A DNA stretch of 56,748 bases from an uncultured Alphaproteobacteria bacterium. Lineage in GTDB: Bacteria; Pseudomonadota; Alphaproteobacteria; HIMB59; GCA-002718135. Positions 1 through 56,748 of this stretch are shown one piece after another. The notes under the pieces were generated by a model. It was not told where the DNA came from and did no database searches. It saw only the letters and a program-made list of their open reading frames with translations. The stretch spans positions 1-56,748 of the forward strand of contig CACKQA010000001.1 of the NCBI GenBank assembly GCA_902602135.1. The letters are read 5' to 3'. Position 1 is the first letter of the stretch, and every line of letters starts with the position of its first letter. Both the position numbers and the translations under genes were made by a program.

Positions 1-81
1 GTTAAAGAGCATTTCATAAGAACAAAATATGATCTTGGATTAAATAAATGTCTAGATAGAATTGATAATTTAATAAATTAA
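1..81 (+). CDS. 3' end of an unidentified CDS entering from upstream of the window (..VKEHFIRTKYDLGLNKCLDRIDNLIN*)
   Basis: Frame 1 is open from the window edge to TAA at 79-81. It is too short to assign. Confidence 0.3.
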   Translation, partial: VKEHFIRTKYDLGLNKCLDRIDNLIN

Positions 82-86
82 ATAAA

Positions 87-500
87 TTAGTTTTTTAATT
101 TGCAATTTTCACACAAACCAAAAATTTCAAGACAGTGCTTATTATATTTAAAATTATTTTTTTCAGCTTGTTTAGAAAAATAAGAAAATAAATTGTTTCC
201 AATTAATTCAGTAACATTATCGCATTTTTCACAAATTAAAAAAGATGTAGAAGTTTTTGCATTACATCCTTCATGTTTACAAGCAACGTAAGAATTTCTA
301 CTTTCTATTTTATGAACTTTTCCAATTTCAATCAATTTATCGAGTGCTCTGTAAACTTGCAGAGGAGATTTTATTCCCTTTTTTTGTATATCATAAAGAA
401 TTGTATACGCCTTCATCGGTTCAGAAGAGTTTTCTAAAACTCCAAGAACTGTTTTTTGATTCTTAGTTAAATTTTCTGATTCTAATGCCATAAATCTCAA
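87..500 (-). CDS. zur: Fur-family metalloregulator, probable zinc uptake regulator Zur
   Basis: 137 aa with an N-terminal winged-helix-like region and paired CxxC motifs (CEKC, CENC) typical of the Fur/Zur structural Zn site. It lies 26 nt downstream of znuB on the same strand. Confidence 0.75.
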   Translation of the reverse strand: MRFMALESENLTKNQKTVLGVLENSSEPMKAYTILYDIQKKGIKSPLQVYRALDKLIEIGKVHKIESRNSYVACKHEGCNAKTSTSFLICEKCDNVTELIGNNLFSYFSKQAEKNNFKYNKHCLEIFGLCENCKLKN

Positions 501-526
501 TTACCAAATTGTTTTCATTTTTGCAA

Positions 527-1318
527 CTAACCTCTTAACTCTAATGGAATTAGAGAAATGATAAATAATATCAGAGCTATAACAATAATTGAGGGTCCTG
601 AAGAAGTATTCAATTCCAAAGAGGTAAATAAGCCAATTGTGACAGATAAAATACCAATTAATATAGCTACAAATACCATTTGTTTTGGATTGTTAGTTAT
701 ATTTCTTGATGCGGCAGCCGGTATTATAAGTAGACCAGTTATTAAAAGAGTTCCAATCATTTTTATAGACAATGCAATAACTCCAGCAAGAAGAAGGGTA
801 AAGATCATATTATATATGTTCGGTTTCATTCCTTCTGCTGAAGCTAGATCATAATTAACTGTAGCAGAAAATAATGATTTCCAAATAAAATACAAAATTC
901 CTAAAATTATAAAACCACCAATCCAAACTAAGGCAATGTCTTGAAGAGTTACTGCTAAGATATCGCCAAAAAGTAATCCCATAATATCAAAACGAATACT
1001 TGATAAAAAACCCATTAAAACCAAACCAATTGCAAGAGTGGAGTGAGCTAATAATCCAAGTAATGAATCACCAGCTAATCTAGTCCTCTTTTGTAAGTTG
1101 AGAAGAAGTAGAGCGATAACTGCAGATATTACAAATACGGAAAAGGCAATATTTAAACTAAAGGCATAAGCTAAAGTTACTCCTAACAAGGCAGAGTGAG
1201 CTAAAGTATCACCAAAATAAGACAGTCTCCTCCAAATTACTAAGCAACCTAGCGGCCCTGTAATTATTGCAATACCGATACCAGCAACTAATGCTCTAGT
1301 AAAAAAATCATCTAACAT
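527..1318 (-). CDS. znuB: Zinc ABC transporter permease (ABC-3 family)
   Basis: 263 aa polytopic membrane protein of ZnuB/TroC size. It shares nt 1318 with the znuC stop and has znuC/znuA/zur context. Confidence 0.85.
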   Translation of the reverse strand: MLDDFFTRALVAGIGIAIITGPLGCLVIWRRLSYFGDTLAHSALLGVTLAYAFSLNIAFSVFVISAVIALLLLNLQKRTRLAGDSLLGLLAHSTLAIGLVLMGFLSSIRFDIMGLLFGDILAVTLQDIALVWIGGFIILGILYFIWKSLFSATVNYDLASAEGMKPNIYNMIFTLLLAGVIALSIKMIGTLLITGLLIIPAAASRNITNNPKQMVFVAILIGILSVTIGLFTSLELNTSSGPSIIVIALILFIISLIPLELRG

Positions 1319-2058
1319 TAACTTGATACACTTCCGTCAGAAGCATGTGTGTGATCATGATCGTGCTGATAATATGTTAAAGTTTTCGATCTATGCTCAC
1401 CAAATAATTCTATATAAGCTTTATCTTTTATAACCGAACTTGGTTTTCCTGAACAACAGATATGTCCATTTAAACAAACTACATGATCTGTTGCAGTCAT
1501 TACAAAATGCAAGTCATGGGAGACTAATAAAATTCCACAATTTAGGTTAGCTGAAATATTTTTTATAATATTATAAAGGTCAATTTCTCCATTAAAATCA
1601 ACTCCCTGCACAGGTTCATCTAAAACTAGTAATTCTGGTTTTTTTGCAATAGCTCTCGCTAGAAGGACACGTTGAAATTCGCCACCAGATAGACCATGTA
1701 TTTGCTCCTTGAAAAGTTTTTCTACACCAGTTTGATTTAAGGATTCAATAATTTCATTATTGCTGAGATTATTGGTTAATCGCATAAAATCTACAACACG
1801 TAATGGCATAGTCCAATCGATATTAATTTTCTGAGGAACATATGCAATTTTATTTGTATACCGCTTCAATGAACCTTCATCAGGTTCAAGAATATTAAGT
1901 ACCATTTTAGCTGTTGTAGTTTTTCCAGAACCATTGGGTCCAATTAGGGTAACTATTTGACCACTTTTTACCTCAAGAGATACACCTCTTATTAACCATT
2001 TTGGTGACTTATAAATACCTGCGTTCTCTAAACTTACCAATAAATTATTTTTACTCAT
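1318..2058 (-). CDS. znuC: Zinc ABC transporter ATP-binding protein
   Basis: Walker A GPNGSGKTT, signature LSGGEFQR and Walker B LLVLDEP. It has a His-rich C-terminal tail (HDHDHTH). Confidence 0.9.
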   Translation of the reverse strand: MSKNNLLVSLENAGIYKSPKWLIRGVSLEVKSGQIVTLIGPNGSGKTTTAKMVLNILEPDEGSLKRYTNKIAYVPQKINIDWTMPLRVVDFMRLTNNLSNNEIIESLNQTGVEKLFKEQIHGLSGGEFQRVLLARAIAKKPELLVLDEPVQGVDFNGEIDLYNIIKNISANLNCGILLVSHDLHFVMTATDHVVCLNGHICCSGKPSSVIKDKAYIELFGEHRSKTLTYYQHDHDHTHASDGSVSS

Positions 2059-2078
2059 TTTTCTATTTACAATTCAAA

Positions 2079-2100
2079 ATGTAATATTATAACATTACAT
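2079..2100. promoter_or_regulatory. Candidate Zur box in the znuC / znuA divergent promoter
   Basis: The sequence is ATGTAATATTATAACATTACAT. Its core GTAATATTATAACATTAC (2081-2098) is an inverted repeat with one mismatched pair. It lies 23 nt from the znuC start and 38 nt from the znuA start, and it resembles the AT-rich palindromic Zur operators described for alphaproteobacteria. Confidence 0.7.
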
Positions 2101-2135
2101 CATTTAACAGACTTAATTTTAAAAGGAATACTTTT

Positions 2136-3617
2136 ATGAAACAAACGAACTTTTTTCTACATATTTCTATGATTATTTTGTTTTCAGGAATTCTTGTTGC
2201 AACTGCATCTGCTAGAGCAGAGCTAAAAGTTGTTACCACAATTAAACCACTACATTCATTGATTTCAAATGTTATGGATGGAGTAGGTGAACCTGGACTT
2301 ATAATTGATGGAAGTATATCACCACACAGTTTTACAATGAAACCTTCTCATGCGAAAATGCTTGAGGAAGCAGATGTCATTTTTTGGATTGGAGAGGGTA
2401 TTGAAACATCAATGGAAGAACCCCTAGACTCAATTGCAAAGGATGCAGAAGTAATTGAATTTATGGAACTTGATTCAATTGCTAAATTAAAATTTAGAGA
2501 AGAATCAATTTTTGGTGATCATGACGATCATGATGACCACGACGACCACGACGATCATGATGACCATGACGATCATGATGATCATGATGACCACGATGAT
2601 CATGATGACCACGACGACCACGACGATCATGATGACCACGATGATCATGATGACCACGACGATCACGCACACGGTGCACATGCTTTTGAATGGGCAGGAT
2701 TATTTGATCTAAAAGCGGGAACATATAAGTGGTCTGCTGCTAAAGTTGATGGCGATTATGCTGACCCTGCTATGAAGTTAGTATTACTAGCGGCTGATGA
2801 TATTGAAGCAGTTGAGGAAACGGCTGAAGAACTTTTAGAAAGTAAAACTTCCGCAAAAAAAACAAATGGTGGAACTCTTGTTGCTAAGGAGATTGCATAC
2901 TCTTTAAATTTTGATGATTCTCAAAATATGACTGTGTTTACAGTTGAAATAGCTGAGAATGGAAAATATGCTTTCTTCACAGAGCATATGCCATTTGAGT
3001 TTGAAGCAAATGAACATTTCTTCAAAGATACCTCTGGTGCAGATATAGAACCAATTGCTCAAGAACCAGAAATGGATGGTCACGATCATCATGATCATCA
3101 CGGCCATGCACACGGTGAATTTGATGCTCACATTTGGCTAGATCCAATGAATGCTAAAGAAATGGTTCATGAAATAGCTCATGAGTTAGGTGATTTAGAT
3201 CCTGCCAATAAAGAGAAATATGAAGCAAATGCTGAAGCAACAATTAAAGCTTTGGATCAGCTTATTAATGATGTTGGTACAGATATTAATTCTGATGCAA
3301 AATTTGTTGTCTTCCATGACGCCTACCAATACTTTGAAGAAAGATTTGGTGTAAGAGCAGCAGGAGCATTAACATTGAATACTGATGTTTTACCTGCTGC
3401 GAAGCAAATAGCTGATATTCAGGATGTGATTAAGGATAAGGGAATAAAATGTATTTTCTCTGAACCTCAATTTAATCCAAAGATTATTACAACAATAGCT
3501 GAGGATATGAATATCAAAACAGGAGTTTTTGATCCTTTAGGTGCTAACATCGATGCTGGTAAGTCACTTTACTTTACGTTGATTAGTAATCTCGGGGACG
3601 AGCTTAAAGGCTGTTAA
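2136..3617 (+). CDS. znuA: Periplasmic zinc-binding protein ZnuA (cluster A-I SBP) with a giant His/Asp-rich insertion
   Basis: Signal peptide (..VATASARA). ZnuA-type ligand contexts are SPHSF, DAHIWLDP and VVFHDAYQYF. At 493 aa it exceeds the roughly 310 aa typical of the family. The extra length sits where the ZnuA His-rich loop normally lies. Confidence 0.9.
   Translation: MKQTNFFLHISMIILFSGILVATASARAELKVVTTIKPLHSLISNVMDGVGEPGLIIDGSISPHSFTMKPSHAKMLEEADVIFWIGEGIETSMEEPLDSIAKDAEVIEFMELDSIAKLKFREESIFGDHDDHDDHDDHDDHDDHDDHDDHDDHDDHDDHDDHDDHDDHDDHDDHDDHAHGAHAFEWAGLFDLKAGTYKWSAAKVDGDYADPAMKLVLLAADDIEAVEETAEELLESKTSAKKTNGGTLVAKEIAYSLNFDDSQNMTVFTVEIAENGKYAFFTEHMPFEFEANEHFFKDTSGADIEPIAQEPEMDGHDHHDHHGHAHGEFDAHIWLDPMNAKEMVHEIAHELGDLDPANKEKYEANAEATIKALDQLINDVGTDINSDAKFVVFHDAYQYFEERFGVRAAGALTLNTDVLPAAKQIADIQDVIKDKGIKCIFSEPQFNPKIITTIAEDMNIKTGVFDPLGANIDAGKSLYFTLISNLGDELKGC
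2517..2666 (+). repeat. In-frame (GAY-CAY-GAY)n codon repeat encoding (DHD)16-DH
   Basis: I counted the codons directly: 16 DHD units plus DH, 50 residues in all. Units 9-11 and 14-16 are identical 27-nt blocks, and units 3-5 equal units 11-13. GAT/GAC and CAT/CAC are interleaved. Confidence 0.95.
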
Positions 3618-3631
3618 ATTTTAATATTTAA

Positions 3632-3664
3632 ATAAATTCCACCTTATACTAAGGTGGAATTTAT
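3632..3664 (+). other. Perfect 15-bp stem / 3-nt loop hairpin between znuA and the COG0523 gene
   Basis: ATAAATTCCACCTTA-TAC-TAAGGTGGAATTTAT, with every pair checked by hand. No T-tract follows, so it is not a classical intrinsic terminator. Confidence 0.6.
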
Positions 3665-3688
3665 AAAACTAATTATAAGGAAATTGAT

Positions 3689-4660
3689 ATGGAAAATACT
3701 TCTCAGGTTCCAGTTACGGTCTTAACAGGGTTTCTTGGAGCTGGAAAAACAACGCTCTTAAATCGAATTTTAACTGAACAGCATGGACGGAAATACGCTG
3801 TCATAGTTAATGAATTTGGTGAGCAAGGTATTGATAATGATCTTGTTGTTGATGCTGATGAAGAAGTATTTGAAATGAACAACGGGTGCATTTGTTGCAC
3901 TGTTAGAGGTGATTTAATTAGAATTCTTAGTGGTTTAATGAAACGTGCTGATAAACTAGATGCAATTATAGTTGAAACAACTGGCTTAGCTGATCCAGCC
4001 CCAGTTGCGCAGACATTTTTTGTTGATCAAGATGTTGCTGATAGAACAAAACTAGATGCAATTGTTACAGTTGCCGATGCTGTTCATTTAAGTTCTCAAT
4101 TAGTAGATCATCATGAAGCAGAAGAACAAATTGCTTTTGCTGATGTAATTTTACTAAATAAAGTTGAACTTGTTGAAGATAATGACATTGTGAAAGTTAA
4201 TGATCGTATTAGAAAAATTAACCCTTTTGCAAAGATTATTAAAACAACACGTTGTGATGCACCTCTTGATGAAATCGTAGGCTTAAATGCATTTAGTCTA
4301 GATAGAGTATTAGATATTGAACCTGACTTTCTTGAATCAGATCATGATCATGAACATGATGATGATGTTACTAGTCTATCCTTTGTATCTGATACACCAT
4401 TAGATATGGATAAGTTTCAAGATTGGTTTGGAAATTTACTGAGGACTAAGGGTCAGGATATTCTTCGATCAAAAGGAATTTTGAACTTTAAAGGTGAAGA
4501 AGAGCGATATGTATTTCAAGGAGTGCATATGCTTATGGATGCTTCACCAATGGGACCTTGGCCTAAAGGAAAAGATAGAAGTTCTCGAGTAGTATTTATT
4601 GGTCGTGATCTTGATAATATGAATCTTAAGGAAGGCTTTGAAAATTGTAAATCAGCATGA
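3689..4660 (+). CDS. COG0523-family (CobW/YjiA/ZigA-like) metallochaperone GTPase
   Basis: P-loop GFLGAGKTT, GCICCT (CxCC) metal motif and a His/Asp stretch DHDHEHDDD before the C-terminal domain. It is located directly after znuA. Confidence 0.85.
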   Translation: MENTSQVPVTVLTGFLGAGKTTLLNRILTEQHGRKYAVIVNEFGEQGIDNDLVVDADEEVFEMNNGCICCTVRGDLIRILSGLMKRADKLDAIIVETTGLADPAPVAQTFFVDQDVADRTKLDAIVTVADAVHLSSQLVDHHEAEEQIAFADVILLNKVELVEDNDIVKVNDRIRKINPFAKIIKTTRCDAPLDEIVGLNAFSLDRVLDIEPDFLESDHDHEHDDDVTSLSFVSDTPLDMDKFQDWFGNLLRTKGQDILRSKGILNFKGEEERYVFQGVHMLMDASPMGPWPKGKDRSSRVVFIGRDLDNMNLKEGFENCKSA

Positions 4661-5694
4661 ACGCTGATTTAGAAAAACTTCAAGAATCAAATAAAACTGA
4701 ACTTGAAAGAAGAGGTTCAATTTTTAATATTGGAGCCCCAGCTACAGAAGCGGTTACAATTAGTGATCAAATAGCGGTAGGATTTGGAGACGGCACTGTA
4801 AGATTTTTTCAATCTGGATCTGATCCTAAAACTGTTAAAGCACATAAGGGTGTAGTGTTGAGTATGACAAATTATGAAGATCATGTCTTAACGGGAGGAG
4901 ACGATGGACGTTTTCTAAAAATATCATCTGATGGAAATATTGAAGAAATTTTTAATTTTGGTTCAAAGTGGGTTGACTGTGTAGCTTCCCACAAAGATAC
5001 TAAAGTTTGTTCATCAGGAAAGACTGTTTATATTTGGACAAAAAACAAAGATAAACCTCAAACTTTAGAGCATCAAAGTACTGTTGCTGGATTAGCATTT
5101 GATAATAAAGGTAAGCGTCTTGCGGTCTCAAGATATGGTGGAGTAACAGTGTGGAAACTTAATAATAATAAATGGACAGCATCAAATTTTACCTGGAAAG
5201 GATCGCATGGAACTGTAACGTTTAGTCCAGATACAAAATATATTGTAACTGCAATGCAAGAAAATCAAATTCATGGTTGGCGCATAAACGATAAAGCGGA
5301 TTTAGCAATGAGAGGTTATCCATCAAAAATTAAAAGTTTCACTTGGGTTGGAGATACACCGTATTTGGTAACATCTGGATCCAGTGATGCAGTTTGCTGG
5401 CCATTTGATGGTAAAGAAGGACCAATGGGGAGAAAGCCAATTGTTGTTGCAAACGGTGGTAAAGAACTTGCAACATTTGTTAAAGCACTTAATGGAGAAA
5501 AAGCTGTTTTCACCGGTTTTACAGATGGGTCAGTTTTATTAGCAGAAATTGATGAAAGTAAAAAACCAATTATGATTAGAAGTTCAACAGGTTCGGAAGT
5601 TTCAACAATAGCGATATCTAGTGATAATTCACAAATATTAATTGGTGATATGAAAGGTTCTATTCTTTTATCATCTTTATGGGCAGACAATTAA
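4657..5694 (+). CDS. WD40 / beta-propeller repeat protein
   Basis: 345 aa with recurring blade-like segments (GDGTVRFF, GGDDGRFL, GVTVWK, IHGWR, GSSDAVCW, TDGSVLL, GDMKGSILL). Its ATG overlaps the upstream stop (ATGA at 4657-4660). Confidence 0.7.
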   Translation: MNADLEKLQESNKTELERRGSIFNIGAPATEAVTISDQIAVGFGDGTVRFFQSGSDPKTVKAHKGVVLSMTNYEDHVLTGGDDGRFLKISSDGNIEEIFNFGSKWVDCVASHKDTKVCSSGKTVYIWTKNKDKPQTLEHQSTVAGLAFDNKGKRLAVSRYGGVTVWKLNNNKWTASNFTWKGSHGTVTFSPDTKYIVTAMQENQIHGWRINDKADLAMRGYPSKIKSFTWVGDTPYLVTSGSSDAVCWPFDGKEGPMGRKPIVVANGGKELATFVKALNGEKAVFTGFTDGSVLLAEIDESKKPIMIRSSTGSEVSTIAISSDNSQILIGDMKGSILLSSLWADN

Positions 5695-5704
5695 AGGAGA
5701 AAAT

Positions 5705-5959
5705 ATGTTTAATCGTAAAAATCAAAATGTTGAAAAAATAAGAAATCTCAAACATTTAATTTCCAAGAAATATAAATTATCAGAAAATACTTTAATAAGT
5801 ATTGCTGAACTCAGTTGTCATGAGCCCGATTGTCCACCAATTGAAACTGTTATTACTGCAAGAAATGAAGACGGATCAATTAAAAATTGGCGAGTAGCGA
5901 AATCAATAGAAGAAATAGAGGAGTCAGATATTAATAATCTAACAAACCACACTCATTAG
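5705..5959 (+). CDS. Small hypothetical protein with a CHEPDCPP motif
   Basis: 84 aa with a strong AAGGAGA Shine-Dalgarno at 5694-5700. It starts 10 nt after the WD40 gene. I recognise no family. Confidence 0.5.
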   Translation: MFNRKNQNVEKIRNLKHLISKKYKLSENTLISIAELSCHEPDCPPIETVITARNEDGSIKNWRVAKSIEEIEESDINNLTNHTH

Positions 5960-5979
5960 ATTGTTAAATTTAGAATAAA

Positions 5980-6390
5980 ATGTCAAAAAAACTAAAAGAA
6001 ATAACATTATCTGTTTGTCTCACATGTACCCTTAATAAAGATCAAAATAATAATAAACTTGCAGGAGAAAAACTTGCACAAAAATTAATTGATAAATTTA
6101 AAAATACAAAAAATGTAACTTTAAGAGGTGTAAATTGCATGAGTAATTGTAAACGTTCATGTATTATATCTTTTACCGCAGAAAATTGTTTTACCTATGT
6201 GTTTGGAGATATAGATACTGAAAATTCTGCTTATATTGATTCAATAGAGGAGCTTTTATTATCCTATAGCAAATCTGATGATGGTTTTTTGAGACGTAGA
6301 CATAGACCTGAAATATATAGATCTAATATAGTTGGTAGATTTCCTCCAATAAATAGTAAGTCAGATATTATTAGTAATTTAAAAAAGTAA
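5980..6390 (+). CDS. DUF1636-like putative metal-binding (thioredoxin-like fold) protein
   Basis: 136 aa with Cys pattern CLTC ... CMSNCKRSC. It resembles the DUF1636 proteins that accompany cobW-type genes in alphaproteobacteria. The family call is from memory of the motif pattern only. Confidence 0.5.
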   Translation: MSKKLKEITLSVCLTCTLNKDQNNNKLAGEKLAQKLIDKFKNTKNVTLRGVNCMSNCKRSCIISFTAENCFTYVFGDIDTENSAYIDSIEELLLSYSKSDDGFLRRRHRPEIYRSNIVGRFPPINSKSDIISNLKK

Positions 6391-6454
6391 AATTTTAAAA
6401 AGAATTAAATTATAATTATTTATTTCTGAATTTTGTTTAATTTAGAATTTATTA

Positions 6455-6538
6455 TTAACAGCAATCTCCCCCTTCACAAGCGCAACAACAACCACAGCTG
6501 CAACCACACTTTGGCGGGTTTGGATTTTGATTTTTCAT
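6455..6538 (-). CDS. Unannotated Cys-rich micro-ORF, MKNQNPNPPKCGCSCGCCCACEGGDCC (27 aa, 9 Cys); metallothionein-like candidate
   Basis: I hand-translated the minus strand from ATG (6538-6536) to TAA TAA. AGG lies 8-10 nt upstream. The coding core is a conspicuous G+C-rich patch in an AT-rich spacer. An alternative in-frame ATG at 6544 would add MI-. Confidence 0.5.
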   Translation of the reverse strand: MKNQNPNPPKCGCSCGCCCACEGGDCC

Positions 6539-6578
6539 AATCATACCTATATATTTTCTATAATAATTTAAAATACAA

Positions 6579-7436
6579 ATGAGAAAAGCATTAGAAATTA
6601 AACAATGTATGAAGACTTTCGAGGGTGACGGAATACCTGTAACGAGAGCTTTCCCTGTCCCTGGAATGAGAGAAAACGATCCATTCCTTCTTTTTGATCA
6701 TTTCGGCCCAATTAATTATGAACCGGGAGGTGCAACTGGTGTACCTGCCCATCCTCATTGTGGATTTGAGGCAATTACTTACATGCTTGGTGGTGAAGTA
6801 GAACACAGAGATTCATTTGGTGGACAAGCAGAAATTGAAACTGGTGATGTACAATGGATGACAACTGGATCAGGTTTAATTCACTCTGAATTAGTAACAG
6901 AAAAATTTAAGAAGAGTGGTGGTATCATGCAAGGTTTACAAATCTGGGTTAATCTTCCACGAAAAAATAAAAAAGTTAAACCTTGGTATCAACATATTAA
7001 GAAAGATACAATTCCAACGGTGAAAGAAAATAAAAATATTGAAATTAAAGTTCTTGTTGGTGAAGTAAAAGGAACAAAATCAAAAATTCAAACTTATTCA
7101 CCTGTATCTATATTTGATATTCAGTTTTCAAAACCTGATATTACAAAGTTTAATGTTGATAAAGAACAAAACTTAATGATTTATATTATTGATGGTCAGT
7201 TACAATTTTCTGATCTTGATAAAATTGCAAACAAAGGTGATATGATTTATTTTGATCAATTAAGTGATGAAATTCAACTTACATCAATATCTGAAAATGG
7301 ATCTTATTTAATTTTAGCAGGTAAACCTCTGCAAGAACCTGTTGCACGTTACGGTCCCTTTGTTACCAACACTGAGGGTGAAATTAAACAAGCTATGATG
7401 GACTATCAAGATGGCAAGATGGGAAGCTTAACTTAA
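6579..7436 (+). CDS. Pirin-family bicupin protein
   Basis: HPHCGFEAITYMLGGEVEHRDS metal-binding cupin motif, at 285 aa. Confidence 0.85.
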   Translation: MRKALEIKQCMKTFEGDGIPVTRAFPVPGMRENDPFLLFDHFGPINYEPGGATGVPAHPHCGFEAITYMLGGEVEHRDSFGGQAEIETGDVQWMTTGSGLIHSELVTEKFKKSGGIMQGLQIWVNLPRKNKKVKPWYQHIKKDTIPTVKENKNIEIKVLVGEVKGTKSKIQTYSPVSIFDIQFSKPDITKFNVDKEQNLMIYIIDGQLQFSDLDKIANKGDMIYFDQLSDEIQLTSISENGSYLILAGKPLQEPVARYGPFVTNTEGEIKQAMMDYQDGKMGSLT

Positions 7437-7880
7437 TTTTAATTGCCTTAACATTTCGCCCGCTACTATAGCCACAGAACTACTAAGATTAATTGATCGC
7501 GGACCATCAATCATAGGTATGGTTAATCTCTCATTTACAGAGTCGTGAACATACTCAGGCACTCCTGCACTTTCTCTTCCAAATAAAATAATATCTTTTG
7601 ATTGAAATTTATAATCAAAATAACTTTTTTGACTTTTTGTTGTAAGTAAAATTAATCTATAAGAATTTTTTTTTGACCATTCTTTAAATTTATCCCAACT
7701 CAAATGTTTTGTAAGATCAAGATAATCAAAATAATCCATCGAAGCTCTTTTTAGTCGTTTATCATCAATTATAAAACCTGCCGGCTCAATGATATCGATA
7801 GGTATTCCAAGACAAGCACCCAATCTAAAAATATTTCCAGCATTTTGAGGAATATCAGGTTCAAAGAGTGCAATTCTCAT
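7428..7880 (-). CDS. trmL: tRNA (cytidine/uridine-2'-O-)-methyltransferase, SpoU/TrmL type
   Basis: 150 aa with N-terminal IALFEPDIPQNAGNIFR and C-terminal knot region SINLSSSVAIV. Confidence 0.75.
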   Translation of the reverse strand: MRIALFEPDIPQNAGNIFRLGACLGIPIDIIEPAGFIIDDKRLKRASMDYFDYLDLTKHLSWDKFKEWSKKNSYRLILLTTKSQKSYFDYKFQSKDIILFGRESAGVPEYVHDSVNERLTIPMIDGPRSINLSSSVAIVAGEMLRQLKLS

Positions 7881-7907
7881 AAATTTATACTATATTATTT
7901 AAACCTT

Positions 7908-7916
7908 GCGTCACGC
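7908..7916. promoter_or_regulatory. GC-rich palindromic patch (GCGTCACGC) upstream of petA
   Basis: This is the only G+C-rich element (ccttgcgtcacgctggcacac) in the AT-rich trmL/petA spacer. Its function is unknown. Confidence 0.2.
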
Positions 7917-7974
7917 TGGCACACATATATTCAGTATTTTTTTTATTAATTCATATATAACAAAAACATAAAAA

Positions 7975-8502
7975 ATGGCTAAAAAACCCAAAAATAAGAG
8001 AAGAGATTTCCTACAACTTAGTACAGTAACGCTTGGTGCTGTAGGAACCGCTGCATTTATATGGCCATTTCTAAAAAGTATGAGTCCAGCAGAAGATACA
8101 TTAGCTGCAGGATCAACCGAAGTAGATATTAGCGCTATTGAAGAAGGTCAAAGTATAACTATAAAATGGCGAGGAAAACCAGTTTTTATAAAGAAGAGAA
8201 CAAAAGATGAGATCGAAGCTGCAAAAATGGTTCAGGCTGGTGATTTAAGAGACCCACAAGATGATGCAGATCGAGTACAAAAAGAAGAATGGTTAGTTTT
8301 AGTTGGAGTATGTACGCACTTAGGTTGCGTTCCACTTGGTCAGAAAGTTTCAGACATGAAAGGTGAGTACGATGGTTGGTACTGTCCATGCCATGGTTCG
8401 CACTATGATACATCTGGAAGAATTAGAAAAGGACCAGCTCCTAAAAACTTGGACGTTCCGCCCTATACCTTTTTAAATGATACTACGATAAAGATTGGAT
8501 AA
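7975..8502 (+). CDS. petA: Ubiquinol-cytochrome c reductase Rieske iron-sulfur subunit
   Basis: Tat-like RRDFL N-terminus and Rieske boxes CTHLGC and CPCHGS. Confidence 0.95.
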
Positions 8503-8504
8503 TT

Positions 8505-9797
8505 ATGGATCAAAATAGAAAAGTACATCAATTTAAAAATCCTGTCTTAAACTGGATTGAATTTCGTTTACCAATAATTTCTTATTTCAAAAAAGAATAT
8601 GGTGATTATCCAATGCCAAAGAATTGTAATTATTTCTGGAGCTTTGGTGCATTAGCAACAATTACACTTGTTACAATGATTGTAAGCGGAATTTTTCTTG
8701 CAATGAATTATACACCACACACCGATATGGCTTTTGATAGCGTTGAAAGAATAATGCGAGATGTCAATTACGGTTGGTTAATGCGATATATTCATTCTAA
8801 TGGTGCAGCCTTTTTCTTCATCATTGTTTACATTCATATAGTCAGGGCAATGTATTTTGGTTCTTACAAATATCCAAGAGAACTTAATTGGATTTTAGGA
8901 GTATTCATATTTCTTTTAATGATGGCGACTTCTTTTCTTGGCTACACCTTACCGTGGGGACAAATGTCTTATTGGGGAGCAACAGTTATAACTAATTTAT
9001 TTAGTGCTATTCCAATTATTGGTGAAGGATTAAAAACATGGCTTCTCGGTGATTACAATGTTGGAAATGCTACATTAAATCGTTTTTTTGCTCTGCATTA
9101 TGTTTTACCATTTGTTATTTTTGGTGTTGTTGGATTACATGTTGCCGCTGTTCACGTTCATGGATCAAATAACCCTGATGGAATTGATATTAAAAGTAAA
9201 AATGATTCAGTAAATTTCTTTCCATATATGCTTATCAAAGATACAATTGCAATGTGTGCATTTGGTGTTGCGATTTCTGCAGTGATTTTCTTTGGACCAA
9301 ACCTTATGGCCGAGGTTGATAACTATATTCCAGCAGACCCGCTTGTTACTCCAGCTCATATTGTTCCAAACTGGTATCTTGCACCTTTTTATGCAATTTT
9401 AAGAGCCGTACCTGATAAACTAGGAGGAGTTCTGTTAATGTTTGGGGCGATAGTAATTCTCTTTGTGTTGCCTTGGCTTGATAGATCAAAAGTTAGAAGT
9501 TGTAATTATAGACCAATATATAAATGGTTTATGATGGGTTTTTTCGTTAACTTTTTTGTATTAGGTTATGTTGGAATGCTTCCAGCTGAGGGTTTATATC
9601 TTTTAATCGCAAGAGTTGGTTTACTGTATTATTTTGGTTTCTTCTTTATCATTACTCCATTTGTTGGTTGGATAGAAAAACCAAACAAACTTCCTCTTAG
9701 TATTAGTGATGTCTATTCTAAAAACATAGCACCAAATATAGGAGGAGGAGAAAAAGGAGTCCCTTCACCAGCGATGCAAAAAGATACTAATCTATAA
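8505..9797 (+). CDS. petB: Cytochrome b
   Basis: 430 aa polytopic protein with conserved cytochrome b segments (RYIHSNGAAFFF, LPWGQMSYWGATVITN, FALHYVLPF, PNWYLAPFYAILR). Confidence 0.95.
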   Translation: MDQNRKVHQFKNPVLNWIEFRLPIISYFKKEYGDYPMPKNCNYFWSFGALATITLVTMIVSGIFLAMNYTPHTDMAFDSVERIMRDVNYGWLMRYIHSNGAAFFFIIVYIHIVRAMYFGSYKYPRELNWILGVFIFLLMMATSFLGYTLPWGQMSYWGATVITNLFSAIPIIGEGLKTWLLGDYNVGNATLNRFFALHYVLPFVIFGVVGLHVAAVHVHGSNNPDGIDIKSKNDSVNFFPYMLIKDTIAMCAFGVAISAVIFFGPNLMAEVDNYIPADPLVTPAHIVPNWYLAPFYAILRAVPDKLGGVLLMFGAIVILFVLPWLDRSKVRSCNYRPIYKWFMMGFFVNFFVLGYVGMLPAEGLYLLIARVGLLYYFGFFFIITPFVGWIEKPNKLPLSISDVYSKNIAPNIGGGEKGVPSPAMQKDTNL

Positions 9798-10546
9798 TGC
9801 GTTTATTATTCATTATTTTTTTATTTTTCTCTTCAAATATATTTGCAGCTGAGATGAGTAGTGAGAAAATGCCCAAACACGAATGGTCATTTCAAGGAGT
9901 AACAGGAACTTTTGATAGAGCTGCTATTCAAAGAGGTTACAAAGTTTACAGAGAGGTGTGTGCTGGATGTCATTCAATGAAACTCCTATATTACAGAGAT
10001 CTTATTGATGTTGGTTTTTCTGAAGCTCAAGTAAAAGTAATTGCTTCTGAATATACTGTTTTAGACGGTCCAAACGATGACGGCGAAATGTTTGAAAGAC
10101 CAGCTAGACCAGCAGACAGATTTGTTAATCCATACGCCAATGATAATGAAGCAAGAGCAAATAATAATGGAGCATATCCTCCTGACTTAAGTGTAATTAC
10201 AAAAGCTAGAAAATATGGAGTTGATTATATTTACAACCTTCTTTTAGGTTATGTTGAGCCTCCAAAAGGGATGGAAGTTGGAAATGGAATGTATTACAAT
10301 AAATGGATGGCTGGAAATCAAATAGCTATGCCAGCGCCTATTGCAGATGGAAGTGTAGATTATGATGATGGAACAGATAACAACGCACAACAGTTATCAG
10401 CTGATGTAACTCATTTTCTTCATTGGGCTGCTGAACCAGAAATGGAAGAAAGAAAAAATTTAGGAATCAAAGTAATATTATTCTTTATTATTCTAGGAAC
10501 TATAGTGTACTTAGCAAAAAACAGACTTTGGCGAGACGTTACTTAG
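9797..10546 (+). CDS. petC: Cytochrome c1
   Basis: Signal peptide, CAGCHS heme-c motif and a C-terminal membrane anchor. It follows petB with a shared nt. Confidence 0.9.
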   Translation: MRLLFIIFLFFSSNIFAAEMSSEKMPKHEWSFQGVTGTFDRAAIQRGYKVYREVCAGCHSMKLLYYRDLIDVGFSEAQVKVIASEYTVLDGPNDDGEMFERPARPADRFVNPYANDNEARANNNGAYPPDLSVITKARKYGVDYIYNLLLGYVEPPKGMEVGNGMYYNKWMAGNQIAMPAPIADGSVDYDDGTDNNAQQLSADVTHFLHWAAEPEMEERKNLGIKVILFFIILGTIVYLAKNRLWRDVT

Positions 10547-11643
10547 ACATTAAATAAAAAATTCATTACATCACCATCTTTGACGATATAATCCTTACCT
10601 TCTTGTCTTAACTTCCCTGAATCTCTACTTCCAGCATCGCCATTATTAACTATATAGTCGTCATAAGAGATAGTCTCTGCTCTAATAAAACCTTTTTCAA
10701 AATCAGTATGAATTTTTCCAGCAGCTTGTGGTGCAAGTGTTTCTCTTTTAATTGTCCATGATCTTGTTTCTTTTGGACCACATGTAAAATAGTTAATTAA
10801 ACCTAAAAGTTCATATCCTGATTTTATTACCTTATTCAATGTTGTTTGATCCAAATTAAGTTCTTTAAGAAATTCAAGTTTTTCTTCTTCATTATCTAAT
10901 TCCGCTATTTGTGCTTCTATTGATGCAGAGATTAATACTACAGAATGATTATTTTTTTTGGCAAACTCGATGACTTTTTTTGATAATTCGTTTCCAGTAT
11001 GAATCGATTCTTCATCTACATTACATATGTACATAGTCGGCTTTAGACTAATTAAGTTTAGATTATTTACAAAGTCAATTTCATTACTAGCAAACTCATC
11101 AATTTTTAATATGCTATTGGCATCTAACATTTGTAAGATTTTATTTATTATCTCAAATTGATGTTTAGCTTCTTTATCGTTTGTTTTTAATTTTTTTTCT
11201 AAACTAGTTTTTTTATTATTTAAGCTTTCAAGATCAGCCAATTGTAATTCTAAATTTATTGTTTCAATATCATCTAATGGATCAATTTTTGATGATACAT
11301 GAGTAATATTAGTATCTTCAAAACATCTAACAACATGTGCTATTGCATCAACTTCTCTTACATGTCCTAAAAATTTATTACCTAAACCTTCTCCTTGTGA
11401 GGCTCCTTTTACTAATCCTGCAATATCAACAAAATCCATGAAAGAAGGAATTATTTTTTCACTTTTTCCAATGACTGCAAGTTTATTTAATCTATCATCA
11501 GGTACTGCAACTCTGCCTATATTTGGTTCTATAGTTGCAAATGGATAATTTGCAGCCTCTGCTTTATTTGATTGGGTAAGAGCATTAAATAAAGTAGATT
11601 TACCAACATTTGGTAATCCAACTATCCCACACTTAAATCCCAT
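10543..11643 (-). CDS. ychF: Redox-regulated ATPase YchF
   Basis: G1 motif GIVGLPNVGKSTLFNAL, 366 aa, and a C-terminal YchF-type domain (DFEKGFIRAE). Confidence 0.95.
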   Translation of the reverse strand: MGFKCGIVGLPNVGKSTLFNALTQSNKAEAANYPFATIEPNIGRVAVPDDRLNKLAVIGKSEKIIPSFMDFVDIAGLVKGASQGEGLGNKFLGHVREVDAIAHVVRCFEDTNITHVSSKIDPLDDIETINLELQLADLESLNNKKTSLEKKLKTNDKEAKHQFEIINKILQMLDANSILKIDEFASNEIDFVNNLNLISLKPTMYICNVDEESIHTGNELSKKVIEFAKKNNHSVVLISASIEAQIAELDNEEEKLEFLKELNLDQTTLNKVIKSGYELLGLINYFTCGPKETRSWTIKRETLAPQAAGKIHTDFEKGFIRAETISYDDYIVNNGDAGSRDSGKLRQEGKDYIVKDGDVMNFLFNV

Positions 11644-11645
11644 AT

Positions 11646-12206
11646 TTAATTTTGCTCACTTATCTTTGTTAAAAATAGAGGAATATCTGAAAATATTAAT
11701 TCTATATTTTTTACTATTTTATCAATTTTGTTATCTATTATTTCTTGTTCTGATTTTAAAAATTTATTTAAAACATAACTTGAAACTAAATCTTTATGTC
11801 CAGGATGATCAATTCCAATACGTATTCTAAAATAATTTTCGCCTATAAAATGGTCAATACTTTCTAATCCATTGTGACCTCCGTTTCCACCGCCTTGTTT
11901 TATTTTTACTTTCGATAATTCTAAATCAAGGTCATCATGTATAACATAAGTATGGTCTAATTTTATTTTATAAAAATTTACAATTTCTGAAACAGCTTTT
12001 CCTGATAAATTCATGAATGTAAGAGGTTTTAACACAAAGATTTTTTGATTATTAATTACACCTGAATATAGTTCTTTTATTTTATCTTCTTTGATTTTAT
12101 CCAAATTAAAATGTGAGATTATATTATCTGCTAAATGGAAACCTACATTATGTCTGGTATTTTTGTAATTTACGCCTGGGTTCCCAAGTCCACAAATTAA
12201 AAACAT
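11646..12206 (-). CDS. pth: Peptidyl-tRNA hydrolase
   Basis: GLGNPG...TRHNVGF N-terminal motif, 186 aa, in the conserved ychF-pth-ctc-prs arrangement. Confidence 0.9.
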   Translation of the reverse strand: MFLICGLGNPGVNYKNTRHNVGFHLADNIISHFNLDKIKEDKIKELYSGVINNQKIFVLKPLTFMNLSGKAVSEIVNFYKIKLDHTYVIHDDLDLELSKVKIKQGGGNGGHNGLESIDHFIGENYFRIRIGIDHPGHKDLVSSYVLNKFLKSEQEIIDNKIDKIVKNIELIFSDIPLFLTKISEQN

Positions 12207-12227
12207 ATAATGAAATATAAAGTAAAG

Positions 12228-12905
12228 TTACTTAGATTCTTTATTTTCTTCTTTATTATCAGAAGATTCTTCTTTCTTTTCGTCTGATTTCTCTTCCCCA
12301 CCTTCTGCCGCACCTTCTTCAGTTGTTTCCTCAGTTTTAGTTTCAACTTCTACAGTTGGCGGAACTAAAGTAGCTATTACGAAATCTCTATCTGATATAG
12401 TAGGAGCAACTCCTTCAGGTAGTTGAATGTTACTAATTTTAACTGCATCACCTATTTCACTTTCAATTAAATCAAATTCAAGTTTGCTAGGTATATTATT
12501 TGCATTACATGTTAGTTCAACAAGTCTTCTAACAGTATTTAAAACTCCACCTTTTTTCAAACCAGGACATTTATCTTGGTTTAAAAATTCAACAGGAATT
12601 TCAACGTTTACTTTTGTATTTTCTTGAACTCTTAGAAAATCAAAATGTATAAGCCTATCACTTACAGGATGATATTGTAATTGTTTAGGAAGTATTTTTT
12701 CTTTCTTTCCATCAACATCAAGATTGATAATTGTTGAATAAAAAGAACCAGTACCCATTAATTTTTTGAGTATTTTGTCTTCTAGAGCAATTTTCTTAGG
12801 CTCAGTTCCCTTGCCATAAATAATACCAGGGACCAATCCTTTCATTAAAAGACTATGATTAGAACCAATATCTTTATTTCTTTCTACTGCTTTAAAATCA
12901 CTCAT
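12228..12905 (-). CDS. rplY: 50S ribosomal protein L25 / general stress protein Ctc
   Basis: L25/Ctc two-domain body followed by an acidic/Lys low-complexity tail. Confidence 0.85.
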   Translation of the reverse strand: MSDFKAVERNKDIGSNHSLLMKGLVPGIIYGKGTEPKKIALEDKILKKLMGTGSFYSTIINLDVDGKKEKILPKQLQYHPVSDRLIHFDFLRVQENTKVNVEIPVEFLNQDKCPGLKKGGVLNTVRRLVELTCNANNIPSKLEFDLIESEIGDAVKISNIQLPEGVAPTISDRDFVIATLVPPTVEVETKTEETTEEGAAEGGEEKSDEKKEESSDNKEENKESK

Positions 12906-12917
12906 AAAATAAAAAAT

Positions 12918-13853
12918 TTAATCGAAAAGGGCGGACACTGAAGTATCAGTGTTAATCCTTTTAATCGCATCACCCATTAAAGGAGCAATACTAATATGTC
13001 TAATGTTTTTTGTGTTTTTTACCTCATTAGAAGGCTCAATTGTATCTGTTAACACCAATTCTTTTATGCTTGAATTTTCAATCTTTTTAAGCGCATCTCC
13101 AGATAATACTCCATGCACAATATAAGAATAAATTTCTTTAGCCCCATTTTTACTCAGAGCTTTAGCAGCGTTACATAATGTACCTGCAGAGTCCGCTATA
13201 TCATCTAGTAAAATACAAGTTTTATCTTTTACATCTCCGATAATATTCATCACTTCAGACTCACCAGCCTTTTCTCTTCTTTTATCAGCAATTGCTAATC
13301 CAGCCTGTAATCTCTTAGCAAAAGCTCTAGCTCTAACAACACCACCAACATCAGGTGAAGCAACAACTAAATCTTTGTTCCCATTAAACCTTTCTTTAAC
13401 ATCATCAATTATAGGCCTTACAGAAAAAATATTATCTAAAGGAATGTCAAAAAAACCCTGAATTTGACCAGCATGCAAATCCATTGTTAATACCCTATCA
13501 GCTCCTGCGGATGTAATTAAATTTGCAACAAGTTTGGCAGTGATTGGTGTTCGAGGTCCAGTCTTCCTATCTTGTCTTGCATATCCATAATAAGGGATAA
13601 CAGCAGTGATCCTTTTTGCTGAACCTCTTCTTGCAGCATCAATTGTAATTAAAAGTTCCATTAAATGATCATTTGCTGGATGTGATGTCGATTGAATAAT
13701 AAAAACATCTTCACCCCTAATATTTTCATTAATTTCAACAAATATCTCTCTATCATTAAAAGTTCTAACAGACGCATCTGCTAATGGAACAGCAATATGT
13801 TTAGAAATTTTTTCTGCTAGGGATTTGCTACTATTACAGGCGATTATTTTCAT
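12918..13853 (-). CDS. prs: Ribose-phosphate pyrophosphokinase
   Basis: [11 protein letters not shown] and the PRPP-binding loop [12 protein letters not shown], at 311 aa. Confidence 0.95.
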
Positions 13854-13900
13854 ATAATCAAACTATTTACTATATTAGAATAATAATAGATCAACTAAAA

Positions 13901-14665
13901 TTAATCATTAAATGCAATGATATTTAGCATTCTTCCAGTATCTCTAAATTTTTGTGATTCCCTACGATGGCTAAAAAAAACTCTTTTATTTGAGAACGTA
14001 TCTTTTTTAATGTTATATATATTTTTAATACCTAATTCCTTAAATTGATAGTTAATCAATCTTCTTAAATTAAACAAATCTTTGTCTTTATTTTTGTATT
14101 TGAAGAAAATAGAGTATTTTTTATTTTTGCTTATAAACTTTTTTTTAAAGTCTTTTGATACTTCAAAATTTTTACTGCTCAAACAAGGACCAATAAGAAC
14201 GACAATATTTTTTTTTATTATTTTTTGTTTAATAAAATATTCTATTCCTTTATCAGCTATATTTTTTAATGCCCCTTTCCAACCTGAATGAAGAGCACAA
14301 ATAAATTTTTTATTTTTATCAAAAATAAAAATTGGGCAGCAATCAGCAGTTAAAATACCTAGGGCTATTTCCTTGTTTCTTGTGATTAACCCATCTCCAG
14401 AATATTTTTTACCTATATTTTTTTTATTAATTTCTACAATCTTGTTGGAGTGTATTTGACTGATAAATTTAATTTTTTTTTTGAGATTTAAATTTTTTAG
14501 ACAAATTTCAATGTTTTTATTTACATTTACTTTCGTATCTTTGCTATTTAAGCTACAGTTCAATGAATAGTTTTCTTTTTTTGATACTCCACCATTTCTA
14601 GTAAAAAAACCAGCTTTAACAAAAGACTTAATTTTTTCATGTGTAAAATAATTTTTAGTAATCAT
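13901..14665 (-). CDS. pgeF: YfiH/PgeF-family (DUF152) purine nucleoside phosphorylase / peptidoglycan editing factor
   Basis: GILTADCCPIF, ALHSGWKG and FSHRR motifs, at 254 aa. Confidence 0.75.
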   Translation of the reverse strand: MITKNYFTHEKIKSFVKAGFFTRNGGVSKKENYSLNCSLNSKDTKVNVNKNIEICLKNLNLKKKIKFISQIHSNKIVEINKKNIGKKYSGDGLITRNKEIALGILTADCCPIFIFDKNKKFICALHSGWKGALKNIADKGIEYFIKQKIIKKNIVVLIGPCLSSKNFEVSKDFKKKFISKNKKYSIFFKYKNKDKDLFNLRRLINYQFKELGIKNIYNIKKDTFSNKRVFFSHRRESQKFRDTGRMLNIIAFND

Positions 14666-15714
14666 AAGTTAGAAACAACAAGACACTTAAATAAGTTTCC
14701 CATCCTATCAACATTAATTAATCTATCCACCTCTTCATCTAATAATTTTTTATTTAAATTTAAATTTTTAGTTAGTAATTTTTTCTTTCGTTCTAATATT
14801 CCATATTTTATTAAAAAATCTCTTTGTGAAACAAATTCATTTATTTTTAATTTATTTTGTTTTGCTATTTCAATTAATTCATTGAAATTTACATGACTTG
14901 AAATATCTTGTTGGCCTATATTTTCAAATATACTGGTTTTTTTATGATTATATATTGCTTGTAACGTAAAGTTTTTTATTTTCTTATTATATCCATAATC
15001 GATTAAAATGCATATACCTCTATTCCTTTTTAGATATTTACAAATTTGCTCAAAGTATTTATTTCTTGAATATGAAACTTCATAAATTTTTTGTTTTTTG
15101 TATTTACTTAAATAATCTAATATTTTTTTACTAATTACTCGTTTATTTATAGAATAATATCTACTCTCCTTTTCATTAAATTTTACATATCTTTCAAACC
15201 AATGATTATTTTCATTTAAAAATTGTCTTACAGGAAAACAGTCAAAAAATTCATTTGAATATATTATTGAAGGCATTTTAGATTTAAAATTTAAAGCTTT
15301 AGACCATCTAATTTTTTTTTGTCTAAAATAATTTAAATTCTTCTTTTGTATTTCTTTTAATTCTTTATTTATTTCTATTAAATTAACATCAGCATTTTCA
15401 AAAAAGTTAGGAAGTATTCGTGCAGTTCTTTCTATATCTTTAAATAAGGTTCCATTTCCTGGGCCTAATTCAATTAAATTAAATTTTGAGTTAATTTTTT
15501 CTTTCCAATGATAAACTAAATACACACCAATAATTTCTCCAAACATTTGCGAAATTTCTGGAGATGTAACAAAGTCAAATTTTTTTCCTATGGGTCTGTT
15601 TCTTAAGTAATAACCATTACTTGCGAAAAGGGCCAATTCTATAAATTTATCTAAACGAAATTTTTTGTTGTTGTTAAGAAGTTTTATTTTATTAATTTTT
15701 TTTTTGCTTAACAT
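14662..15714 (-). CDS. SAM-dependent methyltransferase, DUF185 / NDUFAF7 (MidA)-like
   Basis: 350 aa with ELGPGNGTL SAM-binding motif and a family-typical FVTSPEISQMFGE segment. Confidence 0.65.
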   Translation of the reverse strand: MLSKKKINKIKLLNNNKKFRLDKFIELALFASNGYYLRNRPIGKKFDFVTSPEISQMFGEIIGVYLVYHWKEKINSKFNLIELGPGNGTLFKDIERTARILPNFFENADVNLIEINKELKEIQKKNLNYFRQKKIRWSKALNFKSKMPSIIYSNEFFDCFPVRQFLNENNHWFERYVKFNEKESRYYSINKRVISKKILDYLSKYKKQKIYEVSYSRNKYFEQICKYLKRNRGICILIDYGYNKKIKNFTLQAIYNHKKTSIFENIGQQDISSHVNFNELIEIAKQNKLKINEFVSQRDFLIKYGILERKKKLLTKNLNLNKKLLDEEVDRLINVDRMGNLFKCLVVSNL

Positions 15715-16483
15715 TTTGAATTATCAATATTCCAAAAATAAAAAAAGGTATACATAGTATTTGACCCATTGAAATAAAATTAAAAAATAATCCTAGGTGC
15801 AAATCTGGTTCCCTGACGTATTCAATTAAAAATCTAAATATTGAATACAATATTAAAAATAGACCACTAATTGCCCCATAAATTTTGTATTTTTTTATCT
15901 TATAAAAATAGATTAATAATATGAGAAATAAAATAATTCCCTCAAGAAAAGCTTCATATATTTGAGAGGGATGTCTTGGTATATTATCTATTGATGGATA
16001 AATAACTGATATATAAAATTCAGTTGGTCTACCTATTAGCTCTGTATTAATAAAGTTTGCAATTCTCCCAAAGAATAATCCAATAGGAGCAACAATTGAC
16101 ACTAAATCAGATAGGTAGAAAAAACTTTTTCTATTAATTTTTGCAAATATTAAAGTACTTATTATTATACCAATCAACCCACCATGAAATGACATACCTC
16201 CATTCCAGATTTCAAATAGATATAAGGGATTAGTTAAAAACTCATTTAGTTGATAAAAAATAATATAACCTGTTCGTCCTCCGATGATTACACCTAATAC
16301 TGCCCAAATAAAAAAGCTATCTATATTTTTATTACTGTATTGATTTCCATAAATTGCGTTTAATTTTTTAATAATATAAATTCCTAATAGAAATCCCAAT
16401 ATATATGCTAAACTGTACCATCTTATCTCAATGAAACCGATTGATAAGATAACAGGATTTATTGATGGTTGAATAAAATTCAT
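15692..16483 (-). CDS. lgt: Prolipoprotein diacylglyceryl transferase
   Basis: 263 aa polytopic protein with the GRIANFINTELIGRPT signature and WNGGMSFHGG. Confidence 0.9.
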   Translation of the reverse strand: MNFIQPSINPVILSIGFIEIRWYSLAYILGFLLGIYIIKKLNAIYGNQYSNKNIDSFFIWAVLGVIIGGRTGYIIFYQLNEFLTNPLYLFEIWNGGMSFHGGLIGIIISTLIFAKINRKSFFYLSDLVSIVAPIGLFFGRIANFINTELIGRPTEFYISVIYPSIDNIPRHPSQIYEAFLEGIILFLILLIYFYKIKKYKIYGAISGLFLILYSIFRFLIEYVREPDLHLGLFFNFISMGQILCIPFFIFGILIIQNVKQKKN

Positions 16484-16506
16484 TTATCTATATTTAATAT
16501 TATAAC

Positions 16507-16797
16507 ATGGTTGATAGAAACAAAATACTTTCCGATTTATCAAAATTTGCTGTTGATGCTATGAGCACTTTTTCAGGTGTTAAAGAGGAGGTTGAAACAA
16601 TTGTAACTTTACGAGTTAACAAAATAATAAAAAAAATGAATCTCGTTAAAAAGGATGAATTTGATGCATTAAAAAAAATGGTGCAAAAAGTAATGATGGA
16701 AAATGAAAAATTAAAAAAAACATCATCAAGACCAGTAAAATCTAAGAAAAAAACAATTAAAAAGAAAAAAACCATTAAAAAGAAATCAAAAAGGTAG
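16507..16797 (+). CDS. ubiK: UbiK/YqiC (BMFP) family accessory factor
   Basis: 96 aa coiled-coil protein (DEFDALKKMVQKV..) with a Lys-rich tail. I prefer it over the antisense F-rich ORF. Confidence 0.6.
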   Translation: MVDRNKILSDLSKFAVDAMSTFSGVKEEVETIVTLRVNKIIKKMNLVKKDEFDALKKMVQKVMMENEKLKKTSSRPVKSKKKTIKKKKTIKKKSKR

Positions 16798-16905
16798 GAA
16801 TCCTCAACTAATTCACATTTTTTGTAGATTTTGCCTTGCAAAATACGTGGTCAATTTAGTAATCAATATATAGTACTAATAAAAAGTGGCATGACTACAT
16901 AGTGT

Positions 16906-17394
16906 ATGGAAAATGAGAATATTTTGTTAAATCCTATAGATATCATTGAGGATGTTATTCATCAAAAAAAATGGAATTTTAGCAGAGCTGCTGATCACGA
17001 ATTAGTTGCCGAGATTGCATCCCATTGGTGTGCTTATAGATTATATTTTACATGGTCTGAAAACATAAACGCGTTAAGTTTTTCAATAACATTTGATATT
17101 AAATTTCCTGAAATTAAACTTAATAAGGCTTACGAACTACTTGGGCTTATAAATGAGAACTTATGGATTGGGCATTTTGATATAACAAGTAAAAATGGTA
17201 TCCCAGCTTTTAGACATACTTTATTATCAAATAATTCAACAGAATCATTGCACAAAAAATTTGAAGATCTTGTCGATATTGGAATTTATGAATGTGAAAA
17301 ATTTTATCCAAGTTTTCAACAAGTTCTCTTTGACGATATCCCCCCTAAAGAGGCTATAAAATTCTCTAATTTTGAAGTTATTGGTAGAGCTTAA
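16906..17394 (+). CDS. YbjN-like domain protein (function unknown)
   Basis: 162 aa, placed immediately upstream of proC as in many alphaproteobacteria. The call rests on family resemblance only. Confidence 0.4.
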   Translation: MENENILLNPIDIIEDVIHQKKWNFSRAADHELVAEIASHWCAYRLYFTWSENINALSFSITFDIKFPEIKLNKAYELLGLINENLWIGHFDITSKNGIPAFRHTLLSNNSTESLHKKFEDLVDIGIYECEKFYPSFQQVLFDDIPPKEAIKFSNFEVIGRA

Positions 17395-17426
17395 ATTTTA
17401 TAATAAAACTGCTATATTATAAATAG

Positions 17427-18242
17427 ATGAAAAATATCTTGTTAATTGGATGTGGTCACATGGGAGGATCTTTATTGTCTGGATGGTCTAACGATAAGAA
17501 TTACACCATCAGTGTTATAGATAGAAAAAAATATGTAATTCTTAAAAATAGAAATAGAAATAAGAAGATAAAATTTTTTAAATCAATTAATGATATAAGT
17601 GATCAAAACAATTTTAAATTTATAATATTTGCAACTCGACCTATTGAATTAAAAAATGTCTTTAAAGAATTAAAAAATGCAAATTTTAATGAAAAATCTA
17701 TAGCAATAAGTGTGATAGCTGGAAAAAAAACAGAAATTTTTAAAAAAAATTTATTAAATATAAACAAAATTGTAAGAGTTATGCCAAACATGCCTGCATT
17801 AATTGGAGAGGGCGTTCATTGTATCTATGCTAATAAATCTATTAATAAAAAGGAAATTAAAGAGATTGATAAATTGTTTTCTCTTAGCGGCAAAACTCTT
17901 TTTTTTAATAATGAAACTTTCATAGACAAAGCAACTGCTGTGTCAGGTAGTGGTCCGGGTTTCATATTTCAGTTGATTGATATTATGGAAAAATCTGCAA
18001 TTAATTTAGGTTTTGCCAAAAACACAGCTAAAATTTTAATTAATGAAACTTTTAGAGGTTCTTTAAATTTATTAAATTTTAATAATGTCTCTGCTGAAAA
18101 AATGGTTGAAACTGTTGCAACTAGAGGAGGAACAACGGAAGCAGGAATTAAGAAAATGAAAATAAATAAAGTTGATAAAATTTTTAATCAAGTTTTTAAA
18201 GCAGCATATACAAGAGCAAAACAACAAGGTAAAGGTAAGTGA
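17427..18242 (+). CDS. proC: Pyrroline-5-carboxylate reductase
   Basis: N-terminal GCGHMGGS dinucleotide fold, VRVMPNMPALIGEG and TRGGTTEAG. Confidence 0.9.
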   Translation: MKNILLIGCGHMGGSLLSGWSNDKNYTISVIDRKKYVILKNRNRNKKIKFFKSINDISDQNNFKFIIFATRPIELKNVFKELKNANFNEKSIAISVIAGKKTEIFKKNLLNINKIVRVMPNMPALIGEGVHCIYANKSINKKEIKEIDKLFSLSGKTLFFNNETFIDKATAVSGSGPGFIFQLIDIMEKSAINLGFAKNTAKILINETFRGSLNLLNFNNVSAEKMVETVATRGGTTEAGIKKMKINKVDKIFNQVFKAAYTRAKQQGKGK

Positions 18243-18775
18243 ATCAAAATAAAATATCTCTAGCAAAAAAGACTTTACAATATTTAGAGAAAAAAAAATT
18301 AAGAGATATTAATCTTAAAAATTTTTTATCTAATACTAAAGTGCCAAATATGAATAATAAAATTGATTTAATATTAAATATTAATGACTTCTTTGATTTT
18401 GAATTAAAAAAAAATCTTGTTAATATAGAAAAGTCATCACAGAGAGATATGTTATTTGAAATTATGATGGCACGTTATGATATATTGAATGAATATAGAA
18501 CCTCTGTAAAAAATATAATTAATTATTTTATGTCTAGACCACAAAGAGTATTGAAACTTATTCCTAAATTAATTGAGAGCAAGATTTTAATTGCTACCTT
18601 TGCAAATATTAATCCTAGGGGTATTCAGGGTGTTATAAAAATAAAAATTATTTTTGCTCTTTATTATATAACCCTATTTACTTGGTTTAATGATGAAAAT
18701 GAAAGTTTAGAAAAAACAATGAGTGCCTTAGATAAATATTTAAACAATATTGAAAAAATTATAAAATTTTCATGA
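18239..18775 (+). CDS. COQ9-like / 'rpsU-divergently transcribed' family protein (putative ubiquinone-related)
   Basis: 178 aa helical protein with a GTG start overlapping the proC stop (GTGA). The resemblance is weak and from memory. Confidence 0.35.
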   Translation: MNQNKISLAKKTLQYLEKKKLRDINLKNFLSNTKVPNMNNKIDLILNINDFFDFELKKNLVNIEKSSQRDMLFEIMMARYDILNEYRTSVKNIINYFMSRPQRVLKLIPKLIESKILIATFANINPRGIQGVIKIKIIFALYYITLFTWFNDENESLEKTMSALDKYLNNIEKIIKFS

Positions 18776-19119
18776 GCTCTCACAATTTTATAAATTATAA
18801 AGAATTTGAAAATATAGATATAAGAATAGGAACAGTAATTGAAGCATACGAATATAATGAACTTAAAAAACCATCTATAATTTTAAAAATAGATTTTGGT
18901 GAAAAAGTTGGTATAAAAAAAACTTCTGCACAATTACAAAAATATTATAAAACTGATCAATTAATTAATAAGCAAGTTATAGCTGTTGTAAATTTTGAAC
19001 CTAAACAAATTGGTAAAATTATTTCAGAAGTATTAGTTCTTGGTGTGCCAGATTTAGAAAATGAACCAGTTTTATTGTCTCCAGATAAACCGGTAAATAA
19101 TGGAGGTAAATTATTTTAA
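18772..19119 (+). CDS. csaA: tRNA-binding (EMAP/CsaA-type) domain protein
   Basis: 115 aa with IDIRIGTV...KIDFGE...QVIAVVNFEPKQIG, an OB-fold pattern. Confidence 0.65.
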   Translation: MSSHNFINYKEFENIDIRIGTVIEAYEYNELKKPSIILKIDFGEKVGIKKTSAQLQKYYKTDQLINKQVIAVVNFEPKQIGKIISEVLVLGVPDLENEPVLLSPDKPVNNGGKLF

Positions 19120-19121
19120 AA

Positions 19122-20414
19122 TTAAAGAGGAAGTAAAACTTTAAGTTGAAGACCTCCTAGATTTGAGTCAGATAATTTAATATCACCTCCATGTGATCTA
19201 ATAATATCCCTAGTAATAGTTAATCCTAAACCACTTTCTCCCTTAAGTTTGTTCCTGGAAGGATCTAAAGTAAAAAATGGTTTAAACACATCTTCATATT
19301 TATCTCTTGGTATACCCTCACCATTATCGTTAAATTCAATGACACAATCTTTTTCATTTGTATAAAGAATTATTTCAATTTTTTTTGCATATCTTCTTGA
19401 ATTATCAATTATGTTATTGAACGCTCTTTTAAGTTGGATCTGTCTACCAGAAGTTTGAATAGTGTTTTTCTCTATTATAGTTAACTGAACACCATTTTTT
19501 TCAACGGTTTTTACAATATCAGAAACTAATTCATTTATTATAATTGTTTCTATTGGTTCAGGTGATTCTGTTTTTACAAAACTAACATAACTATCTAACA
19601 TTGAAGTCATTTCATTAACATCTGCTTCTAGTTCAGATTTAGCTTTTTCATCTTTCATCAATGAAATTTGCAATTTCATTCTTGTTAAAGGAGTTCTAAG
19701 ATCATGGCTAACACCAGCTAGCATTTCTGTTCTTTGCTTTAAAAATCTTTTAATTCTTGTCCTCATCTGATTGAAAGCATTTGCCGTTTGCCTTATTTCA
19801 TATGCACCTGCAGTCTTAATATCTGGCGCATCTAGACCTCTACCAAATGTTTCAGCGATTATGGCTAGTCTTTTGAGAGGTTTTAATTGCCTGCTCATTA
19901 AAAAATAAGACATAAAAAAAAGAATTATTGATGCAAAAATCATCCACAGAAGAAATACGAATGCAGTTTCACTATATAGTCTATCTTTATCTACATTAAT
20001 TTCTAAAATATCTTCATCAATTTGAATATAAATCAAGACACCTTCTTCAAGATTAGATAAATCGAAATCAAATTTTTTTTTCAAATTACTAAGAGATTGT
20101 TTCAATCTATTAGATAAAATTCCTGAATTTAGATTAAATTTTGAAGTTAATAATTGCTCATCATTAACAATATTAATTTCCATTTTAAAATCCTGATTTG
20201 CTATATTAATTGCATTATTAGCAAGATCACTATCAATTAACTTAACCAAAACATTAATGTCCGCAGCTACAGATTCAGTTAATCTTTTAGAAATAATACT
20301 CCATGAGGTTTGATAAAACACAATTGAAGTTAGTAAAACGATAATAATTATAGGAACAAATATTATAATTATTGATCTTCCAATTAGTGTAGAAGGTATA
20401 ATTTTTCTAATCAT
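19122..20414 (-). CDS. Sensor histidine kinase (EnvZ-like: 2 TM, HAMP, HisKA, HATPase)
   Basis: H-box SHDLRTPLT, N box NNIIDNSRRY and G boxes DNGEGIP / GLGLTI. Confidence 0.9.
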   Translation of the reverse strand: MIRKIIPSTLIGRSIIIIFVPIIIIVLLTSIVFYQTSWSIISKRLTESVAADINVLVKLIDSDLANNAINIANQDFKMEINIVNDEQLLTSKFNLNSGILSNRLKQSLSNLKKKFDFDLSNLEEGVLIYIQIDEDILEINVDKDRLYSETAFVFLLWMIFASIILFFMSYFLMSRQLKPLKRLAIIAETFGRGLDAPDIKTAGAYEIRQTANAFNQMRTRIKRFLKQRTEMLAGVSHDLRTPLTRMKLQISLMKDEKAKSELEADVNEMTSMLDSYVSFVKTESPEPIETIIINELVSDIVKTVEKNGVQLTIIEKNTIQTSGRQIQLKRAFNNIIDNSRRYAKKIEIILYTNEKDCVIEFNDNGEGIPRDKYEDVFKPFFTLDPSRNKLKGESGLGLTITRDIIRSHGGDIKLSDSNLGGLQLKVLLPL

Positions 20415-21094
20415 TAAATTTCATAGCAAATTAATTTATAACCTTTTCCTCTTATAGTCTTAATAAATTGAGGTTGTTTTGCATTTATTTCTATTTTTTG
20501 TCTTAAACGCGTAACTTGTACATCTACTTTTCTAAGTTCAGTCTCATCAAATTCTTGGTCTGCTAGCTCTTCTCTTAAAACAATATCATTTCTTTTATTT
20601 ATTAATTTAACAAGCAGATTATTCTCCCCTTCAGTTAAATAAATTAATTTATCATTTTTTTGTAATTTAAAATTAGATGTGTCAAAAATAAATTCTCCAA
20701 AGGAAATCTTAATTTTTTTATTTTTTAGATTTTCAAATAAATTTAATAATTTTTTAATCCTTAAAAATAATTCTTCTGGTTCAAATGGTTTTGATAGATA
20801 ATCATCAGCACCAACTTTTAATCCATCTATTTTATCTTTATCCTCACCCATAGCTGTAAGCAATATTACTGGTGTAGTTGAAAATTGTTTTATATGCTCA
20901 ATAAGTTCTATTCCATCACCACTTGGCATCATTCTATCAAGAATAATTAAATCAAATAAAAAAAGAGATAAGATTTCTTTTGCTTCATTGTAATCTTCAC
21001 TTTGATAAATCTTTAAATTTTTTTCTGTTAAATAATCTTTAAGTAGCTCTCTTAATCTTTTATCATCATCAACAATTAAGATATTTTTATCCAT
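20414..21094 (-). CDS. OmpR/PhoB-family response regulator (PetR-like)
   Basis: Receiver domain (DLIILDRMMP, KP motif) plus a winged-helix C-terminus (IKTIRGKGY). Confidence 0.9.
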   Translation of the reverse strand: MDKNILIVDDDKRLRELLKDYLTEKNLKIYQSEDYNEAKEILSLFLFDLIILDRMMPSGDGIELIEHIKQFSTTPVILLTAMGEDKDKIDGLKVGADDYLSKPFEPEELFLRIKKLLNLFENLKNKKIKISFGEFIFDTSNFKLQKNDKLIYLTEGENNLLVKLINKRNDIVLREELADQEFDETELRKVDVQVTRLRQKIEINAKQPQFIKTIRGKGYKLICYEI

Positions 21095-21578
21095 TATTAT
21101 TTATTTCATCAAACTTTACTTTATTTTTATCATCGACCATATGATATAAGATTTTCTTAAAGCCATTTATATCTATCTCATTAAACTTTAATAAAACATT
21201 TCGTATTTTTTTTATCTGAATTTCCGAAAGTCTTTTTTCAAGTTCTTGCCCTTTTTTTGAAAGAATTAATTTTTTTGTACGTTTATCCTCTCCAACAGAT
21301 AATATAATATATTTCTCATTCACAAGTTGGTTCAGTACCCTAGACAAACTTTGTTTTGTAATTTTCAATATGGAAAGAAGTTCCTTAATTGTAAGATTTT
21401 TTTGCTTTCCAACAAAATATATGACTCTATGATGTGCCCTGCCAAAATTTATTTTTTCCAAAATTTTATCGGGACCTTCAGTAAAATCCCTATATGAAAA
21501 AAATAATAGCTCTATAATCTTTCTAATTTCTCCCTCATTCAAAAAAAGAGGTGTTAACAACTTATTTAGGTCAGCCAT
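21087..21578 (-). CDS. MarR-family transcriptional regulator (PetP-like)
   Basis: 163 aa with a wHTH core (LTIKELLSILKITKQSLSRVLNQLV). It overlaps the response-regulator start by 8 nt. Confidence 0.7.
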   Translation of the reverse strand: MADLNKLLTPLFLNEGEIRKIIELLFFSYRDFTEGPDKILEKINFGRAHHRVIYFVGKQKNLTIKELLSILKITKQSLSRVLNQLVNEKYIILSVGEDKRTKKLILSKKGQELEKRLSEIQIKKIRNVLLKFNEIDINGFKKILYHMVDDKNKVKFDEINNNG

Positions 21579-21610
21579 ATTGACTTAATTATGCATCACT
21601 GATAGTCAAT
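21579..21610. promoter_or_regulatory. Inverted repeat ATTGACT-N18-AGTCAAT abutting the MarR start codon
   Basis: 7-bp perfect arms in the MarR / ilvE divergent spacer. It is a candidate autoregulatory operator. Confidence 0.25.
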
Positions 21611-21635
21611 TGTCATTAAAAAATTAATCTAAAAT

Positions 21636-22520
21636 ATGCTTAAGTCATTTGAAAATAGAGATGGATGGATTTGGATGAATGGTAAGATAATACCATGGCA
21701 GGATGCAAATTCCCATATTATCTCTCAGGGTCTTCATTACGCAAGTGCAGTATTTGAAGGGGAAAGAGCGTATAATGGAAAGATTTTTAAATCAGAGGAG
21801 CATACTAAAAGGTTTTTTAAATCTGCTGAAATAATTGGAATGGAAATTCCTTTTACACATGATCAAATTAATAAAGCAAAATACGAACTTATTAATAAAA
21901 TGAATTATAAAAATTGTTATGTAAGACCACTTGCTTGGAGAGGTGGAGATCAAATGGGTTTATCAACAGGTAAATCTAATATCAATGTGGCTATTGCTGT
22001 TTGGGATGATTGGGCAACTTATTTTAAAATTGAAGATCAAAAAGCAGGATTGAGATTAATTACATCTCCTTGGAAAAGACCTGCACCAGATACTGCTCCG
22101 TATGAAGCAAAAGCTTCTGGGCCCTACATTATTTGTACTATGTCAAAAGAATTTGCAGAAAAAAAAGGCTATCACGATGCTTTGATGCTAGATTATAGAG
22201 GTTACGTTGCGGAAGGAACAGGAGCAAACATTTTTTTTATTAAAGATAACAATATCCATACTCCTATTCCAGATTGTTTTCTTAATGGGATTACGCGTCA
22301 AACAGTTATTGAAATGGCAACAAATCAAGGTTTTGAAATAACTGAAAAGCATTTAATGCCTGATGAAATTGGAAATTATGATGAAGCTTTTTTAACAGGA
22401 ACTGCTGCAGAAATTACTCCTATTAAATCTATTGATGATTTTAAATATAATACTGGCGATAATACTACTACTTTTAAATTTATGAATGATTTTAGCGATA
22501 TGGTTAGAAACGCTAGCTAG
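21636..22520 (+). CDS. ilvE: Branched-chain amino acid aminotransferase (class IV)
   Basis: 294 aa with class IV motifs (YASAVFEGERAY, EGTGANIFF, LTGTAAEITPI). Confidence 0.85.
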   Translation: MLKSFENRDGWIWMNGKIIPWQDANSHIISQGLHYASAVFEGERAYNGKIFKSEEHTKRFFKSAEIIGMEIPFTHDQINKAKYELINKMNYKNCYVRPLAWRGGDQMGLSTGKSNINVAIAVWDDWATYFKIEDQKAGLRLITSPWKRPAPDTAPYEAKASGPYIICTMSKEFAEKKGYHDALMLDYRGYVAEGTGANIFFIKDNNIHTPIPDCFLNGITRQTVIEMATNQGFEITEKHLMPDEIGNYDEAFLTGTAAEITPIKSIDDFKYNTGDNTTTFKFMNDFSDMVRNAS

Positions 22521-22929
22521 AATTCTCTAACCATTCATCATCTTTATAATAAAATTCATTTTTCCAGAACGGAGCGTCTTTTTTTAAATAATTCATAATA
22601 AACTCACAAGCTTCAAAACTATTTTTTCTATGCTGTGAAAAACAACAAACTAAAACAATTTTTTCATTAACAATTAATTTTCCATATCTATGAATTATCA
22701 AAGTATCAATTAAACTCCATTTTTTAGTCGCATTATTTTCAATTTTTGATAATTCTTTAAATGCCATTTCTTCATAAACTTCTAAATTTAAATGTTTAAC
22801 ATCTTTATTATTATTTAAATCTCTTACATAACCAACAAAAGAAGTAAGAGCTCCAATGTCAGAATGTTTATTTTTAATTTTCTCAATTTCTTCTTCTAAA
22901 TTAAAATTTTTTTTTTGAATTTTTATCAT
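22513..22929 (-). CDS. moaE: Molybdopterin synthase catalytic subunit
   Basis: 138 aa with FVGYVRD, HRYG and APFWKNE motifs. It sits directly after moaD. Confidence 0.85.
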   Translation of the reverse strand: MIKIQKKNFNLEEEIEKIKNKHSDIGALTSFVGYVRDLNNNKDVKHLNLEVYEEMAFKELSKIENNATKKWSLIDTLIIHRYGKLIVNEKIVLVCCFSQHRKNSFEACEFIMNYLKKDAPFWKNEFYYKDDEWLENSS

Positions 22930-23174
22930 TATCCCCCACTAACTGGTGGAAAGATTGCAATTTCATCAATTGGTTTTAAATTCAAGTTTTCTGAAACATA
23001 TTCTTGATTAACTGCAAATCTTAAAACATCTTGTAAAAAATGTTTTTTTAGCTCAGGATATAAATTTTCTAAATATTTTTTTAATTCTTGTATGGTTTTA
23101 GGATGATTTGTATCAATTATGTCGTCATCTTTATTTGTTATATCCTTAATCCAAGCAAAATATCGAATTCTCAT
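22929..23174 (-). CDS. moaD: Molybdopterin synthase sulfur-carrier subunit
   Basis: 81 aa ubiquitin-like protein ending in ..PPVSGG. Confidence 0.8.
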   Translation of the reverse strand: MRIRYFAWIKDITNKDDDIIDTNHPKTIQELKKYLENLYPELKKHFLQDVLRFAVNQEYVSENLNLKPIDEIAIFPPVSGG

Positions 23175-23175
23175 T

Positions 23176-23718
23176 TTAAAAATGTTTTATTGATCCTTTA
23201 ATATAATCATAGGCTGTATAGAGAGTTAGTATTCCAGCAATCCATAAAAAAGTCTTACCTAAATAAATAATAAATAAAAAATTTAGATTACTCTCGGATA
23301 ATATAAGTAAACCAAGTGCTGCTAGCTGAAGGAATGTTTTTGCTTTTGCAATTCTTGAAACCGGTATGCTAATTTTTATCCCCGCTAAGTATTCTCTTAA
23401 ACCTGATACTGTAATTTCTCTTAATAATATTATTAGAGCTGGAATAGTATCCCAGTCTCTTATTACACCCTTAGAAGTTAAAATTAGAATAACTGCCGCT
23501 ACTAATAATTTATCTGCAATTGGATCTAAAAATGTCCCAAAATTTGTTACTTCATTTCTTAGTCTTGCTAAATAACCATCAAAGTAATCAGTTATTCCAG
23601 CTAAACAAAATAATATAAAGGCAATCCAGCCAAAGTATGGATTCGTAAGATATATGCAAAGAACTATAATTGGAATTATAGCTATTCTAATTATTGTTAG
23701 AATATTTGATATATTCAT
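23176..23718 (-). CDS. pgsA: CDP-diacylglycerol--glycerol-3-phosphate 3-phosphatidyltransferase
   Basis: CDP-alcohol phosphatidyltransferase motif DYFDGYLAR...GTFLDPIADK, at 180 aa. Confidence 0.9.
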   Translation of the reverse strand: MNISNILTIIRIAIIPIIVLCIYLTNPYFGWIAFILFCLAGITDYFDGYLARLRNEVTNFGTFLDPIADKLLVAAVILILTSKGVIRDWDTIPALIILLREITVSGLREYLAGIKISIPVSRIAKAKTFLQLAALGLLILSESNLNFLFIIYLGKTFLWIAGILTLYTAYDYIKGSIKHF

Positions 23719-23745
23719 TTCTATTCTTTGTAGATGAAGAATTTT

Positions 23746-25578
23746 TTAAACGCTATGAAAATATTCATAAATTTTTGTTAGAATTGACTCAGGTATAGAT
23801 TTAACCTCTTTTAATTCATCTAAACTAGCTAATTTTAATTTTTCCACTGTACCAAAGTGTTTTTTTAAAATTTTCTTTCTTTCAGGACCTATTCCTTCTA
23901 TATCATCAAATACAGATTTGACGCTCATCTTTGCTCTTTTTGATCGATGAGTTGTTATTGCAAATCTATGAACCTCATCTCTTATATTTTGTAAAAAGTG
24001 CAGAAGTGGATTATTTTCATTTAATCTATGTGTAAATTTATCATGTATTAGAATTTCTCTACCTGCATCTCTTTCTTCACCTTTAGCCATAGAGATAATT
24101 GGTATGTCAATTTTTAAACTATCTAAAACTTTTTTTGCAGAATTATATTGTCCTTTTCCTCCATCTATAAGCAATAAACTTGGCAAATCTAACTCGTCTT
24201 GAAATTTTGCATTATTAAATCTTCTAGTAAGCATTTCTTTCATCATATAATAATCATCAACTTTATTTTTGTTTTCTTCAAGATCAAATCGAATATTAAA
24301 TTTTCTATAATTTGATTTTATAAATCCATTTTGATTATAGGCAATCATTACGCCTATAGGATGTTTTCCAAATGTATGGCTATTATCGTAAGCTTCTATT
24401 TTTATAATTTCATCTTTGAGTTTGAATATTTTTTTAATTTCTACATTAAAATTATCAAAAGATTTAAGTTTATTTAATTTAATATCTAAATTTATTTTAG
24501 AATTTTTTTCTGCAAATTTAAGTAAATTTTTTTTAGGTCCTTTTAATGGTTTAATGAATTTTGTTTTATCAAAATTTTTTCCTAAAATTTGTGAATTATT
24601 ATTTTTATGAATAGTTATGTTAGTAATAATTGTTTCAGGAATATCTTTTTCTGCATAAAATATATTCAAGAAACCTAACATTATTTCCTCATGATCCAAT
24701 AAGTTGTCATGATCTGGGTAGAAAGCTTTACCACCATAAGAAGTATTGTTTCTAAAAAAACTTCCATAAATACATGTTTTGCCTTCATTTGATGTTATTG
24801 CAAAAATGTCAGCATTTTTAATATCCTTTATCTTAATTGAATTATTTTGCTCAATATGTTTTAAAGCTTTAAGCCTATCTCTTAAAGATGCTGCTAATTC
24901 AAAATTATTTTTTTTTGAAGCTTTATACATTTGATCTGTAAAATTTTTTTGTATTTTTTGAGAATTACCACTACTTAAAAAATCATCTGCTGCCTCTATT
25001 AATTTTGAATAGGCTTCTTTTGTTATTTTGCCTCCACAGGGACCAGAACATCTTTTAAGATAATAATTAAAGCATAATTTATTTCCTGCATTAACCTCTT
25101 TATCTGTGCATGATCTTAAAAGGAATATACGTTGTATTGTATTAATAGTTCTATTTACTGCATCTGGACTTGCAAATGGTCCATAATATCTACCCTTTTT
25201 CTTTTGTGGACCTCGATGTTTTTCAATTCTAGGAAAATCATGTTCTGAAGAAATAAATATATAAGGGAATGATTTATCATCTCTTAAAAGAACATTAAAT
25301 CTTGGTTTATGTTTTTTAATTAAATTACATTCAAGGATGATTGCTTCTAATTCTGTATTTGTAACAAAAAAGTTCATTGATTTTGTTAGACTAACCATCC
25401 TTTGAATTCTTCTGGTTAGGTTATTTAGAGATAGATAATTCTTTACTCTATTTGATAATACTTTTGCTTTTCCAATATATAAAATATTACCTTTATCATC
25501 CTGCATTTGGTAAACACCAGGTTGGTTTGGTAAAGTTTTAGACGTAGCTTTAATAATTTCTTGTCCAAGAAGCGTCAT
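23746..25578 (-). CDS. uvrC: Excinuclease ABC subunit C
   Basis: GIY-YIG N-terminus (GVYQM..ILYIGKA), 610 aa, and a C-terminal HhH region. Confidence 0.95.
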   Translation of the reverse strand: MTLLGQEIIKATSKTLPNQPGVYQMQDDKGNILYIGKAKVLSNRVKNYLSLNNLTRRIQRMVSLTKSMNFFVTNTELEAIILECNLIKKHKPRFNVLLRDDKSFPYIFISSEHDFPRIEKHRGPQKKKGRYYGPFASPDAVNRTINTIQRIFLLRSCTDKEVNAGNKLCFNYYLKRCSGPCGGKITKEAYSKLIEAADDFLSSGNSQKIQKNFTDQMYKASKKNNFELAASLRDRLKALKHIEQNNSIKIKDIKNADIFAITSNEGKTCIYGSFFRNNTSYGGKAFYPDHDNLLDHEEIMLGFLNIFYAEKDIPETIITNITIHKNNNSQILGKNFDKTKFIKPLKGPKKNLLKFAEKNSKINLDIKLNKLKSFDNFNVEIKKIFKLKDEIIKIEAYDNSHTFGKHPIGVMIAYNQNGFIKSNYRKFNIRFDLEENKNKVDDYYMMKEMLTRRFNNAKFQDELDLPSLLLIDGGKGQYNSAKKVLDSLKIDIPIISMAKGEERDAGREILIHDKFTHRLNENNPLLHFLQNIRDEVHRFAITTHRSKRAKMSVKSVFDDIEGIGPERKKILKKHFGTVEKLKLASLDELKEVKSIPESILTKIYEYFHSV

Positions 25579-25711
25579 TTTATCAATCGTAAATATTTAA
25601 TTTCTCTTTAAATAGGAATTTTATAAAATTAATAAATAACTAACAAGATTATTGTAGTTCATTTAATAATTAATTTAATGTAGGTAAGAATAATATATTA
25701 AGGGTTTTATT

Positions 25712-27481
25712 ATGGCAAAAATGACAACAGAAGAGGCTTTCGTAAAAGTTTTACAGAAACACGGTATTCAACACGCTTTTGGAATAATCGGATCTGCCTT
25801 TATGCCTATATCTGATCTTTTTCCTAAAGCTGGAATAACATTTTGGGATGTTGCTCATGAGTCAAACGGCGGAATTATGGCCGATGGCTATACTAGATCA
25901 ACTGGTAAAATCGCAATGTGTATTGCGCAAAATGGACCTGGTATAACTGGCTTAGTTACACCTATAAAAACTGCTTTTTGGAATCACACTCCAATGCTCT
26001 TAGTTACTCCTCAAGCAGCTAATAAAACTATTGGTCAAGGAGGTTTCCAAGAAGTTGAGCAAATGAATTTATTTAAAGATATGGTATGTTATCAAGAAGA
26101 GGTTAGAGATCCATCTAGAGTTGCCGAAGTTTTAAATAGAGTTATTTCAAAAGCTATTAAAGGTTCTGCGCCTGCTCAATTGAATATACCGAGAGATTTT
26201 TGGACTCAAGTTGTTGATATTGATATTCCTTCTATTATTAAATTTGAAAGACCTTCTGGTGGAACAGAAGCAATTAAGGAGGCCGCAAATCTTTTATCTA
26301 ATGCAAAATTCCCAGTTATCTTATCTGGCGCTGGAGTGATTTTAGCTGACGCTATTGATGATTGTAAAAAACTTGCAGAAAAATTAAGTGCTCCAGTTGC
26401 TTGCGGATATCAACATAATGATAGTTTTCCAGGCAAACATCCTCTTGCGGTTGGTCCTTTAGGGTACAATGGATCTAAAGCAGCAATGGAAATAATTTCC
26501 AAGGCAGATGTAGTTCTTGCACTTGGCACAAGGTTAAATCCTTTCTCAACTTTACCTGGTTATGGAATAGATTACTGGCCAAAAAATGCAGATGTCATTC
26601 AAGTTGATATCAATTCTGATCGTATTGGTTTAACAAAAAAAATTAGTGTTGGTATTTGTGGAGATGCAAAACTGGTTGCAGAACAAATTTTAGAAAATCT
26701 TGGAACAAATGCAGGTGATCAAGATCGAAAAGAACGAGAGGAGTTAATTCATAAGACAAAGTCAGCTTGGCTTCAAACATTAACTGGCCTTGATCATGAA
26801 GAAGATGACCCTGGTACATCTTGGAATAAAGATTCACGAGATAGAGAACCAGAAAAAATGTCACCAAGAATGGCATGGCGAGCTATTCAAGCAGGTCTTC
26901 CTGAAGATGCAATTATATCAAGTGATATAGGAAATAACTGTGCTATTGGTAACGCTTACCCAACATTTGAGAATGGTAGAAAGTATTTGGCACCTGGTTT
27001 ATTTGGACCATGTGGCTATGGTTTTCCATCTGTAATTGGAGCAAAGATAGGTTGTCCTAATACACCAGTTGTTGGCTTTGCAGGTGACGGCGCATTTGGA
27101 ATTAGTATGAGTGAAATGACTTCTTGTAACAGAGAAGGTTGGCCAAATATTACAATGATAATTTTTAGAAATTATCAATGGGGAGCAGAGAAAAGAAATA
27201 CTACACTTTGGTATAATAATAATTTTGTTGGAACTGAACTTGATCCTAAACTAAGCTATGCAAAAATTGCAGAAGCTTGTGGATTTAAAGGTGTTAAAGT
27301 TCATACTCAAGAAGAATTGACAGAAGTTTTAAAACAATCATGCAAAGATCAAATGGAAGGTATAACTACTTTTATAGAAGTAATGTTAAATCAAGAGTTA
27401 GGGGAACCTTTTAGAAGAGATGCTATGAAAGCACCAGTTGAAGTTGCTGGAATTGACCCTAAAGATACAGTAGTTCAATAA
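25712..27481 (+). CDS. xsc: Sulfoacetaldehyde acetyltransferase (ThDP-dependent)
   Basis: The N-terminus MAKMTTEEAFVKVLQKHGIQHAFGIIGSAFMPISDLFPKAG closely matches the characteristic Xsc N-terminus as I recall it. It is 589 aa and has the ThDP motif GDGAFG. Confidence 0.85.
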   Translation: MAKMTTEEAFVKVLQKHGIQHAFGIIGSAFMPISDLFPKAGITFWDVAHESNGGIMADGYTRSTGKIAMCIAQNGPGITGLVTPIKTAFWNHTPMLLVTPQAANKTIGQGGFQEVEQMNLFKDMVCYQEEVRDPSRVAEVLNRVISKAIKGSAPAQLNIPRDFWTQVVDIDIPSIIKFERPSGGTEAIKEAANLLSNAKFPVILSGAGVILADAIDDCKKLAEKLSAPVACGYQHNDSFPGKHPLAVGPLGYNGSKAAMEIISKADVVLALGTRLNPFSTLPGYGIDYWPKNADVIQVDINSDRIGLTKKISVGICGDAKLVAEQILENLGTNAGDQDRKEREELIHKTKSAWLQTLTGLDHEEDDPGTSWNKDSRDREPEKMSPRMAWRAIQAGLPEDAIISSDIGNNCAIGNAYPTFENGRKYLAPGLFGPCGYGFPSVIGAKIGCPNTPVVGFAGDGAFGISMSEMTSCNREGWPNITMIIFRNYQWGAEKRNTTLWYNNNFVGTELDPKLSYAKIAEACGFKGVKVHTQEELTEVLKQSCKDQMEGITTFIEVMLNQELGEPFRRDAMKAPVEVAGIDPKDTVVQ

Positions 27482-27484
27482 TCA

Positions 27485-29086
27485 TTACTGATCTCTAATA
27501 ATTAAGTCTGATGCTTTTTCAGCAATCATCATAGTAGGGGCATTCGTATTACCTGATGTTATAGTCGGCATCACAGAAGCATCAACAACTCTTAAGTTAT
27601 TTATTCCTTTTACTTTAAGATTATCACTTACAACTGAGTTTTCATCATTACCCATTTTACAGGTACTTACTGGATGAAAAATAGTGTTTGCAAATTTACC
27701 CGCTTCTTTTGCTAGAGATTGATTATCTTTAAATTGTATTCCCGGTCTATATTCTTCTGGTTCATAATTTTTATATGCTTTTGATTCTATAACTATTTTT
27801 CTTACAATTTTAATTGATTTTCCTGCAATTTCCCTATCTTCATCAGTAGATAAATAGTTCATTTTTATTTGAGGATAAATTCTTGTATCTGAAGATTTAA
27901 TTTCTACAGAGCCTCTACTTGTAGGTTGTATATTTGTTATTGTAGGAGTGAATGCTGGAAATTTATGTAGGTCTGCTTTTCCTAATAAATCAGTGCTAGC
28001 TGGCGAGATATGAAATTGTAGATTAGGGTTTTCTAAATACGAATCACTTTTAATAAAGCCACACAAGTAACTTGCTCCAACTGTTAAAGGTCCTTTTTTA
28101 TAAATTAAATAGTTTAATCCTGTTAAAAATTTTTTAGTAAAACTGTGATATATATCGTTTAATGTTTCTAAGTTTTTAATTTTGTAAACTGGTCTTAACA
28201 TTAAATGATCGGTTAAATTTTTTCCAACACCTTTAATTTCTTTTACAATATTAATATTATTTTCATTTAATAATTTACCTGGACCAATACCTGAAGCTTG
28301 TAATATTTGAGGAGATCCAATTGTTCCTGCAGACAATAAAACTTCTTTATTTACAGAATATGAAAATTCTTCATTGTTTTTCCATACATTTACATTTTTT
28401 ACTTTTAAATTTTCAAAGGTTAAATTTTTAACATGTGCCTTAGTTATAATTTTTAAATTTTTTCTATTTTTTATAGGATTTAAGAAAGCAACTGCAGCAC
28501 TACATCTATACCCTTTATCAATTGTCATTGGAAAATAACCCATTCCTTCGTTATCACCATCATTGAAGTCATTATTTTTTTTATAACCAAACTCTTGAGA
28601 CGCTTCCAAAAATAAATCCAATAATTTAAAATTTGATCTAATTTTCTCTACTTTGATAGGTCCATTGGTACCATGAAATTCACTTTTAGAAATTCTGTAA
28701 TCTTCAGATTTTTTAAAGTACGGTAATACGTCTTCCCAAGACCATCCAATATTACCTAATTGTCTCCAGTAATTGTAGTCATTTGCATGACCTCTTATAT
28801 ATAACATCCCATTAATTGATGAACTTCCACCCAATGTTTTTCCTCTTGGAATAAGCATTTTTCTATTATTACAAAATTTTTCCTCTTCAGTTGTAAAGCA
28901 CCAATCAGTTTTAGGATTATGCATTGTTTTAAAATAACCACCCGGAATATGTATCCAAGGATTAGTGTCTTTGCCTCCAGCCTCAATCAAAAGTACTTTA
29001 ATGTTTTCATTCTCTGAAAGTCTATTTGCTAATATGCAACCTGCTGTGCCTGCACCAATAATAATATAGTCAAAACTTTCGTTCAT
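27485..29086 (-). CDS. GMC-family FAD oxidoreductase (choline-dehydrogenase-like)
   Basis: FDYIIIGAGTAGCILANRLSE FAD fold, GMC signatures (GGSSSINGMLYIRG, GSPQILQASGIG) and 533 aa. Confidence 0.85.
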   Translation of the reverse strand: MNESFDYIIIGAGTAGCILANRLSENENIKVLLIEAGGKDTNPWIHIPGGYFKTMHNPKTDWCFTTEEEKFCNNRKMLIPRGKTLGGSSSINGMLYIRGHANDYNYWRQLGNIGWSWEDVLPYFKKSEDYRISKSEFHGTNGPIKVEKIRSNFKLLDLFLEASQEFGYKKNNDFNDGDNEGMGYFPMTIDKGYRCSAAVAFLNPIKNRKNLKIITKAHVKNLTFENLKVKNVNVWKNNEEFSYSVNKEVLLSAGTIGSPQILQASGIGPGKLLNENNINIVKEIKGVGKNLTDHLMLRPVYKIKNLETLNDIYHSFTKKFLTGLNYLIYKKGPLTVGASYLCGFIKSDSYLENPNLQFHISPASTDLLGKADLHKFPAFTPTITNIQPTSRGSVEIKSSDTRIYPQIKMNYLSTDEDREIAGKSIKIVRKIVIESKAYKNYEPEEYRPGIQFKDNQSLAKEAGKFANTIFHPVSTCKMGNDENSVVSDNLKVKGINNLRVVDASVMPTITSGNTNAPTMMIAEKASDLIIRDQ

Positions 29087-29160
29087 AATTTAGAAAAATT
29101 TATTTATTATATACTATTTAATTTAAACATATAACTAACTTAAATAATTAAAAATTTTCA

Positions 29161-30072
29161 ATGGATATATTATTTTCGATAATTGGATTAGGGCTTCTAG
29201 TTTTAGGTGCTGAAATAATTATAAGAGGTTCAGTTAGTTTTGGAAGAAAAATTAATATCTCATTGTTTGCAATTGGTGTTGTAATTGTAGCGGGGGGAAC
29301 ATCATTACCTGAATTGGCAAGCAGTATTAATGCAGTTCTTAATGATTTTTCGGATCTTGCTTTAGGCGCTGTAGTTGGAAGTAATATTGCAAACTTGATA
29401 CTTGTAATGGCTACTACAACATTAATTTTTCCAATTGTAAATATAAATAAAAATCAGATTAACCAAGCTTGGATAAATATTATTTTAGGAATTGTATTAA
29501 TTATTATGACTTTTTTTTATTTTAATTTCATTTTTGGATTAGTTGCAACTACATCATTAATTTATCTAATGTATGTTCAAATAAAAAAAGGAGAAATAGA
29601 TAATTTAGAAATAGATAAAAATGATTATTCTATAACAATCTCATTAATATTAATTATAATAGGTATAGCATGTTTAGTATTTGGTGCAGATTTACTTGTT
29701 GATTCAGCAATTAATATTGCAAGAACATATAATGTTCCAGCTTCAGTAATTGGATTATCATTAGTAGCTTTTGGAACTTCTCTTCCAGAATTTGCAGTTG
29801 GCATTGTTTCTGCCTTTAGAAAAAAGATTGATTTCGCTTTAGGAAATATTCTGGGTTCTAATATTTATAATGTATTAGGTGTTCTAGGTATTAGTTCATT
29901 TTTTGGTAATTTTAAAATTCCTACAGTTTTAGCAAATCAAGACTTATACTTCATGTTATCAATTACAGCATTAATTTTAATGTTTATGATTTTTGCAAAA
30001 AAAATTGGACGTATTTATGGAATTATTGGATTAACTTTGTATTTTGGTTATATGTATTTCATTTACATATAA
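29161..30072 (+). CDS. Ca2+/Na+ antiporter (CaCA / YrbG family)
   Basis: 303 aa polytopic protein with duplicated alpha-repeats (GTSLPELASS / GTSLPEFAVG). Confidence 0.8.
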   Translation: MDILFSIIGLGLLVLGAEIIIRGSVSFGRKINISLFAIGVVIVAGGTSLPELASSINAVLNDFSDLALGAVVGSNIANLILVMATTTLIFPIVNINKNQINQAWINIILGIVLIIMTFFYFNFIFGLVATTSLIYLMYVQIKKGEIDNLEIDKNDYSITISLILIIIGIACLVFGADLLVDSAINIARTYNVPASVIGLSLVAFGTSLPEFAVGIVSAFRKKIDFALGNILGSNIYNVLGVLGISSFFGNFKIPTVLANQDLYFMLSITALILMFMIFAKKIGRIYGIIGLTLYFGYMYFIYI

Positions 30073-30106
30073 TTTTAATTAATAAAAAAATTCTGTTAAA
30101 AGAATC

Positions 30107-30898
30107 ATGAACTTAGAATTACATAAATCAAAAAACTTATTAAAAATATTAAATACGGCTATAGATGCGGGTAAAGAAATTCAAAAAGTATATAAAAAAT
30201 CTTTTAATGTAGAAATAAAAGATGATAATTCACCTATTACCGAAGCTGATATAAAATCAAATAATTTAATTTTAAATAGATTAAAATCTTTTAGCCCGAA
30301 TGTTCCTATATTAAGCGAAGAAAGCCTAATAGAATGGAAAGAAAGAAAAACTTGGAATTCATATTGGTTAATAGATCCATTAGATGGAACTAAAGAGTTT
30401 ATAAAAAAAAATGGAGAATTTACAGTTAACATTGCATTAATAAAAAATAATTCACCAATATTTGGTATTATATATGCGCCTGCTAAGTCTTTGCTTTATT
30501 ATGCTTTAAAAAACAATGGCGCATATAAATTAATTACAGAGTCAAATATTGAAACAACTAAAGATTTTATAAAAATAAATTCAGTAAAAGACAAAAGTAA
30601 TTTAACCAAGGTTATTGGTAGTCGATCACATTCTAATAAAGATTTTGATAATTGGATAAATGATAATTGTAATAATTTTGAGTTAATCCAAATTGGTAGT
30701 TCTCTTAAATTTTGTTACTTAGCTGAAAGTAAGGCAAATATCTATCCAAGACTAGGCCCAACTTCAGAATGGGACATTGCTGCGGGACATATTATTCTTG
30801 AAGAGGCAGGTGGTTCAGTTAAAGATTTTAATAAAAATATATTACTATACAACACGAAAGAAAGTGTTATTAACCCTAATTTTATCGCTAAAATATAA
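30107..30898 (+). CDS. cysQ: 3'(2'),5'-bisphosphate nucleotidase
   Basis: Inositol-monophosphatase fold motifs WLIDPLDGTKEF and WDIAAGHIILEEAGG, at 263 aa. Confidence 0.8.
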   Translation: MNLELHKSKNLLKILNTAIDAGKEIQKVYKKSFNVEIKDDNSPITEADIKSNNLILNRLKSFSPNVPILSEESLIEWKERKTWNSYWLIDPLDGTKEFIKKNGEFTVNIALIKNNSPIFGIIYAPAKSLLYYALKNNGAYKLITESNIETTKDFIKINSVKDKSNLTKVIGSRSHSNKDFDNWINDNCNNFELIQIGSSLKFCYLAESKANIYPRLGPTSEWDIAAGHIILEEAGGSVKDFNKNILLYNTKESVINPNFIAKI

Positions 30899-30909
30899 AT
30901 TATAATCAT

Positions 30910-31323
30910 ATGAAAATACTTATTTGTGGTCTTCCTGGTGCTGGCAAAACTTGGTTAGCTGAAAGGCTTATTAAAGTAACTGATAATTGTGCTTGGTATA
31001 ACGCAGATGTAGTCAGGAAGTCAGCAAACGATTGGGATTTTACGATGGAAGGTAGAATACGACAAGCCAATAGAATGAAAACATTTGCCGATTTCGAAAA
31101 ACAAAATGGAAGATGGGTAATTTGTGACTTCGTAGCACCAACTGAAAAAGCAAGAGAAGCTTTTGAGCCTGATTTTGTTATCTGGCTGGATACTATTAAA
31201 GAAGGTAGGTTTGAAGATACAAATAAAATGTTTGAACAACCAAATAAAACTGACATTAAAATAACTAAATTTTTATCAGATGAAGAAATAGAAAATCTAG
31301 CAAAGGAAATTAAAAATGTTTGA
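30910..31323 (+). CDS. Small P-loop kinase, APS-kinase-like fold
   Basis: The P-loop is GLPGAGKT. The order of motifs parallels CysC: YNADVVRK aligns with LDGDNVR, RIRQANRM with ENIRRVGE, and CDFVAPTEKAR with AFISPHRAER. The substrate is unknown. Confidence 0.5.
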   Translation: MKILICGLPGAGKTWLAERLIKVTDNCAWYNADVVRKSANDWDFTMEGRIRQANRMKTFADFEKQNGRWVICDFVAPTEKAREAFEPDFVIWLDTIKEGRFEDTNKMFEQPNKTDIKITKFLSDEEIENLAKEIKNV

Positions 31324-31711
31324 TTGGAAAAAACCAACAGTACAAATGTTAGGTAGATGGCAACCATGGCATGACGGACATACAGAATTATTTAAAAGAG
31401 CACTTCAGAAAACAGGTCAAGTATGTATTATGTATCGCGACGTGGGAGGTGTAGATGCAGGTGTGGAAGGTCAAGCTGACAATCCATTTCAATTTGAAGA
31501 AGTAAAAGCAAAAATTAATGAAGGTTTAGCTCAACATGGTTTTACTGATGGAAAAGAATATGTAGTTGTTAAAGTTCCAAACATTATTGATATTTCTTAT
31601 GGAAGAGGAGTTGGCTATTCATTTACAGAACATGATTTAGGAAAAGAGATACATGATATCTCAGCAACAAAAATTAGAAATGAAATGAGAGTTAAAGGTG
31701 AATTAAAATAA
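31316..31711 (+). CDS. Minimal HxGH nucleotidyltransferase, NadM (archaeal-type NMNAT)-like
   Basis: GRWQPWHDGH (compare GRFQPFHxGH) and C-terminal ISATKIR (ISxTxIR), at 131 aa. It overlaps the kinase gene by 8 nt. Confidence 0.55.
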   Translation: MFDWKKPTVQMLGRWQPWHDGHTELFKRALQKTGQVCIMYRDVGGVDAGVEGQADNPFQFEEVKAKINEGLAQHGFTDGKEYVVVKVPNIIDISYGRGVGYSFTEHDLGKEIHDISATKIRNEMRVKGELK

Positions 31712-31712
31712 G

Positions 31713-33032
31713 CTAAATTTTTTCTCCTGCTGGTTTTCCATATCCAACATTTTTTTTCCCATATCTTCTCACTCTAACGTTACATTGTTCAGCGTGACCA
31801 ATAAATCCTTCAAGGTGTGAAAGTCTAGATCCATATTCTCCAATAAGTGTAGCTGCTTCATCGGTTGTAATCTTTTGATAAGTGTGGGTTTTAATAAACT
31901 TACCAACCCACAAACCACCAGTATATCTTCCAGCTTTTTTGGTAGGAAGAGTATGGTTAGTACCTATCACTTTGTCACCGTTAGCAACATTGGTTCTAGC
32001 ACCTAAAAATAAAGCGCCATAAGATGTCATTTTTTCTAAAAACCAATCATCTTTTTTTGTCATAACTTGAACATGCTCTGAAGCTATTTCGTTTGCTTTA
32101 GATAGCATCTCCTCATAGGTATCACACAAAATCATTTCTCCATAATCTCTCCAGCTAGTACTTGCTGTTTCTTTAGTAGGTAAAATTTCTAAAATTCTAT
32201 CAATCTCTTTAAATGTTTCTTCTGCAAGTTTTCTTGAGTTTGTTATCATCACAGCAGGAGAATTATATCCATGTTCTGCTTGTCCTAATAAGTCTGTTGC
32301 ACATATTTCACCATCAACAGTTTCATCTGCAATAACCATTGTTTCAGTTGGACCAGCAAATAAATCGATACCAACTTTGCCATACAATTGTCTTTTTGCT
32401 TCAGCAACAAATGCATTGCCAGGTCCAACAAGCATATCAACAGGTTTAATCGTTTCTGTACCTATAGCCATAGCACCAACTCCTTGCATTCCTCCCAAAA
32501 CATAAATTTCGTGAGCACCGCCCATTTTCATTGCTGTAACAACAGCTGGATTTGGCTTACCTTTAAAAGGCGGTGTAGTAGCAACAATTCTTGGAACCCC
32601 AGCAACAGAGGCAGTAACAACTGACATATGAGCAGAAGCTACCATTGGGAATTTTCCGGCAGGTACATAACATCCAACTGCTTGCACTGGTATATTTTTA
32701 TGACCAAGTATCACACCCGGATGCGTTTCTACTTCTAATTCACTTAATGTTTTAAGTTGTGCTTCCGCAAATGATCGCACTTGTTTTTGAGCAAATTTAA
32801 TATCTTCTTTGTCATCATCAGAGACTTCACTCATTAATTGATTTATTTGCTCTTTACTTAATCGAAAACTATCTGGAGAATAGTTATCAAATTTTTGAGA
32901 TAACTCTCTAATATGTTCATCTCCTTCTGATTCAATTTTACTTAATGTTTCCTCAACAATTTTTTTTACTTTATCATTATCTTCAATTCTTTGTTTTTCA
33001 TCCAAACCTTTTTTTAAATATTCAATTGCCAT
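31713..33032 (-). CDS. Histidinol-dehydrogenase-family NAD-dependent alcohol-to-acid dehydrogenase (HisD paralog; HpsN-like candidate)
   Basis: 439 aa with a HisD-type core ([18 protein letters not shown]-terminal EGFIGHAEQ). It starts 2 nt after the upstream SnoaL-like gene. Confidence 0.75.
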
Positions 33033-33034
33033 AA

Positions 33035-34132
33035 TTATTTTTTATGAATTAATTTAAAGATATCAACACCTATTTGATCTAGTATGTGTGCTATATCGAT
33101 TGGTACCCAATTTTCTCTAATCAGCCCTTCATGATGTAAATAAAAATCCATAACTCTTATTGTAATTTTTTTATTAGTTGGCTCATAACCTAACCATTCT
33201 TTTGAACCATGAATGCATTCTATGCTATGCCAACCTCCAGTCATTGAATAATTACCATCACCAATTTCAATATAATGTCCAATTTTCCAATAATCCCTTT
33301 CTTTAAATGTAAGTCTAAATGGAAGTTGATGATATTCTACATATCCTTTTAAACCTCTTGCAGTTCCTATTCCTGCAGGTCCGTGCCACATCATTTTTGG
33401 ATGCCAATAATTTTTTTGAGGATGATTAAGTAATTTATCTCTTATATAATCTTTGTTTGAGTTTGGATCACTTTCGGGCTTAATATTTAAACTTCGCTGC
33501 ATGGCTAATGCTTGATTTAAAGATTCTAAAGATAATTCGTTGTCAAAATTTTCATTATTTTCTCCATCTCCAGTAATAGGCGCTGACCACATACCTTCTG
33601 CTCCTAAAGATTTATTAATTGGCCAGTGTCCAGCTTGTCTAATAAAATCAACTGTATCAATTAAAACATATGATTTTATAATTTTACCATTAGAGATTTG
33701 ATGAGCTTCGCAAGTTCTAAGATAAATATTTTTTTTTGTGGGTGTAACACCGAGCCATTCGTTGACAAATGTTCCAGTTAGATAGCTAACAAACGATACA
33801 AATACTTTGTCTCTATAAGATCCTCCAATTACAATTATATTTCTTCTTTCGAGATCTGGAAAAGCTTCTTTTAGAGGTATCCAAAGTTTATTTTTTATAT
33901 TCTCAACACCACTTATTTCATTTATTGGATGAAAAGCATTTAATTCAGCTTCTTCATGGTATAAGTTTTTTAAATTAACTCCTAATTCATCTAAAGGAGA
34001 TTCAGCAACTTTATTTAATAAATATTTAAATTTTTTTTTATTTTCTAAATTTTCACTTGTACTTAAATCTACAAAAATTATTTTCTTGTTTTCTTTTTCC
34101 CCTGTTTCAAAATCTTCAATTTTATTTGTCAT
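33035..34132 (-). CDS. Double NTF2/SnoaL-like (ester-cyclase-like) protein, paralog A
   Basis: 365 aa. It shares long motif blocks with 43316-44389: PDLERR, YWHPxxxWxGPAGIGTxRG, HQxPF and [11 protein letters not shown]...QIGxxIF. Confidence 0.5.
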
Positions 34133-34179
34133 AAAAATTAATTACATACTAATAAATATTAATTGATTTATTCAATAAT

Positions 34180-34194
34180 TTGAATAATATTCAA
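34180..34194. promoter_or_regulatory. Palindrome TTGAATA-A-TATTCAA (candidate LacI-family operator) plus an adjacent TTATTCAA half-site at 34168-34175
   Basis: It lies in the 89-nt divergent spacer between 33035-34132(-) and 34222-35193(+). Its half-sites are the same as in the 16-bp palindrome at 38342-38357. Confidence 0.5.
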
Positions 34195-34221
34195 AAAAAA
34201 TGAATAAAATATCATAAAGAT

Positions 34222-35193
34222 ATGTCAATTAATATTACCACAAGATTAGCAAAATTTGAGGAACTTATTCCAAGTACTATTCCTTTTGTAGAAGGAAAAT
34301 TAAAGGGACATCAAGATAGGAAAAATTATTCTGTTATAGGCCCAGGTGTTAGTGAAGATGCTAAACAAAATGTTAAAATAGCTGAAGCGCATGGCTTCAA
34401 TATTGGAGCTGTAAGTGCTGCTCCAATGAACGGTTCTGGATTACATAGCCATACAACTGCTGAAGTATTTATAATTCATTCTGGTGCTTGGCGTTTCTAT
34501 TGGGGAGTTGATGGCACAGAAGGAGAGGTAATACTTAAAAAAGGTGATATTGCTTCTTTCCCTACAAATATGTTTAGAGGTTTTCAAAATGTAAGCAAAG
34601 AAGAAGCGTTAATGTTTGTAGTTTTAGGTGAAAATGATCCAGGTGTAATCACTTGGACTCCAAAACTTTTAAAAGATGCAAAAGATTCTGGTATGGTATT
34701 AATGAATGATAATTCTTTAGTAGATACAGAAAAACAGAAAATTACTGATGAAACTAAAATTATTCAACCATTAAAAGAAGATGAATTAAAGAGTTTTGAT
34801 CATTATTCCTCAGAAGATATAGAAAAGTTTGTCATTCGATTTGATGAAAAAGATAAATACTTTGTTGATGATGAACACTATCAATCCAATAAAATTATTA
34901 ATTACCTTGATCAATTTAATATTCATAATAAATCATTTATTCCAAACATACCGCATTTAACAGGATTTAGCCTTTCACTTCTCCATGGAAAAAATGCCCA
35001 TATACATGAATACAAATTTGAGAAATCAGAAGTATATCATTGTTTATCTGGTGAATGGGAAATAGATTGTGATGGAGAGAAAGTAGTAATTAAGGACAAG
35101 GATACTTTTTCAGTACCAAAAAACTCATCACGATCAATTAAGCAGATAAGTGATGAGGATGGAAATTTATTTATTATAAGACAAACAAATTAA
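34222..35193 (+). CDS. Bicupin protein
   Basis: 323 aa with an N-terminal cupin (GSGLHSHTTAEVFIIHSGAW...GDIASFP) and a second C-terminal beta-barrel-like half (YHCLSGEWEIDCDGEKVVIKDKDTFSVP). Confidence 0.55.
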   Translation: MSINITTRLAKFEELIPSTIPFVEGKLKGHQDRKNYSVIGPGVSEDAKQNVKIAEAHGFNIGAVSAAPMNGSGLHSHTTAEVFIIHSGAWRFYWGVDGTEGEVILKKGDIASFPTNMFRGFQNVSKEEALMFVVLGENDPGVITWTPKLLKDAKDSGMVLMNDNSLVDTEKQKITDETKIIQPLKEDELKSFDHYSSEDIEKFVIRFDEKDKYFVDDEHYQSNKIINYLDQFNIHNKSFIPNIPHLTGFSLSLLHGKNAHIHEYKFEKSEVYHCLSGEWEIDCDGEKVVIKDKDTFSVPKNSSRSIKQISDEDGNLFIIRQTN

Positions 35194-35205
35194 GAATTCA
35201 GTTAT

Positions 35206-36180
35206 ATGAAAGGTTTTAATAACAAGTTTGAAAATCTTCCAGATTATATTCTAAAAATAACTCATCAGATATGGGAAGAAAAAGATGTTAACTCAATTAT
35301 GGAATATTATGCTGAAAATATTCCTGTTAGATCACCTATGGGAATCATTTATGGACCTAATACAGTAGTTGATGCAACTAATGCAACTTTAGACGAATTT
35401 CCAGATAGGCAATTATTAGGTGAAGATGTAATTTGGATTGGTAACGAAGATGAAGGGTTTTTATCTTCTCATAGAATTCTTAGTAAAGCCACTCATATAA
35501 AAGATGGTTTATATGGGAAAGCAACAAATAAAAAACTTGTATACAGAGTCATTGCTGACTGCGCTTGTAAGAATAATCAAGTTTATGATGAATGGTTAGT
35601 TAGAGATCAAGGAGCAATTGTTAGACAGCTAGAAATAGATCCAAAAAAATATGCAGCAATTTTAATAAAGCAAGAAGGTGGAATAAAGAATTGCATTAAA
35701 CCATTTGATAAGAATTCATCTCAAGAAACAAGTTATGCACCACCAATTTTATCAAAAAATAATATAGCTGATCAATATGCAGAAAATTTAGAAAACATTC
35801 TTAATATTAATTCTAAATCTACAATTGAAAAAAATTATGACAGATCAGTTCAACAATTTCAACCAGGAGGTTTTGTTTGTTATGGTATCGATGATGTAAC
35901 ATATTTCTGGCTAAATTTAAGACAATCTTTCCCAGATGCTCTTTTTAGAATAGAACATAAAAGTTTTACTGTAGAAGAAAATCAACCAAAAAAAGTTGCT
36001 ATACGCTGGTCTTTAGTTGGGAAGCACAGTGGGAATGGTATATTTGGGCAAGCTTCTAATTCTGAGATTTATATTATGGGAATTAATCATGCCGAAATAG
36101 GACCAAGAGGTATAAAGAACGAATGGGTTTTATTTGATGAAACTGCAATTTGGAAACAAATCTTGATAAAAACAGGTTAA
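35206..36180 (+). CDS. Double NTF2/SnoaL-like protein, divergent paralog B
   Basis: 324 aa in two halves, each with a SnoaL-like pattern (ITHQIWEEKD...DEWLVRDQ; ...AIRWSLVGKHSG...NEWVLFDE). Confidence 0.45.
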   Translation: MKGFNNKFENLPDYILKITHQIWEEKDVNSIMEYYAENIPVRSPMGIIYGPNTVVDATNATLDEFPDRQLLGEDVIWIGNEDEGFLSSHRILSKATHIKDGLYGKATNKKLVYRVIADCACKNNQVYDEWLVRDQGAIVRQLEIDPKKYAAILIKQEGGIKNCIKPFDKNSSQETSYAPPILSKNNIADQYAENLENILNINSKSTIEKNYDRSVQQFQPGGFVCYGIDDVTYFWLNLRQSFPDALFRIEHKSFTVEENQPKKVAIRWSLVGKHSGNGIFGQASNSEIYIMGINHAEIGPRGIKNEWVLFDETAIWKQILIKTG

Positions 36181-36187
36181 TTAAAAA

Positions 36188-37315
36188 ATGTCTAAAATAT
36201 TAACTACACATGTAGGCAGCTTGCCTAGATCAAAAGGACTTTCAGAAATTTTATTTTCTAAAGATCGGGGTGAAAAATTTATTAAAGAAGATTTCAATAA
36301 TATATTGAAAAAAAATGTTGAGACAATTGTTAAAAAACAGATCGAAGTTGGTATTGATTATATAAGTGACGGTGAAATGAGTAAAATAAGTTATGCCACT
36401 TATATAAAAGATAGGATAGATGGTTTTTCTGGAGAAAGTGAAAGAAGAGCACCAGCTGATTTAGATGATTTTCCAGAGTATAAAGAAAAAATAGCTAAAA
36501 GTGGGGGTACACCAACGTATAGCAGACCGTGTTGTACTAATGCATTAAAAATCAAAGATAAAGATTCATTAAATAAAGACTTAGAGAATTTTAAAAATTC
36601 ATTAGATAAAAACAATCATCAAAAAGCATTTATGAATGCTGCATCACCAGGTGTCATAAATGTATTTATGCCAAATAGGTTTTATAAAACAGATGATGAA
36701 TATTTACATAAACTTTCAGAAATTATGGCTATTGAGTATGAGACAATTACTAAATCAAATATACAAGTGCAATTAGATTGTCCTGATCTTGCATTAGCTA
36801 GACATATGAATTTTAAGGAATTATCCGAACAAGAATTTTTAAAACGTGCGGAAATTCAAATCGAGTGTTTGAATGAAGCTTTAACTAATGTAGATGTTAA
36901 TATGACTAGAATGCATATTTGTTGGGGAAACTATGAAGGACCTCATACACATGATATCCCACTAGAAAAAATATTACCAATAATTTTAAAATCTAAAATT
37001 AAATATTTTTTAATTGAGTCATCAAATCCCAGACACGCACATGAGTGGAAAGTTTTTCAAGATATTAAATTACCAAAAGATAAAGTTTTAGTTCCTGGTG
37101 TTATCGATTCAACATCAAATTTTGTTGAGCACCCTGAGGTTGTAGCAGATAGATTAATTCAGTTTTCAACGGTAATTCCAAAAGACCAACTAATGGCTGG
37201 AACTGATTGCGGATTTAGTACTTTTGCAGGATTTGGCAAAATTGATGAAAATATTTGTTATGAAAAACTTCATTCTTTAGTTGAAGGAACTAAATTAGCA
37301 AACAAAGTTATATAA
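36188..37315 (+). CDS. Single-domain MetE-like (cobalamin-independent methionine synthase C-terminal family) Zn-dependent alkyl/methyltransferase
   Basis: 375 aa with N-terminal TTHVGSLPRS and putative Zn ligands in MHICWGN and GTDCGF. Confidence 0.65.
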   Translation: MSKILTTHVGSLPRSKGLSEILFSKDRGEKFIKEDFNNILKKNVETIVKKQIEVGIDYISDGEMSKISYATYIKDRIDGFSGESERRAPADLDDFPEYKEKIAKSGGTPTYSRPCCTNALKIKDKDSLNKDLENFKNSLDKNNHQKAFMNAASPGVINVFMPNRFYKTDDEYLHKLSEIMAIEYETITKSNIQVQLDCPDLALARHMNFKELSEQEFLKRAEIQIECLNEALTNVDVNMTRMHICWGNYEGPHTHDIPLEKILPIILKSKIKYFLIESSNPRHAHEWKVFQDIKLPKDKVLVPGVIDSTSNFVEHPEVVADRLIQFSTVIPKDQLMAGTDCGFSTFAGFGKIDENICYEKLHSLVEGTKLANKVI

Positions 37316-37316
37316 T

Positions 37317-38315
37317 TTATCTAGATGTTTTTCTTTTTATTAATGTTCCTTGGATTAAATGACTAACGGCCTCATAATCTGGATCTTTAATATTATCATT
37401 AATAAGTTGAGTTACTAATTTTGACATTTGTCTCAAGGGCTGTTTTACAGTACTTAAATTGTAAGATGACCAGTTTGCCATTGAGATATCGTCATATCCA
37501 AATATTTCAATATCGTTAGGTATTTCAATTTTTGTATTTTTTTTAATGTAATCTAAACATCCAAATGCCATCGTATCATCTGCACAAAAAATAGCTGAGA
37601 TTTTTTTATTCGTTAAGATTTTTGCTGTTGCAGCATATCCACCTTCATATGTAAAATTTCCTTTTTGAGAGTATAATTTTAATTTTTTTGATTTTTTTAA
37701 TTTATTTTTAAATCCTTTACATCTTTCATTACTTACATAAGATCCTGTGGGACCTTCAATTAAACCAACTTCCTGATGGTTATTTTTGATTATTTGATCT
37801 GCAATTAATTCACCACCAAATCTATGATTACATGCAACTGAACTTATAGTAGGGATATCCCAAGCTCTATTATAGGCTATAATTTGAATCTTTTTATTTA
37901 AGCAATTTTCAACAAATTGATCTGTTGGTTTAGTTGCTGAAATTATTGCAACTAATCTTTCTTTCAAATATGGCTGAATGAGCTTATCGTCTAATTCTTC
38001 ACCATCATCAGTTGTTATCAATAAAATTCTAAAACCCGATAAACGTAGCGCTTCATGCAATTCAGTTAATACCTCTGGATAAAATCGATTGGTTATATAA
38101 GGTAAAATAACTCCCACTAGTCCACTATCTTCAATATTTTGAGAATCTTGCAAAAAAGTTTGAGGTTTATATTTTAGTTTTTTGGCAGCTTCAAGAACCC
38201 TTAGTTTTGTCCTGCTTGAGATGCTTGCACCTTTAGTAAAACATCTTGAAACAGCTGATTGAGATACTCCTGCTAATTTTGCGACATCTTGGGATGTGGC
38301 ATTTTTATTCATCAT
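37317..38315 (-). CDS. LacI-family transcriptional regulator
   Basis: N-terminal HTH ATSQDVAKLAGVSQSAVSR plus a periplasmic-binding-protein-like sugar-binding core. I moved the start to ATG 38315 (AGGA 5 nt upstream). The ORF-track start at 38357 is a TTG inside the palindrome. Confidence 0.85.
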   Translation of the reverse strand: MMNKNATSQDVAKLAGVSQSAVSRCFTKGASISSRTKLRVLEAAKKLKYKPQTFLQDSQNIEDSGLVGVILPYITNRFYPEVLTELHEALRLSGFRILLITTDDGEELDDKLIQPYLKERLVAIISATKPTDQFVENCLNKKIQIIAYNRAWDIPTISSVACNHRFGGELIADQIIKNNHQEVGLIEGPTGSYVSNERCKGFKNKLKKSKKLKLYSQKGNFTYEGGYAATAKILTNKKISAIFCADDTMAFGCLDYIKKNTKIEIPNDIEIFGYDDISMANWSSYNLSTVKQPLRQMSKLVTQLINDNIKDPDYEAVSHLIQGTLIKRKTSR

Positions 38316-38341
38316 TTTTCCTTTTTTATGTATGCAAATGC

Positions 38342-38357
38342 TTGAATAATTATTCAA
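38342..38357. promoter_or_regulatory. Perfect 16-bp palindrome TTGAATAATTATTCAA (candidate LacI-family operator)
   Basis: It lies in the divergent spacer between the LacI gene and the ABC SBP gene, 27 nt upstream of the revised LacI start. Confidence 0.55.
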
Positions 38358-38415
38358 ACTGTTGCATTAATAAAATATTATAAATTAATATATTAATAAA
38401 TTATAGGGGAAACAA

Positions 38416-39630
38416 ATGAAAAAAATACTAGTATTATTTGCGATTTTCACATCATTTTTTTTCTTAGCCGGTACTAATGCAAAAGCTTGCGAGCTAAACA
38501 ATTCTGTACCAGTAACTTCTTTATCTGCAGGATTTGATGCCTGGAAAGTTGTTACTTCTGCTATGGAAGAGTGTGGAAATTTTACACCTACACTTGATCA
38601 AGAATACAGAGATAAGCTTGTTGCATCATTAGAAAGCAACCCATCTCAATTTACAATGGCAGGTGTTTCAGCTTCTACAAATGTATCGGTTCTTGATGCT
38701 GGTGTAACTAGACCACTTGACGATCTAGTTGCTAAATATGGAGACTCTCTACAAGATAATCAAAAAATTGTAATTGATGGAAAAATTATGGCAATTGCAA
38801 TGATGACAAATGCTCAACATTTATTTTACAGAGAAGATATTTTGAGTGATCTTGGTATAGATATTCCAACAACTTATGACGAGCTTTTGAAAGCTGCTAA
38901 AGTTATTAAAGATGCTGGAGTTGTAGATTATCCACTTGGTGGAACATTCAAGTCAGGTTGGAATTTAGGAGAAGAATTTGTAAATATGTATTTGGGTTTT
39001 GCTGATTCTTTTTTTGATGGAAATATGCCAGCAGTTAATAATAACGATGGCTATGAAACACTTAAGATGATGAAAAAACTAACAGAATATATGGATCCTG
39101 AGTATTTAACTTCAGATTCTACATATGTTCAACAACAATTCCAACAGGGTAAGATTGCTCTTGCAAACCTTTGGGCGTCTCGAGCTGGTGCTATGGATAA
39201 TGCAGAGGAGTCAACAGTTGTTGGATTAGTAAAGTTTGCATCAGCGCCTAAAGCAAAAAAGAATGGTAAACCAGCATCTACATTATGGTGGGATGGTGTT
39301 GTTATAGCTAAAAATGTTACTGATGAAGAAGCAGAAGCAGCATTTAAATTAGCTATGGTTGGATTAGATCCAGCAAACTTAGGAGCGAACCCTGAAGCTG
39401 CTCCTTGGCTGTCTAATGCGTTTGATCCAGCTCCATCAAATATTGGTGCAATTTTAACTGCAAAATCTGGAGCAGCTCCTTATCCTGCATCAGCAAAAAT
39501 GAGCACACTCCATGGAGTCTTAGGTGCTGCTATTGGTGATTATTTGACTGGCGCAGCTACTGCAAAAGCTACTCTAGAAAAAATTGAGGCTGATTATATT
39601 ACTGCAGCAACAGAAAAAGGTCTCTTATAA
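38416..39630 (+). CDS. ABC transporter substrate-binding protein, sugar/polyol type (family 1)
   Basis: Signal peptide and 404 aa, followed by MalF/MalG-type permeases. Confidence 0.8.
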   Translation: MKKILVLFAIFTSFFFLAGTNAKACELNNSVPVTSLSAGFDAWKVVTSAMEECGNFTPTLDQEYRDKLVASLESNPSQFTMAGVSASTNVSVLDAGVTRPLDDLVAKYGDSLQDNQKIVIDGKIMAIAMMTNAQHLFYREDILSDLGIDIPTTYDELLKAAKVIKDAGVVDYPLGGTFKSGWNLGEEFVNMYLGFADSFFDGNMPAVNNNDGYETLKMMKKLTEYMDPEYLTSDSTYVQQQFQQGKIALANLWASRAGAMDNAEESTVVGLVKFASAPKAKKNGKPASTLWWDGVVIAKNVTDEEAEAAFKLAMVGLDPANLGANPEAAPWLSNAFDPAPSNIGAILTAKSGAAPYPASAKMSTLHGVLGAAIGDYLTGAATAKATLEKIEADYITAATEKGLL

Positions 39631-39646
39631 TTTTATATAATTGTAT

Positions 39647-39680
39647 ATTACTCCCCTTTTAAAATCTTAAGGGGGGTAAT
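39647..39680 (+). other. Intercistronic 12-bp stem-loop after the SBP gene
   Basis: ATTACTCCCCTT ... AAGGGGGGTAAT (one G-U pair). Its 3' arm includes the G-run 13-18 nt upstream of the next ATG. Confidence 0.5.
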
Positions 39681-39688
39681 ATTAGTAA

Positions 39689-40708
39689 ATGAAAAAATCT
39701 ACTTTTTTAGTTTTTACAATGCCATCATTTATAATGATGACATTATTTATTGCCTTACCTCTTCTAATAGTTTTAATTCAAAGTTTTCAATTCAACCAAG
39801 ATGTATTAGAAACGATTGAAAGAGAAAATTGCGATCCTTTTGGATGTAAAACAGAAACAATTACCGTTCCTGTATTAGATGAAAATGGAAATAAAATAAA
39901 AAATAATATTTGGGTAGGCTTTCAAAATTATAAAAATATTTTGAAATTTGAACAATTATCATCTGTTATTTCAAATGATGGTTTTGAATGGAGTAAAATA
40001 AGATCTATTGATTTTTATAAAGCTCTAAGGTTTACACTAACATTTACATTTATTACTTTACCATTTGTAATAATCTTAGGTTTAATATTAGCTCTATGCG
40101 TTAATGTTTTAATTAATAGATTGAAAGGTCCAATAATTTTTATAACCTTGCTCCCATTTATAATTACACCTGTAATAGGTGCTTTATCAATAAAATGGTT
40201 ATTTATAGGAGATGGTATATTAACTTTATTTTTAGAAAATATTTTAGATAAAGATATTGCCCTATTTTCTCAAGGCTGGACGATAGAGATTCTAATGCTT
40301 TTTTATAGAGTTTGGCACACTATACCTTTTGCCTTTGTTATTTTTTATGCAGGACTACAAACTGTCGATAAAGAAAAAATTGAGGCAGCATTTGTAGATG
40401 GGGCAAATAGACTTCAGCGTTTAAGATTTATTATAATTCCGCATATCATGCCATTAATAGTATTTGTTGCTTTAATTCATTTAATGGATTCATATCGAGT
40501 TTTTGATGAAATTGTTGGTTTTAGTGCTTCTGGATTTAGGATTTCATTACAATGGATGACTTATGATTTCTTGAGAATTGATGATTCTGGAACAAGATCT
40601 ATTGGAAGAGCATCAGCTACTTCTGTTCTTACAATGATAGGAATTATAATAATATTAATTCCAGTTTTAAGAAGAACTTTTAAAGAGCAAAAAGAAAAAA
40701 GATTATAA
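39689..40708 (+). CDS. ABC transporter permease (MalF-like)
   Basis: 339 aa polytopic protein with an EAA-type loop (IEAAFVDGANRLQRLRFIIIP). Confidence 0.85.
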   Translation: MKKSTFLVFTMPSFIMMTLFIALPLLIVLIQSFQFNQDVLETIERENCDPFGCKTETITVPVLDENGNKIKNNIWVGFQNYKNILKFEQLSSVISNDGFEWSKIRSIDFYKALRFTLTFTFITLPFVIILGLILALCVNVLINRLKGPIIFITLLPFIITPVIGALSIKWLFIGDGILTLFLENILDKDIALFSQGWTIEILMLFYRVWHTIPFAFVIFYAGLQTVDKEKIEAAFVDGANRLQRLRFIIIPHIMPLIVFVALIHLMDSYRVFDEIVGFSASGFRISLQWMTYDFLRIDDSGTRSIGRASATSVLTMIGIIIILIPVLRRTFKEQKEKRL

Positions 40709-41841
40709 TGGAAAGTAAACTTTTTAACTTAACCACGCCTCTTAAAATTATTGTTTCAATTACAATAATTACGTGGTGTATAATTGCTTTATTCCCGCTC
40801 TTATGGATTGTTGTAATGTCAATAAAACTTCCTGTTGATTCTTTTGCTTCCAATCCTTTAAAGGTAATAATTGGTCCAAGCACAAAAGAACAGGTTGGAG
40901 GTCTATCTTTTGTTAACTTTATTTTTCTTTTTCTATCAATTTATTTGTTTTATAAATTATACCAAATAAGAAAAATTTTATTTGATTTAATTAATCCTAT
41001 TTTAAAATTTTCTTTAATTACTTTTTTCATTTTATTCATTTTATATATAACTATTTCCTTCATATTATTTTTTTTAATTCAAAATAATTTATCTGAATTT
41101 GTAAATATATTATTTTCAAATTTAGAATTCTTAAAAATTTTTTCTTACCCAATCATAGGTTTTACTCCTCAGCATTATTTGTCTGTTTGGGTTGGTAATG
41201 AATTTTATAAACAATTCTTAAATACTATGATTGTAACAGGTGGGGTTGTTACAATATCATTAACTGTTGGAACACTAGCTGGTTATGGATTAGCAAGAAG
41301 TAATTCTATGATTGCCTTTTGGCTTTTAATTTTTGCTTTAATTTTTAGAGCTTTACCTCATTCTGTTTTGGTTACTGGTTATTTAGAACCTTTTATAAAT
41401 TATGGATTATATGGAAAAAAAATTGCTGTTATTGTTTTGTTAGTAGCTATTAACCAACCTTTTACAATATGGATGCTGAGATCATTTTTTATGAATATAC
41501 CTCAAGATTTAGATGAAGCTGCTCAAATTGATGGATGTAATCCTTTTCAAGCTTTCTGGAAAGTTGTGATGCCTTTAATGTGGCCAGGTGTAATTACAAC
41601 AGGATTATTTTCTTTCTTGTTAGCTTATAATGATTATCTTGTTGCAGCATTATTATTAGATGGACAATCACAAACTATGGTTCCAGCAATTATGCAATAT
41701 TTTAATATGGAAACTAAAATGACAGATTTAGTTGAGTCAATTGCTGCTGCTGCATCAATTACCGCACCATTGTTTTTGTTAGTGATGTTTTTCCAAAAAC
41801 AAATAGTGTCTGGTTTAACTCAAGGTGCAGTAAAGGGTTAA
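40708..41841 (+). CDS. ABC transporter permease (MalG-like) with an extra hydrophobic insertion
   Basis: EAA-type loop LDEAAQIDGCNPFQAFWKVVMP. It is 377 aa against about 280 typical. The extra F/I/L-rich segment falls after TM1 (about residues 60-150). Confidence 0.8.
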   Translation: MESKLFNLTTPLKIIVSITIITWCIIALFPLLWIVVMSIKLPVDSFASNPLKVIIGPSTKEQVGGLSFVNFIFLFLSIYLFYKLYQIRKILFDLINPILKFSLITFFILFILYITISFILFFLIQNNLSEFVNILFSNLEFLKIFSYPIIGFTPQHYLSVWVGNEFYKQFLNTMIVTGGVVTISLTVGTLAGYGLARSNSMIAFWLLIFALIFRALPHSVLVTGYLEPFINYGLYGKKIAVIVLLVAINQPFTIWMLRSFFMNIPQDLDEAAQIDGCNPFQAFWKVVMPLMWPGVITTGLFSFLLAYNDYLVAALLLDGQSQTMVPAIMQYFNMETKMTDLVESIAAAASITAPLFLLVMFFQKQIVSGLTQGAVKG

Positions 41842-41875
41842 CAAGAATATGATAATTATTTATTAAAATTATAAG

Positions 41876-42535
41876 ATGAAATACAAAGCATTACTTTTTG
41901 GATCAATTGGAACACTGATTGAATCTTCTAATATCCAACGTAATTCATTTAACGAAGCCTTTAAAGAAGCTGGTTTAGATTGGTATTGGGACGAGCAAGA
42001 TTATAGAATTTTATTAAAAAAATCAGGTGGCACTAAGAGAGTAGAAGATTTTGCAGAAAAAAATAATATCAATGTTAATGCATCACAAATTAGAGATAGA
42101 AAAACAGAATTATTTAGTTCATTCATTATTCAAAACAAACAAAAATTAAGAGAAAGTGTTTATGAAATGATTAGATATACTAAAGATAATAATATTAAAC
42201 TTGCATTCTCAACTTCTACAACTGTAAATAATGTAGAAGCTGTATTTGAAAGTCTTTCTAATCAAATTTCAAAAGCGGATTTTGATTTTATTGGAAATAG
42301 ATCATTTGTTAACAATGAAAAACCTCATCCAGAGATATATAAAGTAACACTAGAAAAATTAAATTTAAAACCTGAAGAATGTCTTGCAATTGAAGATACA
42401 GAGGAAAGTAGTAATGCCGCTGTTAATGCAAGTGTTAAATGTATTGCATTTCCAGGTGATTTTCACAAAGAAAATAAATTTGATATGTGCATCAAAAAAA
42501 TGAATTTATTAGATCAAACCATTTTTTCATTGTAA
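41876..42535 (+). CDS. HAD-fold protein with a degenerate motif I (FGSIGT instead of DxDGT)
   Basis: Motifs II (AFSTST), III (EKPHPEIY) and IV (AIEDTEES) are present. Both motif-I aspartates are replaced (codons gga tca att at 41900-41908). Confidence 0.6.
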   Translation: MKYKALLFGSIGTLIESSNIQRNSFNEAFKEAGLDWYWDEQDYRILLKKSGGTKRVEDFAEKNNINVNASQIRDRKTELFSSFIIQNKQKLRESVYEMIRYTKDNNIKLAFSTSTTVNNVEAVFESLSNQISKADFDFIGNRSFVNNEKPHPEIYKVTLEKLNLKPEECLAIEDTEESSNAAVNASVKCIAFPGDFHKENKFDMCIKKMNLLDQTIFSL

Positions 42536-42548
42536 ATTATACGCATAA

Positions 42549-43316
42549 ATGTTTCTAAAAAAATTCGAAGTAAAAGATAAGACTGCGCTTGTTACAGGTG
42601 CAGGTAAAGGGATTGGTAAAGCATCTGCAATCGCACTGGCAGAAGCTGGAGCAAATTTAATAATTATAAGTAGAACAGAAAAAGATCTTATAGCTGTTAA
42701 AAACCAAATTAAAAAAATTAAAAGAAAATGCAACTACTTTGTTTGTGATGTAACAAATTTAAAAGAAATAAAAAAAATATTTTCTAAAATTCCAAAATTA
42801 GACATATTAGTAAATAACGCTGGAACAAATAGGCCAGAATATTTTACTAAAATTAAAAGAAAAGATATGAGTGAAGTGGTTGATCTTAATATTAAAGCAT
42901 CATTTGATATTGCTCAATTAGCAACAAAAATTATGCTAAAATCAACAAATAGAAAAAAAAGTGGTGGATCAATTATAAATATTTCATCTCAGTTAGGTAA
43001 AGTTGGAGCTCCTCTTAGAAGTGTTTACAATATGACCAAGTTTGGCGTTGAAGGTCTAACTAAAGGAATGGCTATCGATTTAGCAAAACACAACATTAGA
43101 GTTAATTCAGTTTGCCCTACATTTGTTGAAACTCCTATGGTTAAAAAATTTTTCAAAGATAAAAATTTTAAAAAATCTGTTATTGAAAATATACCTTTAG
43201 GAAAAGTAGCAACAGAAAGTGATATTGCTAGTGCAGTAGTGTATCTTGCCTCTGATGCTGCATCGATGATAACTGGCTCTTCATTAGTAATTGATGGAGG
43301 ATGGACTGCTAAATAA
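42549..43316 (+). CDS. Short-chain dehydrogenase/reductase
   Basis: TGAGKGIGKA, NNAG and an S...YNMTK catalytic triad pattern, at 255 aa. Confidence 0.9.
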   Translation: MFLKKFEVKDKTALVTGAGKGIGKASAIALAEAGANLIIISRTEKDLIAVKNQIKKIKRKCNYFVCDVTNLKEIKKIFSKIPKLDILVNNAGTNRPEYFTKIKRKDMSEVVDLNIKASFDIAQLATKIMLKSTNRKKSGGSIINISSQLGKVGAPLRSVYNMTKFGVEGLTKGMAIDLAKHNIRVNSVCPTFVETPMVKKFFKDKNFKKSVIENIPLGKVATESDIASAVVYLASDAASMITGSSLVIDGGWTAK

Positions 43317-44389
43317 TGATTTCTAGAGAATTAAAAAATTTTTTTGCCAACTATCAGATTGCAACTCAAACATTTAACAAAAAGACAATTGAAAAATCAT
43401 TAAGCAATTATTTTACAAAAGAATCTTTATTTAATTTTTGCCATCCTTTTGGAACTTTTAAAGGTTTAAATAATTTTCTTTCCAAATGTATTTTGCCATT
43501 ATTGGATAGTATCCCTGATCTAGAAAGAAGAGATATGATTATTATGGCGGGAAAAACCCCTGAAGGGCAAAAATGGATAGGTACAATGGGTAATTATATG
43601 GGAACTTTTATAAAACCATACTTAGATATTCCACCAACAGGCAATTTAATTCATATGCGCTATCATGAGTTTTTTAAAATAGAGGAAAATAAAATTACTG
43701 AAGTACAATCTATTTGGGACTTACCTGAAATTATGATGCAAGCAAATGCATGGCCAATGTCTCCTCAACTTGGTGCATTTCTGTGTACCCCAGCTCCTAT
43801 GACTGGAGATGGCTTGTCAATAAATGGAGAAAAGAAAGAAAATTTTGATCATGTTATAGATATGTTAAATGATTTATCCTTACATCCTAAAAATCCAGAT
43901 CCAAAAATTATGAATCTAGAAAAATATTGGCACCCAAATCTTAATTGGTACGGACCAGCCGGAATTGGAACAGGTAGAGGTATAGCAGGTTTCAGACATT
44001 GGCATCAAATCCCATTTTTAAGAGCAATGCCAGATAGAAAAGGTGGTTCATCAAATGAAAAATTAGCCACCGATGGCATGGAAGATTTGCAAACACACTG
44101 GATACATGAAGGAAATTATGTGTGTGAAACAGGTTGGCCTAATATGAGATTAACAATAACCAATGATGGCTGGATGGGTATTGCTCCATCAAATCAAGCA
44201 CTAGAAATGAGAAGTCTTGATTTCTGGAGGCTAGAAAATGGTTTGATTAGAGAAAATTGGGTCTTAATTGATTTACTTGATATTTATAGACAAATTGGAA
44301 TCAATATATTTGACAGAATTAAAGAGTTTAATAAAGCTCGTCAAACAGGACATATCAATTTATCTGATGGATTAGATGTTTTAAAGTAG
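43316..44389 (+). CDS. Double NTF2/SnoaL-like protein, paralog C (closest to 33035-34132)
   Basis: 357 aa with shared blocks PDLERR, YWHPNLNWYGPAGIGTGRG, HQIPF and [24 protein letters not shown]. Confidence 0.5.
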   Translation: MISRELKNFFANYQIATQTFNKKTIEKSLSNYFTKESLFNFCHPFGTFKGLNNFLSKCILPLLDSIPDLERRDMIIMAGKTPEGQKWIGTMGNYMGTFIKPYLDIPPTGNLIHMRYHEFFKIEENKITEVQSIWDLPEIMMQANAWPMSPQLGAFLCTPAPMTGDGLSINGEKKENFDHVIDMLNDLSLHPKNPDPKIMNLEKYWHPNLNWYGPAGIGTGRGIAGFRHWHQIPFLRAMPDRKGGSSNEKLATDGMEDLQTHWIHEGNYVCETGWPNMRLTITNDGWMGIAPSNQALEMRSLDFWRLENGLIRENWVLIDLLDIYRQIGINIFDRIKEFNKARQTGHINLSDGLDVLK

Positions 44390-45247
44390 CTAATTTTCCT
44401 TATTAATAAAATAAGTTGCTACGATTACAATTATACCACCAATAAAAGTAATTAAACTTGGTATTTCATAAAAAATTATAAACGTTAACAACACACCAAA
44501 TACAGGAAATAGAGCATAAAATGGAAATACTCTATTTACAGGATACATCCTATATAAATAGAACATCGACATGTGTGCAGCAATTGAAACAAAGATACCT
44601 GAATGAAATATTAATAACCATGACTGAAAACTAATAGTTTTTATTTCGTTTATTGTTTGTCCTTCAAATATTGATGATGAAATAATTAATAACATAAATC
44701 CTACTAATCCCATTACTGCATTTGTGAGAGTGACCTCTAAATCTTTAAGGTATCTGGAAAATACCTGTGCACTAGCATAAAAGAATGCCATTAACGTTAT
44801 TAAGATTAATGCAAAAATTTCATTTCTTATTAAAGGATCAAAGCCTAACAAAATAATTCCAAAAAAAGAAATAAATATAAGCACCCATTTTTTAATACTT
44901 ACTTTCTCTTTTAAAAAAAATGAGCTTAATAATATTGCAAATGGTACAGCCAATTGAGAACCAATAATTATCGGAGAAACTATGTTTGCTTCATTTAAAG
45001 ACAATGTCATAAAAACATTTGCTAAAAAACCCATAGAAATTGAAAAAAAGAGAAGTGGTAACCAGTATTTTTTTTCAGGAATTCTAAATCTCCAAAAAGG
45101 CAAAAGGGATATGAAAACTACTAACATTCTTAAACTTCCCATTAATAATGGGGGTACATTTTCATTAAAAATAACTTTCTGAACAGGGTAGGCACTTCCA
45201 AATAAAAAAGTGATTATTAAAATTAAAAAGTAATGTCTTAAAAGCAT
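44390..45247 (-). CDS. DMT-superfamily (EamA-like) transporter
   Basis: 285 aa with about 10 hydrophobic segments in two halves. Confidence 0.7.
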   Translation of the reverse strand: MLLRHYFLILIITFLFGSAYPVQKVIFNENVPPLLMGSLRMLVVFISLLPFWRFRIPEKKYWLPLLFFSISMGFLANVFMTLSLNEANIVSPIIIGSQLAVPFAILLSSFFLKEKVSIKKWVLIFISFFGIILLGFDPLIRNEIFALILITLMAFFYASAQVFSRYLKDLEVTLTNAVMGLVGFMLLIISSSIFEGQTINEIKTISFQSWLLIFHSGIFVSIAAHMSMFYLYRMYPVNRVFPFYALFPVFGVLLTFIIFYEIPSLITFIGGIIVIVATYFINKEN

Positions 45248-45270
45248 TCGAGCTAAAATTTATTTACTGG

Positions 45271-46170
45271 TTAGTTATTTGCAGCAACTACAGCTGCCAT
45301 AATTGATGCAAGTTTAGAATTTTTACTATCTGCTCTACTAGGAACCACAACTGGTACTTTACCACCAATTACTATTCCTGCAGCACAAGCATTCATAAAA
45401 TAAACCATTATTTTAGATAAAGAATTTCCAGTTTCTAAATTAGGTACTAATAATACATCAGTATCACCAGCAACATCGTTCTTAATCCCTTTTATTTTAG
45501 CCGCTTCCTCAGAAACAGCATTATCAAAAGCAAGCGGTCCATGAATAAAAGCATTAATTTTTTCTTCTAACGCAAGTTCCATAACTTTTTTGGCATCAAC
45601 TGAACTTGGCATACTGTCAATTGGATCTTCTGTACCTGATAAAATTGCCACTTTTGGTTTGCTGATGTTTAATTTATTACAAAACTGAACAGCATTTTTG
45701 AGAATCTGTAATTTAATATCAACTCTTGGTGAAACATTCAGGGCGCCATCAGTGATAAAAAGGGGTTTTTTAAGTTGAGGTGTTGTCATATGCCAAATAT
45801 GACTTAATCTTCTACCATCAAGTAAATTAAATTCTTTTTTTAAATAAGAACGCATTAAAATATCAGTATGGAGGTTCCCTTTAATTATGATTTTACTTTT
45901 ATTTTCATTAGACATTTGACAAGCAACTAAAGCACTATCCTCTTCGTCTTTAGCCTCTACAATATTAAAATTTGAAATATCCAAACTTAAATTTTTTGCT
46001 GTTTCTGCAATTAAACTTTTATTTCCAATTAAAGTTGGATCGATGAGGTTCATATTTTTACCTTCAATTACAGCTGATAAAACACTTTCTTGATTGGGGC
46101 ATACAACAGCTGCGGGTATGTTAGGAGTCTCTAAAGCTTTACTTTTAAGATCTTCTGCTAATGTGCTCAT
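45271..46170 (-). CDS. pta: Phosphate acetyltransferase (short PTA_PTB type)
   Basis: 299 aa phosphate acetyl/butyryl transferase fold (GNLHTD, VPNLETGN, SRADS). The call is plausible in context because Xsc produces acetyl phosphate. Confidence 0.7.
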   Translation of the reverse strand: MSTLAEDLKSKALETPNIPAAVVCPNQESVLSAVIEGKNMNLIDPTLIGNKSLIAETAKNLSLDISNFNIVEAKDEEDSALVACQMSNENKSKIIIKGNLHTDILMRSYLKKEFNLLDGRRLSHIWHMTTPQLKKPLFITDGALNVSPRVDIKLQILKNAVQFCNKLNISKPKVAILSGTEDPIDSMPSSVDAKKVMELALEEKINAFIHGPLAFDNAVSEEAAKIKGIKNDVAGDTDVLLVPNLETGNSLSKIMVYFMNACAAGIVIGGKVPVVVPSRADSKNSKLASIMAAVVAANN

Positions 46171-46212
46171 ATTTGGTATTCTCTCTATACCACTGCTACA
46201 ATTTTTCCTATG

Positions 46213-46238
46213 ATATTTCTTTATTGTGTAAGAAATAT
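46213..46238. promoter_or_regulatory. Inverted repeat ATATTTCTT-N8-AAGAAATAT in the pta / aminotransferase divergent spacer
   Basis: 9-bp perfect arms. No cognate regulator is encoded nearby. Confidence 0.25.
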
Positions 46239-46288
46239 TCTTTGATTTATCGATAATTTCATATACTCAATCTCTAATAAGGAAAAAA

Positions 46289-47629
46289 ATGGACTTAGAA
46301 AAAAGAACTGAAATACCTAATTCACTAGAAGAACATTGGATGCCATTTACATCTAATAGAGATTATAAAAATAGTCCAAGATTAATGGTTAAGGCAGAAG
46401 GTGTTTATTATACTGATCATTATGGAAATAAATTAATTGATGCTAGCTCAGGATTATTTTGTAGTCCAGCTGGTCATTCAAGACCAGAAATAAGAGAAGC
46501 AGTATCAAAACAATTAGAGCAATTAGATTATGTTCAACCATTCCAACAAGGTTTTGGTGGTTCATTTGATTTAGCTAGAAAAGTTTCAAAACATACACCC
46601 GAAGATTTAAATAAAATATTTTTTACTATTTGTGGTTCATCAGCTGTTGAAACAGCAATTAAAACAGCCATAGCATATTTTAAAGCAAAAGGAGAAGGTC
46701 ATAGATCTCACATAGTAGGAAGAGAAAGAGGTTATCATGGAATGAATATTGGAGGAATTTCTGTTGGTGGAATGATTGCTAATAGAAAAACTTTCTCAAA
46801 TATTCTTATGCCAAATGTACATCATCTAAGACATACTCACTTACCTGAAAATTTATTTGTAAAAGGTGAACCTGAAACAGGTGCTGATCTTGCAGATGAT
46901 CTTGAAAGAATTGCTGGTAACATTGGTGCAGAAAATATTGCTGCATGTATTGTTGAGCCAGTAGCAGGATCAACAGGAACTTTAGTTCCGCCAAAAGGAT
47001 ATTTAAAAAGATTAAGAGAAATTTGTGACAAGCACGGAATTCTTTTAATTTTTGATGAAGTTATTACTGGATGGGGAAGAATGGGTGCTCCATTTGCAGC
47101 CCAAGCTTTTGATGTTTGTCCTGATATCATGACAATGGCTAAAGCAATTACTAATGGTGTTGTCCCTTTAGGAGCAGTAGCTTCACGTGATCATATCTAT
47201 GATACTATAGTTGATGCTTCACCTACAGGAGCAATAGAATTTTTTCATGGCTACACTTATTCCGCTATACCTGTTTCAATGGCAGCAGGTTTAGCAATGC
47301 AGGATATAATTGAGAAAGAGGATTTATTTAATAGGGCTAAAGATATGTCCCCATATTTCTTAGATGGTTTATTTTCTTTGAAGGATTTAGATATCATTAC
47401 AGACATAAGAGGATATGGAATGATGGGAGGAATTGACATTAAAATGGATGAGCGTTTAGGCAAAGCTGGATATGCTTGTTTTAAAAAATTATTTGAAGCA
47501 GGTTTAAGCTTAAAAGCAACAGGTGATTGTTTAATCGTTGCACCTCCATTTACTTGTGAAAAAAAACATATTGATGAGATAATTGAAAAATTAAGAACAG
47601 GTATCTCAAACTATATGCATGATAGATAA
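46289..47629 (+). CDS. Class III (omega) aminotransferase; taurine/beta-alanine:pyruvate aminotransferase candidate
   Basis: 446 aa with DEVITGWGRMG and a PLP-Lys context MTMAKAITNG. It is followed directly by ald. Confidence 0.8.
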   Translation: MDLEKRTEIPNSLEEHWMPFTSNRDYKNSPRLMVKAEGVYYTDHYGNKLIDASSGLFCSPAGHSRPEIREAVSKQLEQLDYVQPFQQGFGGSFDLARKVSKHTPEDLNKIFFTICGSSAVETAIKTAIAYFKAKGEGHRSHIVGRERGYHGMNIGGISVGGMIANRKTFSNILMPNVHHLRHTHLPENLFVKGEPETGADLADDLERIAGNIGAENIAACIVEPVAGSTGTLVPPKGYLKRLREICDKHGILLIFDEVITGWGRMGAPFAAQAFDVCPDIMTMAKAITNGVVPLGAVASRDHIYDTIVDASPTGAIEFFHGYTYSAIPVSMAAGLAMQDIIEKEDLFNRAKDMSPYFLDGLFSLKDLDIITDIRGYGMMGGIDIKMDERLGKAGYACFKKLFEAGLSLKATGDCLIVAPPFTCEKKHIDEIIEKLRTGISNYMHDR

Positions 47630-48744
47630 TGAAAATAGGCGTTCCATCTGAGATTAAAGCTCAGGAGTCTAGAGTTGGGCTTACCCCACAAAGTATCAAA
47701 GAATTAGTAAAAGATAAACATACTGTTCTTATTCAAAAAGATGCTGGTATTGGTGCAGGCTTTTCTAATAGTGATTATGAATTGTCAGGTGCTAAAATTG
47801 TAAATTCAGCTGAAGATATTTTCAATGATTCTGAAATGATCGTAAAAGTAAAAGAACCTCTAATGAATGAAGTAGCAATGATAAGAGAAAACCAAATTTT
47901 ATTTACTTATTTACATCTTTCAGCAGCTCCAGAATTGACAAAGGGTTTAATTGATTCAAATTCAATTTGTATAGCTTATGAAACGGTAAGTGATCATAAT
48001 AATAAATTACCTCTACTAGCACCAATGAGCGCTGTAGCAGGTAGAATGTCTATACAAGCCGGGGCATATTCTCTTGAAAAACATAAGGGTGGAAGTGGTT
48101 TACTTTTAGGTGGCGCGCCTGGAGTTCAACCTGGAAATGTCTTAATTTTAGGTGGAGGTGTTGTAGGAGAAAATGCAGCAATAATTGCTACCGGTATGCA
48201 AGCAAAAGTTTTCATCGTTGATAAATCAGAAAAAAGATTAGAAGAATTACAAGAAAAATTTGGTGATAAAATAGAACCACTGCATAGTGATAAAATAAAT
48301 CTAAAAGATTATATTGCTGAATGTGATTTACTAATTGGTGGCGTACTTGTTCCGGGTTCTAATGCTCCTAAGATTATAACTAAGGACATGATCAAAGATA
48401 TGAAAAGTGGATCTGTGATTGTTGATGTTGCAATTGATCAAGGTGGTTGTGTTGAAACTAGTAAACCAACAACTCATGCAAACCCTACGTATGTTGTTGA
48501 TGATGTTGTTCATTACTGTGTTGCAAATATGCCAGGAGGAGTTCCTAGAACTTCCACACTTGCTTTAAACGCAGTTACTTTACCATTTATTCAAAACTTA
48601 GCTTCTAACGGTTTTAATGATGCTTTAAAAAATGATAAAAACTTTATGAATGGTTTAAATATTTTTAAAGGTGCAGTTACATATAAAGCTATTGCTGATG
48701 ATTTAAATTATGATTATGCTAATCCAGAAACTTTAGTTCACTAG
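47629..48744 (+). CDS. ald: Alanine dehydrogenase
   Basis: 371 aa with [10 protein letters not shown], the GGGVVG NAD fold and a HYCVANMPG motif. Confidence 0.95.
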
Positions 48745-49790
48745 AAACTATTAGAAGCTTCAACCATTATTTTTAATTTTATTTTTGCTAAATTTCGAGG
48801 TAAGTGACCAAGACCGCAATCAGGAGCAACAATTAATTGTTCTTTATCAATAAATTTCAATGTTTCATTTATTCTAGAGACTATTTCTTCTTTAGTCTCA
48901 ATTTGAGAGCTTGCAATTTTTATCAAACCAAAAATAACTTTTGTTTGATTAAAATCTTTTAAAAAATCTAGATCATTATATCGATGAGCATCTTCTATAG
49001 AAACTGTATCTATAATTGATTCATCTAAAGCTTTACTAATTTTACTGTAAGAATCTAAAGGTGCTTTTGGATAATTTACTGCATCTAATTTATCAGGATA
49101 GCCGCAACAAATATGAGTAATTTTTTCAATACTTTGATTATTTATATCTTTAAAACATCTTTCTAGGTTTTTGATTCCAAAATTAAGAGCATTCTCGGGT
49201 TTTCTAGCAAACAAAGGTTCATCGACTTGAATATATTTACATCCTGCATCAACTAATCTTTTAATTTCTACATTAATGGCATCAGCTAAGTCTTCACCCA
49301 TATGTTCATCTGAATCATAAAATATATTTGCTATAGTATCTGTTATAGTCATTGGTCCTGGAATAGTAATTTTCAAATCCTTATTGGTTAAACTCTGATT
49401 TTTTTTCCACTCTTCAACTAAAAAAGATTCTTTTGCTTTAACTTTCGAAGTTATTGTTGGTAACCAGCATTTATAATTCCCTGTCCTAGCAATTTTTTCT
49501 GAGAGATTTGCAAAATCAATACCTTCTAAATATCTACAATGATAGTGAATATAATTTTCTCTTCTAACTTCACCATCGGTGAGGATATCAATACCGCATT
49601 CCTCCTGATCTCGAATTATTTCTTTTGTAGCCTTATTAAATAACTCTTCAATATTATTGCCCATCTTTTTTATTTCATCTTCATAAAATTTAGTTGGATA
49701 TTCAGTATCAGTACCACCAGAAGCATTAAACCAATCAGTTATTTTTAAATAACTTGGTTTTGGGTAGGCGCCTATAACAGTAGTTAACAT
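48741..49790 (-). CDS. Single-domain MetE-like Zn-dependent alkyl/methyltransferase (second copy)
   Basis: MLTTVIGAYPKP N-terminus (compare TTHVGSLPRS in the paralog). Putative Zn ligands lie in THICCGY and APDCGLGH. I set the start at ATG 49790, 7 nt after the sulfatase stop. The longer ORF-track form starts at a GTG inside the sulfatase gene. Confidence 0.65.
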   Translation of the reverse strand: MLTTVIGAYPKPSYLKITDWFNASGGTDTEYPTKFYEDEIKKMGNNIEELFNKATKEIIRDQEECGIDILTDGEVRRENYIHYHCRYLEGIDFANLSEKIARTGNYKCWLPTITSKVKAKESFLVEEWKKNQSLTNKDLKITIPGPMTITDTIANIFYDSDEHMGEDLADAINVEIKRLVDAGCKYIQVDEPLFARKPENALNFGIKNLERCFKDINNQSIEKITHICCGYPDKLDAVNYPKAPLDSYSKISKALDESIIDTVSIEDAHRYNDLDFLKDFNQTKVIFGLIKIASSQIETKEEIVSRINETLKFIDKEQLIVAPDCGLGHLPRNLAKIKLKIMVEASNSF

Positions 49791-49797
49791 ATCTTCA

Positions 49798-51333
49798 TTA
49801 TTCCATTTTTCTGCTAAATGGTCCAGAATTTGAATTAACACCTAAACTAGAAAGTTTAGTATTTGATAATTGTCGCTCCTGATGAATCATGCGGTGACTT
49901 AACAATTTTGATACTAGCTCATTTTTAATGTCTTGCAATTCTCCTAGGTTTGATAGATCATTTATTTCCTGAGGATCCTTTTCTAAATCAAATAATAAAC
50001 ATGGCAATGAAGGAAAATGAACATATTTCCATTTATTATTTCTAATGACTGATAGATTACATTGTTCGGGAGCTAATTTTTTATTTTTAACAAATGAAGT
50101 ACTTTCTCTAAAATCATAATCAAAAACAACATATTCCTTATTAGGTGATTTTTCGTATTGATTGTTAATATTATGCATTAGTGATTGACCATTCCAATCA
50201 ATGGGGATTTCACCACCAAGCCATTCTAAAATTGTAGGAGCAACATCTACAGATTCAGTTAAGTGGTTGATTTCATTCGCACTGTTTTGGGGTACATAAA
50301 TAAATAATGGAATTCTATATGAAGAGTCCCACCAACCTAATTTTCCCCATAAATTATTTTCATTAAGCATTTCTCCATGATCGCTGGTAAATATTATCAT
50401 TGTATTCTCTTCTTGCCCTGATTCTTTAAGAGCATTTAAAATTTTACCTATATTAAAATCAACTTCAGCGCACATGGCAAAATAGACACTCATAATATTT
50501 TTGATATCTTGATCTTTCAAAAGATCATAATTAATTTCAGAGAAATTTTCTTTAATTAAAAATTTTTTACATAATTCTTCAAGTAAAGGATGTTTTTTTG
50601 ATAATTCTTTTAGTGAAATATCATTTTTAGATAAATTAATATTATCTGGATTAAATTTACTAAACCATGGATCAGCAACATGCCGCGGAGGATGAGGTTT
50701 TAAAAAAGATACATGCATAAAAAATGGGTCTTTAATTTTTTTTAAATCATTGACCACTTTGTCTGCTAAAAATGCGGTATCTGAAAATTCAGTTGGAATA
50801 TAATATGGTTTATAAATATATGCTTGATCATCTTTAGGCTTTCTTCCCTTGTATAAATCTTCTGCTTTATTAATTTCAAAACCATTTTGATTAAGATGGT
50901 TTGCCCAAGGCTCTGGTTTTCCTCCTGGTAAAACACAACCATCATCAAATCCTTCCATTGGCGATTCATAGGTAAAGTTTTTTTTATCTTTTGGGTCTAA
51001 GTATCTTGGATCCCAAGATGTATCAGTGTATCCATAAAGACTTGGATTATACTTTAGCTTACGAACTTCTTTAGCAATATTTGTAAATCTTTTGTCAAGA
51101 GGTGCACCATTATAAACTGAACGATGTATAAATGGATATAATCCCGTAAGCATAGTAGTTCTAGATGGTCCACAGGGAACAATTCCTGCAAAATGCGATT
51201 TAAAAACAACACTTTGTTTTGCAAGCTTATCCAAGTTTGGTGTCAAAGCATGAGGATGCTCTAGAAAGCTAAAGCAATCAAAACGCCATTGATCAGCACA
51301 TATAAAAAGAACAGATTTTTTGGTTTTTTCCAT
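49798..51333 (-). CDS. Cytoplasmic formylglycine-type sulfatase (alkaline-phosphatase superfamily)
   Basis: Signature CGPSRTTMLTG (C-x-P-S-R), N-terminal metal site region FICADQWRFD and FTSDHGE. It is 511 aa with no signal peptide. Confidence 0.8.
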   Translation of the reverse strand: MEKTKKSVLFICADQWRFDCFSFLEHPHALTPNLDKLAKQSVVFKSHFAGIVPCGPSRTTMLTGLYPFIHRSVYNGAPLDKRFTNIAKEVRKLKYNPSLYGYTDTSWDPRYLDPKDKKNFTYESPMEGFDDGCVLPGGKPEPWANHLNQNGFEINKAEDLYKGRKPKDDQAYIYKPYYIPTEFSDTAFLADKVVNDLKKIKDPFFMHVSFLKPHPPRHVADPWFSKFNPDNINLSKNDISLKELSKKHPLLEELCKKFLIKENFSEINYDLLKDQDIKNIMSVYFAMCAEVDFNIGKILNALKESGQEENTMIIFTSDHGEMLNENNLWGKLGWWDSSYRIPLFIYVPQNSANEINHLTESVDVAPTILEWLGGEIPIDWNGQSLMHNINNQYEKSPNKEYVVFDYDFRESTSFVKNKKLAPEQCNLSVIRNNKWKYVHFPSLPCLLFDLEKDPQEINDLSNLGELQDIKNELVSKLLSHRMIHQERQLSNTKLSSLGVNSNSGPFSRKME

Positions 51334-51375
51334 ATTTACTAATAATTATTAAAGTAATTAATTAGCAAGAAATAC

Positions 51376-51397
51376 ACAATTTTTTACAAAAAACTGT
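51376..51397. promoter_or_regulatory. Imperfect A/T-tract palindrome ACAATTTTTT-AC-AAAAAACTGT in the sulfatase / SBP divergent spacer
   Basis: Arm positions pair at 9/10. The nearby direct repeat GTCAAA(T/A)TT occurs twice. Confidence 0.15.
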
Positions 51398-51484
51398 AAT
51401 AAAAGTGTCAAATTTTTTTGCTAAAAAGTCAAAATTGTTTACAAACTAAATCATACGATAAATTTATCTTATAGGAGAAAATAT

Positions 51485-53539
51485 ATGTTAAAAAAATTAT
51501 TCATAGCGTTGGTATTTTCTTCCGCAACTTTTGTTTGGAGTGGAAGCTCTTTTGCAGGTGGTCATTGTGTAGGTACAACAATGAACGATGCACAGACAGG
51601 CGGAAAATATCCTCAGCAATATGAGTTGTCGGAATATGAAAGTGCAGCCAGCTGTACGATGAAATTTTCTGACAATCCAAATATTGCTAGCATTAACGCT
51701 ACAATACAAGGTAACCCAGGAAGTCTACCTCCAGTTGAGGATAGATTACCTGACGAGCCGCTTGTTGTAGTGCCATATGATTCTATTGGTAAATATGGAA
51801 ATACAATAAACTTTTTATCAAACGCAACTGAAGCTGGAACTTCAGATATGTTATCTACAAGACACGTTAACTTATTACGTTTTGCTGATGACTTAAGTAC
51901 AATTGTTCCAAACGTTGCTAAAGATTATGAGTGGAATGATGATTTTACTACTTTAACGTTCATGTTACGTAAAGGTCACAAGTGGTCAAACGGTGAACCT
52001 TTTGTAGCAAGAGATGTTGAGTTTTGGTACGAAGATTTGATGATGAATCCAAATATTCGTGAAAAACCATATCCATATCTATTAGTTGGTGGTGAACCAA
52101 TGACTGTTGATGTAATTGATGATCAAACAGTAAGATTTAATTTGCCATCACCATTCCCTGGTTTAACTGCAACTATTGCATGGTCATATAACCAGTTCTT
52201 TATGCCTTCACATTTCCTAGAACAATTCCATCCGGATATTGATGCAAATGCAGATGCAAATGCACAAGCTTTAGGATTTGAAAACGGTTATGATGCTTTA
52301 GCAGCATATTATGGTAACTCTGGTTGGACTGATACTCCAACTCCTTTACTTGCTAGACCTGATCTAGTTGATGGATTGCCTTATGCTGCGTATCCTTCTT
52401 TAGAAGCTTATATGACTATTGAAGATACTACTGAAGGTAGAGTCTATGCAGCTAACCCATACTTTTTCCAAGTTGATACAGCTGGAAATCAATTACCATA
52501 CATTGATTATCAAAATGAAAGATACATCAATGAAAATGAAATAAGATTATTAAAACTTGTTAATGGTGAAGTTGATTATAAATCTCAGTCTGTTCAATTA
52601 GAGTCTGCTCCTCAATTACTTGATGGTGCTGAGTCTGGTGGATATCAAGTTCAAATCAATCCAGGTTGTGGTGCTGCATTATTTAGTTTTAATGTTACAC
52701 ATCCTGATCCTGAAAAACGTAAAGTATATGGGGATATTCGTTTCCGTCAAGCAATGTCAATTGCGATGAATAGAGACGAAATCAACGAAGTTGCATATTA
52801 CGGCTTAGGTAAAGTTGAGCAGTTTGTAGGATTTTCTCCTGCACCTGACTTCGTTCCTGAAAGTATAAAAATGCATATGACTCAATACGATCCAGATGGA
52901 GCAAATGCTCTTCTTGATGAAGTAGGATTAAAAGACGTTGATGGTGATGGATTTAGAGAATTACCAAATGGTGATGCTCTAGCTATTAACATAGACTACG
53001 CTACTCAAGGTATTGGTGGTGTTGAAGTTGAACTTGTTGCTAGATACTTCAATGAAGTAGGTGTAAAAACTACTTTTAAAGAGGTAACTCCAGATGAATA
53101 TCGTGGTTCGCAAGCTGCAAACCAACTTGATGTTCACGTTTGGGACAAAGGTCAACCATTAGCAATTGTTGCTGGTAACCCAGAAACATTTAAACCTCCG
53201 TTTGGTAATTACTTTAACCATACACAAGGTTTAGATTGGGCAGCATACATTGATAGTAATGGTGACGAAGGTACTAAACCTCCTCAGTGGGTATATGACT
53301 TAAGTGATGGAATTGATAAATTCCAATCTTACGCTCTTGGTACTGCTGAATCTAATGAGTGGGGTGAAAAAATTGCAACAATGTTAACAGAGCAAAGTCT
53401 ATTGATTGGTACGGTGAAAGCACCTTTCCCAACTTATCATAGAAATGCGTTGAAAAACTTTACACAATTTAAAACTACTTCGTATGAGTATTATAGAACA
53501 TACCCATACCTAGCTACTCAATGGTGGTTAGACGAGTAA
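51485..53539 (+). CDS. ABC transporter substrate-binding protein, family 5 (peptide/opine/nickel type), unusually long
   Basis: Signal peptide (..WSGSSFAG) and 684 aa, followed by DppB/DppC/DppD-type genes. Confidence 0.8.
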   Translation: MLKKLFIALVFSSATFVWSGSSFAGGHCVGTTMNDAQTGGKYPQQYELSEYESAASCTMKFSDNPNIASINATIQGNPGSLPPVEDRLPDEPLVVVPYDSIGKYGNTINFLSNATEAGTSDMLSTRHVNLLRFADDLSTIVPNVAKDYEWNDDFTTLTFMLRKGHKWSNGEPFVARDVEFWYEDLMMNPNIREKPYPYLLVGGEPMTVDVIDDQTVRFNLPSPFPGLTATIAWSYNQFFMPSHFLEQFHPDIDANADANAQALGFENGYDALAAYYGNSGWTDTPTPLLARPDLVDGLPYAAYPSLEAYMTIEDTTEGRVYAANPYFFQVDTAGNQLPYIDYQNERYINENEIRLLKLVNGEVDYKSQSVQLESAPQLLDGAESGGYQVQINPGCGAALFSFNVTHPDPEKRKVYGDIRFRQAMSIAMNRDEINEVAYYGLGKVEQFVGFSPAPDFVPESIKMHMTQYDPDGANALLDEVGLKDVDGDGFRELPNGDALAINIDYATQGIGGVEVELVARYFNEVGVKTTFKEVTPDEYRGSQAANQLDVHVWDKGQPLAIVAGNPETFKPPFGNYFNHTQGLDWAAYIDSNGDEGTKPPQWVYDLSDGIDKFQSYALGTAESNEWGEKIATMLTEQSLLIGTVKAPFPTYHRNALKNFTQFKTTSYEYYRTYPYLATQWWLDE

Positions 53540-53560
53540 TTTAACTCAATAAATAATAAA

Positions 53561-53597
53561 AAAAGCGGCAATTATATATTGCCGCTTTTCTTTTTTT
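53561..53597 (+). terminator. Rho-independent terminator/attenuator after the SBP gene
   Basis: 12-bp stem AAAAGCGGCAAT / ATTGCCGCTTTT with a 5-nt loop, followed by C + T7. Confidence 0.75.
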
Positions 53598-53625
53598 AAT
53601 TATTCTTGTCTCCAAATTATTTTAT

Positions 53626-54639
53626 ATGATTAATTTTATACAATTTACTCTCACAAGAGCAGGACTTGCAGTTATAACTTTGCTTCTTGTATGCTTTATT
53701 GTTTTTTCGTTAATGGAATTAGTTCCTGGAACTTGTGCTGAAAGATATCTTGCATTTAAAAATACACAAGGATCACAAATAACTTATGAAGATATAGAAA
53801 AAGAAAAAATTCGTTTAGGTTTGGATAAACCTTTTTTATATAGATATGGCAAATGGGTTTCTAATATAGTTTTTAATGGAGATTTTGGTGACAGTTGTAT
53901 TTTAAGAATGAATATTAATGAATTATTAAGTGGAAGATTTACTTTATCTTTAACAATATGTTTGGTTGCACTAATATTTTCATATTTAATAGCCATACCA
54001 GTTGGGATTATATCGGCCACGACAAAATATGCTTCTTTAGATAACACCCTTAAATTTATTAGTTATCTTGGAATAGCTCTCCCCAACTTTTTAGTAGCAC
54101 TCTGTATTATGCTTTTTATGACTGTTTATTATGGAGACACAATGACGGGTCTCTTCTCTCAAGAATATGAAAACGAACCTTGGTCATCGGCAAAGCTATT
54201 TGATTTCCTAAGCAGAGCTTGGCTTCCAATTTTTGTTTTAGGCTGGAACGCTACCGCTTTTGCTCTTCAGACAGTTAGAGCGCTGATGCTAGATGAAAAT
54301 GATAAATTATATGTAATGGCAGCAAGAGCTAGAGGAATATCAGGGATGAGTTTGTTGTGGAGATATCCTGCAAAACATTCTTTAGGACCAGTTATTAATT
54401 CTATAGGTTTTGACCTTAATCGAATATTTAGTGCATTACCAATTGTAGCATTAATTTTAATTCTTACGGAAGCTGGTGCACTATTGATTGAAGCTTTAGC
54501 AAGATCAAATGATCAGCAATTAGCAGGCGCAATTATTTTTCTTTTAACAGCAACAATTGTTTTTGTTAATTTTATAACGGATATTATTTTAGCTATAATT
54601 GATCCAAGAATAAGAAAAGGAGTTATGGGTGGAGGTTAG
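53626..54639 (+). CDS. ABC transporter permease (DppB/OppB-like)
   Basis: 337 aa polytopic protein with the family-typical N-terminal TM and C-terminal DPRIR motif. Confidence 0.85.
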   Translation: MINFIQFTLTRAGLAVITLLLVCFIVFSLMELVPGTCAERYLAFKNTQGSQITYEDIEKEKIRLGLDKPFLYRYGKWVSNIVFNGDFGDSCILRMNINELLSGRFTLSLTICLVALIFSYLIAIPVGIISATTKYASLDNTLKFISYLGIALPNFLVALCIMLFMTVYYGDTMTGLFSQEYENEPWSSAKLFDFLSRAWLPIFVLGWNATAFALQTVRALMLDENDKLYVMAARARGISGMSLLWRYPAKHSLGPVINSIGFDLNRIFSALPIVALILILTEAGALLIEALARSNDQQLAGAIIFLLTATIVFVNFITDIILAIIDPRIRKGVMGGG

Positions 54640-55789
54640 TAATCAAAAAAAAGAAGCTTATTATACTGCAACGCAGATGCAGTTAGTAAGAACACGCTTT
54701 TTTGGAAATAGATCAGCTATGATTGCTGGCTCTATTTTATTGTTTATGATTATTTGTAGTCTCTTTGCAGATTTTCTATCTCCTTACGATCCAACAATTA
54801 AGGGAAGAGACAAAGATTATGAAAATGGAGCACCTCAAATTCCAATGTTTTGGGATGATAATGGATTTTCAGCTAGGCCATTTCTACACACATTAGAAAA
54901 GTATAGAGGAGCAGATACAAATTTCAGATGGGTTTATAAAGTTGATACTGAAAAAAGAAGATACGTTTATTTTTTTGTTGAAGGATGGGAATATAAAGTT
55001 TTTGATTTTAATATAAATCTTCCAGGAAAAATTTTAGATTTTAAAATTCCAGGTTTTACATTTAATACTCATTTATTTGGCGTTGAAGAGGGTGGAATTC
55101 ATATATTTGGAACAGATAAGGCTGGAAAAGATTTATTTAGCAGAACCTTAAGTGCAATTTACATTTCGCTAGCTGTAGGTACACTTGGAGTTTTTATATC
55201 TTTTGTACTATCGCTAATTATAGGTGGAATATCAGGTTACTATGGCGGATGGATTGATAGTGTATTGCAGATGTTTACTGATGCAATTCGAACGGTACCA
55301 CCAATACCTTTATTTATGTGTCTTGCTGCATTTGCGCCATTAGAATGGAGTTCTGAATTACGTTTCTTTTTTATATCATGTTTACTTGGATTAATTTCGT
55401 GGCCAACACTTGCAAGAAGAGTAAGAACTCATCTACTTAGTGAAAGAAGCCAAGAATATATTCTTGCTGCAAAACTTTGTGGTGCGTCATCCACTCATAT
55501 TATTGTAAGACATTTATTACCAAGTTTTACGAGTTACATTATTGTCGATTTAGTAATTAGTTTTCCATACATGTTATTATCTGAAACTGCTTTAAGTTTT
55601 ATAGGATTAGGCTTAAGAGAACCAGTAAACTCACTTGGTGTTCTTTTGCAAAATGCAACTAAGGCTGATGTACTTTTAAATTATCAATGGTATTTTATCC
55701 CTGTATTTTTCTTAGTCGTATTAATTTTAACATTTGTTTATGTAGGAGATGGATTACGTGATGCAGCAGATCCTCACAAGGTAAAGTAA
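54629..55789 (+). CDS. ABC transporter permease (DppC/OppC-like) with an enlarged periplasmic loop
   Basis: 386 aa with a C-terminal GDGLRDAADP motif. It overlaps the upstream gene by 11 nt. Confidence 0.85.
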   Translation: MEVSNQKKEAYYTATQMQLVRTRFFGNRSAMIAGSILLFMIICSLFADFLSPYDPTIKGRDKDYENGAPQIPMFWDDNGFSARPFLHTLEKYRGADTNFRWVYKVDTEKRRYVYFFVEGWEYKVFDFNINLPGKILDFKIPGFTFNTHLFGVEEGGIHIFGTDKAGKDLFSRTLSAIYISLAVGTLGVFISFVLSLIIGGISGYYGGWIDSVLQMFTDAIRTVPPIPLFMCLAAFAPLEWSSELRFFFISCLLGLISWPTLARRVRTHLLSERSQEYILAAKLCGASSTHIIVRHLLPSFTSYIIVDLVISFPYMLLSETALSFIGLGLREPVNSLGVLLQNATKADVLLNYQWYFIPVFFLVVLILTFVYVGDGLRDAADPHKVK

Positions 55790-55790
55790 T

Positions 55791-56748
55791 ATGAGTCACT
55801 TATTAGAAGTAAAAAACTTAGATGTAAAATTTGATACTGATGAAGGTAGAATAACAGCAGTTGAAAATATTTCTCTTTCTGTAGATCAAGGAGAGGTACT
55901 TGGTATAGTTGGCGAATCTGGATCAGGTAAATCTGTTACAGCTAAATCGATTATGAAGTTAAACCCTGGTAATACCTCTTATAATGAAGACGCAGAAATA
56001 ATTTTAGACAACGAAAACATTCTTCAATTTACTTCTAAGCAAGACTTAAAAAAAATTAGAGGTGGAAAAGTATCAATGATTTTTCAAGAACCTATGGCAA
56101 GCTTTGCTCCAGCAATAAAAATTGGTGCACAAATGGTTGAGCAATTACTAATTCATAAAAATATTAATAAAGATGAAGCAAAATCAATATCTATAAATAT
56201 GCTTAAAAGAGTAGGTATAGCTGATGCAGAAAAACGGTTTAATCAATATGCATTTGAACTATCTGGAGGAATGCGTCAAAGAGCTATGATAGCTATGGCA
56301 TTATCAACTATGCCTAAACTTTTATTAGCAGATGAGCCAACAACTGCTTTAGATGTAACAATTCAAGCTCAAGTAATTAACTTAATTAAAGATATTATTA
56401 AAGAATATCAAATGGGCGTAATATTTATTACTCATGATCTAGGTGTTATTGCTCAGGTCGCTGATCATGTAGCGGTTATGTATTTGGGAAGTGTAGTGGA
56501 GAAAGGTCCAGTAAATGAGATTCTTAAAAATCCCAAACATCCTTATACAAAAGGTTTATTGCAAGCCTTGCCTGATATAAATAACTTAGATGCACCATTA
56601 TCCCCAATACCTGGAAACATTCCAAGTCCATTAGATAGACCTACAGGCTGTGTGTTTAGAACTAGATGCCCTCGTCACAATCCAGAGGGTAAAGATGGTA
56701 AAATTGAAATGAAATTAATTGAAGTTGAACCAGGTCACTGGGTTGATC
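55791..56748 (+). CDS. ABC transporter ATP-binding protein (DppD/OppD-like), truncated by the window end
   Basis: Walker A GESGSGKS, signature LSGGMRQR and Walker B LLLADEPTTALD, with the oligopeptide-type C-terminal extension beginning (HPYTKGLL). Confidence 0.9.
   Translation, partial: MSHLLEVKNLDVKFDTDEGRITAVENISLSVDQGEVLGIVGESGSGKSVTAKSIMKLNPGNTSYNEDAEIILDNENILQFTSKQDLKKIRGGKVSMIFQEPMASFAPAIKIGAQMVEQLLIHKNINKDEAKSISINMLKRVGIADAEKRFNQYAFELSGGMRQRAMIAMALSTMPKLLLADEPTTALDVTIQAQVINLIKDIIKEYQMGVIFITHDLGVIAQVADHVAVMYLGSVVEKGPVNEILKNPKHPYTKGLLQALPDINNLDAPLSPIPGNIPSPLDRPTGCVFRTRCPRHNPEGKDGKIEMKLIEVEPGHWVD

Follow-up and report, generated by a model that had tools for sequence, protein, structure and literature searches.

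Why should the periplasmic zinc-binding protein of a marine alphaproteobacterium carry an entire domain inside its His-rich loop, and what might that domain contribute to zinc uptake? In surface seawater, zinc is present at picomolar to nanomolar concentrations and is mostly complexed. The gene in question, znuA, lies near one end of the 56,748-nucleotide stretch of DNA that was analyzed here (the window), in which the synteny is SAR11-like and no noncoding RNA or rRNA was detected. The inserted domain is referred to below as the module.

A Zur-Linked ZnuA and Its Neighborhood

The locus comprises the following features:

87–2058, minus strand: zur (87–500), znuB (527–1318) and znuC (1318–2058), divergent from znuA (ORF list)
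2080–2099, no strand assigned: Zur-box-like palindrome, TGTAATATTA followed by TAACATTACA, complementary at 9/10 positions as read from the sequence
2136–3617, plus strand, stop codon included: znuA, periplasmic zinc-binding protein, 493 aa (ORF list, PF01297, 2ogw)
3689–5694, plus strand: COG0523 (CobW-type) GTPase (3689–4660) and WD40 protein (4657–5694), directly downstream of znuA (Pfam)

The ORF at 2136–3617 on the plus strand matched Pfam PF01297 over both lobes (E 3e-58; 197.7 bits against a cut-off of 29). The best of 51 PDB relatives was E. coli ZnuA (2ogw; E 2.7e-49), which aligned in two pieces corresponding to query residues 16–144 and 321–493. Against the ZnuA equivalog of NCBIfam (NF007091), the protein scored 228.8 bits, under the 268-bit cut-off, and did not pass this strict threshold. 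Although split by the insertion and about 43% like the model ZnuAs, it is nonetheless a member of the PF01297 family. Its SPHSF, DAHIWLDP and VVFHDAY motifs align with the E. coli motifs EHDY, MHLWLSP and FHDAY, and the three His ligands typical of Zn-specific members (H64, H332 and H394) are all invariant in a 36-sequence alignment (A4). High-affinity Zn2+ binding is the function predicted for this protein.

Zur, the one ORF scanned among zur, znuB and znuC, matched Pfam FUR at E 4.6e-8; the names znuB and znuC rest on the Pfam families of the syntenic L084/L085 genes (ABC-3 and ABC_tran). The downstream GTPase matched Pfam cobW (8e-59) and CobW_C (2e-26), and its partner matched WD40 families. 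Homologs of these neighbors occur at many of 80 module-bearing loci: ZnuC at 68, ZnuB at 66, COG0523 at 61, WD40 at 56 and Zur at 55. The palindrome at 2080–2099 is situated in the divergent znuC/znuA intergenic region, within the promoter region of znuA. A Zur box common to znuA and znuC has been described for marine cyanobacteria (PMC3323870; PMC9337993), and from its sequence context the znuA of the window is likely under Zur control. The ORF is a genuine Zur-linked ZnuA whose His-rich loop has gained a discrete domain cassette.

Architecture of the Insertion

The protein is organized as follows, all features being on the plus strand:

2136–2219, plus strand: predicted signal peptide MKQTNFFLHISMIILFSGILVATASARA, a hydrophobic core followed by A-R-A, with a putative cleavage site
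2220–2516, plus strand: N-terminal lobe, aa 29–127, aligning with E. coli ZnuA residues 12–136
2325–2327, plus strand: first ligand, His64 in SPHSF, invariant in A4 together with P63
2517–2666, plus strand: (DHD)16 plus DH tract, 50 aa (aa 128–177), 17 His and 33 Asp (translation)
2667–2681, plus strand: AHGAH junction peptide; module profile position 1 falls on its final His (aa 182)
2679–3071, plus strand: inserted module, predicted folded beta-rich domain of 131 residues, aa 182–312 (AF2, profile match)
2688–2705, plus strand: near-invariant N-terminal motif E185-W186-A-G188-L-F190, first strand of the module (154-instance conservation)
2985–3017, plus strand: near-invariant loop H284-M-P286-F-E288-F289-E290-A-N-E-H294, candidate metal site
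3078–3131, plus strand: C-side His tract GHDHHDHHGHAHGEFDAH, aa 315–332, aligning with E. coli HHHGDFNMH (translation)
3132–3614, plus strand: C-terminal lobe, aa 333–493 (alignment to E. coli ZnuA, A4)
3315–3317, plus strand: third ligand, His394 in VVFHDAY (E. coli ZnuA alignment, A4)

The loop thus built from the DHD tract, AHGAH, the module and the second His tract is 205 residues long, and the net insertion relative to a module-less relative of 313 aa (P0188) is 180 aa. The initial annotation, made from the letters alone, had described a DHD repeat, AHGAH, a 132-residue stretch and a second His tract as an insertion of roughly 200 residues between canonical ZnuA flanks. Translation places all of these parts right to the base, with the non-repetitive stretch between the two His tracts at nt 2682–3077 (aa 183–314); the size agrees with the net insertion, and the flanks are borne out by the PF01297 match and the two-piece alignment with 2ogw. 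The architecture is not an assembly artifact, because it recurs in eight independent single-cell genomes (L001–L008) and in many metagenome contigs.

On the N-terminal side of the module, Tandem Repeats Finder resolved the DHD tract (2517–2665) into periods of 18, 27 and 45 nt with matches of 83–90%. The length of this tract is hypervariable, ranging from 11 to 68 aa (32–68 aa in L001–L008 and 11 aa in P0179), and some module-bearing proteins have no His-rich N-side tether at all, among them Nitrosopumilus L022 and Prochlorococcus L037, the latter with two modules. The "high capacity" for zinc earlier ascribed to the insertion rests on this variable and sometimes absent tract. Position 1 of the module profile is reached by 33 of 157 aligned instances, with His in 85% of those. 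On the C-terminal side, GHDHHDHHGHAHGEFDAH corresponds to the His-rich loop of canonical ZnuA and ends in the second ligand, His332 (nt 3129–3131). Homologs in which this position could be delimited also carry a His-rich tract there, as do module-less alleles, which keep only the C-side His tract and a short DHD run.

The full-length AF2 model has high confidence over both lobes and over the module, and three segments fall below pLDDT 50: aa 128–185 and aa 308–327, such that the N-side tether and the C-side tract are predicted to be disordered, and aa 285–293 within the near-invariant loop. A helix at aa 4–24, followed by a low-confidence stretch, corresponds to the signal peptide region.

A Predicted Fold Without Known Relatives

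Modeled in isolation with AF2, the module reached a pLDDT of 88.2 and a pTM of 0.83, with about 10 strands and one helix. According to these models, it is an autonomously folding beta-rich domain and not disordered filler, and the existence of free-standing and tandem forms is in line with an autonomous fold. The folded, beta-rich middle segment that had been suggested from its hydrophobic pattern is therefore recovered in the prediction, bracketed by two disordered His-rich tethers.

A Pfam scan of the module gave no match at E ≤ 0.1, and an NCBIfam scan gave no match. PDB sequence and profile searches returned chance-level matches only (E ≥ 0.3). With Foldseek, no match at E ≤ 0.001 was obtained against the PDB, which leaves a calycin-like beta-barrel fold unsupported; against the PDB and BFVD together, nothing fell below E 0.05 (TM ≤ 0.38; best matches at E about 0.06, TM about 0.34), and no known metal-binding domain was matched in fold. 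Homology to a known family is rejected on these negative Pfam, NCBIfam, PDB sequence and Foldseek results. The top PDB Foldseek match was the methanotroph copper protein CorA/MopE, a tantalizing hit that is not significant. In cluster look-ups and the profile search, the only public names found for module proteins were "hypothetical protein", the spurious "nipblb" and "ZnuA". In the openly searchable full-text literature on marine zinc, no description of the insertion was found.

Across 154 instances from divergent contexts, twelve module positions are conserved at 90% or more, two His and three Glu among them. The near-invariant residues include E185, H284, E288, E290 and H294, as well as the aromatics W186, F190, W199, Y208 and F289. 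All twelve, which were defined on 154 other instances, are present in the module of the window; its score of 227 bits against the profile built from alignment A1 is a match by construction, as A1 includes this module itself. In the N-terminal motif, E is conserved in 96% of the 154 instances, W in 94%, G in 90% and F in 95%, and the motif is invariant in alignment A5. The corresponding values in the 284–294 loop are 99% for H, 99% for P, 99% for E, 100% for F, 96% for E and 95% for H; the same loop holds the lowest internal 10-residue block of the domain model (pLDDT 66). The family motifs E-W-x-G-x-F, Y-A-D-P-x-M and H-x-P-x-E-F-E-x3-H all occur in the window module, and the new family, which is without a Pfam or NCBIfam entry, is provisionally named the FEW...HxPxEFExxxH domain. 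Its invariant His and Glu residues suggest that the module binds metal. Counted within the clade of the window, synonymous to non-synonymous codon differences stand at 33:5 for the module, 85:26 for the N lobe and 56:25 for the C lobe, indicating that the module is under purifying selection.

Distribution, Fusion Partners and Cassette Behavior

An exhaustive profile search found the module in 717 protein clusters. It is encoded in at least 320 genome species, including SAR11-like bacteria, roseobacters, Prochlorococcus, Nitrosopumilus and SAR202, and its hosts also include dinoflagellates and picoeukaryotes, in which it occurs in ZIP transporters and surface proteins. In the listed genome loci, the module sits inside a ZnuA-like ORF in 80 of 80 cases, and the hosts of these loci are marine only. 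The lobes of Pelagibacteraceae-labeled loci are about 53–62% identical to those of the window ZnuA, and the nearest genomes are labeled Alphaproteobacteria. What had first looked like a peculiarity of one SAR11 ZnuA is a widespread, shuffled domain family, optional among close relatives, and the module also occurs as a free-standing protein, with P0074, P0105 and P0039 as examples.

Five kinds of partners that handle divalent metals are associated with the module: ZnuA-type binding proteins, ZIP transporters, CbiM, COG0523 GTPases and small secreted or anchored proteins. ZnuA-type loops carry one or two copies, and tandem duplications occur. In every binding-protein subfamily seen, the module lies at the site of the Zn-specific His-rich loop, just upstream of the DPHxW/DAHIW ligand His. 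In a partner census of representative clusters by phmmer classification, ZIP fusions made up 40 of 146, the eukaryotic transporters carrying the module at their N terminus; PF02535 was confirmed on the six ZIP fusions scanned. A single example of a CbiM fusion was found. In another instance, an insert in Prochlorococcus COG0523 proved homologous to the module (hhalign probability 98.5%, E 2.4e-15); in the divergent cytoplasmic COG0523 variant, the YAD motif and the second of the invariant His residues have been lost. The free-standing proteins P0074, P0105 and P0039 are anchored. The genomic context of a further free-standing protein, P0044, is uninformative, as its gene borders a contig end and has no metal genes close by. 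None of the viral contigs searched encodes the module, and phage carriage is rejected on that basis. By "Rosetta stone" logic, fusion to unrelated ABC and ZIP transporters and to a zinc chaperone points strongly to a common metal-handling role.

The module is 63–75% identical between distant bacterial and archaeal hosts whose lobes are 19–30% identical. Close relatives with 90–93% DNA identity and the same synteny have the same gene without the module, and the indel edges fall inside CAY/GAY repeats. Judging from these comparisons, the module behaves as a cassette that moves independently of the host scaffold. Module-less alleles in close relatives show that its presence is optional there and that basic ZnuA function can do without it.

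Possible Functions of the Module

Because a folded module is set between disordered His tethers and is tied to zinc uptake beyond one gene, an accessory "antenna" role is the most economical reading. The chances are somewhat better than even that the module is an accessory domain for metal capture and hand-off, adapted to very low marine zinc, and it is probably an unrecognized part of scarce-zinc acquisition by plankton. In such a mechanism, the acidic, His-rich DHD tether would collect ions weakly over a large volume. Residues E185, H284, E288, E290 and H294, perhaps with D210, would make up a Zn(II) site, possibly open to Co or Cd as well, that might become ordered only on binding, and the module would hold the ion there at intermediate affinity beside the cleft. 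The conserved C-side His tract would then relay the ion to the primary His64/His332/His394 site, after which zinc-loaded ZnuA would dock on ZnuBC. The module would in this way be an unrelated domain serving as a functional analog to free ZinT or to the ZinT domain of AdcA. As some module-bearing proteins have no His-rich N-side tether, the three-step relay would not be universal. The in-built antenna of the initial annotation is accordingly retained as an accessory role, for which the Zur/ZnuBC/COG0523 neighborhoods and the ZIP fusions argue, and its ZinT-like character is kept only as an analogy.

An unlikely alternative is that the module recognizes an organic zinc–ligand complex, a zincophore or another metal (Co, Cd or Ni), thereby widening the sources usable in seawater, in which zinc is for the most part bound by organic ligands. 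The one fusion to CbiM, a Co/Ni uptake component, points in this direction, and W186, F190, W199, Y208 and F289 could line a ligand pocket, although these aromatic residues may simply form a hydrophobic core. Surface-tethered ligand-competing proteins have also been discussed for marine algae (PMC9010474). However, the dominant partners are Zn-specific (Zur-linked ZnuABC, ZIP and COG0523), and a divergent copy resides in cytoplasmic COG0523, where external organic complexes are irrelevant. Even for a capture and hand-off domain, the metal could be Co, Cd or Ni instead of Zn, as the lone CbiM fusion hints.

It is improbable that the module serves as a regulatory or gating element, by which, at high zinc, the module or the tethers would occlude the cleft or block ZnuB docking and throttle uptake. 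Its position at the mouth of the binding cleft would suit such a role, in a loop for which regulation has been proposed in Synechocystis ZnuA (Wei et al., 2007, as cited in PMC8786288), as would the predicted flexibility of the conserved 284–294 loop and the optional status of the module among close relatives, which might be expected of a modulator. Yet ZIP N termini, COG0523 and the free-standing anchored hosts have no binding-protein cleft to gate, and the hosts of the 80 listed loci inhabit seawater poor in zinc, in which selection is unlikely to favor throttling.

Finally, it is very unlikely that the insertion is a functionally neutral passenger. A domain that spread as His-codon repeats recombined, and that was merely tolerated by a loop without length constraints, would be compatible with indel edges inside CAY/GAY repeats, tracts of 11–68 aa, presence/absence polymorphism and decoupling from the scaffold, but is very hard to reconcile with strong purifying selection (33 synonymous versus 5 non-synonymous differences in the clade), with 63–75% module identity across bacterial and archaeal hosts, with twelve near-invariant residues across three domains of life, with retention in genome-streamlined SAR11-like bacteria and Prochlorococcus, and with the lack of selfish-element features and the absence from viral contigs.

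The capture and hand-off reading can be extended to a broader proposal, held tentatively and at somewhat less than even confidence: the module may be an undescribed metal-scavenging domain with no solved fold relative, a cassette shuffled laterally via His-codon repeats into the uptake machinery of plankton across three domains of life, with a divergent copy in cytoplasmic COG0523. The module is found in zinc-uptake proteins of SAR11-like bacteria, Prochlorococcus, marine Thaumarchaeota (ammonia-oxidizing archaea) and eukaryotic phytoplankton. If the proposal is true, it would constitute a missing component of high-affinity zinc (possibly Co/Cd) acquisition in the oligotrophic ocean, and the split between module-plus and module-minus alleles would offer a natural marker for zinc stress. 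In metagenomic or metaproteomic data, the module is a candidate indicator of zinc limitation. For experimenters, it offers a small, soluble, well-predicted domain with five residues to mutate and natural module-plus and module-minus alleles. Domain shuffling via low-complexity His-codon repeats across domains of life would, moreover, be an unusual mechanism of protein evolution.

Comparison With Known Zinc-Handling Systems

The ZnuA of the window shares its family, gene neighborhood and three His ligands with the cluster A-I proteins of E. coli, Salmonella and Synechocystis. Both canonical ZnuA and the window ZnuA have a flexible His/Asp-rich loop immediately before the second ligand His; in canonical ZnuA, however, this loop is unstructured and spans about 20 residues, whereas the 205-residue loop of the window holds a folded domain and a 50-residue DHD repeat. 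In addition, a Glu lies beside the first ligand His in E. coli ZnuA, and its place is taken by Pro63 in the window.

The Vibrio cholerae protein ZrgA (DUF2796) is a periplasmic accessory protein for zinc uptake with a His/Asp-rich region. Its NCBIfam model matched aa 108–182 of the window ZnuA (E 1e-6; 28 bits against a 185-bit cut-off), covering the DHD tract only and not the module, and a relationship is rejected. In AdcA and ZinT systems, a second folded domain, often with His-rich tails, is thought to capture zinc and pass it on. Streptococcus AdcA (a ZnuA-type protein with a ZinT domain) and free ZinT acting with ZnuA follow the same design principle and would provide the best functional analogy to the module. 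ZinT is a C-terminal fusion or a separate protein, whereas the module is inserted in the loop; zinc binding is proven for ZinT and predicted for the module. Homology to ZinT (Pfam PF09223), by sequence or by fold, does not hold, as the module has no Pfam match at E ≤ 0.1 and no NCBIfam match, and the top 50 Foldseek matches, all of them non-significant, include neither ZinT nor AdcA.

In mammals, the extracellular N-terminal domain of ZIP4 is an accessory domain that precedes the ZIP transporter and promotes zinc uptake; it is helical and occurs in animals. In the ZIPs of eukaryotic plankton, the module stands in this same place but, unlike the ZIP4 ectodomain, is beta-rich, occurs in microbes and is also found in ABC binding proteins.

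The diatom proteins ZCRP-B, ZCRP-A and ISIP2a represent surface-tethered scavenging proteins and a COG0523 chaperone that are induced by Zn/Co scarcity. The module itself is not ZCRP-B, which is a NikA-type binding protein (PMC9010474). The ecological logic is nevertheless the same, in that proteins of the cell surface concentrate a scarce metal beside transporters (PMC9010474) and COG0523 is linked in both cases, and the free-standing anchored proteins P0074, P0105 and P0039 would fit the role of a diatom-type surface scavenger.

Architecture of the ZnuA loop

Judged by sequence, the flanks of the window protein are unambiguously those of a ZnuA. They match Pfam PF01297 (E 3e-58), E. coli ZnuA aligns to the protein in two blocks (16-144 and 321-493; E 2.7e-49), and the ligand histidines H64 (SPHSF), H332 (DAHIWLDP), and H394 (VVFHDAY) align to the E. 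coli protein and are invariant in an alignment of 36 homologues. The host protein belongs to the ZnuA family, every testable defining feature being present but one; the NCBIfam ZnuA equivalog cut-off is not reached (228.8 vs. 268 bits). For all parts of the intervening loop, translation reproduced exactly the positions and content assigned by the initial annotation.

Parts of the window znuA gene
2136-3617, plus strand: znuA ORF, 493 residues (ORF list)
2517-2666, plus strand: DHD tract, aa 128-177, 16 DHD units plus DH (translation)
2667-2681, plus strand: AHGAH junction (translation)
2682-3077, plus strand: non-repetitive stretch, aa 183-314 (translation)
3078-3131, plus strand: C-side His tract, GHDHHDHHGHAHGEFDAH (translation)

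The DHD tract, composed of 17 His and 33 Asp, was recovered by Tandem Repeats Finder at 2517-2665, where the array has periods of 18, 27, and 45 nt. For the inserted module (aa 182-312), an AlphaFold2 domain model built from 17 aligned sequences has about 10 strands and one helix (mean pLDDT 88.2, pTM 0.83). In a full-length prediction from 36 sequences (mean pLDDT 70), both lobes and the module were confident, and pLDDT fell below 50 at aa 128-185 (DHD tract), 308-327 (C-side linker and His tract), and 285-293 (a loop within the module). The middle segment is thereby predicted to be a folded domain and both His tracts disordered tethers, so that the module would be tethered like a bead at the entrance to the metal cleft by two flexible His-rich strings. 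The earlier proposal of a folded module held, as models and alignments show the segment to be neither disordered nor unconserved.

The module seems to represent a new domain family. Alone, it has no Pfam match at E ≤ 0.1, no NCBIfam match, and no PDB match by sequence or by profile, and Foldseek searches against PDB and BFVD returned nothing significant (best PDB E 0.06, TM 0.34). Module-only proteins have no precomputed Pfam family and bear source names that are either "hypothetical protein" or plainly spurious, and the open full texts searched and read on zinc homeostasis in the sea, metal transport in SAR11, and the zinc response of diatoms make no mention of the module. An NCBIfam match to ZrgA (E 1e-6) is confined to the DHD tract; the module belongs to neither ZinT, ZrgA, nor any other tested family.

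Distribution and protein architectures

A genome scan restricted to two short peptide patterns, whose figures are lower bounds, found the module encoded in at least 320 species genomes. The hosts of the 80 listed loci include Pelagibacteraceae, Shimia, Ruegeria, Roseibium, Synechococcaceae, Nitrosopumilus, SAR202, gammaproteobacteria, and many Prochlorococcus, among them the cultured strains MIT 1012 and MIT 0916; some of the ocean's most abundant organisms are thus represented. The window's own clade contributes eight single-cell genomes with module identities of 99-100%. The module is embedded in a ZnuA-like ORF in each of the 80 loci, always directly before the C lobe (aa 333-493 in the window), and five Prochlorococcus loci (L037, L060, L064, L067, L073) carry two tandem copies. 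Two tandem modules in a single ZnuA loop also occur in the protein clusters P0026, P0033, P0001, and P0008.

When 1.84 billion representative proteins were searched exhaustively with the module profile in HMMER, 717 clusters scored E ≤ 0.001, and 384 of these E ≤ 1e-10. Among the best 146 of the 717, classified with phmmer, 40 are ZIP transporters preceded at the N terminus by one module or two (PF02535 verified by Pfam in six examples), 33 are of ZnuA type, and 73 are fragments or other architectures, including small secreted proteins and C-terminally membrane-anchored proteins. The sole CbiM example, P0056 (366 aa, on a 2.4-kb contig), holds the module and His-rich linkers inside a CbiM-type cobalt/nickel uptake protein (PF01891, E 1.5e-23). 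One ZIP fusion is surrounded by eukaryotic genes (Med20, protein kinase), and copies also occur in records from Symbiodinium and in transcript catalogues of marine eukaryotes. Across all three domains of life, the module forms a large family with ties to metal uptake. The eukaryote-like P0039, P0074, and P0105 combine a signal peptide with a hydrophobic anchor at the C terminus and carry one or two modules flanked by His-rich runs, with an additional N-terminal Cys-rich region in P0039; a Cys pair conserved in the eukaryote-like copies of the diverse module alignment is missing from bacterial ones.

A divergent copy (motif PFEWTGV...DPxMSLV...QHTAEEF) lies between the GTPase and CobW_C domains of the adjacent COG0523 protein in the MIT 1012 locus, in about 30 other Prochlorococcus/Synechococcaceae loci, and in one alphaproteobacterial locus, for example:
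L048:5303-6691: COG0523 with divergent module copy, Prochlorococcus marinus MIT 1012
L029, minus strand: COG0523 with divergent module copy, alphaproteobacterial lineage
Profile-profile comparison with hhalign matched this insert to the module over 125 columns (probability 98.5%, E 2.4e-15); being homologous, it extends the range of the domain to a cytoplasmic zinc chaperone. No module copy is present in the COG0523 of the window (3689-4660, 323 aa).

Zinc-uptake neighbourhood

In the window, zur, znuB, and znuC lie upstream of znuA in divergent orientation, and a COG0523 GTPase and then a WD40 protein follow directly downstream; this gene context is consistent with zinc uptake. Across the 80 listed loci, homologues were found of ZnuC in 68, ZnuB in 66, COG0523 in 61, WD40 in 56, and Zur in 55. 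The 77-bp znuC/znuA intergenic region contains an imperfect 20-bp palindrome, TGTAATATTA followed by TAACATTACA (i.e., TGTAATATTATAACATTACA), at 2080-2099, which resembles a shared Zur box and is a candidate for one. Such a box is shared by znuA and znuC of marine cyanobacteria (PMC3323870; PMC9337993). COG0523-WD40 pairing has also been seen in cyanobacteria (PMC3323870). The window ZnuC (1318-2058, minus strand) ends in a His-rich tail, ...YYQHDHDHTHASDGSVSS, a potential metal-sensing extension of the ATPase. After znuA, a conserved gene string (3689-6390) runs from the COG0523 GTPase and WD40 to two further genes, with homologues in 20 and 8 of the 80 listed module-bearing loci, respectively:
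5705-5959: 84-aa ORF with motif CHEPDCPP and a C-terminal HTH
5980-6390: DUF1636 protein

Cassette behaviour

In sequence comparisons, the module behaves as a cassette. Its identity to the window copy is 63-75% in every host compared, against lobe identities of only 19-30% in Roseibium, Shimia, Nitrosopumilus, Prochlorococcus, and Synechococcaceae; either it has been transferred between phyla and between subfamilies of binding proteins, or its constraint far exceeds that of the scaffold. Close relatives do without it, and it is dispensable there: full-length ZnuA proteins of 313-345 aa (for example P0188, P0202, P0208, and P0250) match the flanks of the window protein at 87-98% identity and lack the module, their loop consisting of a DHD run and then SGHDHHGHAHGEFDAH. 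The two such alleles retrieved with DNA share the window's zur-znuB-znuC/znuA-cobW-WD40 synteny and 90-93% DNA identity to its znuA, and the indel edges between module-plus and module-less alleles fall within His/Asp codon repeats.

The DHD tract is itself hypervariable, spanning 32-68 residues in eight genomes otherwise 95-99% identical, and 11 residues in P0179. Asp/His/Glu tracts of about 45-65 residues occur in the module-less P0208 (345 aa) and P0250 (330 aa), so tract expansion and module presence vary independently. Codon differences between locus L001 and the window znuA (synonymous + non-synonymous) number 28 + 12 in the N lobe (aa 29-127), 5 + 0 in the module, and 3 + 3 in the C lobe, a mosaic pattern suggestive of intragenic recombination around the repeat tract.

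Candidate metal site and proposed function

Over 154 nearly complete copies of the module, whether in ZnuA, in ZIP, or free-standing, about 12 positions are at least 90% conserved (E185, W186, G188, F190, W199, Y208, M213, H284, P286, E288, F289, E290, H294), and D210 is 88% conserved; the near-invariant positions are also invariant in the diverse alignment. The motif H-x-P-x-E-F-E-x3-H forms the sole internal module loop of low AlphaFold confidence, as would be expected if the site became ordered on ligand binding. A combination of two His with two or three carboxylates is typical of Zn(II), Co(II), or Fe(II) coordination, and the invariant His and Glu of the module constitute a candidate metal site. 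The second invariant His is absent from the cytoplasmic COG0523 variant.

The ZIP, CbiM, COG0523, ZnuA, and anchored partners share only a divalent transition-metal substrate; thus, the module most likely binds that metal. In the proposed relay, the acidic DHD tether would collect ions weakly over a large volume, the module would keep one ion at intermediate affinity, and the conserved C-side His tract, equivalent to the canonical ZnuA loop, would hand it to the H64/H332/H394 site. Some module-bearing proteins, such as Nitrosopumilus L022 and the two-module Prochlorococcus L037, have no N-side His tract; the N-side linker of L037 (ENPSSEEGGA) contains no histidine.

The metal of the module could be Co, Cd, or Ni instead of Zn. 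A plausible alternative, partly a variant of direct metal binding, is that the module serves as receptor for zinc in organic complexes or for another metal. A role as regulatory plug fits poorly with the occurrence of the module in ZIP, COG0523, and free-standing contexts. Selection on the module is too strong for a neutral passenger: synonymous:non-synonymous codon differences within the window clade are 33:5 for the module, 85:26 for the N lobe, and 56:25 for the C lobe, indicating constraint on the module at least equal to that on the transporter core. For the favoured metal-binding hypothesis, the small soluble domain and the natural module-plus and module-minus alleles provide a direct test.

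Relation to known systems

The accessory antenna suggested by the initial annotation is reasonable, but its "ZinT-like" label applies by analogy only, as the module lies outside the ZinT family; its wider nature as a widespread, optional, shuffled cassette had been missed. The window ZnuA follows a known design, in which a zinc-binding protein bears an accessory domain, and is built around an apparently new domain family. Its relay would be analogous to that of ZinT with ZnuA and of the ZinT domain of AdcA, although the module is an unrelated domain, and the working of the module may be likened to that of the ZIP4 ectodomain.

What the first reader, a model, noticed from the sequence alone, without database searches (positions are those of the whole stretch)
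6455..6538. Unannotated 27-codon ORF that is one-third cysteine (metallothionein-like), parked next to the zinc locus
The minus strand reads ATG AAA AAT CAA AAT CCA AAC CCG CCA AAG TGT GGT TGC AGC TGT GGT TGT TGT TGC GCT TGT GAA GGG GGA GAT TGC TGT TAA TAA. This encodes MKNQNPNPPKCGCSCGCCCACEGGDCC, with 9 Cys in 27 residues. It is too short for the supplied ORF track. The coding core (ccccttcacaagcgcaacaacaaccacagctgcaaccacactttggcgggtttgg on the + strand) is an obvious G+C-rich island inside an AT-rich spacer. That is what constraint on Cys/Gly/Pro codons would produce and what a neutral spacer in this genome would not. AGG sits 8-10 nt upstream of the ATG. The ORF lies 64 nt beyond the end of the COG0523/WD40/DUF1636 operon and 40 nt from pirin, in a block otherwise devoted to Zn uptake and handling. 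In size and Cys density it resembles the smallest eukaryotic Cu-metallothioneins (about 25 aa, 7 Cys). It does not resemble the known bacterial SmtA/BmtA family, which is about 55 aa and contains His. A dedicated metal-buffering or storage peptide in a streamlined oligotroph would be new. A RiPP precursor or a redox peptide are alternative readings.
Basis: partly seen in the sequence, partly recalled or inferred. Interest (0 to 1): 0.85.

Follow-up and report, generated by a model that had tools for sequence, protein, structure and literature searches.

The report
Tiny cysteine-rich gene in SAR11 zinc locus
An unannotated 27-amino-acid, one-third-cysteine peptide gene is real and evolves like a normal protein-coding gene; in every copy found it sits at the end of the zinc-uptake gene cluster of SAR11-type ocean bacteria, so it is most likely a miniature metal-binding (metallothionein-like) peptide of a kind not yet catalogued.

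Summary

It is a genuine, selected gene.
- Sixty related SAR11-type genomes fished with the neighbouring pirin gene, so unbiased for the peptide, all carry it.
- pN/pS is 0.065 at pS 0.33.
- Diversity at codon positions 1+2 versus 3 (0.014/0.135) matches pirin (0.012/0.14). The flanking spacers are at 0.23-0.31.
- 118 of 120 complete copies are exactly 27 codons. The start codon varies only among ATG, GTG and TTG.

It matches no Pfam, NCBIfam, Rfam or PDB entry. It is essentially absent from 15 billion predicted proteins.

In 122 of 122 loci its downstream, convergent neighbour is a zinc-locus gene: znuA, or a COG0523-WD40-orf84(-DUF1636) cassette. The other flank switches between pirin and murJ, so the peptide travels with the zinc module. 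Some zinc loci lack it.

Where znuA lies directly downstream, the last codons form the 5' arm of an intrinsic terminator.

No Zur box precedes it, and metal binding is untested.

Best reading: a minimal metallothionein-type Zn (or Cd/Cu) thiolate buffer, founding a new family.

The parts
6455..6538 (-). 27-codon peptide gene plus first stop codon (CDS 6538..6458, TAA 6457..6455; two further in-frame TAA at 6454..6449). Product MKNQNPNPPKCGCSCGCCCACEGGDCC. The window's copy is a rare variant (S16G, T20A) of the consensus MKNQNPNPPKCGCSCSCCCTCEGG[D/G]CC.
   Evidence: Conserved in 60 genomes and 64 metagenome contigs. pN/pS 0.065. Codon-position diversity equals that of pirin.
6546..6548 (-). AGG, a possible weak Shine-Dalgarno element 8-10 nt before the ATG. 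It is conserved in the pirin-context lineages and absent in the murJ-context lineages.
   Evidence: The role is inferred, not shown.
6539..6578 (.). 40-nt AT-rich spacer between the divergent start codons of the peptide gene and pirin. It must hold or overlap both promoters. No Zur-box-like site is present.
   Evidence: Promoter positions are not established.
6391..6454 (.). 64-nt spacer between the convergent ends of DUF1636 and the peptide gene. In this window it holds no significant hairpin. In lineages where znuA is directly downstream, the equivalent position carries an intrinsic terminator whose 5' arm is the last codons of the peptide gene.
   Evidence: window z = +1.1; L082 -24.1 kcal/mol, z = -4.4, followed by a U-run. 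(hairpin in 55 of 56 znuA-adjacent copies, 0 of 66 cassette-adjacent copies).
87..2058 (-). Zinc module, left arm: Zur-like Fur-family regulator (87-500), znuB (527-1318) and znuC (1318-2058).
2081..2098 (.). Zur box GTAATATTATAACATTAC in the znuC/znuA divergent promoter region. It is the only such site in the window.
   Evidence: The same position holds a box in related loci.
2136..3617 (+). znuA (493 aa) with a long (DHD)n His/Asp-rich loop. In many lineages it is the gene directly convergent with the peptide gene.
3689..6390 (+). Optional cassette between znuA and the peptide gene: COG0523 GTPase (3689-4660), WD40 protein (4657-5694), orf84 (5705-5959) and DUF1636 (5980-6390). It is present, partial or absent in different lineages, while the peptide gene stays.

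Best explanation
This is a real, independently transcribed and translated gene for a 27-residue cytoplasmic peptide. It belongs to the accessory zinc-acquisition module of SAR11-type bacteria (zur-znuBC / znuA-[COG0523-WD40-orf84-DUF1636] / peptide).

The peptide has two parts.
- The first ten residues (MKNQNPNPPK) are a hydrophilic, Pro/Asn-rich tail that probably has no fixed structure.
- The last 17 residues carry nine cysteines in CxCxCxCCCxC....CC spacing, with only Gly, Ser, Thr, Glu and Asp between them.

The most likely mechanism is that of a metallothionein. The thiolates wrap a small metal-thiolate cluster. Nine Cys is the number that holds three divalent ions in the beta-domain of animal metallothioneins. 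In this way the peptide would buffer, store or hand on the Zn(II) brought in by ZnuABC, and incidentally Cd/Cu(I), in a very small cell.

Shown here: the gene is real, under strong purifying selection at the amino-acid level, fixed in length, and physically tied to the zinc locus.

Inferred: translation in vivo, metal binding, stoichiometry, metal preference and the physiological role.
For: Coding and selection:
- In 60 genomes retrieved through the neighbouring pirin gene, and so unbiased for the peptide, 29 columns vary. Nineteen of them are third codon positions (binomial p = 4e-4).
- NG86 pN/pS is 0.065 at pS 0.33. Every other frame either has stops or has a ratio above 1.6, including the open antisense ORF.
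- Diversity at codon positions 1+2 / 3 is 0.014 / 0.135 in the peptide ORF and 0.012 / 0.14 in pirin. The spacers are at 0.23 and 0.31.
- 118 of 120 complete copies are exactly 27 codons. All nine Cys are retained in 59 of the 60 peptide-unbiased genomes and in 116 of 120 copies overall; Cys 11-21 in the metagenome copies were fixed by the search pattern.
- Gly12, Ser14, Ser16, Thr20 and Glu22 are also near-invariant, but in the metagenome set the search pattern imposed them. In the pirin-fished genomes alone, Gly12 and Ser14 are invariant, Ser16 and Glu22 vary in 1 of 60 and Thr20 in 2 of 60.
- The start codon varies only among ATG (113), GTG (3) and TTG (3), with one exception.

Own transcription unit:
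- Where znuA is directly downstream, a strong hairpin (-24.1 kcal/mol, z = -4.4) followed by a U-run ends the unit on the peptide's strand.

Zinc linkage:
- The downstream neighbour is znuA (56), orf84 (47) or DUF1636 (19) in 122 of 122 loci.
- The upstream neighbour is pirin (77) or murJ (23).
- The 19 pirin loci that lack the peptide also lack the adjacent, inward-facing end of a zinc locus, apart from a few where that flank is cut off.

Metallothionein-type composition, read directly from the sequence:
- 33% Cys, with CxC, CC and CCC motifs.
- No aromatic residue, no His, no hydrophobic segment, no signal peptide.

Precedent:
- In the oligotrophic marine Synechococcus WH8102, a metallothionein (BmtA) is part of the Zur-controlled zinc system and allows safe zinc accumulation (PMC9337993).
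- znuA is a patchy, accessory trait in SAR11 (PMC4771312).
Against: - There is no experimental or expression evidence of any kind.
- No sequence similarity to any metallothionein family.
- No Zur-box-like site lies within 200 nt upstream. The best PWM score is 3 bits or less, against mostly 26 bits or more for the znuC/znuA boxes. No link to the zinc regulator is therefore shown.
- Some zinc loci in the same znuA-murJ setting lack the gene (L145, L149), as do more distant ZnuA lineages (L146-L148, L152). It is dispensable for zinc uptake.
- Nine Cys packed into 17 residues, including a CCC run, may be sterically awkward for a classical M3S9 cluster.
- Physical linkage within one bacterial order is partly phylogenetic inertia.
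Confidence: 0.55

Rival explanations
1. A small protein subunit, cofactor or thiol peptide with a non-metallothionein role. Examples: a redox or Fe-S-binding peptide, or a micro-protein that binds and modulates Zur, the ZnuBC permease or another cytoplasmic zinc-handling protein.
For: It rests on the same evidence for a translated, selected product and for zinc-locus linkage. Near-invariance of the non-Cys residues Gly12, Ser14, Ser16, Thr20 and Glu22 could reflect a specific interface rather than generic metal chelation.
Against: There is no constant protein partner other than zur-znuABC. The COG0523/WD40/orf84/DUF1636 genes come and go. There is no ferredoxin-type CxxCxxCxxxC spacing. Nine cysteines in 17 residues are far more than an interface needs.
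Confidence: 0.17
2. Primarily a regulatory mini-ORF. Its translation is rich in Cys codons and contains a Pro-Pro motif. Translation would gate the terminator that overlaps its last codons, and so control how much transcription runs antisense into the convergent znuA/cassette genes. The peptide itself would be secondary.
For: In 55 of 56 copies directly convergent with znuA, the last seven codons (GGT GGA GGG TGT TGT TAG) form the 5' arm of the terminator. Residue 25 is then always Gly encoded by GGG. The gene is convergent with the zinc operon in all loci.
Against: About half of all copies, including the window's, have no such hairpin yet keep the peptide equally intact. Non-Cys residues are conserved too, unlike typical attenuator leader peptides. 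No co-oriented downstream gene exists.
Confidence: 0.12
3. Precursor of a ribosomally made, post-translationally modified peptide. Examples: an azol(in)e- or thioether-containing metallophore, with a short leader (MKNQNPNPPK) and a Cys/Ser/Thr/Gly-rich core.
For: The alternating Cys/Ser/Thr/Gly core resembles the cores of linear azole peptides and other Cys-rich RiPP precursors (general knowledge, not tested). The size is typical of precursors.
Against: None of 125 loci has a cyclodehydratase, radical-SAM, lanthipeptide-synthetase or export gene as a constant neighbour. The neighbours are znuA or the cassette on one side and pirin or murJ on the other. A 10-residue leader is very short. No RiPP precursor family matches.
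Confidence: 0.08
4. Not a gene. The G+C-rich island would be a conserved DNA or RNA element (promoter, terminator, binding site) or a chance ORF.
For: The N-terminal codons overlap a promoter-like match for pirin on the other strand. Part of the 3' end doubles as a terminator stem in some lineages.
Against: The substitution pattern is codon-periodic and matches that of a bona fide gene. The length is fixed at 27 codons while both spacers carry indels. There is no Rfam match. The element keeps its reading frame after relocation next to murJ.
Confidence: 0.03

Closest known systems
Fungal family-8 copper metallothioneins (e.g. Neurospora crassa Cu-MT, about 25 aa, 7 Cys)
   Same: Single-domain peptide of about 25-27 residues. 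Cys content is about 30%, with CxC motifs separated by Gly/Ser. There are no aromatic residues or His. Both contain the local motifs CGCS and GCSCS.
   Different: The fungal proteins are eukaryotic and bind Cu(I). Here there are 9 Cys including a CCC run, an N-terminal Pro/Asn tail and a zinc-uptake genomic context.
Beta-domain of animal metallothioneins (9 Cys, M(II)3Cys9 cluster)
   Same: It has the same number of cysteines. It shows what nine thiolates can do: bind three Zn/Cd or about six Cu(I).
   Different: The beta-domain spreads 9 Cys over about 30 residues and is fused to an alpha-domain. There is no sequence similarity. Cluster stoichiometry here is unknown.
Bacterial metallothioneins of the SmtA/BmtA family (Pfam PF02069)
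   Same: Bacterial cytoplasmic zinc buffer or store. In the oligotrophic marine Synechococcus WH8102, BmtA is part of the same homeostatic circuit as Zur and ZnuABC (PMC9337993).
   Different: SmtA/BmtA proteins are about 55 aa, have a zinc-finger-like fold and use His as well as Cys. The peptide gives no Pfam or NCBIfam hit. Its promoter has no Zur box, whereas bmtA in WH8102 has two.
Cys-rich RiPP precursors (linear azole peptides, methanobactin MbnA)
   Same: Short ORF with a hydrophilic N-terminal part followed by a Cys/Ser/Thr/Gly-rich C-terminal part. Some products bind metals.
   Different: No maturation or export genes accompany it in any of 125 loci. The putative leader is only 10 residues.
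Attenuator leader peptides
   Same: Very short ORF with a run of one amino acid's codons. A terminator overlaps its end in some lineages.
   Different: No co-oriented gene lies downstream. Half the copies have no terminator hairpin. Non-regulatory residues are conserved as well.

Membership tests
Metallothioneins (operational class: small, Cys-rich, metal-thiolate cluster proteins) | Low molecular mass (under about 10 kDa) | tested here: met
   27 aa, about 2.7 kDa. Fixed at 27 aa in 118 of 120 copies.
Metallothioneins (operational class) | Cys content of 15-35% arranged as CxC, CC or CxxC motifs, with aromatic residues and His absent or scarce | tested here: met
   9 of 27 residues are Cys (33%). 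The spacing is CxCxCxCCCxC(x4)CC. There are 0 aromatic residues and 0 His.
Metallothioneins (operational class) | High metal content bound through thiolate clusters (spectroscopic and stoichiometric evidence) | not testable with these tools
   Needs the peptide plus ESI-MS, ICP-MS or UV/CD titrations.
Metallothioneins (operational class) | Functional connection to metal homeostasis | tested here: inconclusive
   It is always adjacent to the zur-znuABC locus (122 of 122). But it has no Zur box of its own, no expression data exist, and it is absent from some zinc loci.
SmtA/BmtA bacterial metallothionein family (Pfam PF02069) | Match to the family profile (about 55 aa, Cys and His ligands, zinc-finger-like fold) | tested here: not met
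   No Pfam or NCBIfam hit at E up to 10. No His. Half the length.
Eukaryotic metallothionein sequence families (fungal family 8, vertebrate family 1) | Significant sequence similarity to family members | tested here: not met
   No Pfam hit. Pairwise BLASTP E = 0.12-0.13. No hit in PDB sequences. An exhaustive phmmer search of 1.84 billion representatives returns only copies of the same peptide.
RiPP precursor peptides | Co-located maturation enzyme(s) and usually an exporter or protease | tested here: not met
   The neighbours are znuA or the COG0523 cassette on one side and pirin or murJ on the other, in all loci.
Transcription-attenuation leader peptides | A co-oriented structural gene downstream whose expression the leader controls | tested here: not met
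   The downstream gene is always convergent.
Zur regulon members | Zur box in the promoter | tested here: not met
   The consensus GTAATNTTATAANATTAC with up to 3 mismatches occurs only in the znuC/znuA spacer. The PWM best score upstream of the peptide is 3 bits or less.
Protein-coding genes under purifying selection | Codon-periodic substitution, pN/pS far below 1, preserved frame and length | tested here: met
   pN/pS 0.065. Variable columns by codon position are 6/4/19. Diversity matches the neighbouring pirin gene.

The most novel reading that the evidence does not exclude
A dual-coded element. The smallest bacterial metallothionein-type peptide known would found a SAR11-restricted family. 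Its last codons would also be the 5' arm of the terminator shared with the convergent znuA. Translation of a Cys-codon-dense message would then gate read-through antisense to the zinc-uptake operon, tying zinc import to cysteine and zinc status in an organism that cannot reduce sulfate. Peptide-free relatives keep only a simple hairpin at the same spot (L145, L149), so the gene may have arisen de novo around the znuA terminator.
Probability: 0.1. Interest if true: 0.85.

Novelty: new variant of a known kind. Interest (0 to 1): 0.7.

Why it matters
SAR11 is the most abundant bacterial group in the surface ocean, where zinc is extremely scarce. Its genome is so streamlined that every retained gene is informative.

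Published surveys list ZnuABC and a Fur-family regulator as the only zinc-specific equipment in SAR11, and few metal-detoxification genes (PMC4771312, PMC4161860). They could not see an 84-nt gene that gene callers skip.

If this peptide is a zinc (or Cd/Cu) thiolate buffer, three things follow.
- It supplies the missing storage and buffering element of SAR11 zinc homeostasis.
- It adds a new, sequence-unrelated bacterial metallothionein family of minimal size.
- It gives a tractable synthetic 27-mer for testing how such cells hold zinc.

It is also a clear example of a strongly selected micro-gene that is invisible in a 15-billion-protein catalogue.

Tried and rejected
Family and database searches that gave nothing:
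- Pfam and NCBIfam scans of the 27- and 29-aa forms at E up to 10 found nothing.
- An Rfam scan of 6300-6700 gave only sub-threshold noise.
- An exact look-up of ten sequence variants in the 15-billion-protein collection found none.
I worked around this with an exhaustive phmmer of a 31-codon stretch and a profile of its hits. Only nine proteins came back. All are the same peptide, called by accident with spurious N-terminal extensions or a frameshift.
- PDB sequence search found nothing.
- Pairwise comparisons with N. crassa Cu-MT and human MT2 were not significant.
- The viral-contig scan with the core DNA pattern gave 0 hits.
- Literature searches on Pelagibacter + metallothionein, the peptide motif, SAR11 + zinc + COG0523, and COG0523/WD40/DUF1636 found no description of this gene.

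Hypotheses tested and rejected:
- A Zur box in the peptide promoter: none by consensus or by PWM.
- A terminator in the window itself: none.
- The antisense ORF 6433-6540(+): its wobble positions fall on the second codon position, and its pN/pS is 1.67.
- The upstream ATG at 6544 as the start: it is not conserved.

Not attempted:
- Structure prediction. A metal-free AlphaFold model of a 27-residue thiolate peptide would be uninformative.

Caveats:
- The metagenome set was retrieved with a DNA pattern that fixes CGCSC[S/G]CCC[T/A]C. Invariance of those residues in that set is imposed. Selection statistics therefore rest on the pirin-fished genome set and on the codons outside the pattern.

Full report
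**1. The observation**

The minus strand of window 6538..6458 encodes MKNQNPNPPKCGCSCGCCCACEGGDCC, 27 residues with 9 Cys. Three consecutive TAA codons follow at 6457-6449.

AGG lies 8-10 nt before the ATG. The gaps to DUF1636 (64 nt) and to pirin (40 nt) are as stated. The coding core is a 55% G+C island between spacers of 8-18% G+C.

- a Zur-like Fur-family gene, znuB and znuC on the minus strand;
- a perfect Zur box at 2081-2098;
- znuA, a COG0523 GTPase, a WD40 protein, an 84-aa ORF and DUF1636 on the plus strand;
- then the mini-ORF, convergent with that operon and divergent from pirin.

Among the 481 ORFs of 20-80 aa in the window it has the highest Cys fraction. None of 200 Markov simulations reached 9 Cys codons in such an ORF.

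**2. Is it a gene?**

I fished 80 loci from species-representative genomes with the pirin protein. This is blind to the peptide. All 60 loci whose pirin is 88% or more identical are single-cell or metagenome-assembled genomes of uncultured marine Alphaproteobacteria. The more distant hits are labelled Pelagibacteraceae. All 60 carry the ORF at the same place.

- Fifty-nine keep the reading frame intact, and 59 keep all nine Cys; the exceptions are L001, which has a 1-nt frameshift near the end, and L002, which has C11F.
- Of 29 variable columns, 6, 4 and 19 fall at codon positions 1, 2 and 3 (binomial p = 4e-4).
- Nei-Gojobori pN/pS is 0.065 at pS 0.33. In the Cys-rich part alone it is 0.054.
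- Every other frame on either strand has stops in all sequences or a ratio above 1.6. This includes the open antisense ORF 6433-6540.
- Nucleotide diversity at codon positions 1+2 and 3 is 0.014 and 0.135 in the mini-ORF. In the first 100 codons of pirin it is 0.012 and 0.14. The spacers on either side are at 0.23 and 0.31.
- The upstream ATG at 6544, used by the mechanical ORF finder, is not conserved. The second ATG is.

Across 120 complete copies from genomes and metagenomes:
- the start codon is ATG 113 times, GTG 3 times, TTG 3 times and ATA once;
- 118 copies are exactly 27 codons;
- three copies look defective: the L001 frameshift, a nonsense codon 4 in L126, and the ATA start in L099.

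The flanking spacers are full of indels.

In lineages where znuA is the immediate downstream gene, the ORF ends in a strong hairpin. In L082 it is -24.1 kcal/mol, with z = -4.4 against shuffles. A U-run follows on the peptide's strand, making a textbook intrinsic terminator.

Taken together, this behaves like an ordinary, independently transcribed protein-coding gene. I put that at about 0.95.

**3. Is it known?**

No.
- Pfam, NCBIfam, Rfam and PDB-sequence searches return nothing.
- Ten exact variants are absent from a 15-billion-protein collection.
- An exhaustive HMMER pass over 1.84 billion cluster representatives, plus a profile search of 5.8 billion proteins, recover nine entries in all. 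Each is this same peptide, called by accident with a spurious N-terminal extension read antisense to the upstream gene, or with L001's frameshift.
- No eukaryotic or bacterial metallothionein and no other Cys-rich protein reaches significance.
- Full-text literature searches found no description.

**4. Context is the informative part**

A degenerate DNA pattern for the Cys core retrieved 61 metagenome contigs. Three more came from the accidental protein calls. Together with the genomes this gives 125 loci.

The downstream, convergent neighbour is always a zinc-locus gene: znuA in 56, orf84 in 47 and DUF1636 in 19. That is 122 of the 122 loci in which the flank is visible.

The upstream, divergent neighbour is pirin in 77 and the lipid II flippase gene murJ in 23.

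So the peptide gene has kept its place at the 3' end of the zinc module through two kinds of change:
- a change of chromosomal setting;
- gain or loss of the COG0523-WD40-orf84(-DUF1636) cassette between it and znuA.

The 19 pirin loci without the peptide also lack the adjacent, inward-facing znuA end, apart from a few where that flank is cut off.

This fits published work that znuA with its Fur-family regulator is a patchy, accessory trait present in about half of SAR11 genomes (PMC4771312). The peptide is part of that accessory module.

It is not obligatory, however. Two contigs with the same znuA-murJ arrangement (L145, L149) have only a simple hairpin where the gene would be. ZnuA loci of more distant lineages (L146-L148, L152) have no Cys-rich ORF.

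**5. A dual constraint at the 3' end**

Residue 25 is Gly encoded by GGG in 55 of 56 copies that abut znuA. There, the codons GGT GGA GGG TGT TGT form the 5' arm of the terminator.

Where the cassette lies downstream there is no hairpin. Residue 25 is then Asp (GAT, 60 copies) or Gly encoded by GGT/GGA (6 copies). The window belongs to this hairpin-less class.

**6. Regulation**

The alphaproteobacterial-type Zur box occurs only in the znuC/znuA spacer of every locus. No match lies within 400 nt upstream of the peptide.

A PWM built from those boxes scores 3 bits or less in the 200 nt upstream of the peptide. The true boxes mostly score 26 bits or more, and the random-window 95th percentile is 2.5 bits.

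Direct Zur repression through a canonical box is therefore not supported. This is neutral for a storage or buffer role:
- a store should not be repressed when zinc is plentiful;
- in Synechococcus WH8102, Zur activates the metallothionein gene (PMC9337993);
- that paper cites Xanthomonas Zur as activating through a sequence distinct from its repressor box.

**7. What it most likely does**

The product has no hydrophobic segment, signal peptide, aromatic residue or His.

Its C-terminal 17 residues hold nine cysteines as CxCxCxCCCxC(x4)CC, separated only by Gly, Ser, Thr, Glu and Asp. These are the operational hallmarks of a metallothionein.

Nine Cys is the ligand count of the M(II)3Cys9 cluster of the animal beta-domain. 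This is general knowledge, not tested here.

Combined with the strict attachment to the zinc-uptake module, the best-supported mechanism is a minimal cytoplasmic metal-thiolate peptide. It would buffer, store or pass on the zinc imported by ZnuABC, and would incidentally sequester Cd or Cu(I).

The steps shown are gene reality, selection on the amino-acid sequence, and linkage. Metal binding, stoichiometry and physiology are inferred. I give this reading about 0.55.

**8. Rivals**

| Rival | Main point | Probability |
|---|---|---|
| Micro-protein partner or non-MT thiol peptide | Conserved non-Cys residues could mark an interface, but there is no constant partner beyond zur-znuABC | about 0.17 |
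| Regulatory mini-ORF | Translation would gate the overlapping terminator and antisense transcription into znuA. It is attractive where the hairpin exists, but half the copies lack it, non-Cys residues are conserved, and there is no co-oriented downstream gene | about 0.12 |
| RiPP precursor | The core composition fits, but no maturase or exporter is ever adjacent, and the leader is only 10 residues | about 0.08 |
| Not a gene | Contradicted by the codon-periodic substitution pattern | about 0.03 |

**9. Comparison with known families**

It works like, and meets the testable operational criteria of, a metallothionein.

It is not a member of the SmtA/BmtA family or of any eukaryotic metallothionein sequence family. 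Profile and pairwise tests were not met.

The nearest look-alikes in size and Cys density are the 25-aa fungal Cu-metallothioneins. The resemblance is compositional.

**10. Verdict**

If the function holds, this is a new, sequence-unrelated and unusually small bacterial metallothionein family, restricted to SAR11-type lineages. That makes it a new variant of a known kind. Interest 0.7.

Noticed in passing
window 2517-2665 (within znuA, 2136-3617): ZnuA carries a tandem (DHD)n array, about 17 copies of Asp-His-Asp (TRF periods 18/27/45). A second His-rich stretch (GHDHHDHHGHAHGE) follows. The protein is 493 aa, against about 310 for typical ZnuA. tblastn splits the gene at this loop in almost every related locus. 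Public gene calls are mostly N-terminal fragments, so the repeat varies in length between strains and breaks assemblies.
   Followed up: partly
window 3689-6390; loci L001-L144: The zinc locus exists in at least three architectures: znuA alone; znuA + COG0523-WD40-orf84; and the same plus DUF1636. It also sits in two chromosomal settings, next to pirin or next to murJ-trpS. It is a small flexible island within otherwise syntenic SAR11-type genomes.
   Followed up: yes
window 5705-5959 (+): orf84 is a conserved 84-aa protein with no Pfam or NCBIfam match. It has a CHEPDCPP motif and a C-terminal His-Thr-His. It always follows the WD40 gene in the COG0523 cassette and may be another small metal-handling protein.
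   Followed up: no
L082 1940-2005 and equivalent positions in 55 loci; window 6449-6475 is the hairpin-less counterpart: Codon 25 of the peptide co-varies with RNA structure. It is GGG (Gly) when the last codons form a terminator stem next to znuA. It is GAT (Asp) or GGT/GGA when the cassette is downstream and there is no hairpin.
   Followed up: yes
L145 6091-6301; L149 2023-2227: These contigs have the same znuA-murJ-trpS arrangement but no peptide gene. Only a short hairpin (TTCCACC-loop-GGTGGAA) occupies the slot. Its TTCCACC arm resembles the distal arm of the terminator in peptide-bearing relatives. This is either a loss or the ancestral state.
   Followed up: partly
L001 about 3880-3960 (AG-337-F02); protein P0008: The closest genome to the window (pirin 99% identical) has a 1-nt deletion in a G-run near the end of the peptide ORF. 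This gives a 47-aa product, and it is the only NCBI-sourced call among the nine accidental database entries for this gene. It is either a SAG sequencing error or a real pseudogene.
   Followed up: no
protein P0001 (65 aa, 1079-nt ENA contig): Its first 20 residues match the N-terminus of orf84. The rest is the antisense-pirin read-through into the peptide. The contig is probably chimeric, or it records a local rearrangement joining the orf84 start to the peptide's upstream region.
   Followed up: no
L058, L059, L063, L065 just upstream of pirin: In more distant lineages without the zinc locus, the gene ending just upstream of pirin encodes repeated NQPFCDG(S/A)H motifs, typical of CDGSH iron-sulfur domains.
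   Followed up: no
L146 6444-6860; L148 6587-6856; L152 5604-5855: In distant ZnuA lineages (context rplU-rpmA-obg), a second Fur-family gene and a solute-binding-protein gene follow znuA where SAR11-type loci have the peptide. A G+C-rich terminator (CCAGGGG...CCCCTGG followed by a T-run) follows znuA.
   Followed up: no
window 32560-32700 (-), inside the 439-aa gene at 31713-33032: This is the only other short ORF in the window with 9 Cys (36 aa). It lies out of frame inside a long gene. It appears to be a by-product of that gene's codon composition, not an independent candidate.
   Followed up: partly

Follow-up and report, generated by a model that had tools for sequence, protein, structure and literature searches.

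A predicted PMH-type hydrolase and a single-barrel MetE-like zinc enzyme form a conserved gene pair beside a carbohydrate-type importer in AG-337-I02 ocean bacteria

To our knowledge, the phosphonate monoester hydrolases (PMHs), textbook examples of promiscuous enzymes, have no established natural substrates. The agrocinopine acc system comprises a family-5 binding protein, AccA, and a cytoplasmic phosphodiesterase, AccF, which is of the GlpQ type; the family-5 importer brings in a sugar phosphodiester, and the cytoplasmic esterase encoded by the adjacent gene cleaves the ester. The positions that separate PMHs from arylsulfatases are Lys-A and His-A, and the PMH signature consists of a Tyr at Lys-A, an Asp or Thr at His-A, and a Gln in place of the second Asp of the metal site (PMC5488252). 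The pmh genes have been reported adjoining phnWX and phnWYA (PMC13608971), and core (single-domain) methionine synthases, including MesD (3rpd), were described by Price et al. 2021 (PMC7857596).

Here we analysed a window of 56,748 nucleotides, the whole stretch of DNA considered, from an uncultured alphaproteobacterium of the AG-337-I02 lineage (AEGEAN-169/HIMB59), which are abundant ocean bacteria. Its minus strand carries a 511-aa ORF (49798..51333, stop codon at 49798-49800), initially annotated as a cytoplasmic formylglycine-type sulfatase with no signal peptide. The ORF and its CGPSR motif (residues 54-58) were confirmed, and the first conserved strand, with the metal ligand D14, begins at residue 7 and therefore leaves no room for a signal peptide. 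The protein matches the Pfam Sulfatase family (PF00884) over residues 8-373 (170 bits, cut-off 25 bits), with its CxPxR motif and every metal and catalytic residue in place (D14-Q15, C54GPSR58, Y102, D104, H214, D318-H319, and K331). Its classification was based on model scores, E-values and signature residues. Among the NCBIfam models PehA scores best, with 410 bits vs 184 for arylsulfatase and 180 for choline sulfatase, and the cut-offs of the PehA equivalog (NF045661, 900 bits) and of the choline sulfatase BetC (TIGR03417, 433 bits) are not reached. Among solved structures, the PMHs 4uph, 2w8s, 2vqr, and 4upk come closest (E-values of 1e-92 to 1e-80), whereas the arylsulfatases SpAS1 and SpAS2 gave 1e-53 and 1e-45, and choline sulfatase 1e-27. 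Y102 and D104 align to the GYTDT motif of 4uph and the GYTTT of BcPMH, so that the hydrolase carries the PMH signature, with Tyr102 at Lys-A, Asp104 at His-A (the D-PMH state), and Gln15. The nucleophile motif is CGPSR or CGPAR in all 64 full-length homologues, and GYTDT is present in 62 of the 64.

The sequence thus strongly supports placing the product of the first gene in the PMH branch of the sulfatase fold, as a cytoplasmic hydrolase. Phosphonate monoesters or phosphodiesters would be its most likely substrates, and sulfate-ester cleavage would probably be a side activity at best, although sulfate esters may be among the substrates, given that PMHs are promiscuous and have no established natural ones. 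A primary role as a sulfatase is unlikely. The fold, the motif and the placement of the enzyme on the PMH/choline-sulfatase side, away from the secreted arylsulfatases, all agree with the initial annotation, but the primary sulfatase role does not hold, given Tyr102/Asp104 and the scores for PehA and choline sulfatase. In its PMH-type residues and scores the protein comes part of the way towards the phosphatase-type homologue that the annotation had set against its own proposal.

The nucleophile Cys54 has no recognisable maturase in most genomes carrying the hydrolase gene. In line with the earlier observation that neither FGE nor anSME is encoded in the window, no FGE domain was found in the window's own assembly, which is 59% complete, and no anSME scored above cut-off in 105 genomes of the genus. 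An FGE-domain gene is present in 18 of these 105 genomes, where it follows a different sulfatase (424 aa). It was rejected as the missing maturase given this position, its lack of the catalytic Cys pair, and its failure to track the PMH gene, which is found in 10 of the 18 genomes, compared with ~70% of all genomes. The lack of a known maturase is no proof that Cys54 stays unmodified.

The second gene (48741..49790, minus strand) encodes a 349-aa MetE-like protein and begins after a 7-nt spacer (49791..49797, minus strand) that follows the hydrolase stop codon, both as previously described. All its orthologues start at ATG 49790 (MLTTVIGAYP), and GTG 49841 is therefore not its start. The protein matches Pfam Meth_synt_2 (136 bits, profile positions 21-322 of 324) and consists of this domain only, without the N-terminal folate-binding barrel of full-length MetE; the full-length model TIGR01371 gave 111 bits against a cut-off of 930 bits, and all methionine-synthase models stay below their curated cut-offs. 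A split MetE with a separate folate-binding domain was rejected, as neither the window's own assembly nor four near-complete relatives yielded a separate Meth_synt_1 gene. The zinc ligands H226, C228, E266, and C325 are kept in all copies of type A, to which this protein belongs, and of type B, a paralogue discussed below. With Ser433, Glu484, and Asp599 (E. coli numbering) as the reference residues for homocysteine binding, the amino-group ligands are kept as E74 and D190, whereas the carboxylate-binding Ser of MetE/MesD is replaced by Ala8 in every type-A and type-B copy, so that the thiol may not be homocysteine. The third MetE-like protein of the window retains this Ser. These features strongly support the prediction of a single-barrel MetE-like zinc enzyme, whose most probable reaction is methyl transfer, with no need of folate or B12, to homocysteine or a thiol closely resembling it.

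The best solved relative of the MetE-like protein is MesD (3rpd, 139 bits). As the test for a MesD we took a score of ~390 bits or more to ACIAD3523 or 3rpd, together with an adjacent MesX (DUF1852). There is no DUF1852 gene at any locus examined, and a search for MesX in five genomes gave no match, but control genomes were silent too, so that this speaks only weakly for its absence. The Phaeocystis "MetE-fusion" was considered as the closest described relative and rejected, as its architecture differs (PP-binding, MetE, Pyr_redox_2) and no bacterial function is given for it.

The linkage of the two genes extends to other genomes: in all 58 hydrolase ORFs with downstream DNA present, a MetE-like gene lies 0-7 nt downstream, and order and spacing are kept across 56-100% hydrolase identity. 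This adjacency exceeds chance. The close coupling of the two genes, proposed at the outset, is backed by RNA-library contigs that bridge the hydrolase/MetE-like junction in four runs from four studies, bearing in mind that such contigs may hold DNA carry-over. Because depth comes from contigs, the runs cannot rank expression, and gaps in their cover are no evidence of absence. In consensus scans the junction showed no terminator-like site, and the pair region had promoter-like sites no more often than shuffled sequence; an internal promoter or terminator between the two genes was rejected, the scans remaining at the shuffled level. The 151-bp divergent region common to the hydrolase gene and the ABC operon (51334..51484) matches nothing in Rfam at any weight and contains no riboswitch, its only operator-like palindromes are AT-rich imperfect inverted repeats, and no riboswitch or other RNA element was found upstream of either gene of the pair. 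There is strong support for the pair as a genuine two-gene transcription unit, conserved over a long time in the AG-337-I02 lineage.

On the plus strand, the ABC operon starts with a long, 684-aa substrate-binding protein (51485..53539; SBP_bac_5, 178 bits), followed by two Opp/Dpp-type permeases and the first importer ATPase (53626..56747; Pfam BPD_transp_1, OppC_N, ABC_tran, and oligo_HPY). The gene of this ATPase extends past the window end. In relatives there follow a second ATPase, then a MatE gene (in the T1 relative L069) or an EamA gene (in the T2 loci), and then, just past the importer operon, an aldose 1-epimerase gene, which likewise speaks for a sugar-type importer. The nearest solved relatives of the binding protein are 5ipw, SPH1118, the alpha-galactoside binder AgpA, and a chitin-oligosaccharide binder, and those with named ligands bind oligosaccharides. 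By these similarities the binding protein falls in the carbohydrate branch of family 5 and not in the peptide/opine branch to which it had initially been assigned. The divergent importer itself stands as a conserved partner, its binding-protein gene adjoining the pair in every T1 and T2 locus.

The MetE-like gene is retained without the hydrolase in at least 15 related genomes. At ten such loci the slot is occupied, on the other strand, by a PHP/CehA-McbA-type metallohydrolase of 302 aa, and the binding protein is 85-95% identical to that of the window; five others have a PotD/PhnS-type importer and no hydrolase. A solved-structure search with the 302-aa PHP protein gave no matches. In the tree of MetE-like proteins, the loci with the hydrolase occupy three separate positions, and two of these are nested among PHP-bearing loci. 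There is thus strong support for the hydrolase as an exchangeable accessory of the divergent ABC importer and for the MetE-like gene as the older, resident gene at the locus. The pair is not a dedicated sulfatase and methyltransferase pathway, and the persistence of the MetE-like gene in these genomes removes the obligate two-step scheme of the initial annotation. Its statement that no described pathway pairs a sulfatase-fold hydrolase with a MetE-like enzyme agrees with the literature searched, where none was found.

The neighbouring genes connect the pair to C2 sulfonates and phosphonates. An amine/sulfoacetaldehyde module (45271..48744), comprising Pta on the minus strand and an AptA-like class-III aminotransferase and alanine dehydrogenase on the plus strand (NCBIfam scores of 307 bits for the Pta type, 587 for AptA, and 480 for alanine dehydrogenase), is found next to type-A MetE-like genes at almost every locus examined. 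The MetE-like gene converges on the two plus-strand genes, overlapping that of alanine dehydrogenase by 4 nt; it is not co-transcribed with the aminotransferase and dehydrogenase genes, and its tie to them is one of conserved neighbourhood only. The distal part of the sulfonate module encodes the sulfoacetaldehyde acetyltransferase Xsc (25712..27481, plus strand; TIGR03457, 954 bits, cut-off 676), which in locus L070 lies only ~3 kb beyond Pta. In L003 one strand carries the hydrolase, the MetE-like gene, PhnA (494 bits), an aldehyde dehydrogenase, and PhnW (520 bits), and in L004 and L065 hydrolase homologues at 42-43% identity lie beside PhnW/PhnA-type and aldehyde dehydrogenase genes. The MetE-like paralogue B, ~50% identical to type A, is found in an operon with the order PhnA (485 bits), PhnY (760 bits), SBP, MetE-B, and a PhpC-like gene (384 bits, under the 424-bit cut-off), which is kept in both families of the order. 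More distant members of the MetE-like family (L105, L107, and the animal homologue P0249) have no phosphonate context. The family also recurs with class-I SAM methyltransferases, as a fusion (P0244), as a neighbour in L106, and with a 368-aa putative methyltransferase in L087 and L089.

We favour an overall reading in which a swappable PMH-type hydrolase and a resident MetE-like methyltransferase work beside a sugar-type importer, and consider it about equally likely to be right or wrong. The importer would take up a sugar or polyol phospho(no)ester, which the swappable hydrolase would cleave in the cytoplasm. The MetE-like enzyme would be a folate- and B12-independent thiol methyltransferase, with homocysteine or a close analogue as the likely acceptor, and the methyl group may come from an imported, methylated relative of C2 phosphonates or sulfonates, within the family of 2-aminoethylphosphonate, 2-hydroxyethylphosphonate, and taurine. 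Once de-esterified and demethylated, the product could feed into the adjacent Xsc/Pta/aminotransferase module or, in relatives, into that of PhnW/PhnY/PhnA.

The alternative that survives best is that the adjacency is incidental, the MetE-like protein being the lineage's alternative methionine synthase and the hydrolase a flexible cassette inserted upstream that uses the importer's promoter region. This agrees with the swapping or absence of the hydrolase while the MetE-like gene stays, with a lineage devoid of full-length MetE and of a separate folate-binding domain gene, with the association with class-I SAM methyltransferases, which fits a role in the methionine/SAM cycle, and with the unrelated contexts of the distant MetE-like members. 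However, an order and a gap of 0-7 nt kept over 56-100% hydrolase identity are long-lasting for a chance insertion, an ABC importer lies beside every type-A or type-B copy, paralogue B is embedded in a phosphonate catabolic operon, and there is no SAM riboswitch, unlike upstream of bhmT, mmuM, and metY in Pelagibacter. We regard this explanation as rather unlikely.

The model of the initial annotation is improbable. In it, a genuine cytoplasmic sulfatase would cleave an imported osmolyte that is both sulfated and methylated, such as choline-O-sulfate or a sulfated amino compound, and the MetE-like protein would perform, as the obligatory second step, alkyl or methyl transfer on the product so desulfated. 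The Tyr/Asp pair occupies the sulfatase-diagnostic Lys-A/His-A positions, the choline-sulfatase score is under both its own cut-off and the PehA score, the other occupant of the slot belongs to the PHP family, known for phosphoesterases and not sulfatases, the relatives of the hydrolase associate with phosphonate genes, and the MetE-like gene persists without any hydrolase. These points outweigh the intact CxPxR motif and metal and catalytic residues, the tight linkage and co-transcription, the organosulfur neighbourhood of Xsc, Pta, and aminotransferase, and the promiscuous sulfatase activity that is measurable in PMHs (PMC5488252). It is very improbable that the MetE-like protein makes no methionine and (de)alkylates a C2 thiol or thioether, such as a coenzyme-M-like mercaptoethane-sulfonate or -phosphonate, in the manner of epoxyalkane:CoM transferase, a single-domain member of the MetE family: the Ser-to-Ala replacement in all type-A and type-B copies, set against the Ser of the third MetE-like protein, and the consistent C2 sulfonate/phosphonate neighbours agree with it, but the Glu and Asp that bind the homocysteine alpha-amino group are conserved, genes that would make or use such thiols were not seen, and the SAM methyltransferases point to methionine.

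Returning to the favoured reading of a swappable hydrolase and a resident methyltransferase, a PMH fixed beside a defined importer in an abundant ocean lineage offers a concrete route to a natural PMH substrate. The presence of the MetE-like gene in PhnA-PhnY-PhpC operons and beside Xsc/Pta suggests a step not yet recognised in marine organophosphonate/organosulfonate turnover, or a new methionine route. A more specific proposal, which we consider speculative and unlikely, is that the type-A and type-B proteins form a new class of folate/B12-independent homocysteine methyltransferases, which would take the methyl group from an imported, methylated C2 organophosphonate or organosulfonate (an N-methyl onium or O-methyl ester of the 2-aminoethylphosphonate, 2-hydroxyethylphosphonate, or taurine type), fed by interchangeable esterases (PMH, PHP, or metallophosphoesterase) from esterified forms in marine dissolved organic matter. 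If such a donor is used, the MetE-like class would be an unrecognised "phosphonate breakdown factor" through which abundant ocean bacteria couple P and S scavenging to methionine synthesis. Both genes are probably mislabelled in surveys that enter them as "sulfatase" and "metE".

When compared with known systems, the hydrolase resembles the solved PMHs (RlPMH, 2vqr; BcPMH, which is PehA, 2w8s; 4uph; and 4upk) in being cytoplasmic, in its length of ~510 aa, and in aligning end to end (residues 3-500), although the similarity is only moderate (phmmer, 274-312 bits). It shares with them the CxPxR formylglycine motif and a first metal-site pair that is Asp-Gln and not Asp-Asp, and with the D-PMHs the Tyr at Lys-A and the Asp at His-A, with H214, D318-H319, and K331 kept. 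Its genomic ties to phnW, phnA, and phnY resemble those of pmh in isolates. In contrast to those enzymes, it precedes a MetE-like gene and is paired with a carbohydrate-type family-5 importer, an arrangement that we did not find described for any PMH. Like BetC, it would be a cytoplasmic Cys-type sulfatase-fold enzyme for a small imported ester, as first suggested, but it differs from BetC in its Tyr and Asp at Lys-A/His-A, in its TIGR03417 score (only 180 vs 433 bits), and in that betA, betB, and betI genes are absent. The MetE-like protein shares with MesD a single C-terminal MetE barrel, the His-Cys-Glu-Cys zinc site, the Glu and Asp amino-group ligands, and its occurrence in an aerobe without B12 dependence. 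It differs in having an Ala where MesD has Ser22, in a score to 3rpd far under the ~390-bit level at which MesD homologues keep their MesX neighbour, and in its context of an ABC importer and phosphonate/sulfonate catabolism instead of methionine biosynthesis. The agrocinopine acc system uses a different esterase family and has no MetE-like partner, but the predicted arrangement of the locus, a family-5 importer together with a cytoplasmic esterase, would follow the same logic.

On the minus strand, a 511-aa sulfatase-fold hydrolase gene (49798-51333; Pfam Sulfatase, 170 bits) is followed, 7 bases from its stop to the next ATG, by a 349-aa MetE-like gene (48741-49790; Pfam Meth_synt_2, 136 bits), as the initial annotation described. 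Running divergently from 51485 are genes that Pfam assigns to the binding protein (family 5), the two permeases and the Opp-type ATPase of an ABC importer. The first conserved strand of the hydrolase, with the metal ligand D14, begins only seven residues after the start, which leaves no space for a signal peptide. All MetE-like orthologues share the N-terminus MLTTVIGAYP, so that the ATG at 49790, and not an upstream GTG, is the true start. The window has a G+C content of 30%. Loci closely related to this one come from single-cell genomes, among them SAG AG-337-I02, whose hydrolase is 93% identical. AG-337-I02 is also a genus label in the AEGEAN-169/order HIMB59 group, once known as SAR11 subclade V (PMC8692485), and the genome of the window is regarded here as of AEGEAN-169/HIMB59 type.

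The linkage of the two genes in other genomes, on which the initial annotation had staked its reading, was followed in a survey of 187 genomes of the order. About 70 of 104 genus genomes, and one from a sister genus, carry a hydrolase orthologue (58-100% identity). In the loci retrieved, all 58 hydrolase ORFs with downstream DNA (56-100% identity) have the MetE-like gene on the same strand, 0-7 nt downstream. There are two apparent exceptions: in genome G057 the contig stops at the hydrolase, and in G002 the hydrolase (L085:8959-10524; 62% identical), which may be a decaying copy, has an internal TAA, and the MetE-like gene of that genome is on another contig, paired with a PotD-type importer instead. 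The pair is real and old. No terminator-like site was found at the junction, promoter-like sites across the region are not commoner than in shuffled sequence, and the junction (49790-49800) is bridged by metatranscriptome-library contigs from four different studies; these are assembled contigs for which DNA carry-over is possible, and so they support, but do not prove, co-transcription. Of the proposal that the genes are almost certainly co-translated, a shared transcript is nearly certain, whereas translational coupling is only plausible. At the start of the binding-protein gene (51408-51700), contig word depths were 10-80x those of the hydrolase and MetE-like genes in three of the four metatranscriptome runs; since contig depth is a poor measure, this does no more than hint at high expression of the binding protein.

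The hydrolase had been read as a sulfatase, but its closest solved relatives are phosphonate monoester hydrolases (PMHs). Among curated models, PehA (phosphoric/sulfuric ester hydrolase) scored best with 410 bits, against 184 for arylsulfatase and 180 for choline sulfatase, all three under their respective cut-offs. The four nearest solved structures are the PMHs 4uph, 2w8s, 2vqr and 4upk, which align end to end (E 1e-92 to 1e-80), while the PMH-like arylsulfatases SpAS1 and SpAS2 match at E 1e-53 and 1e-45, and choline sulfatases at about 1e-27. As described by Hollfelder and colleagues (PMC5488252), two active-site positions set PMHs (Tyr and Thr/Asp) apart from their sister arylsulfatases (Lys-A and His-A), and in both groups the second metal-site Asp is replaced by Gln. 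The window hydrolase carries D14-Q15, C54GPSR58, Y102, D104, H214, D318-H319 and K331, with Y102 and D104 in the PMH state, and the motifs GYTDT, DQW, CGP(S/A)R, (T/S)SDHG and (K/R)PHPP recur in 62-64 of the 64 full-length homologues, the most distant of which are 41% identical. Model scores, solved relatives and signature residues together point, at the sequence level, to an intact PMH of the D type, with Asp at the His-A position. Its best chemistry is expected to be the hydrolysis of phosphonate monoesters or phosphodiesters, sulfate-ester hydrolysis being a known side activity of the PMH group.

Regarding maturation of Cys54, no formylglycine-generating enzyme (FGE) or anSME had been noticed in the window, and our search found no FGE domain anywhere in its own assembly (0.96 Mb, 75 contigs, 59% complete) and no anSME among 105 genomes of the genus. 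An FGE-domain gene is present in 18 of these 105 genomes; the PMH gene is found in ten of the 18, compared with about 70% overall, so that neither gene tracks the other. G079 (96% complete), among other near-complete genomes, has a PMH gene without any FGE match. This FGE-domain gene was considered as the PMH maturase and rejected, given the lack of co-occurrence, its position next to another sulfatase and the absence of the canonical Cys pair, as read in locus L092. There (L092:124-2100, genome G052), a second Cys-type sulfatase (CSPSR, 424 aa) is followed after 12 nt by a 229-aa FGE-domain protein, which has RGGSFYYAHDHWH, a His-rich YYAHDHWH stretch, at the place where canonical FGEs carry their two catalytic cysteines. 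In several genomes this sulfatase and FGE-domain cassette lies ~20 kb from the PMH locus. The hydrolase need not be inactive, because PMH-type enzymes are matured in E. coli without a recognisable FGE, and the Cys-to-Ser change costs only about tenfold activity (PMC5488252).

Seen from the MetE-like gene, the pairing is not fixed: at least 15 genomes have an orthologue of the window's type (type A; 68-100% identity) without the hydrolase. Three layouts were distinguished: T1, that of the window, with the family-5 ABC importer divergent from the hydrolase and then the MetE-like gene (60 loci examined); T2, with the T1 importer and a 302-aa gene on the opposite strand, heading the importer operon, in place of the hydrolase (10 loci); and T3, with a PotD/PhnS-type importer (PhnT2-like ATPase, 346 bits) divergent from the MetE-like gene and no hydrolase (5 loci). 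The T2 binding protein is 85-95% identical to that of the window. The 302-aa protein (L070:8031-8939, minus strand, with the equivalent slot in L071-L079) is a PHP/CehA-McbA-type metallohydrolase (77 bits, against an 80-bit cut-off), with PHP-domain clusters as its language-model neighbours and no solved relative by sequence. A maximum-likelihood tree built from the MetE-like proteins splits the T1 loci into three groups, of which two are nested among T2 loci, with the T3 loci toward the base. This scatter indicates repeated exchange of the hydrolase slot next to a MetE-like gene and an importer that remained in place; the two genes do not form an obligate unit, and the hydrolase is exchangeable and, by sequence, PMH-type. 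PHP enzymes are known as phosphoesterases, not sulfatases, and the alternation of two non-homologous esterases beside a near-identical binding protein therefore speaks for an imported phospho(no)ester rather than a sulfate ester. The main rival explanation takes the MetE-like protein to be simply a methionine synthase of the lineage itself, with the hydrolase as a flexible cassette.

The genomic surroundings show the MetE-like gene to be the resident partner in C2 phosphonate and sulfonate islands that are linked to importers. Of 25 type-A loci with gene-by-gene maps, 23 have it convergent with the genes for alanine dehydrogenase and a class-III, AptA-like aminotransferase; Pta lies beyond these, and a genuine Xsc (954 bits) is near this module. 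Some relatives have an arginase-family ureohydrolase, DUF1989 or alanine racemase gene between the MetE-like and alanine dehydrogenase genes (L069:10619-13254, L075:10062-11039, L077:10127-12055), which suggests that the module is a hub for several amine precursors, guanidino compounds included. The other two of the 25 loci are L003 and L058, a duplicate of it; in L003, where the hydrolase is 56% identical, one strand carries in turn the genes for hydrolase, MetE-like protein, PhnA (494 bits, cut-off 408), aldehyde dehydrogenase and PhnW (520 bits). Of four contigs examined, two (L004, L065) have a PMH homologue at 42-43% identity next to PhnW/PhnA-type and aldehyde dehydrogenase genes, and in isolates pmh adjoins phnWX and phnWYA (a 2026 paper; PMC13608971). 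A paralogue, type B or MetE-B (359-360 aa, ~50% identical to type A), is found in the order PhnA (485 bits), PhnY (760, cut-off 636), UgpB-like binding protein, MetE-B and PhpC-type dehydrogenase (TIGR03405, 384, under the 424-bit cut-off), with permeases and ATPase divergent (L087:4900-11200, L101:4887-11201, L102 and L103; genomes G051, G142, G154 and G174). This order is kept in both families of the order HIMB59, in one of which PhnW (513 bits) and an SpdA-like metallophosphodiesterase adjoin the operon. Both paralogues thus stand beside ABC importers and genes processing X-CH2-CH2-phosphonate or -sulfonate compounds, and three unrelated esterase families lie close by. A recent paper established PhpC as a catabolic dehydrogenase of 2-hydroxyethylphosphonate and does not mention a MetE-like gene (PMC13576164); we found no mention of one in such clusters in the literature read.

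The importer, initially considered of peptide/opine type, is closer to the carbohydrate branch of family 5, for which the 684-aa length of its binding protein is normal. The nearest solved relatives of this protein are 5ipw, SPH1118 (a pectin-oligosaccharide binder), the alpha-galactoside binder AgpA and a chitin-oligosaccharide binder, with far lower scores for peptide, nickel and opine binders, and in relatives an aldose 1-epimerase gene lies just past the importer operon. We propose that an imported sugar or polyol phospho(no)ester would be de-esterified, and that an imported compound would serve the MetE-like enzyme as methyl donor, with homocysteine or a close analogue as the acceptor. 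As the initial annotation supposed, no pathway pairing these two enzymes is described in the searchable literature.

The MetE-like protein consists of one C-terminal MetE barrel. All type-A and type-B copies keep the zinc ligands H226, C228, E266 and C325 and the homocysteine amino-group residues E74 and D190, and in every one of them the homocysteine carboxylate-binding Ser is replaced by Ala8. This Ser is retained in another single-domain MetE-like protein, the third of the window and more distant (375 aa; 36188-37315, plus strand), which has a His/Cys/Cys zinc site and is encoded in the neighbouring LacI-controlled island. The family is small (164 clusters at E < 1e-30 in an exhaustive profile-free search). 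Among its members are homologues at 45-48% identity (P0249, 359 aa; P0243 in L093 and L094), which derive from the nemertean worm Tubulanus (XP_074652062.1) and from short contigs that hold one gene and resemble eukaryotic transcripts. One member is fused to a class-I SAM methyltransferase domain (P0244, 625 aa). In L106 (8013-10068), too, the family member has a SAM methyltransferase gene as its neighbour upstream, and a 368-aa protein downstream of PhpC (L087:11191-12297, likewise L089) was placed among methyltransferases by language-model search only. This recurring partnership would fit methionine as the product. Such genes are labelled "metE" in the literature (PMC10030771), the function of core-MetE homologues in aerobic marine bacteria has been doubted (PMC12478193), and we found no functional study of these genes in the literature.

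The best solved relative is MesD (3rpd, 139 bits), a score far under the level at which MesD homologues retain their MesX partner (PMC7857596). Neither a MesX, for which a control search was likewise silent, nor a separate folate-binding domain gene was found. The hydrolase/MetE-like operon has no riboswitch upstream, whereas in Pelagibacter the genes bhmT, mmuM and metY are under SAM-V riboswitch control (PMC5069961).
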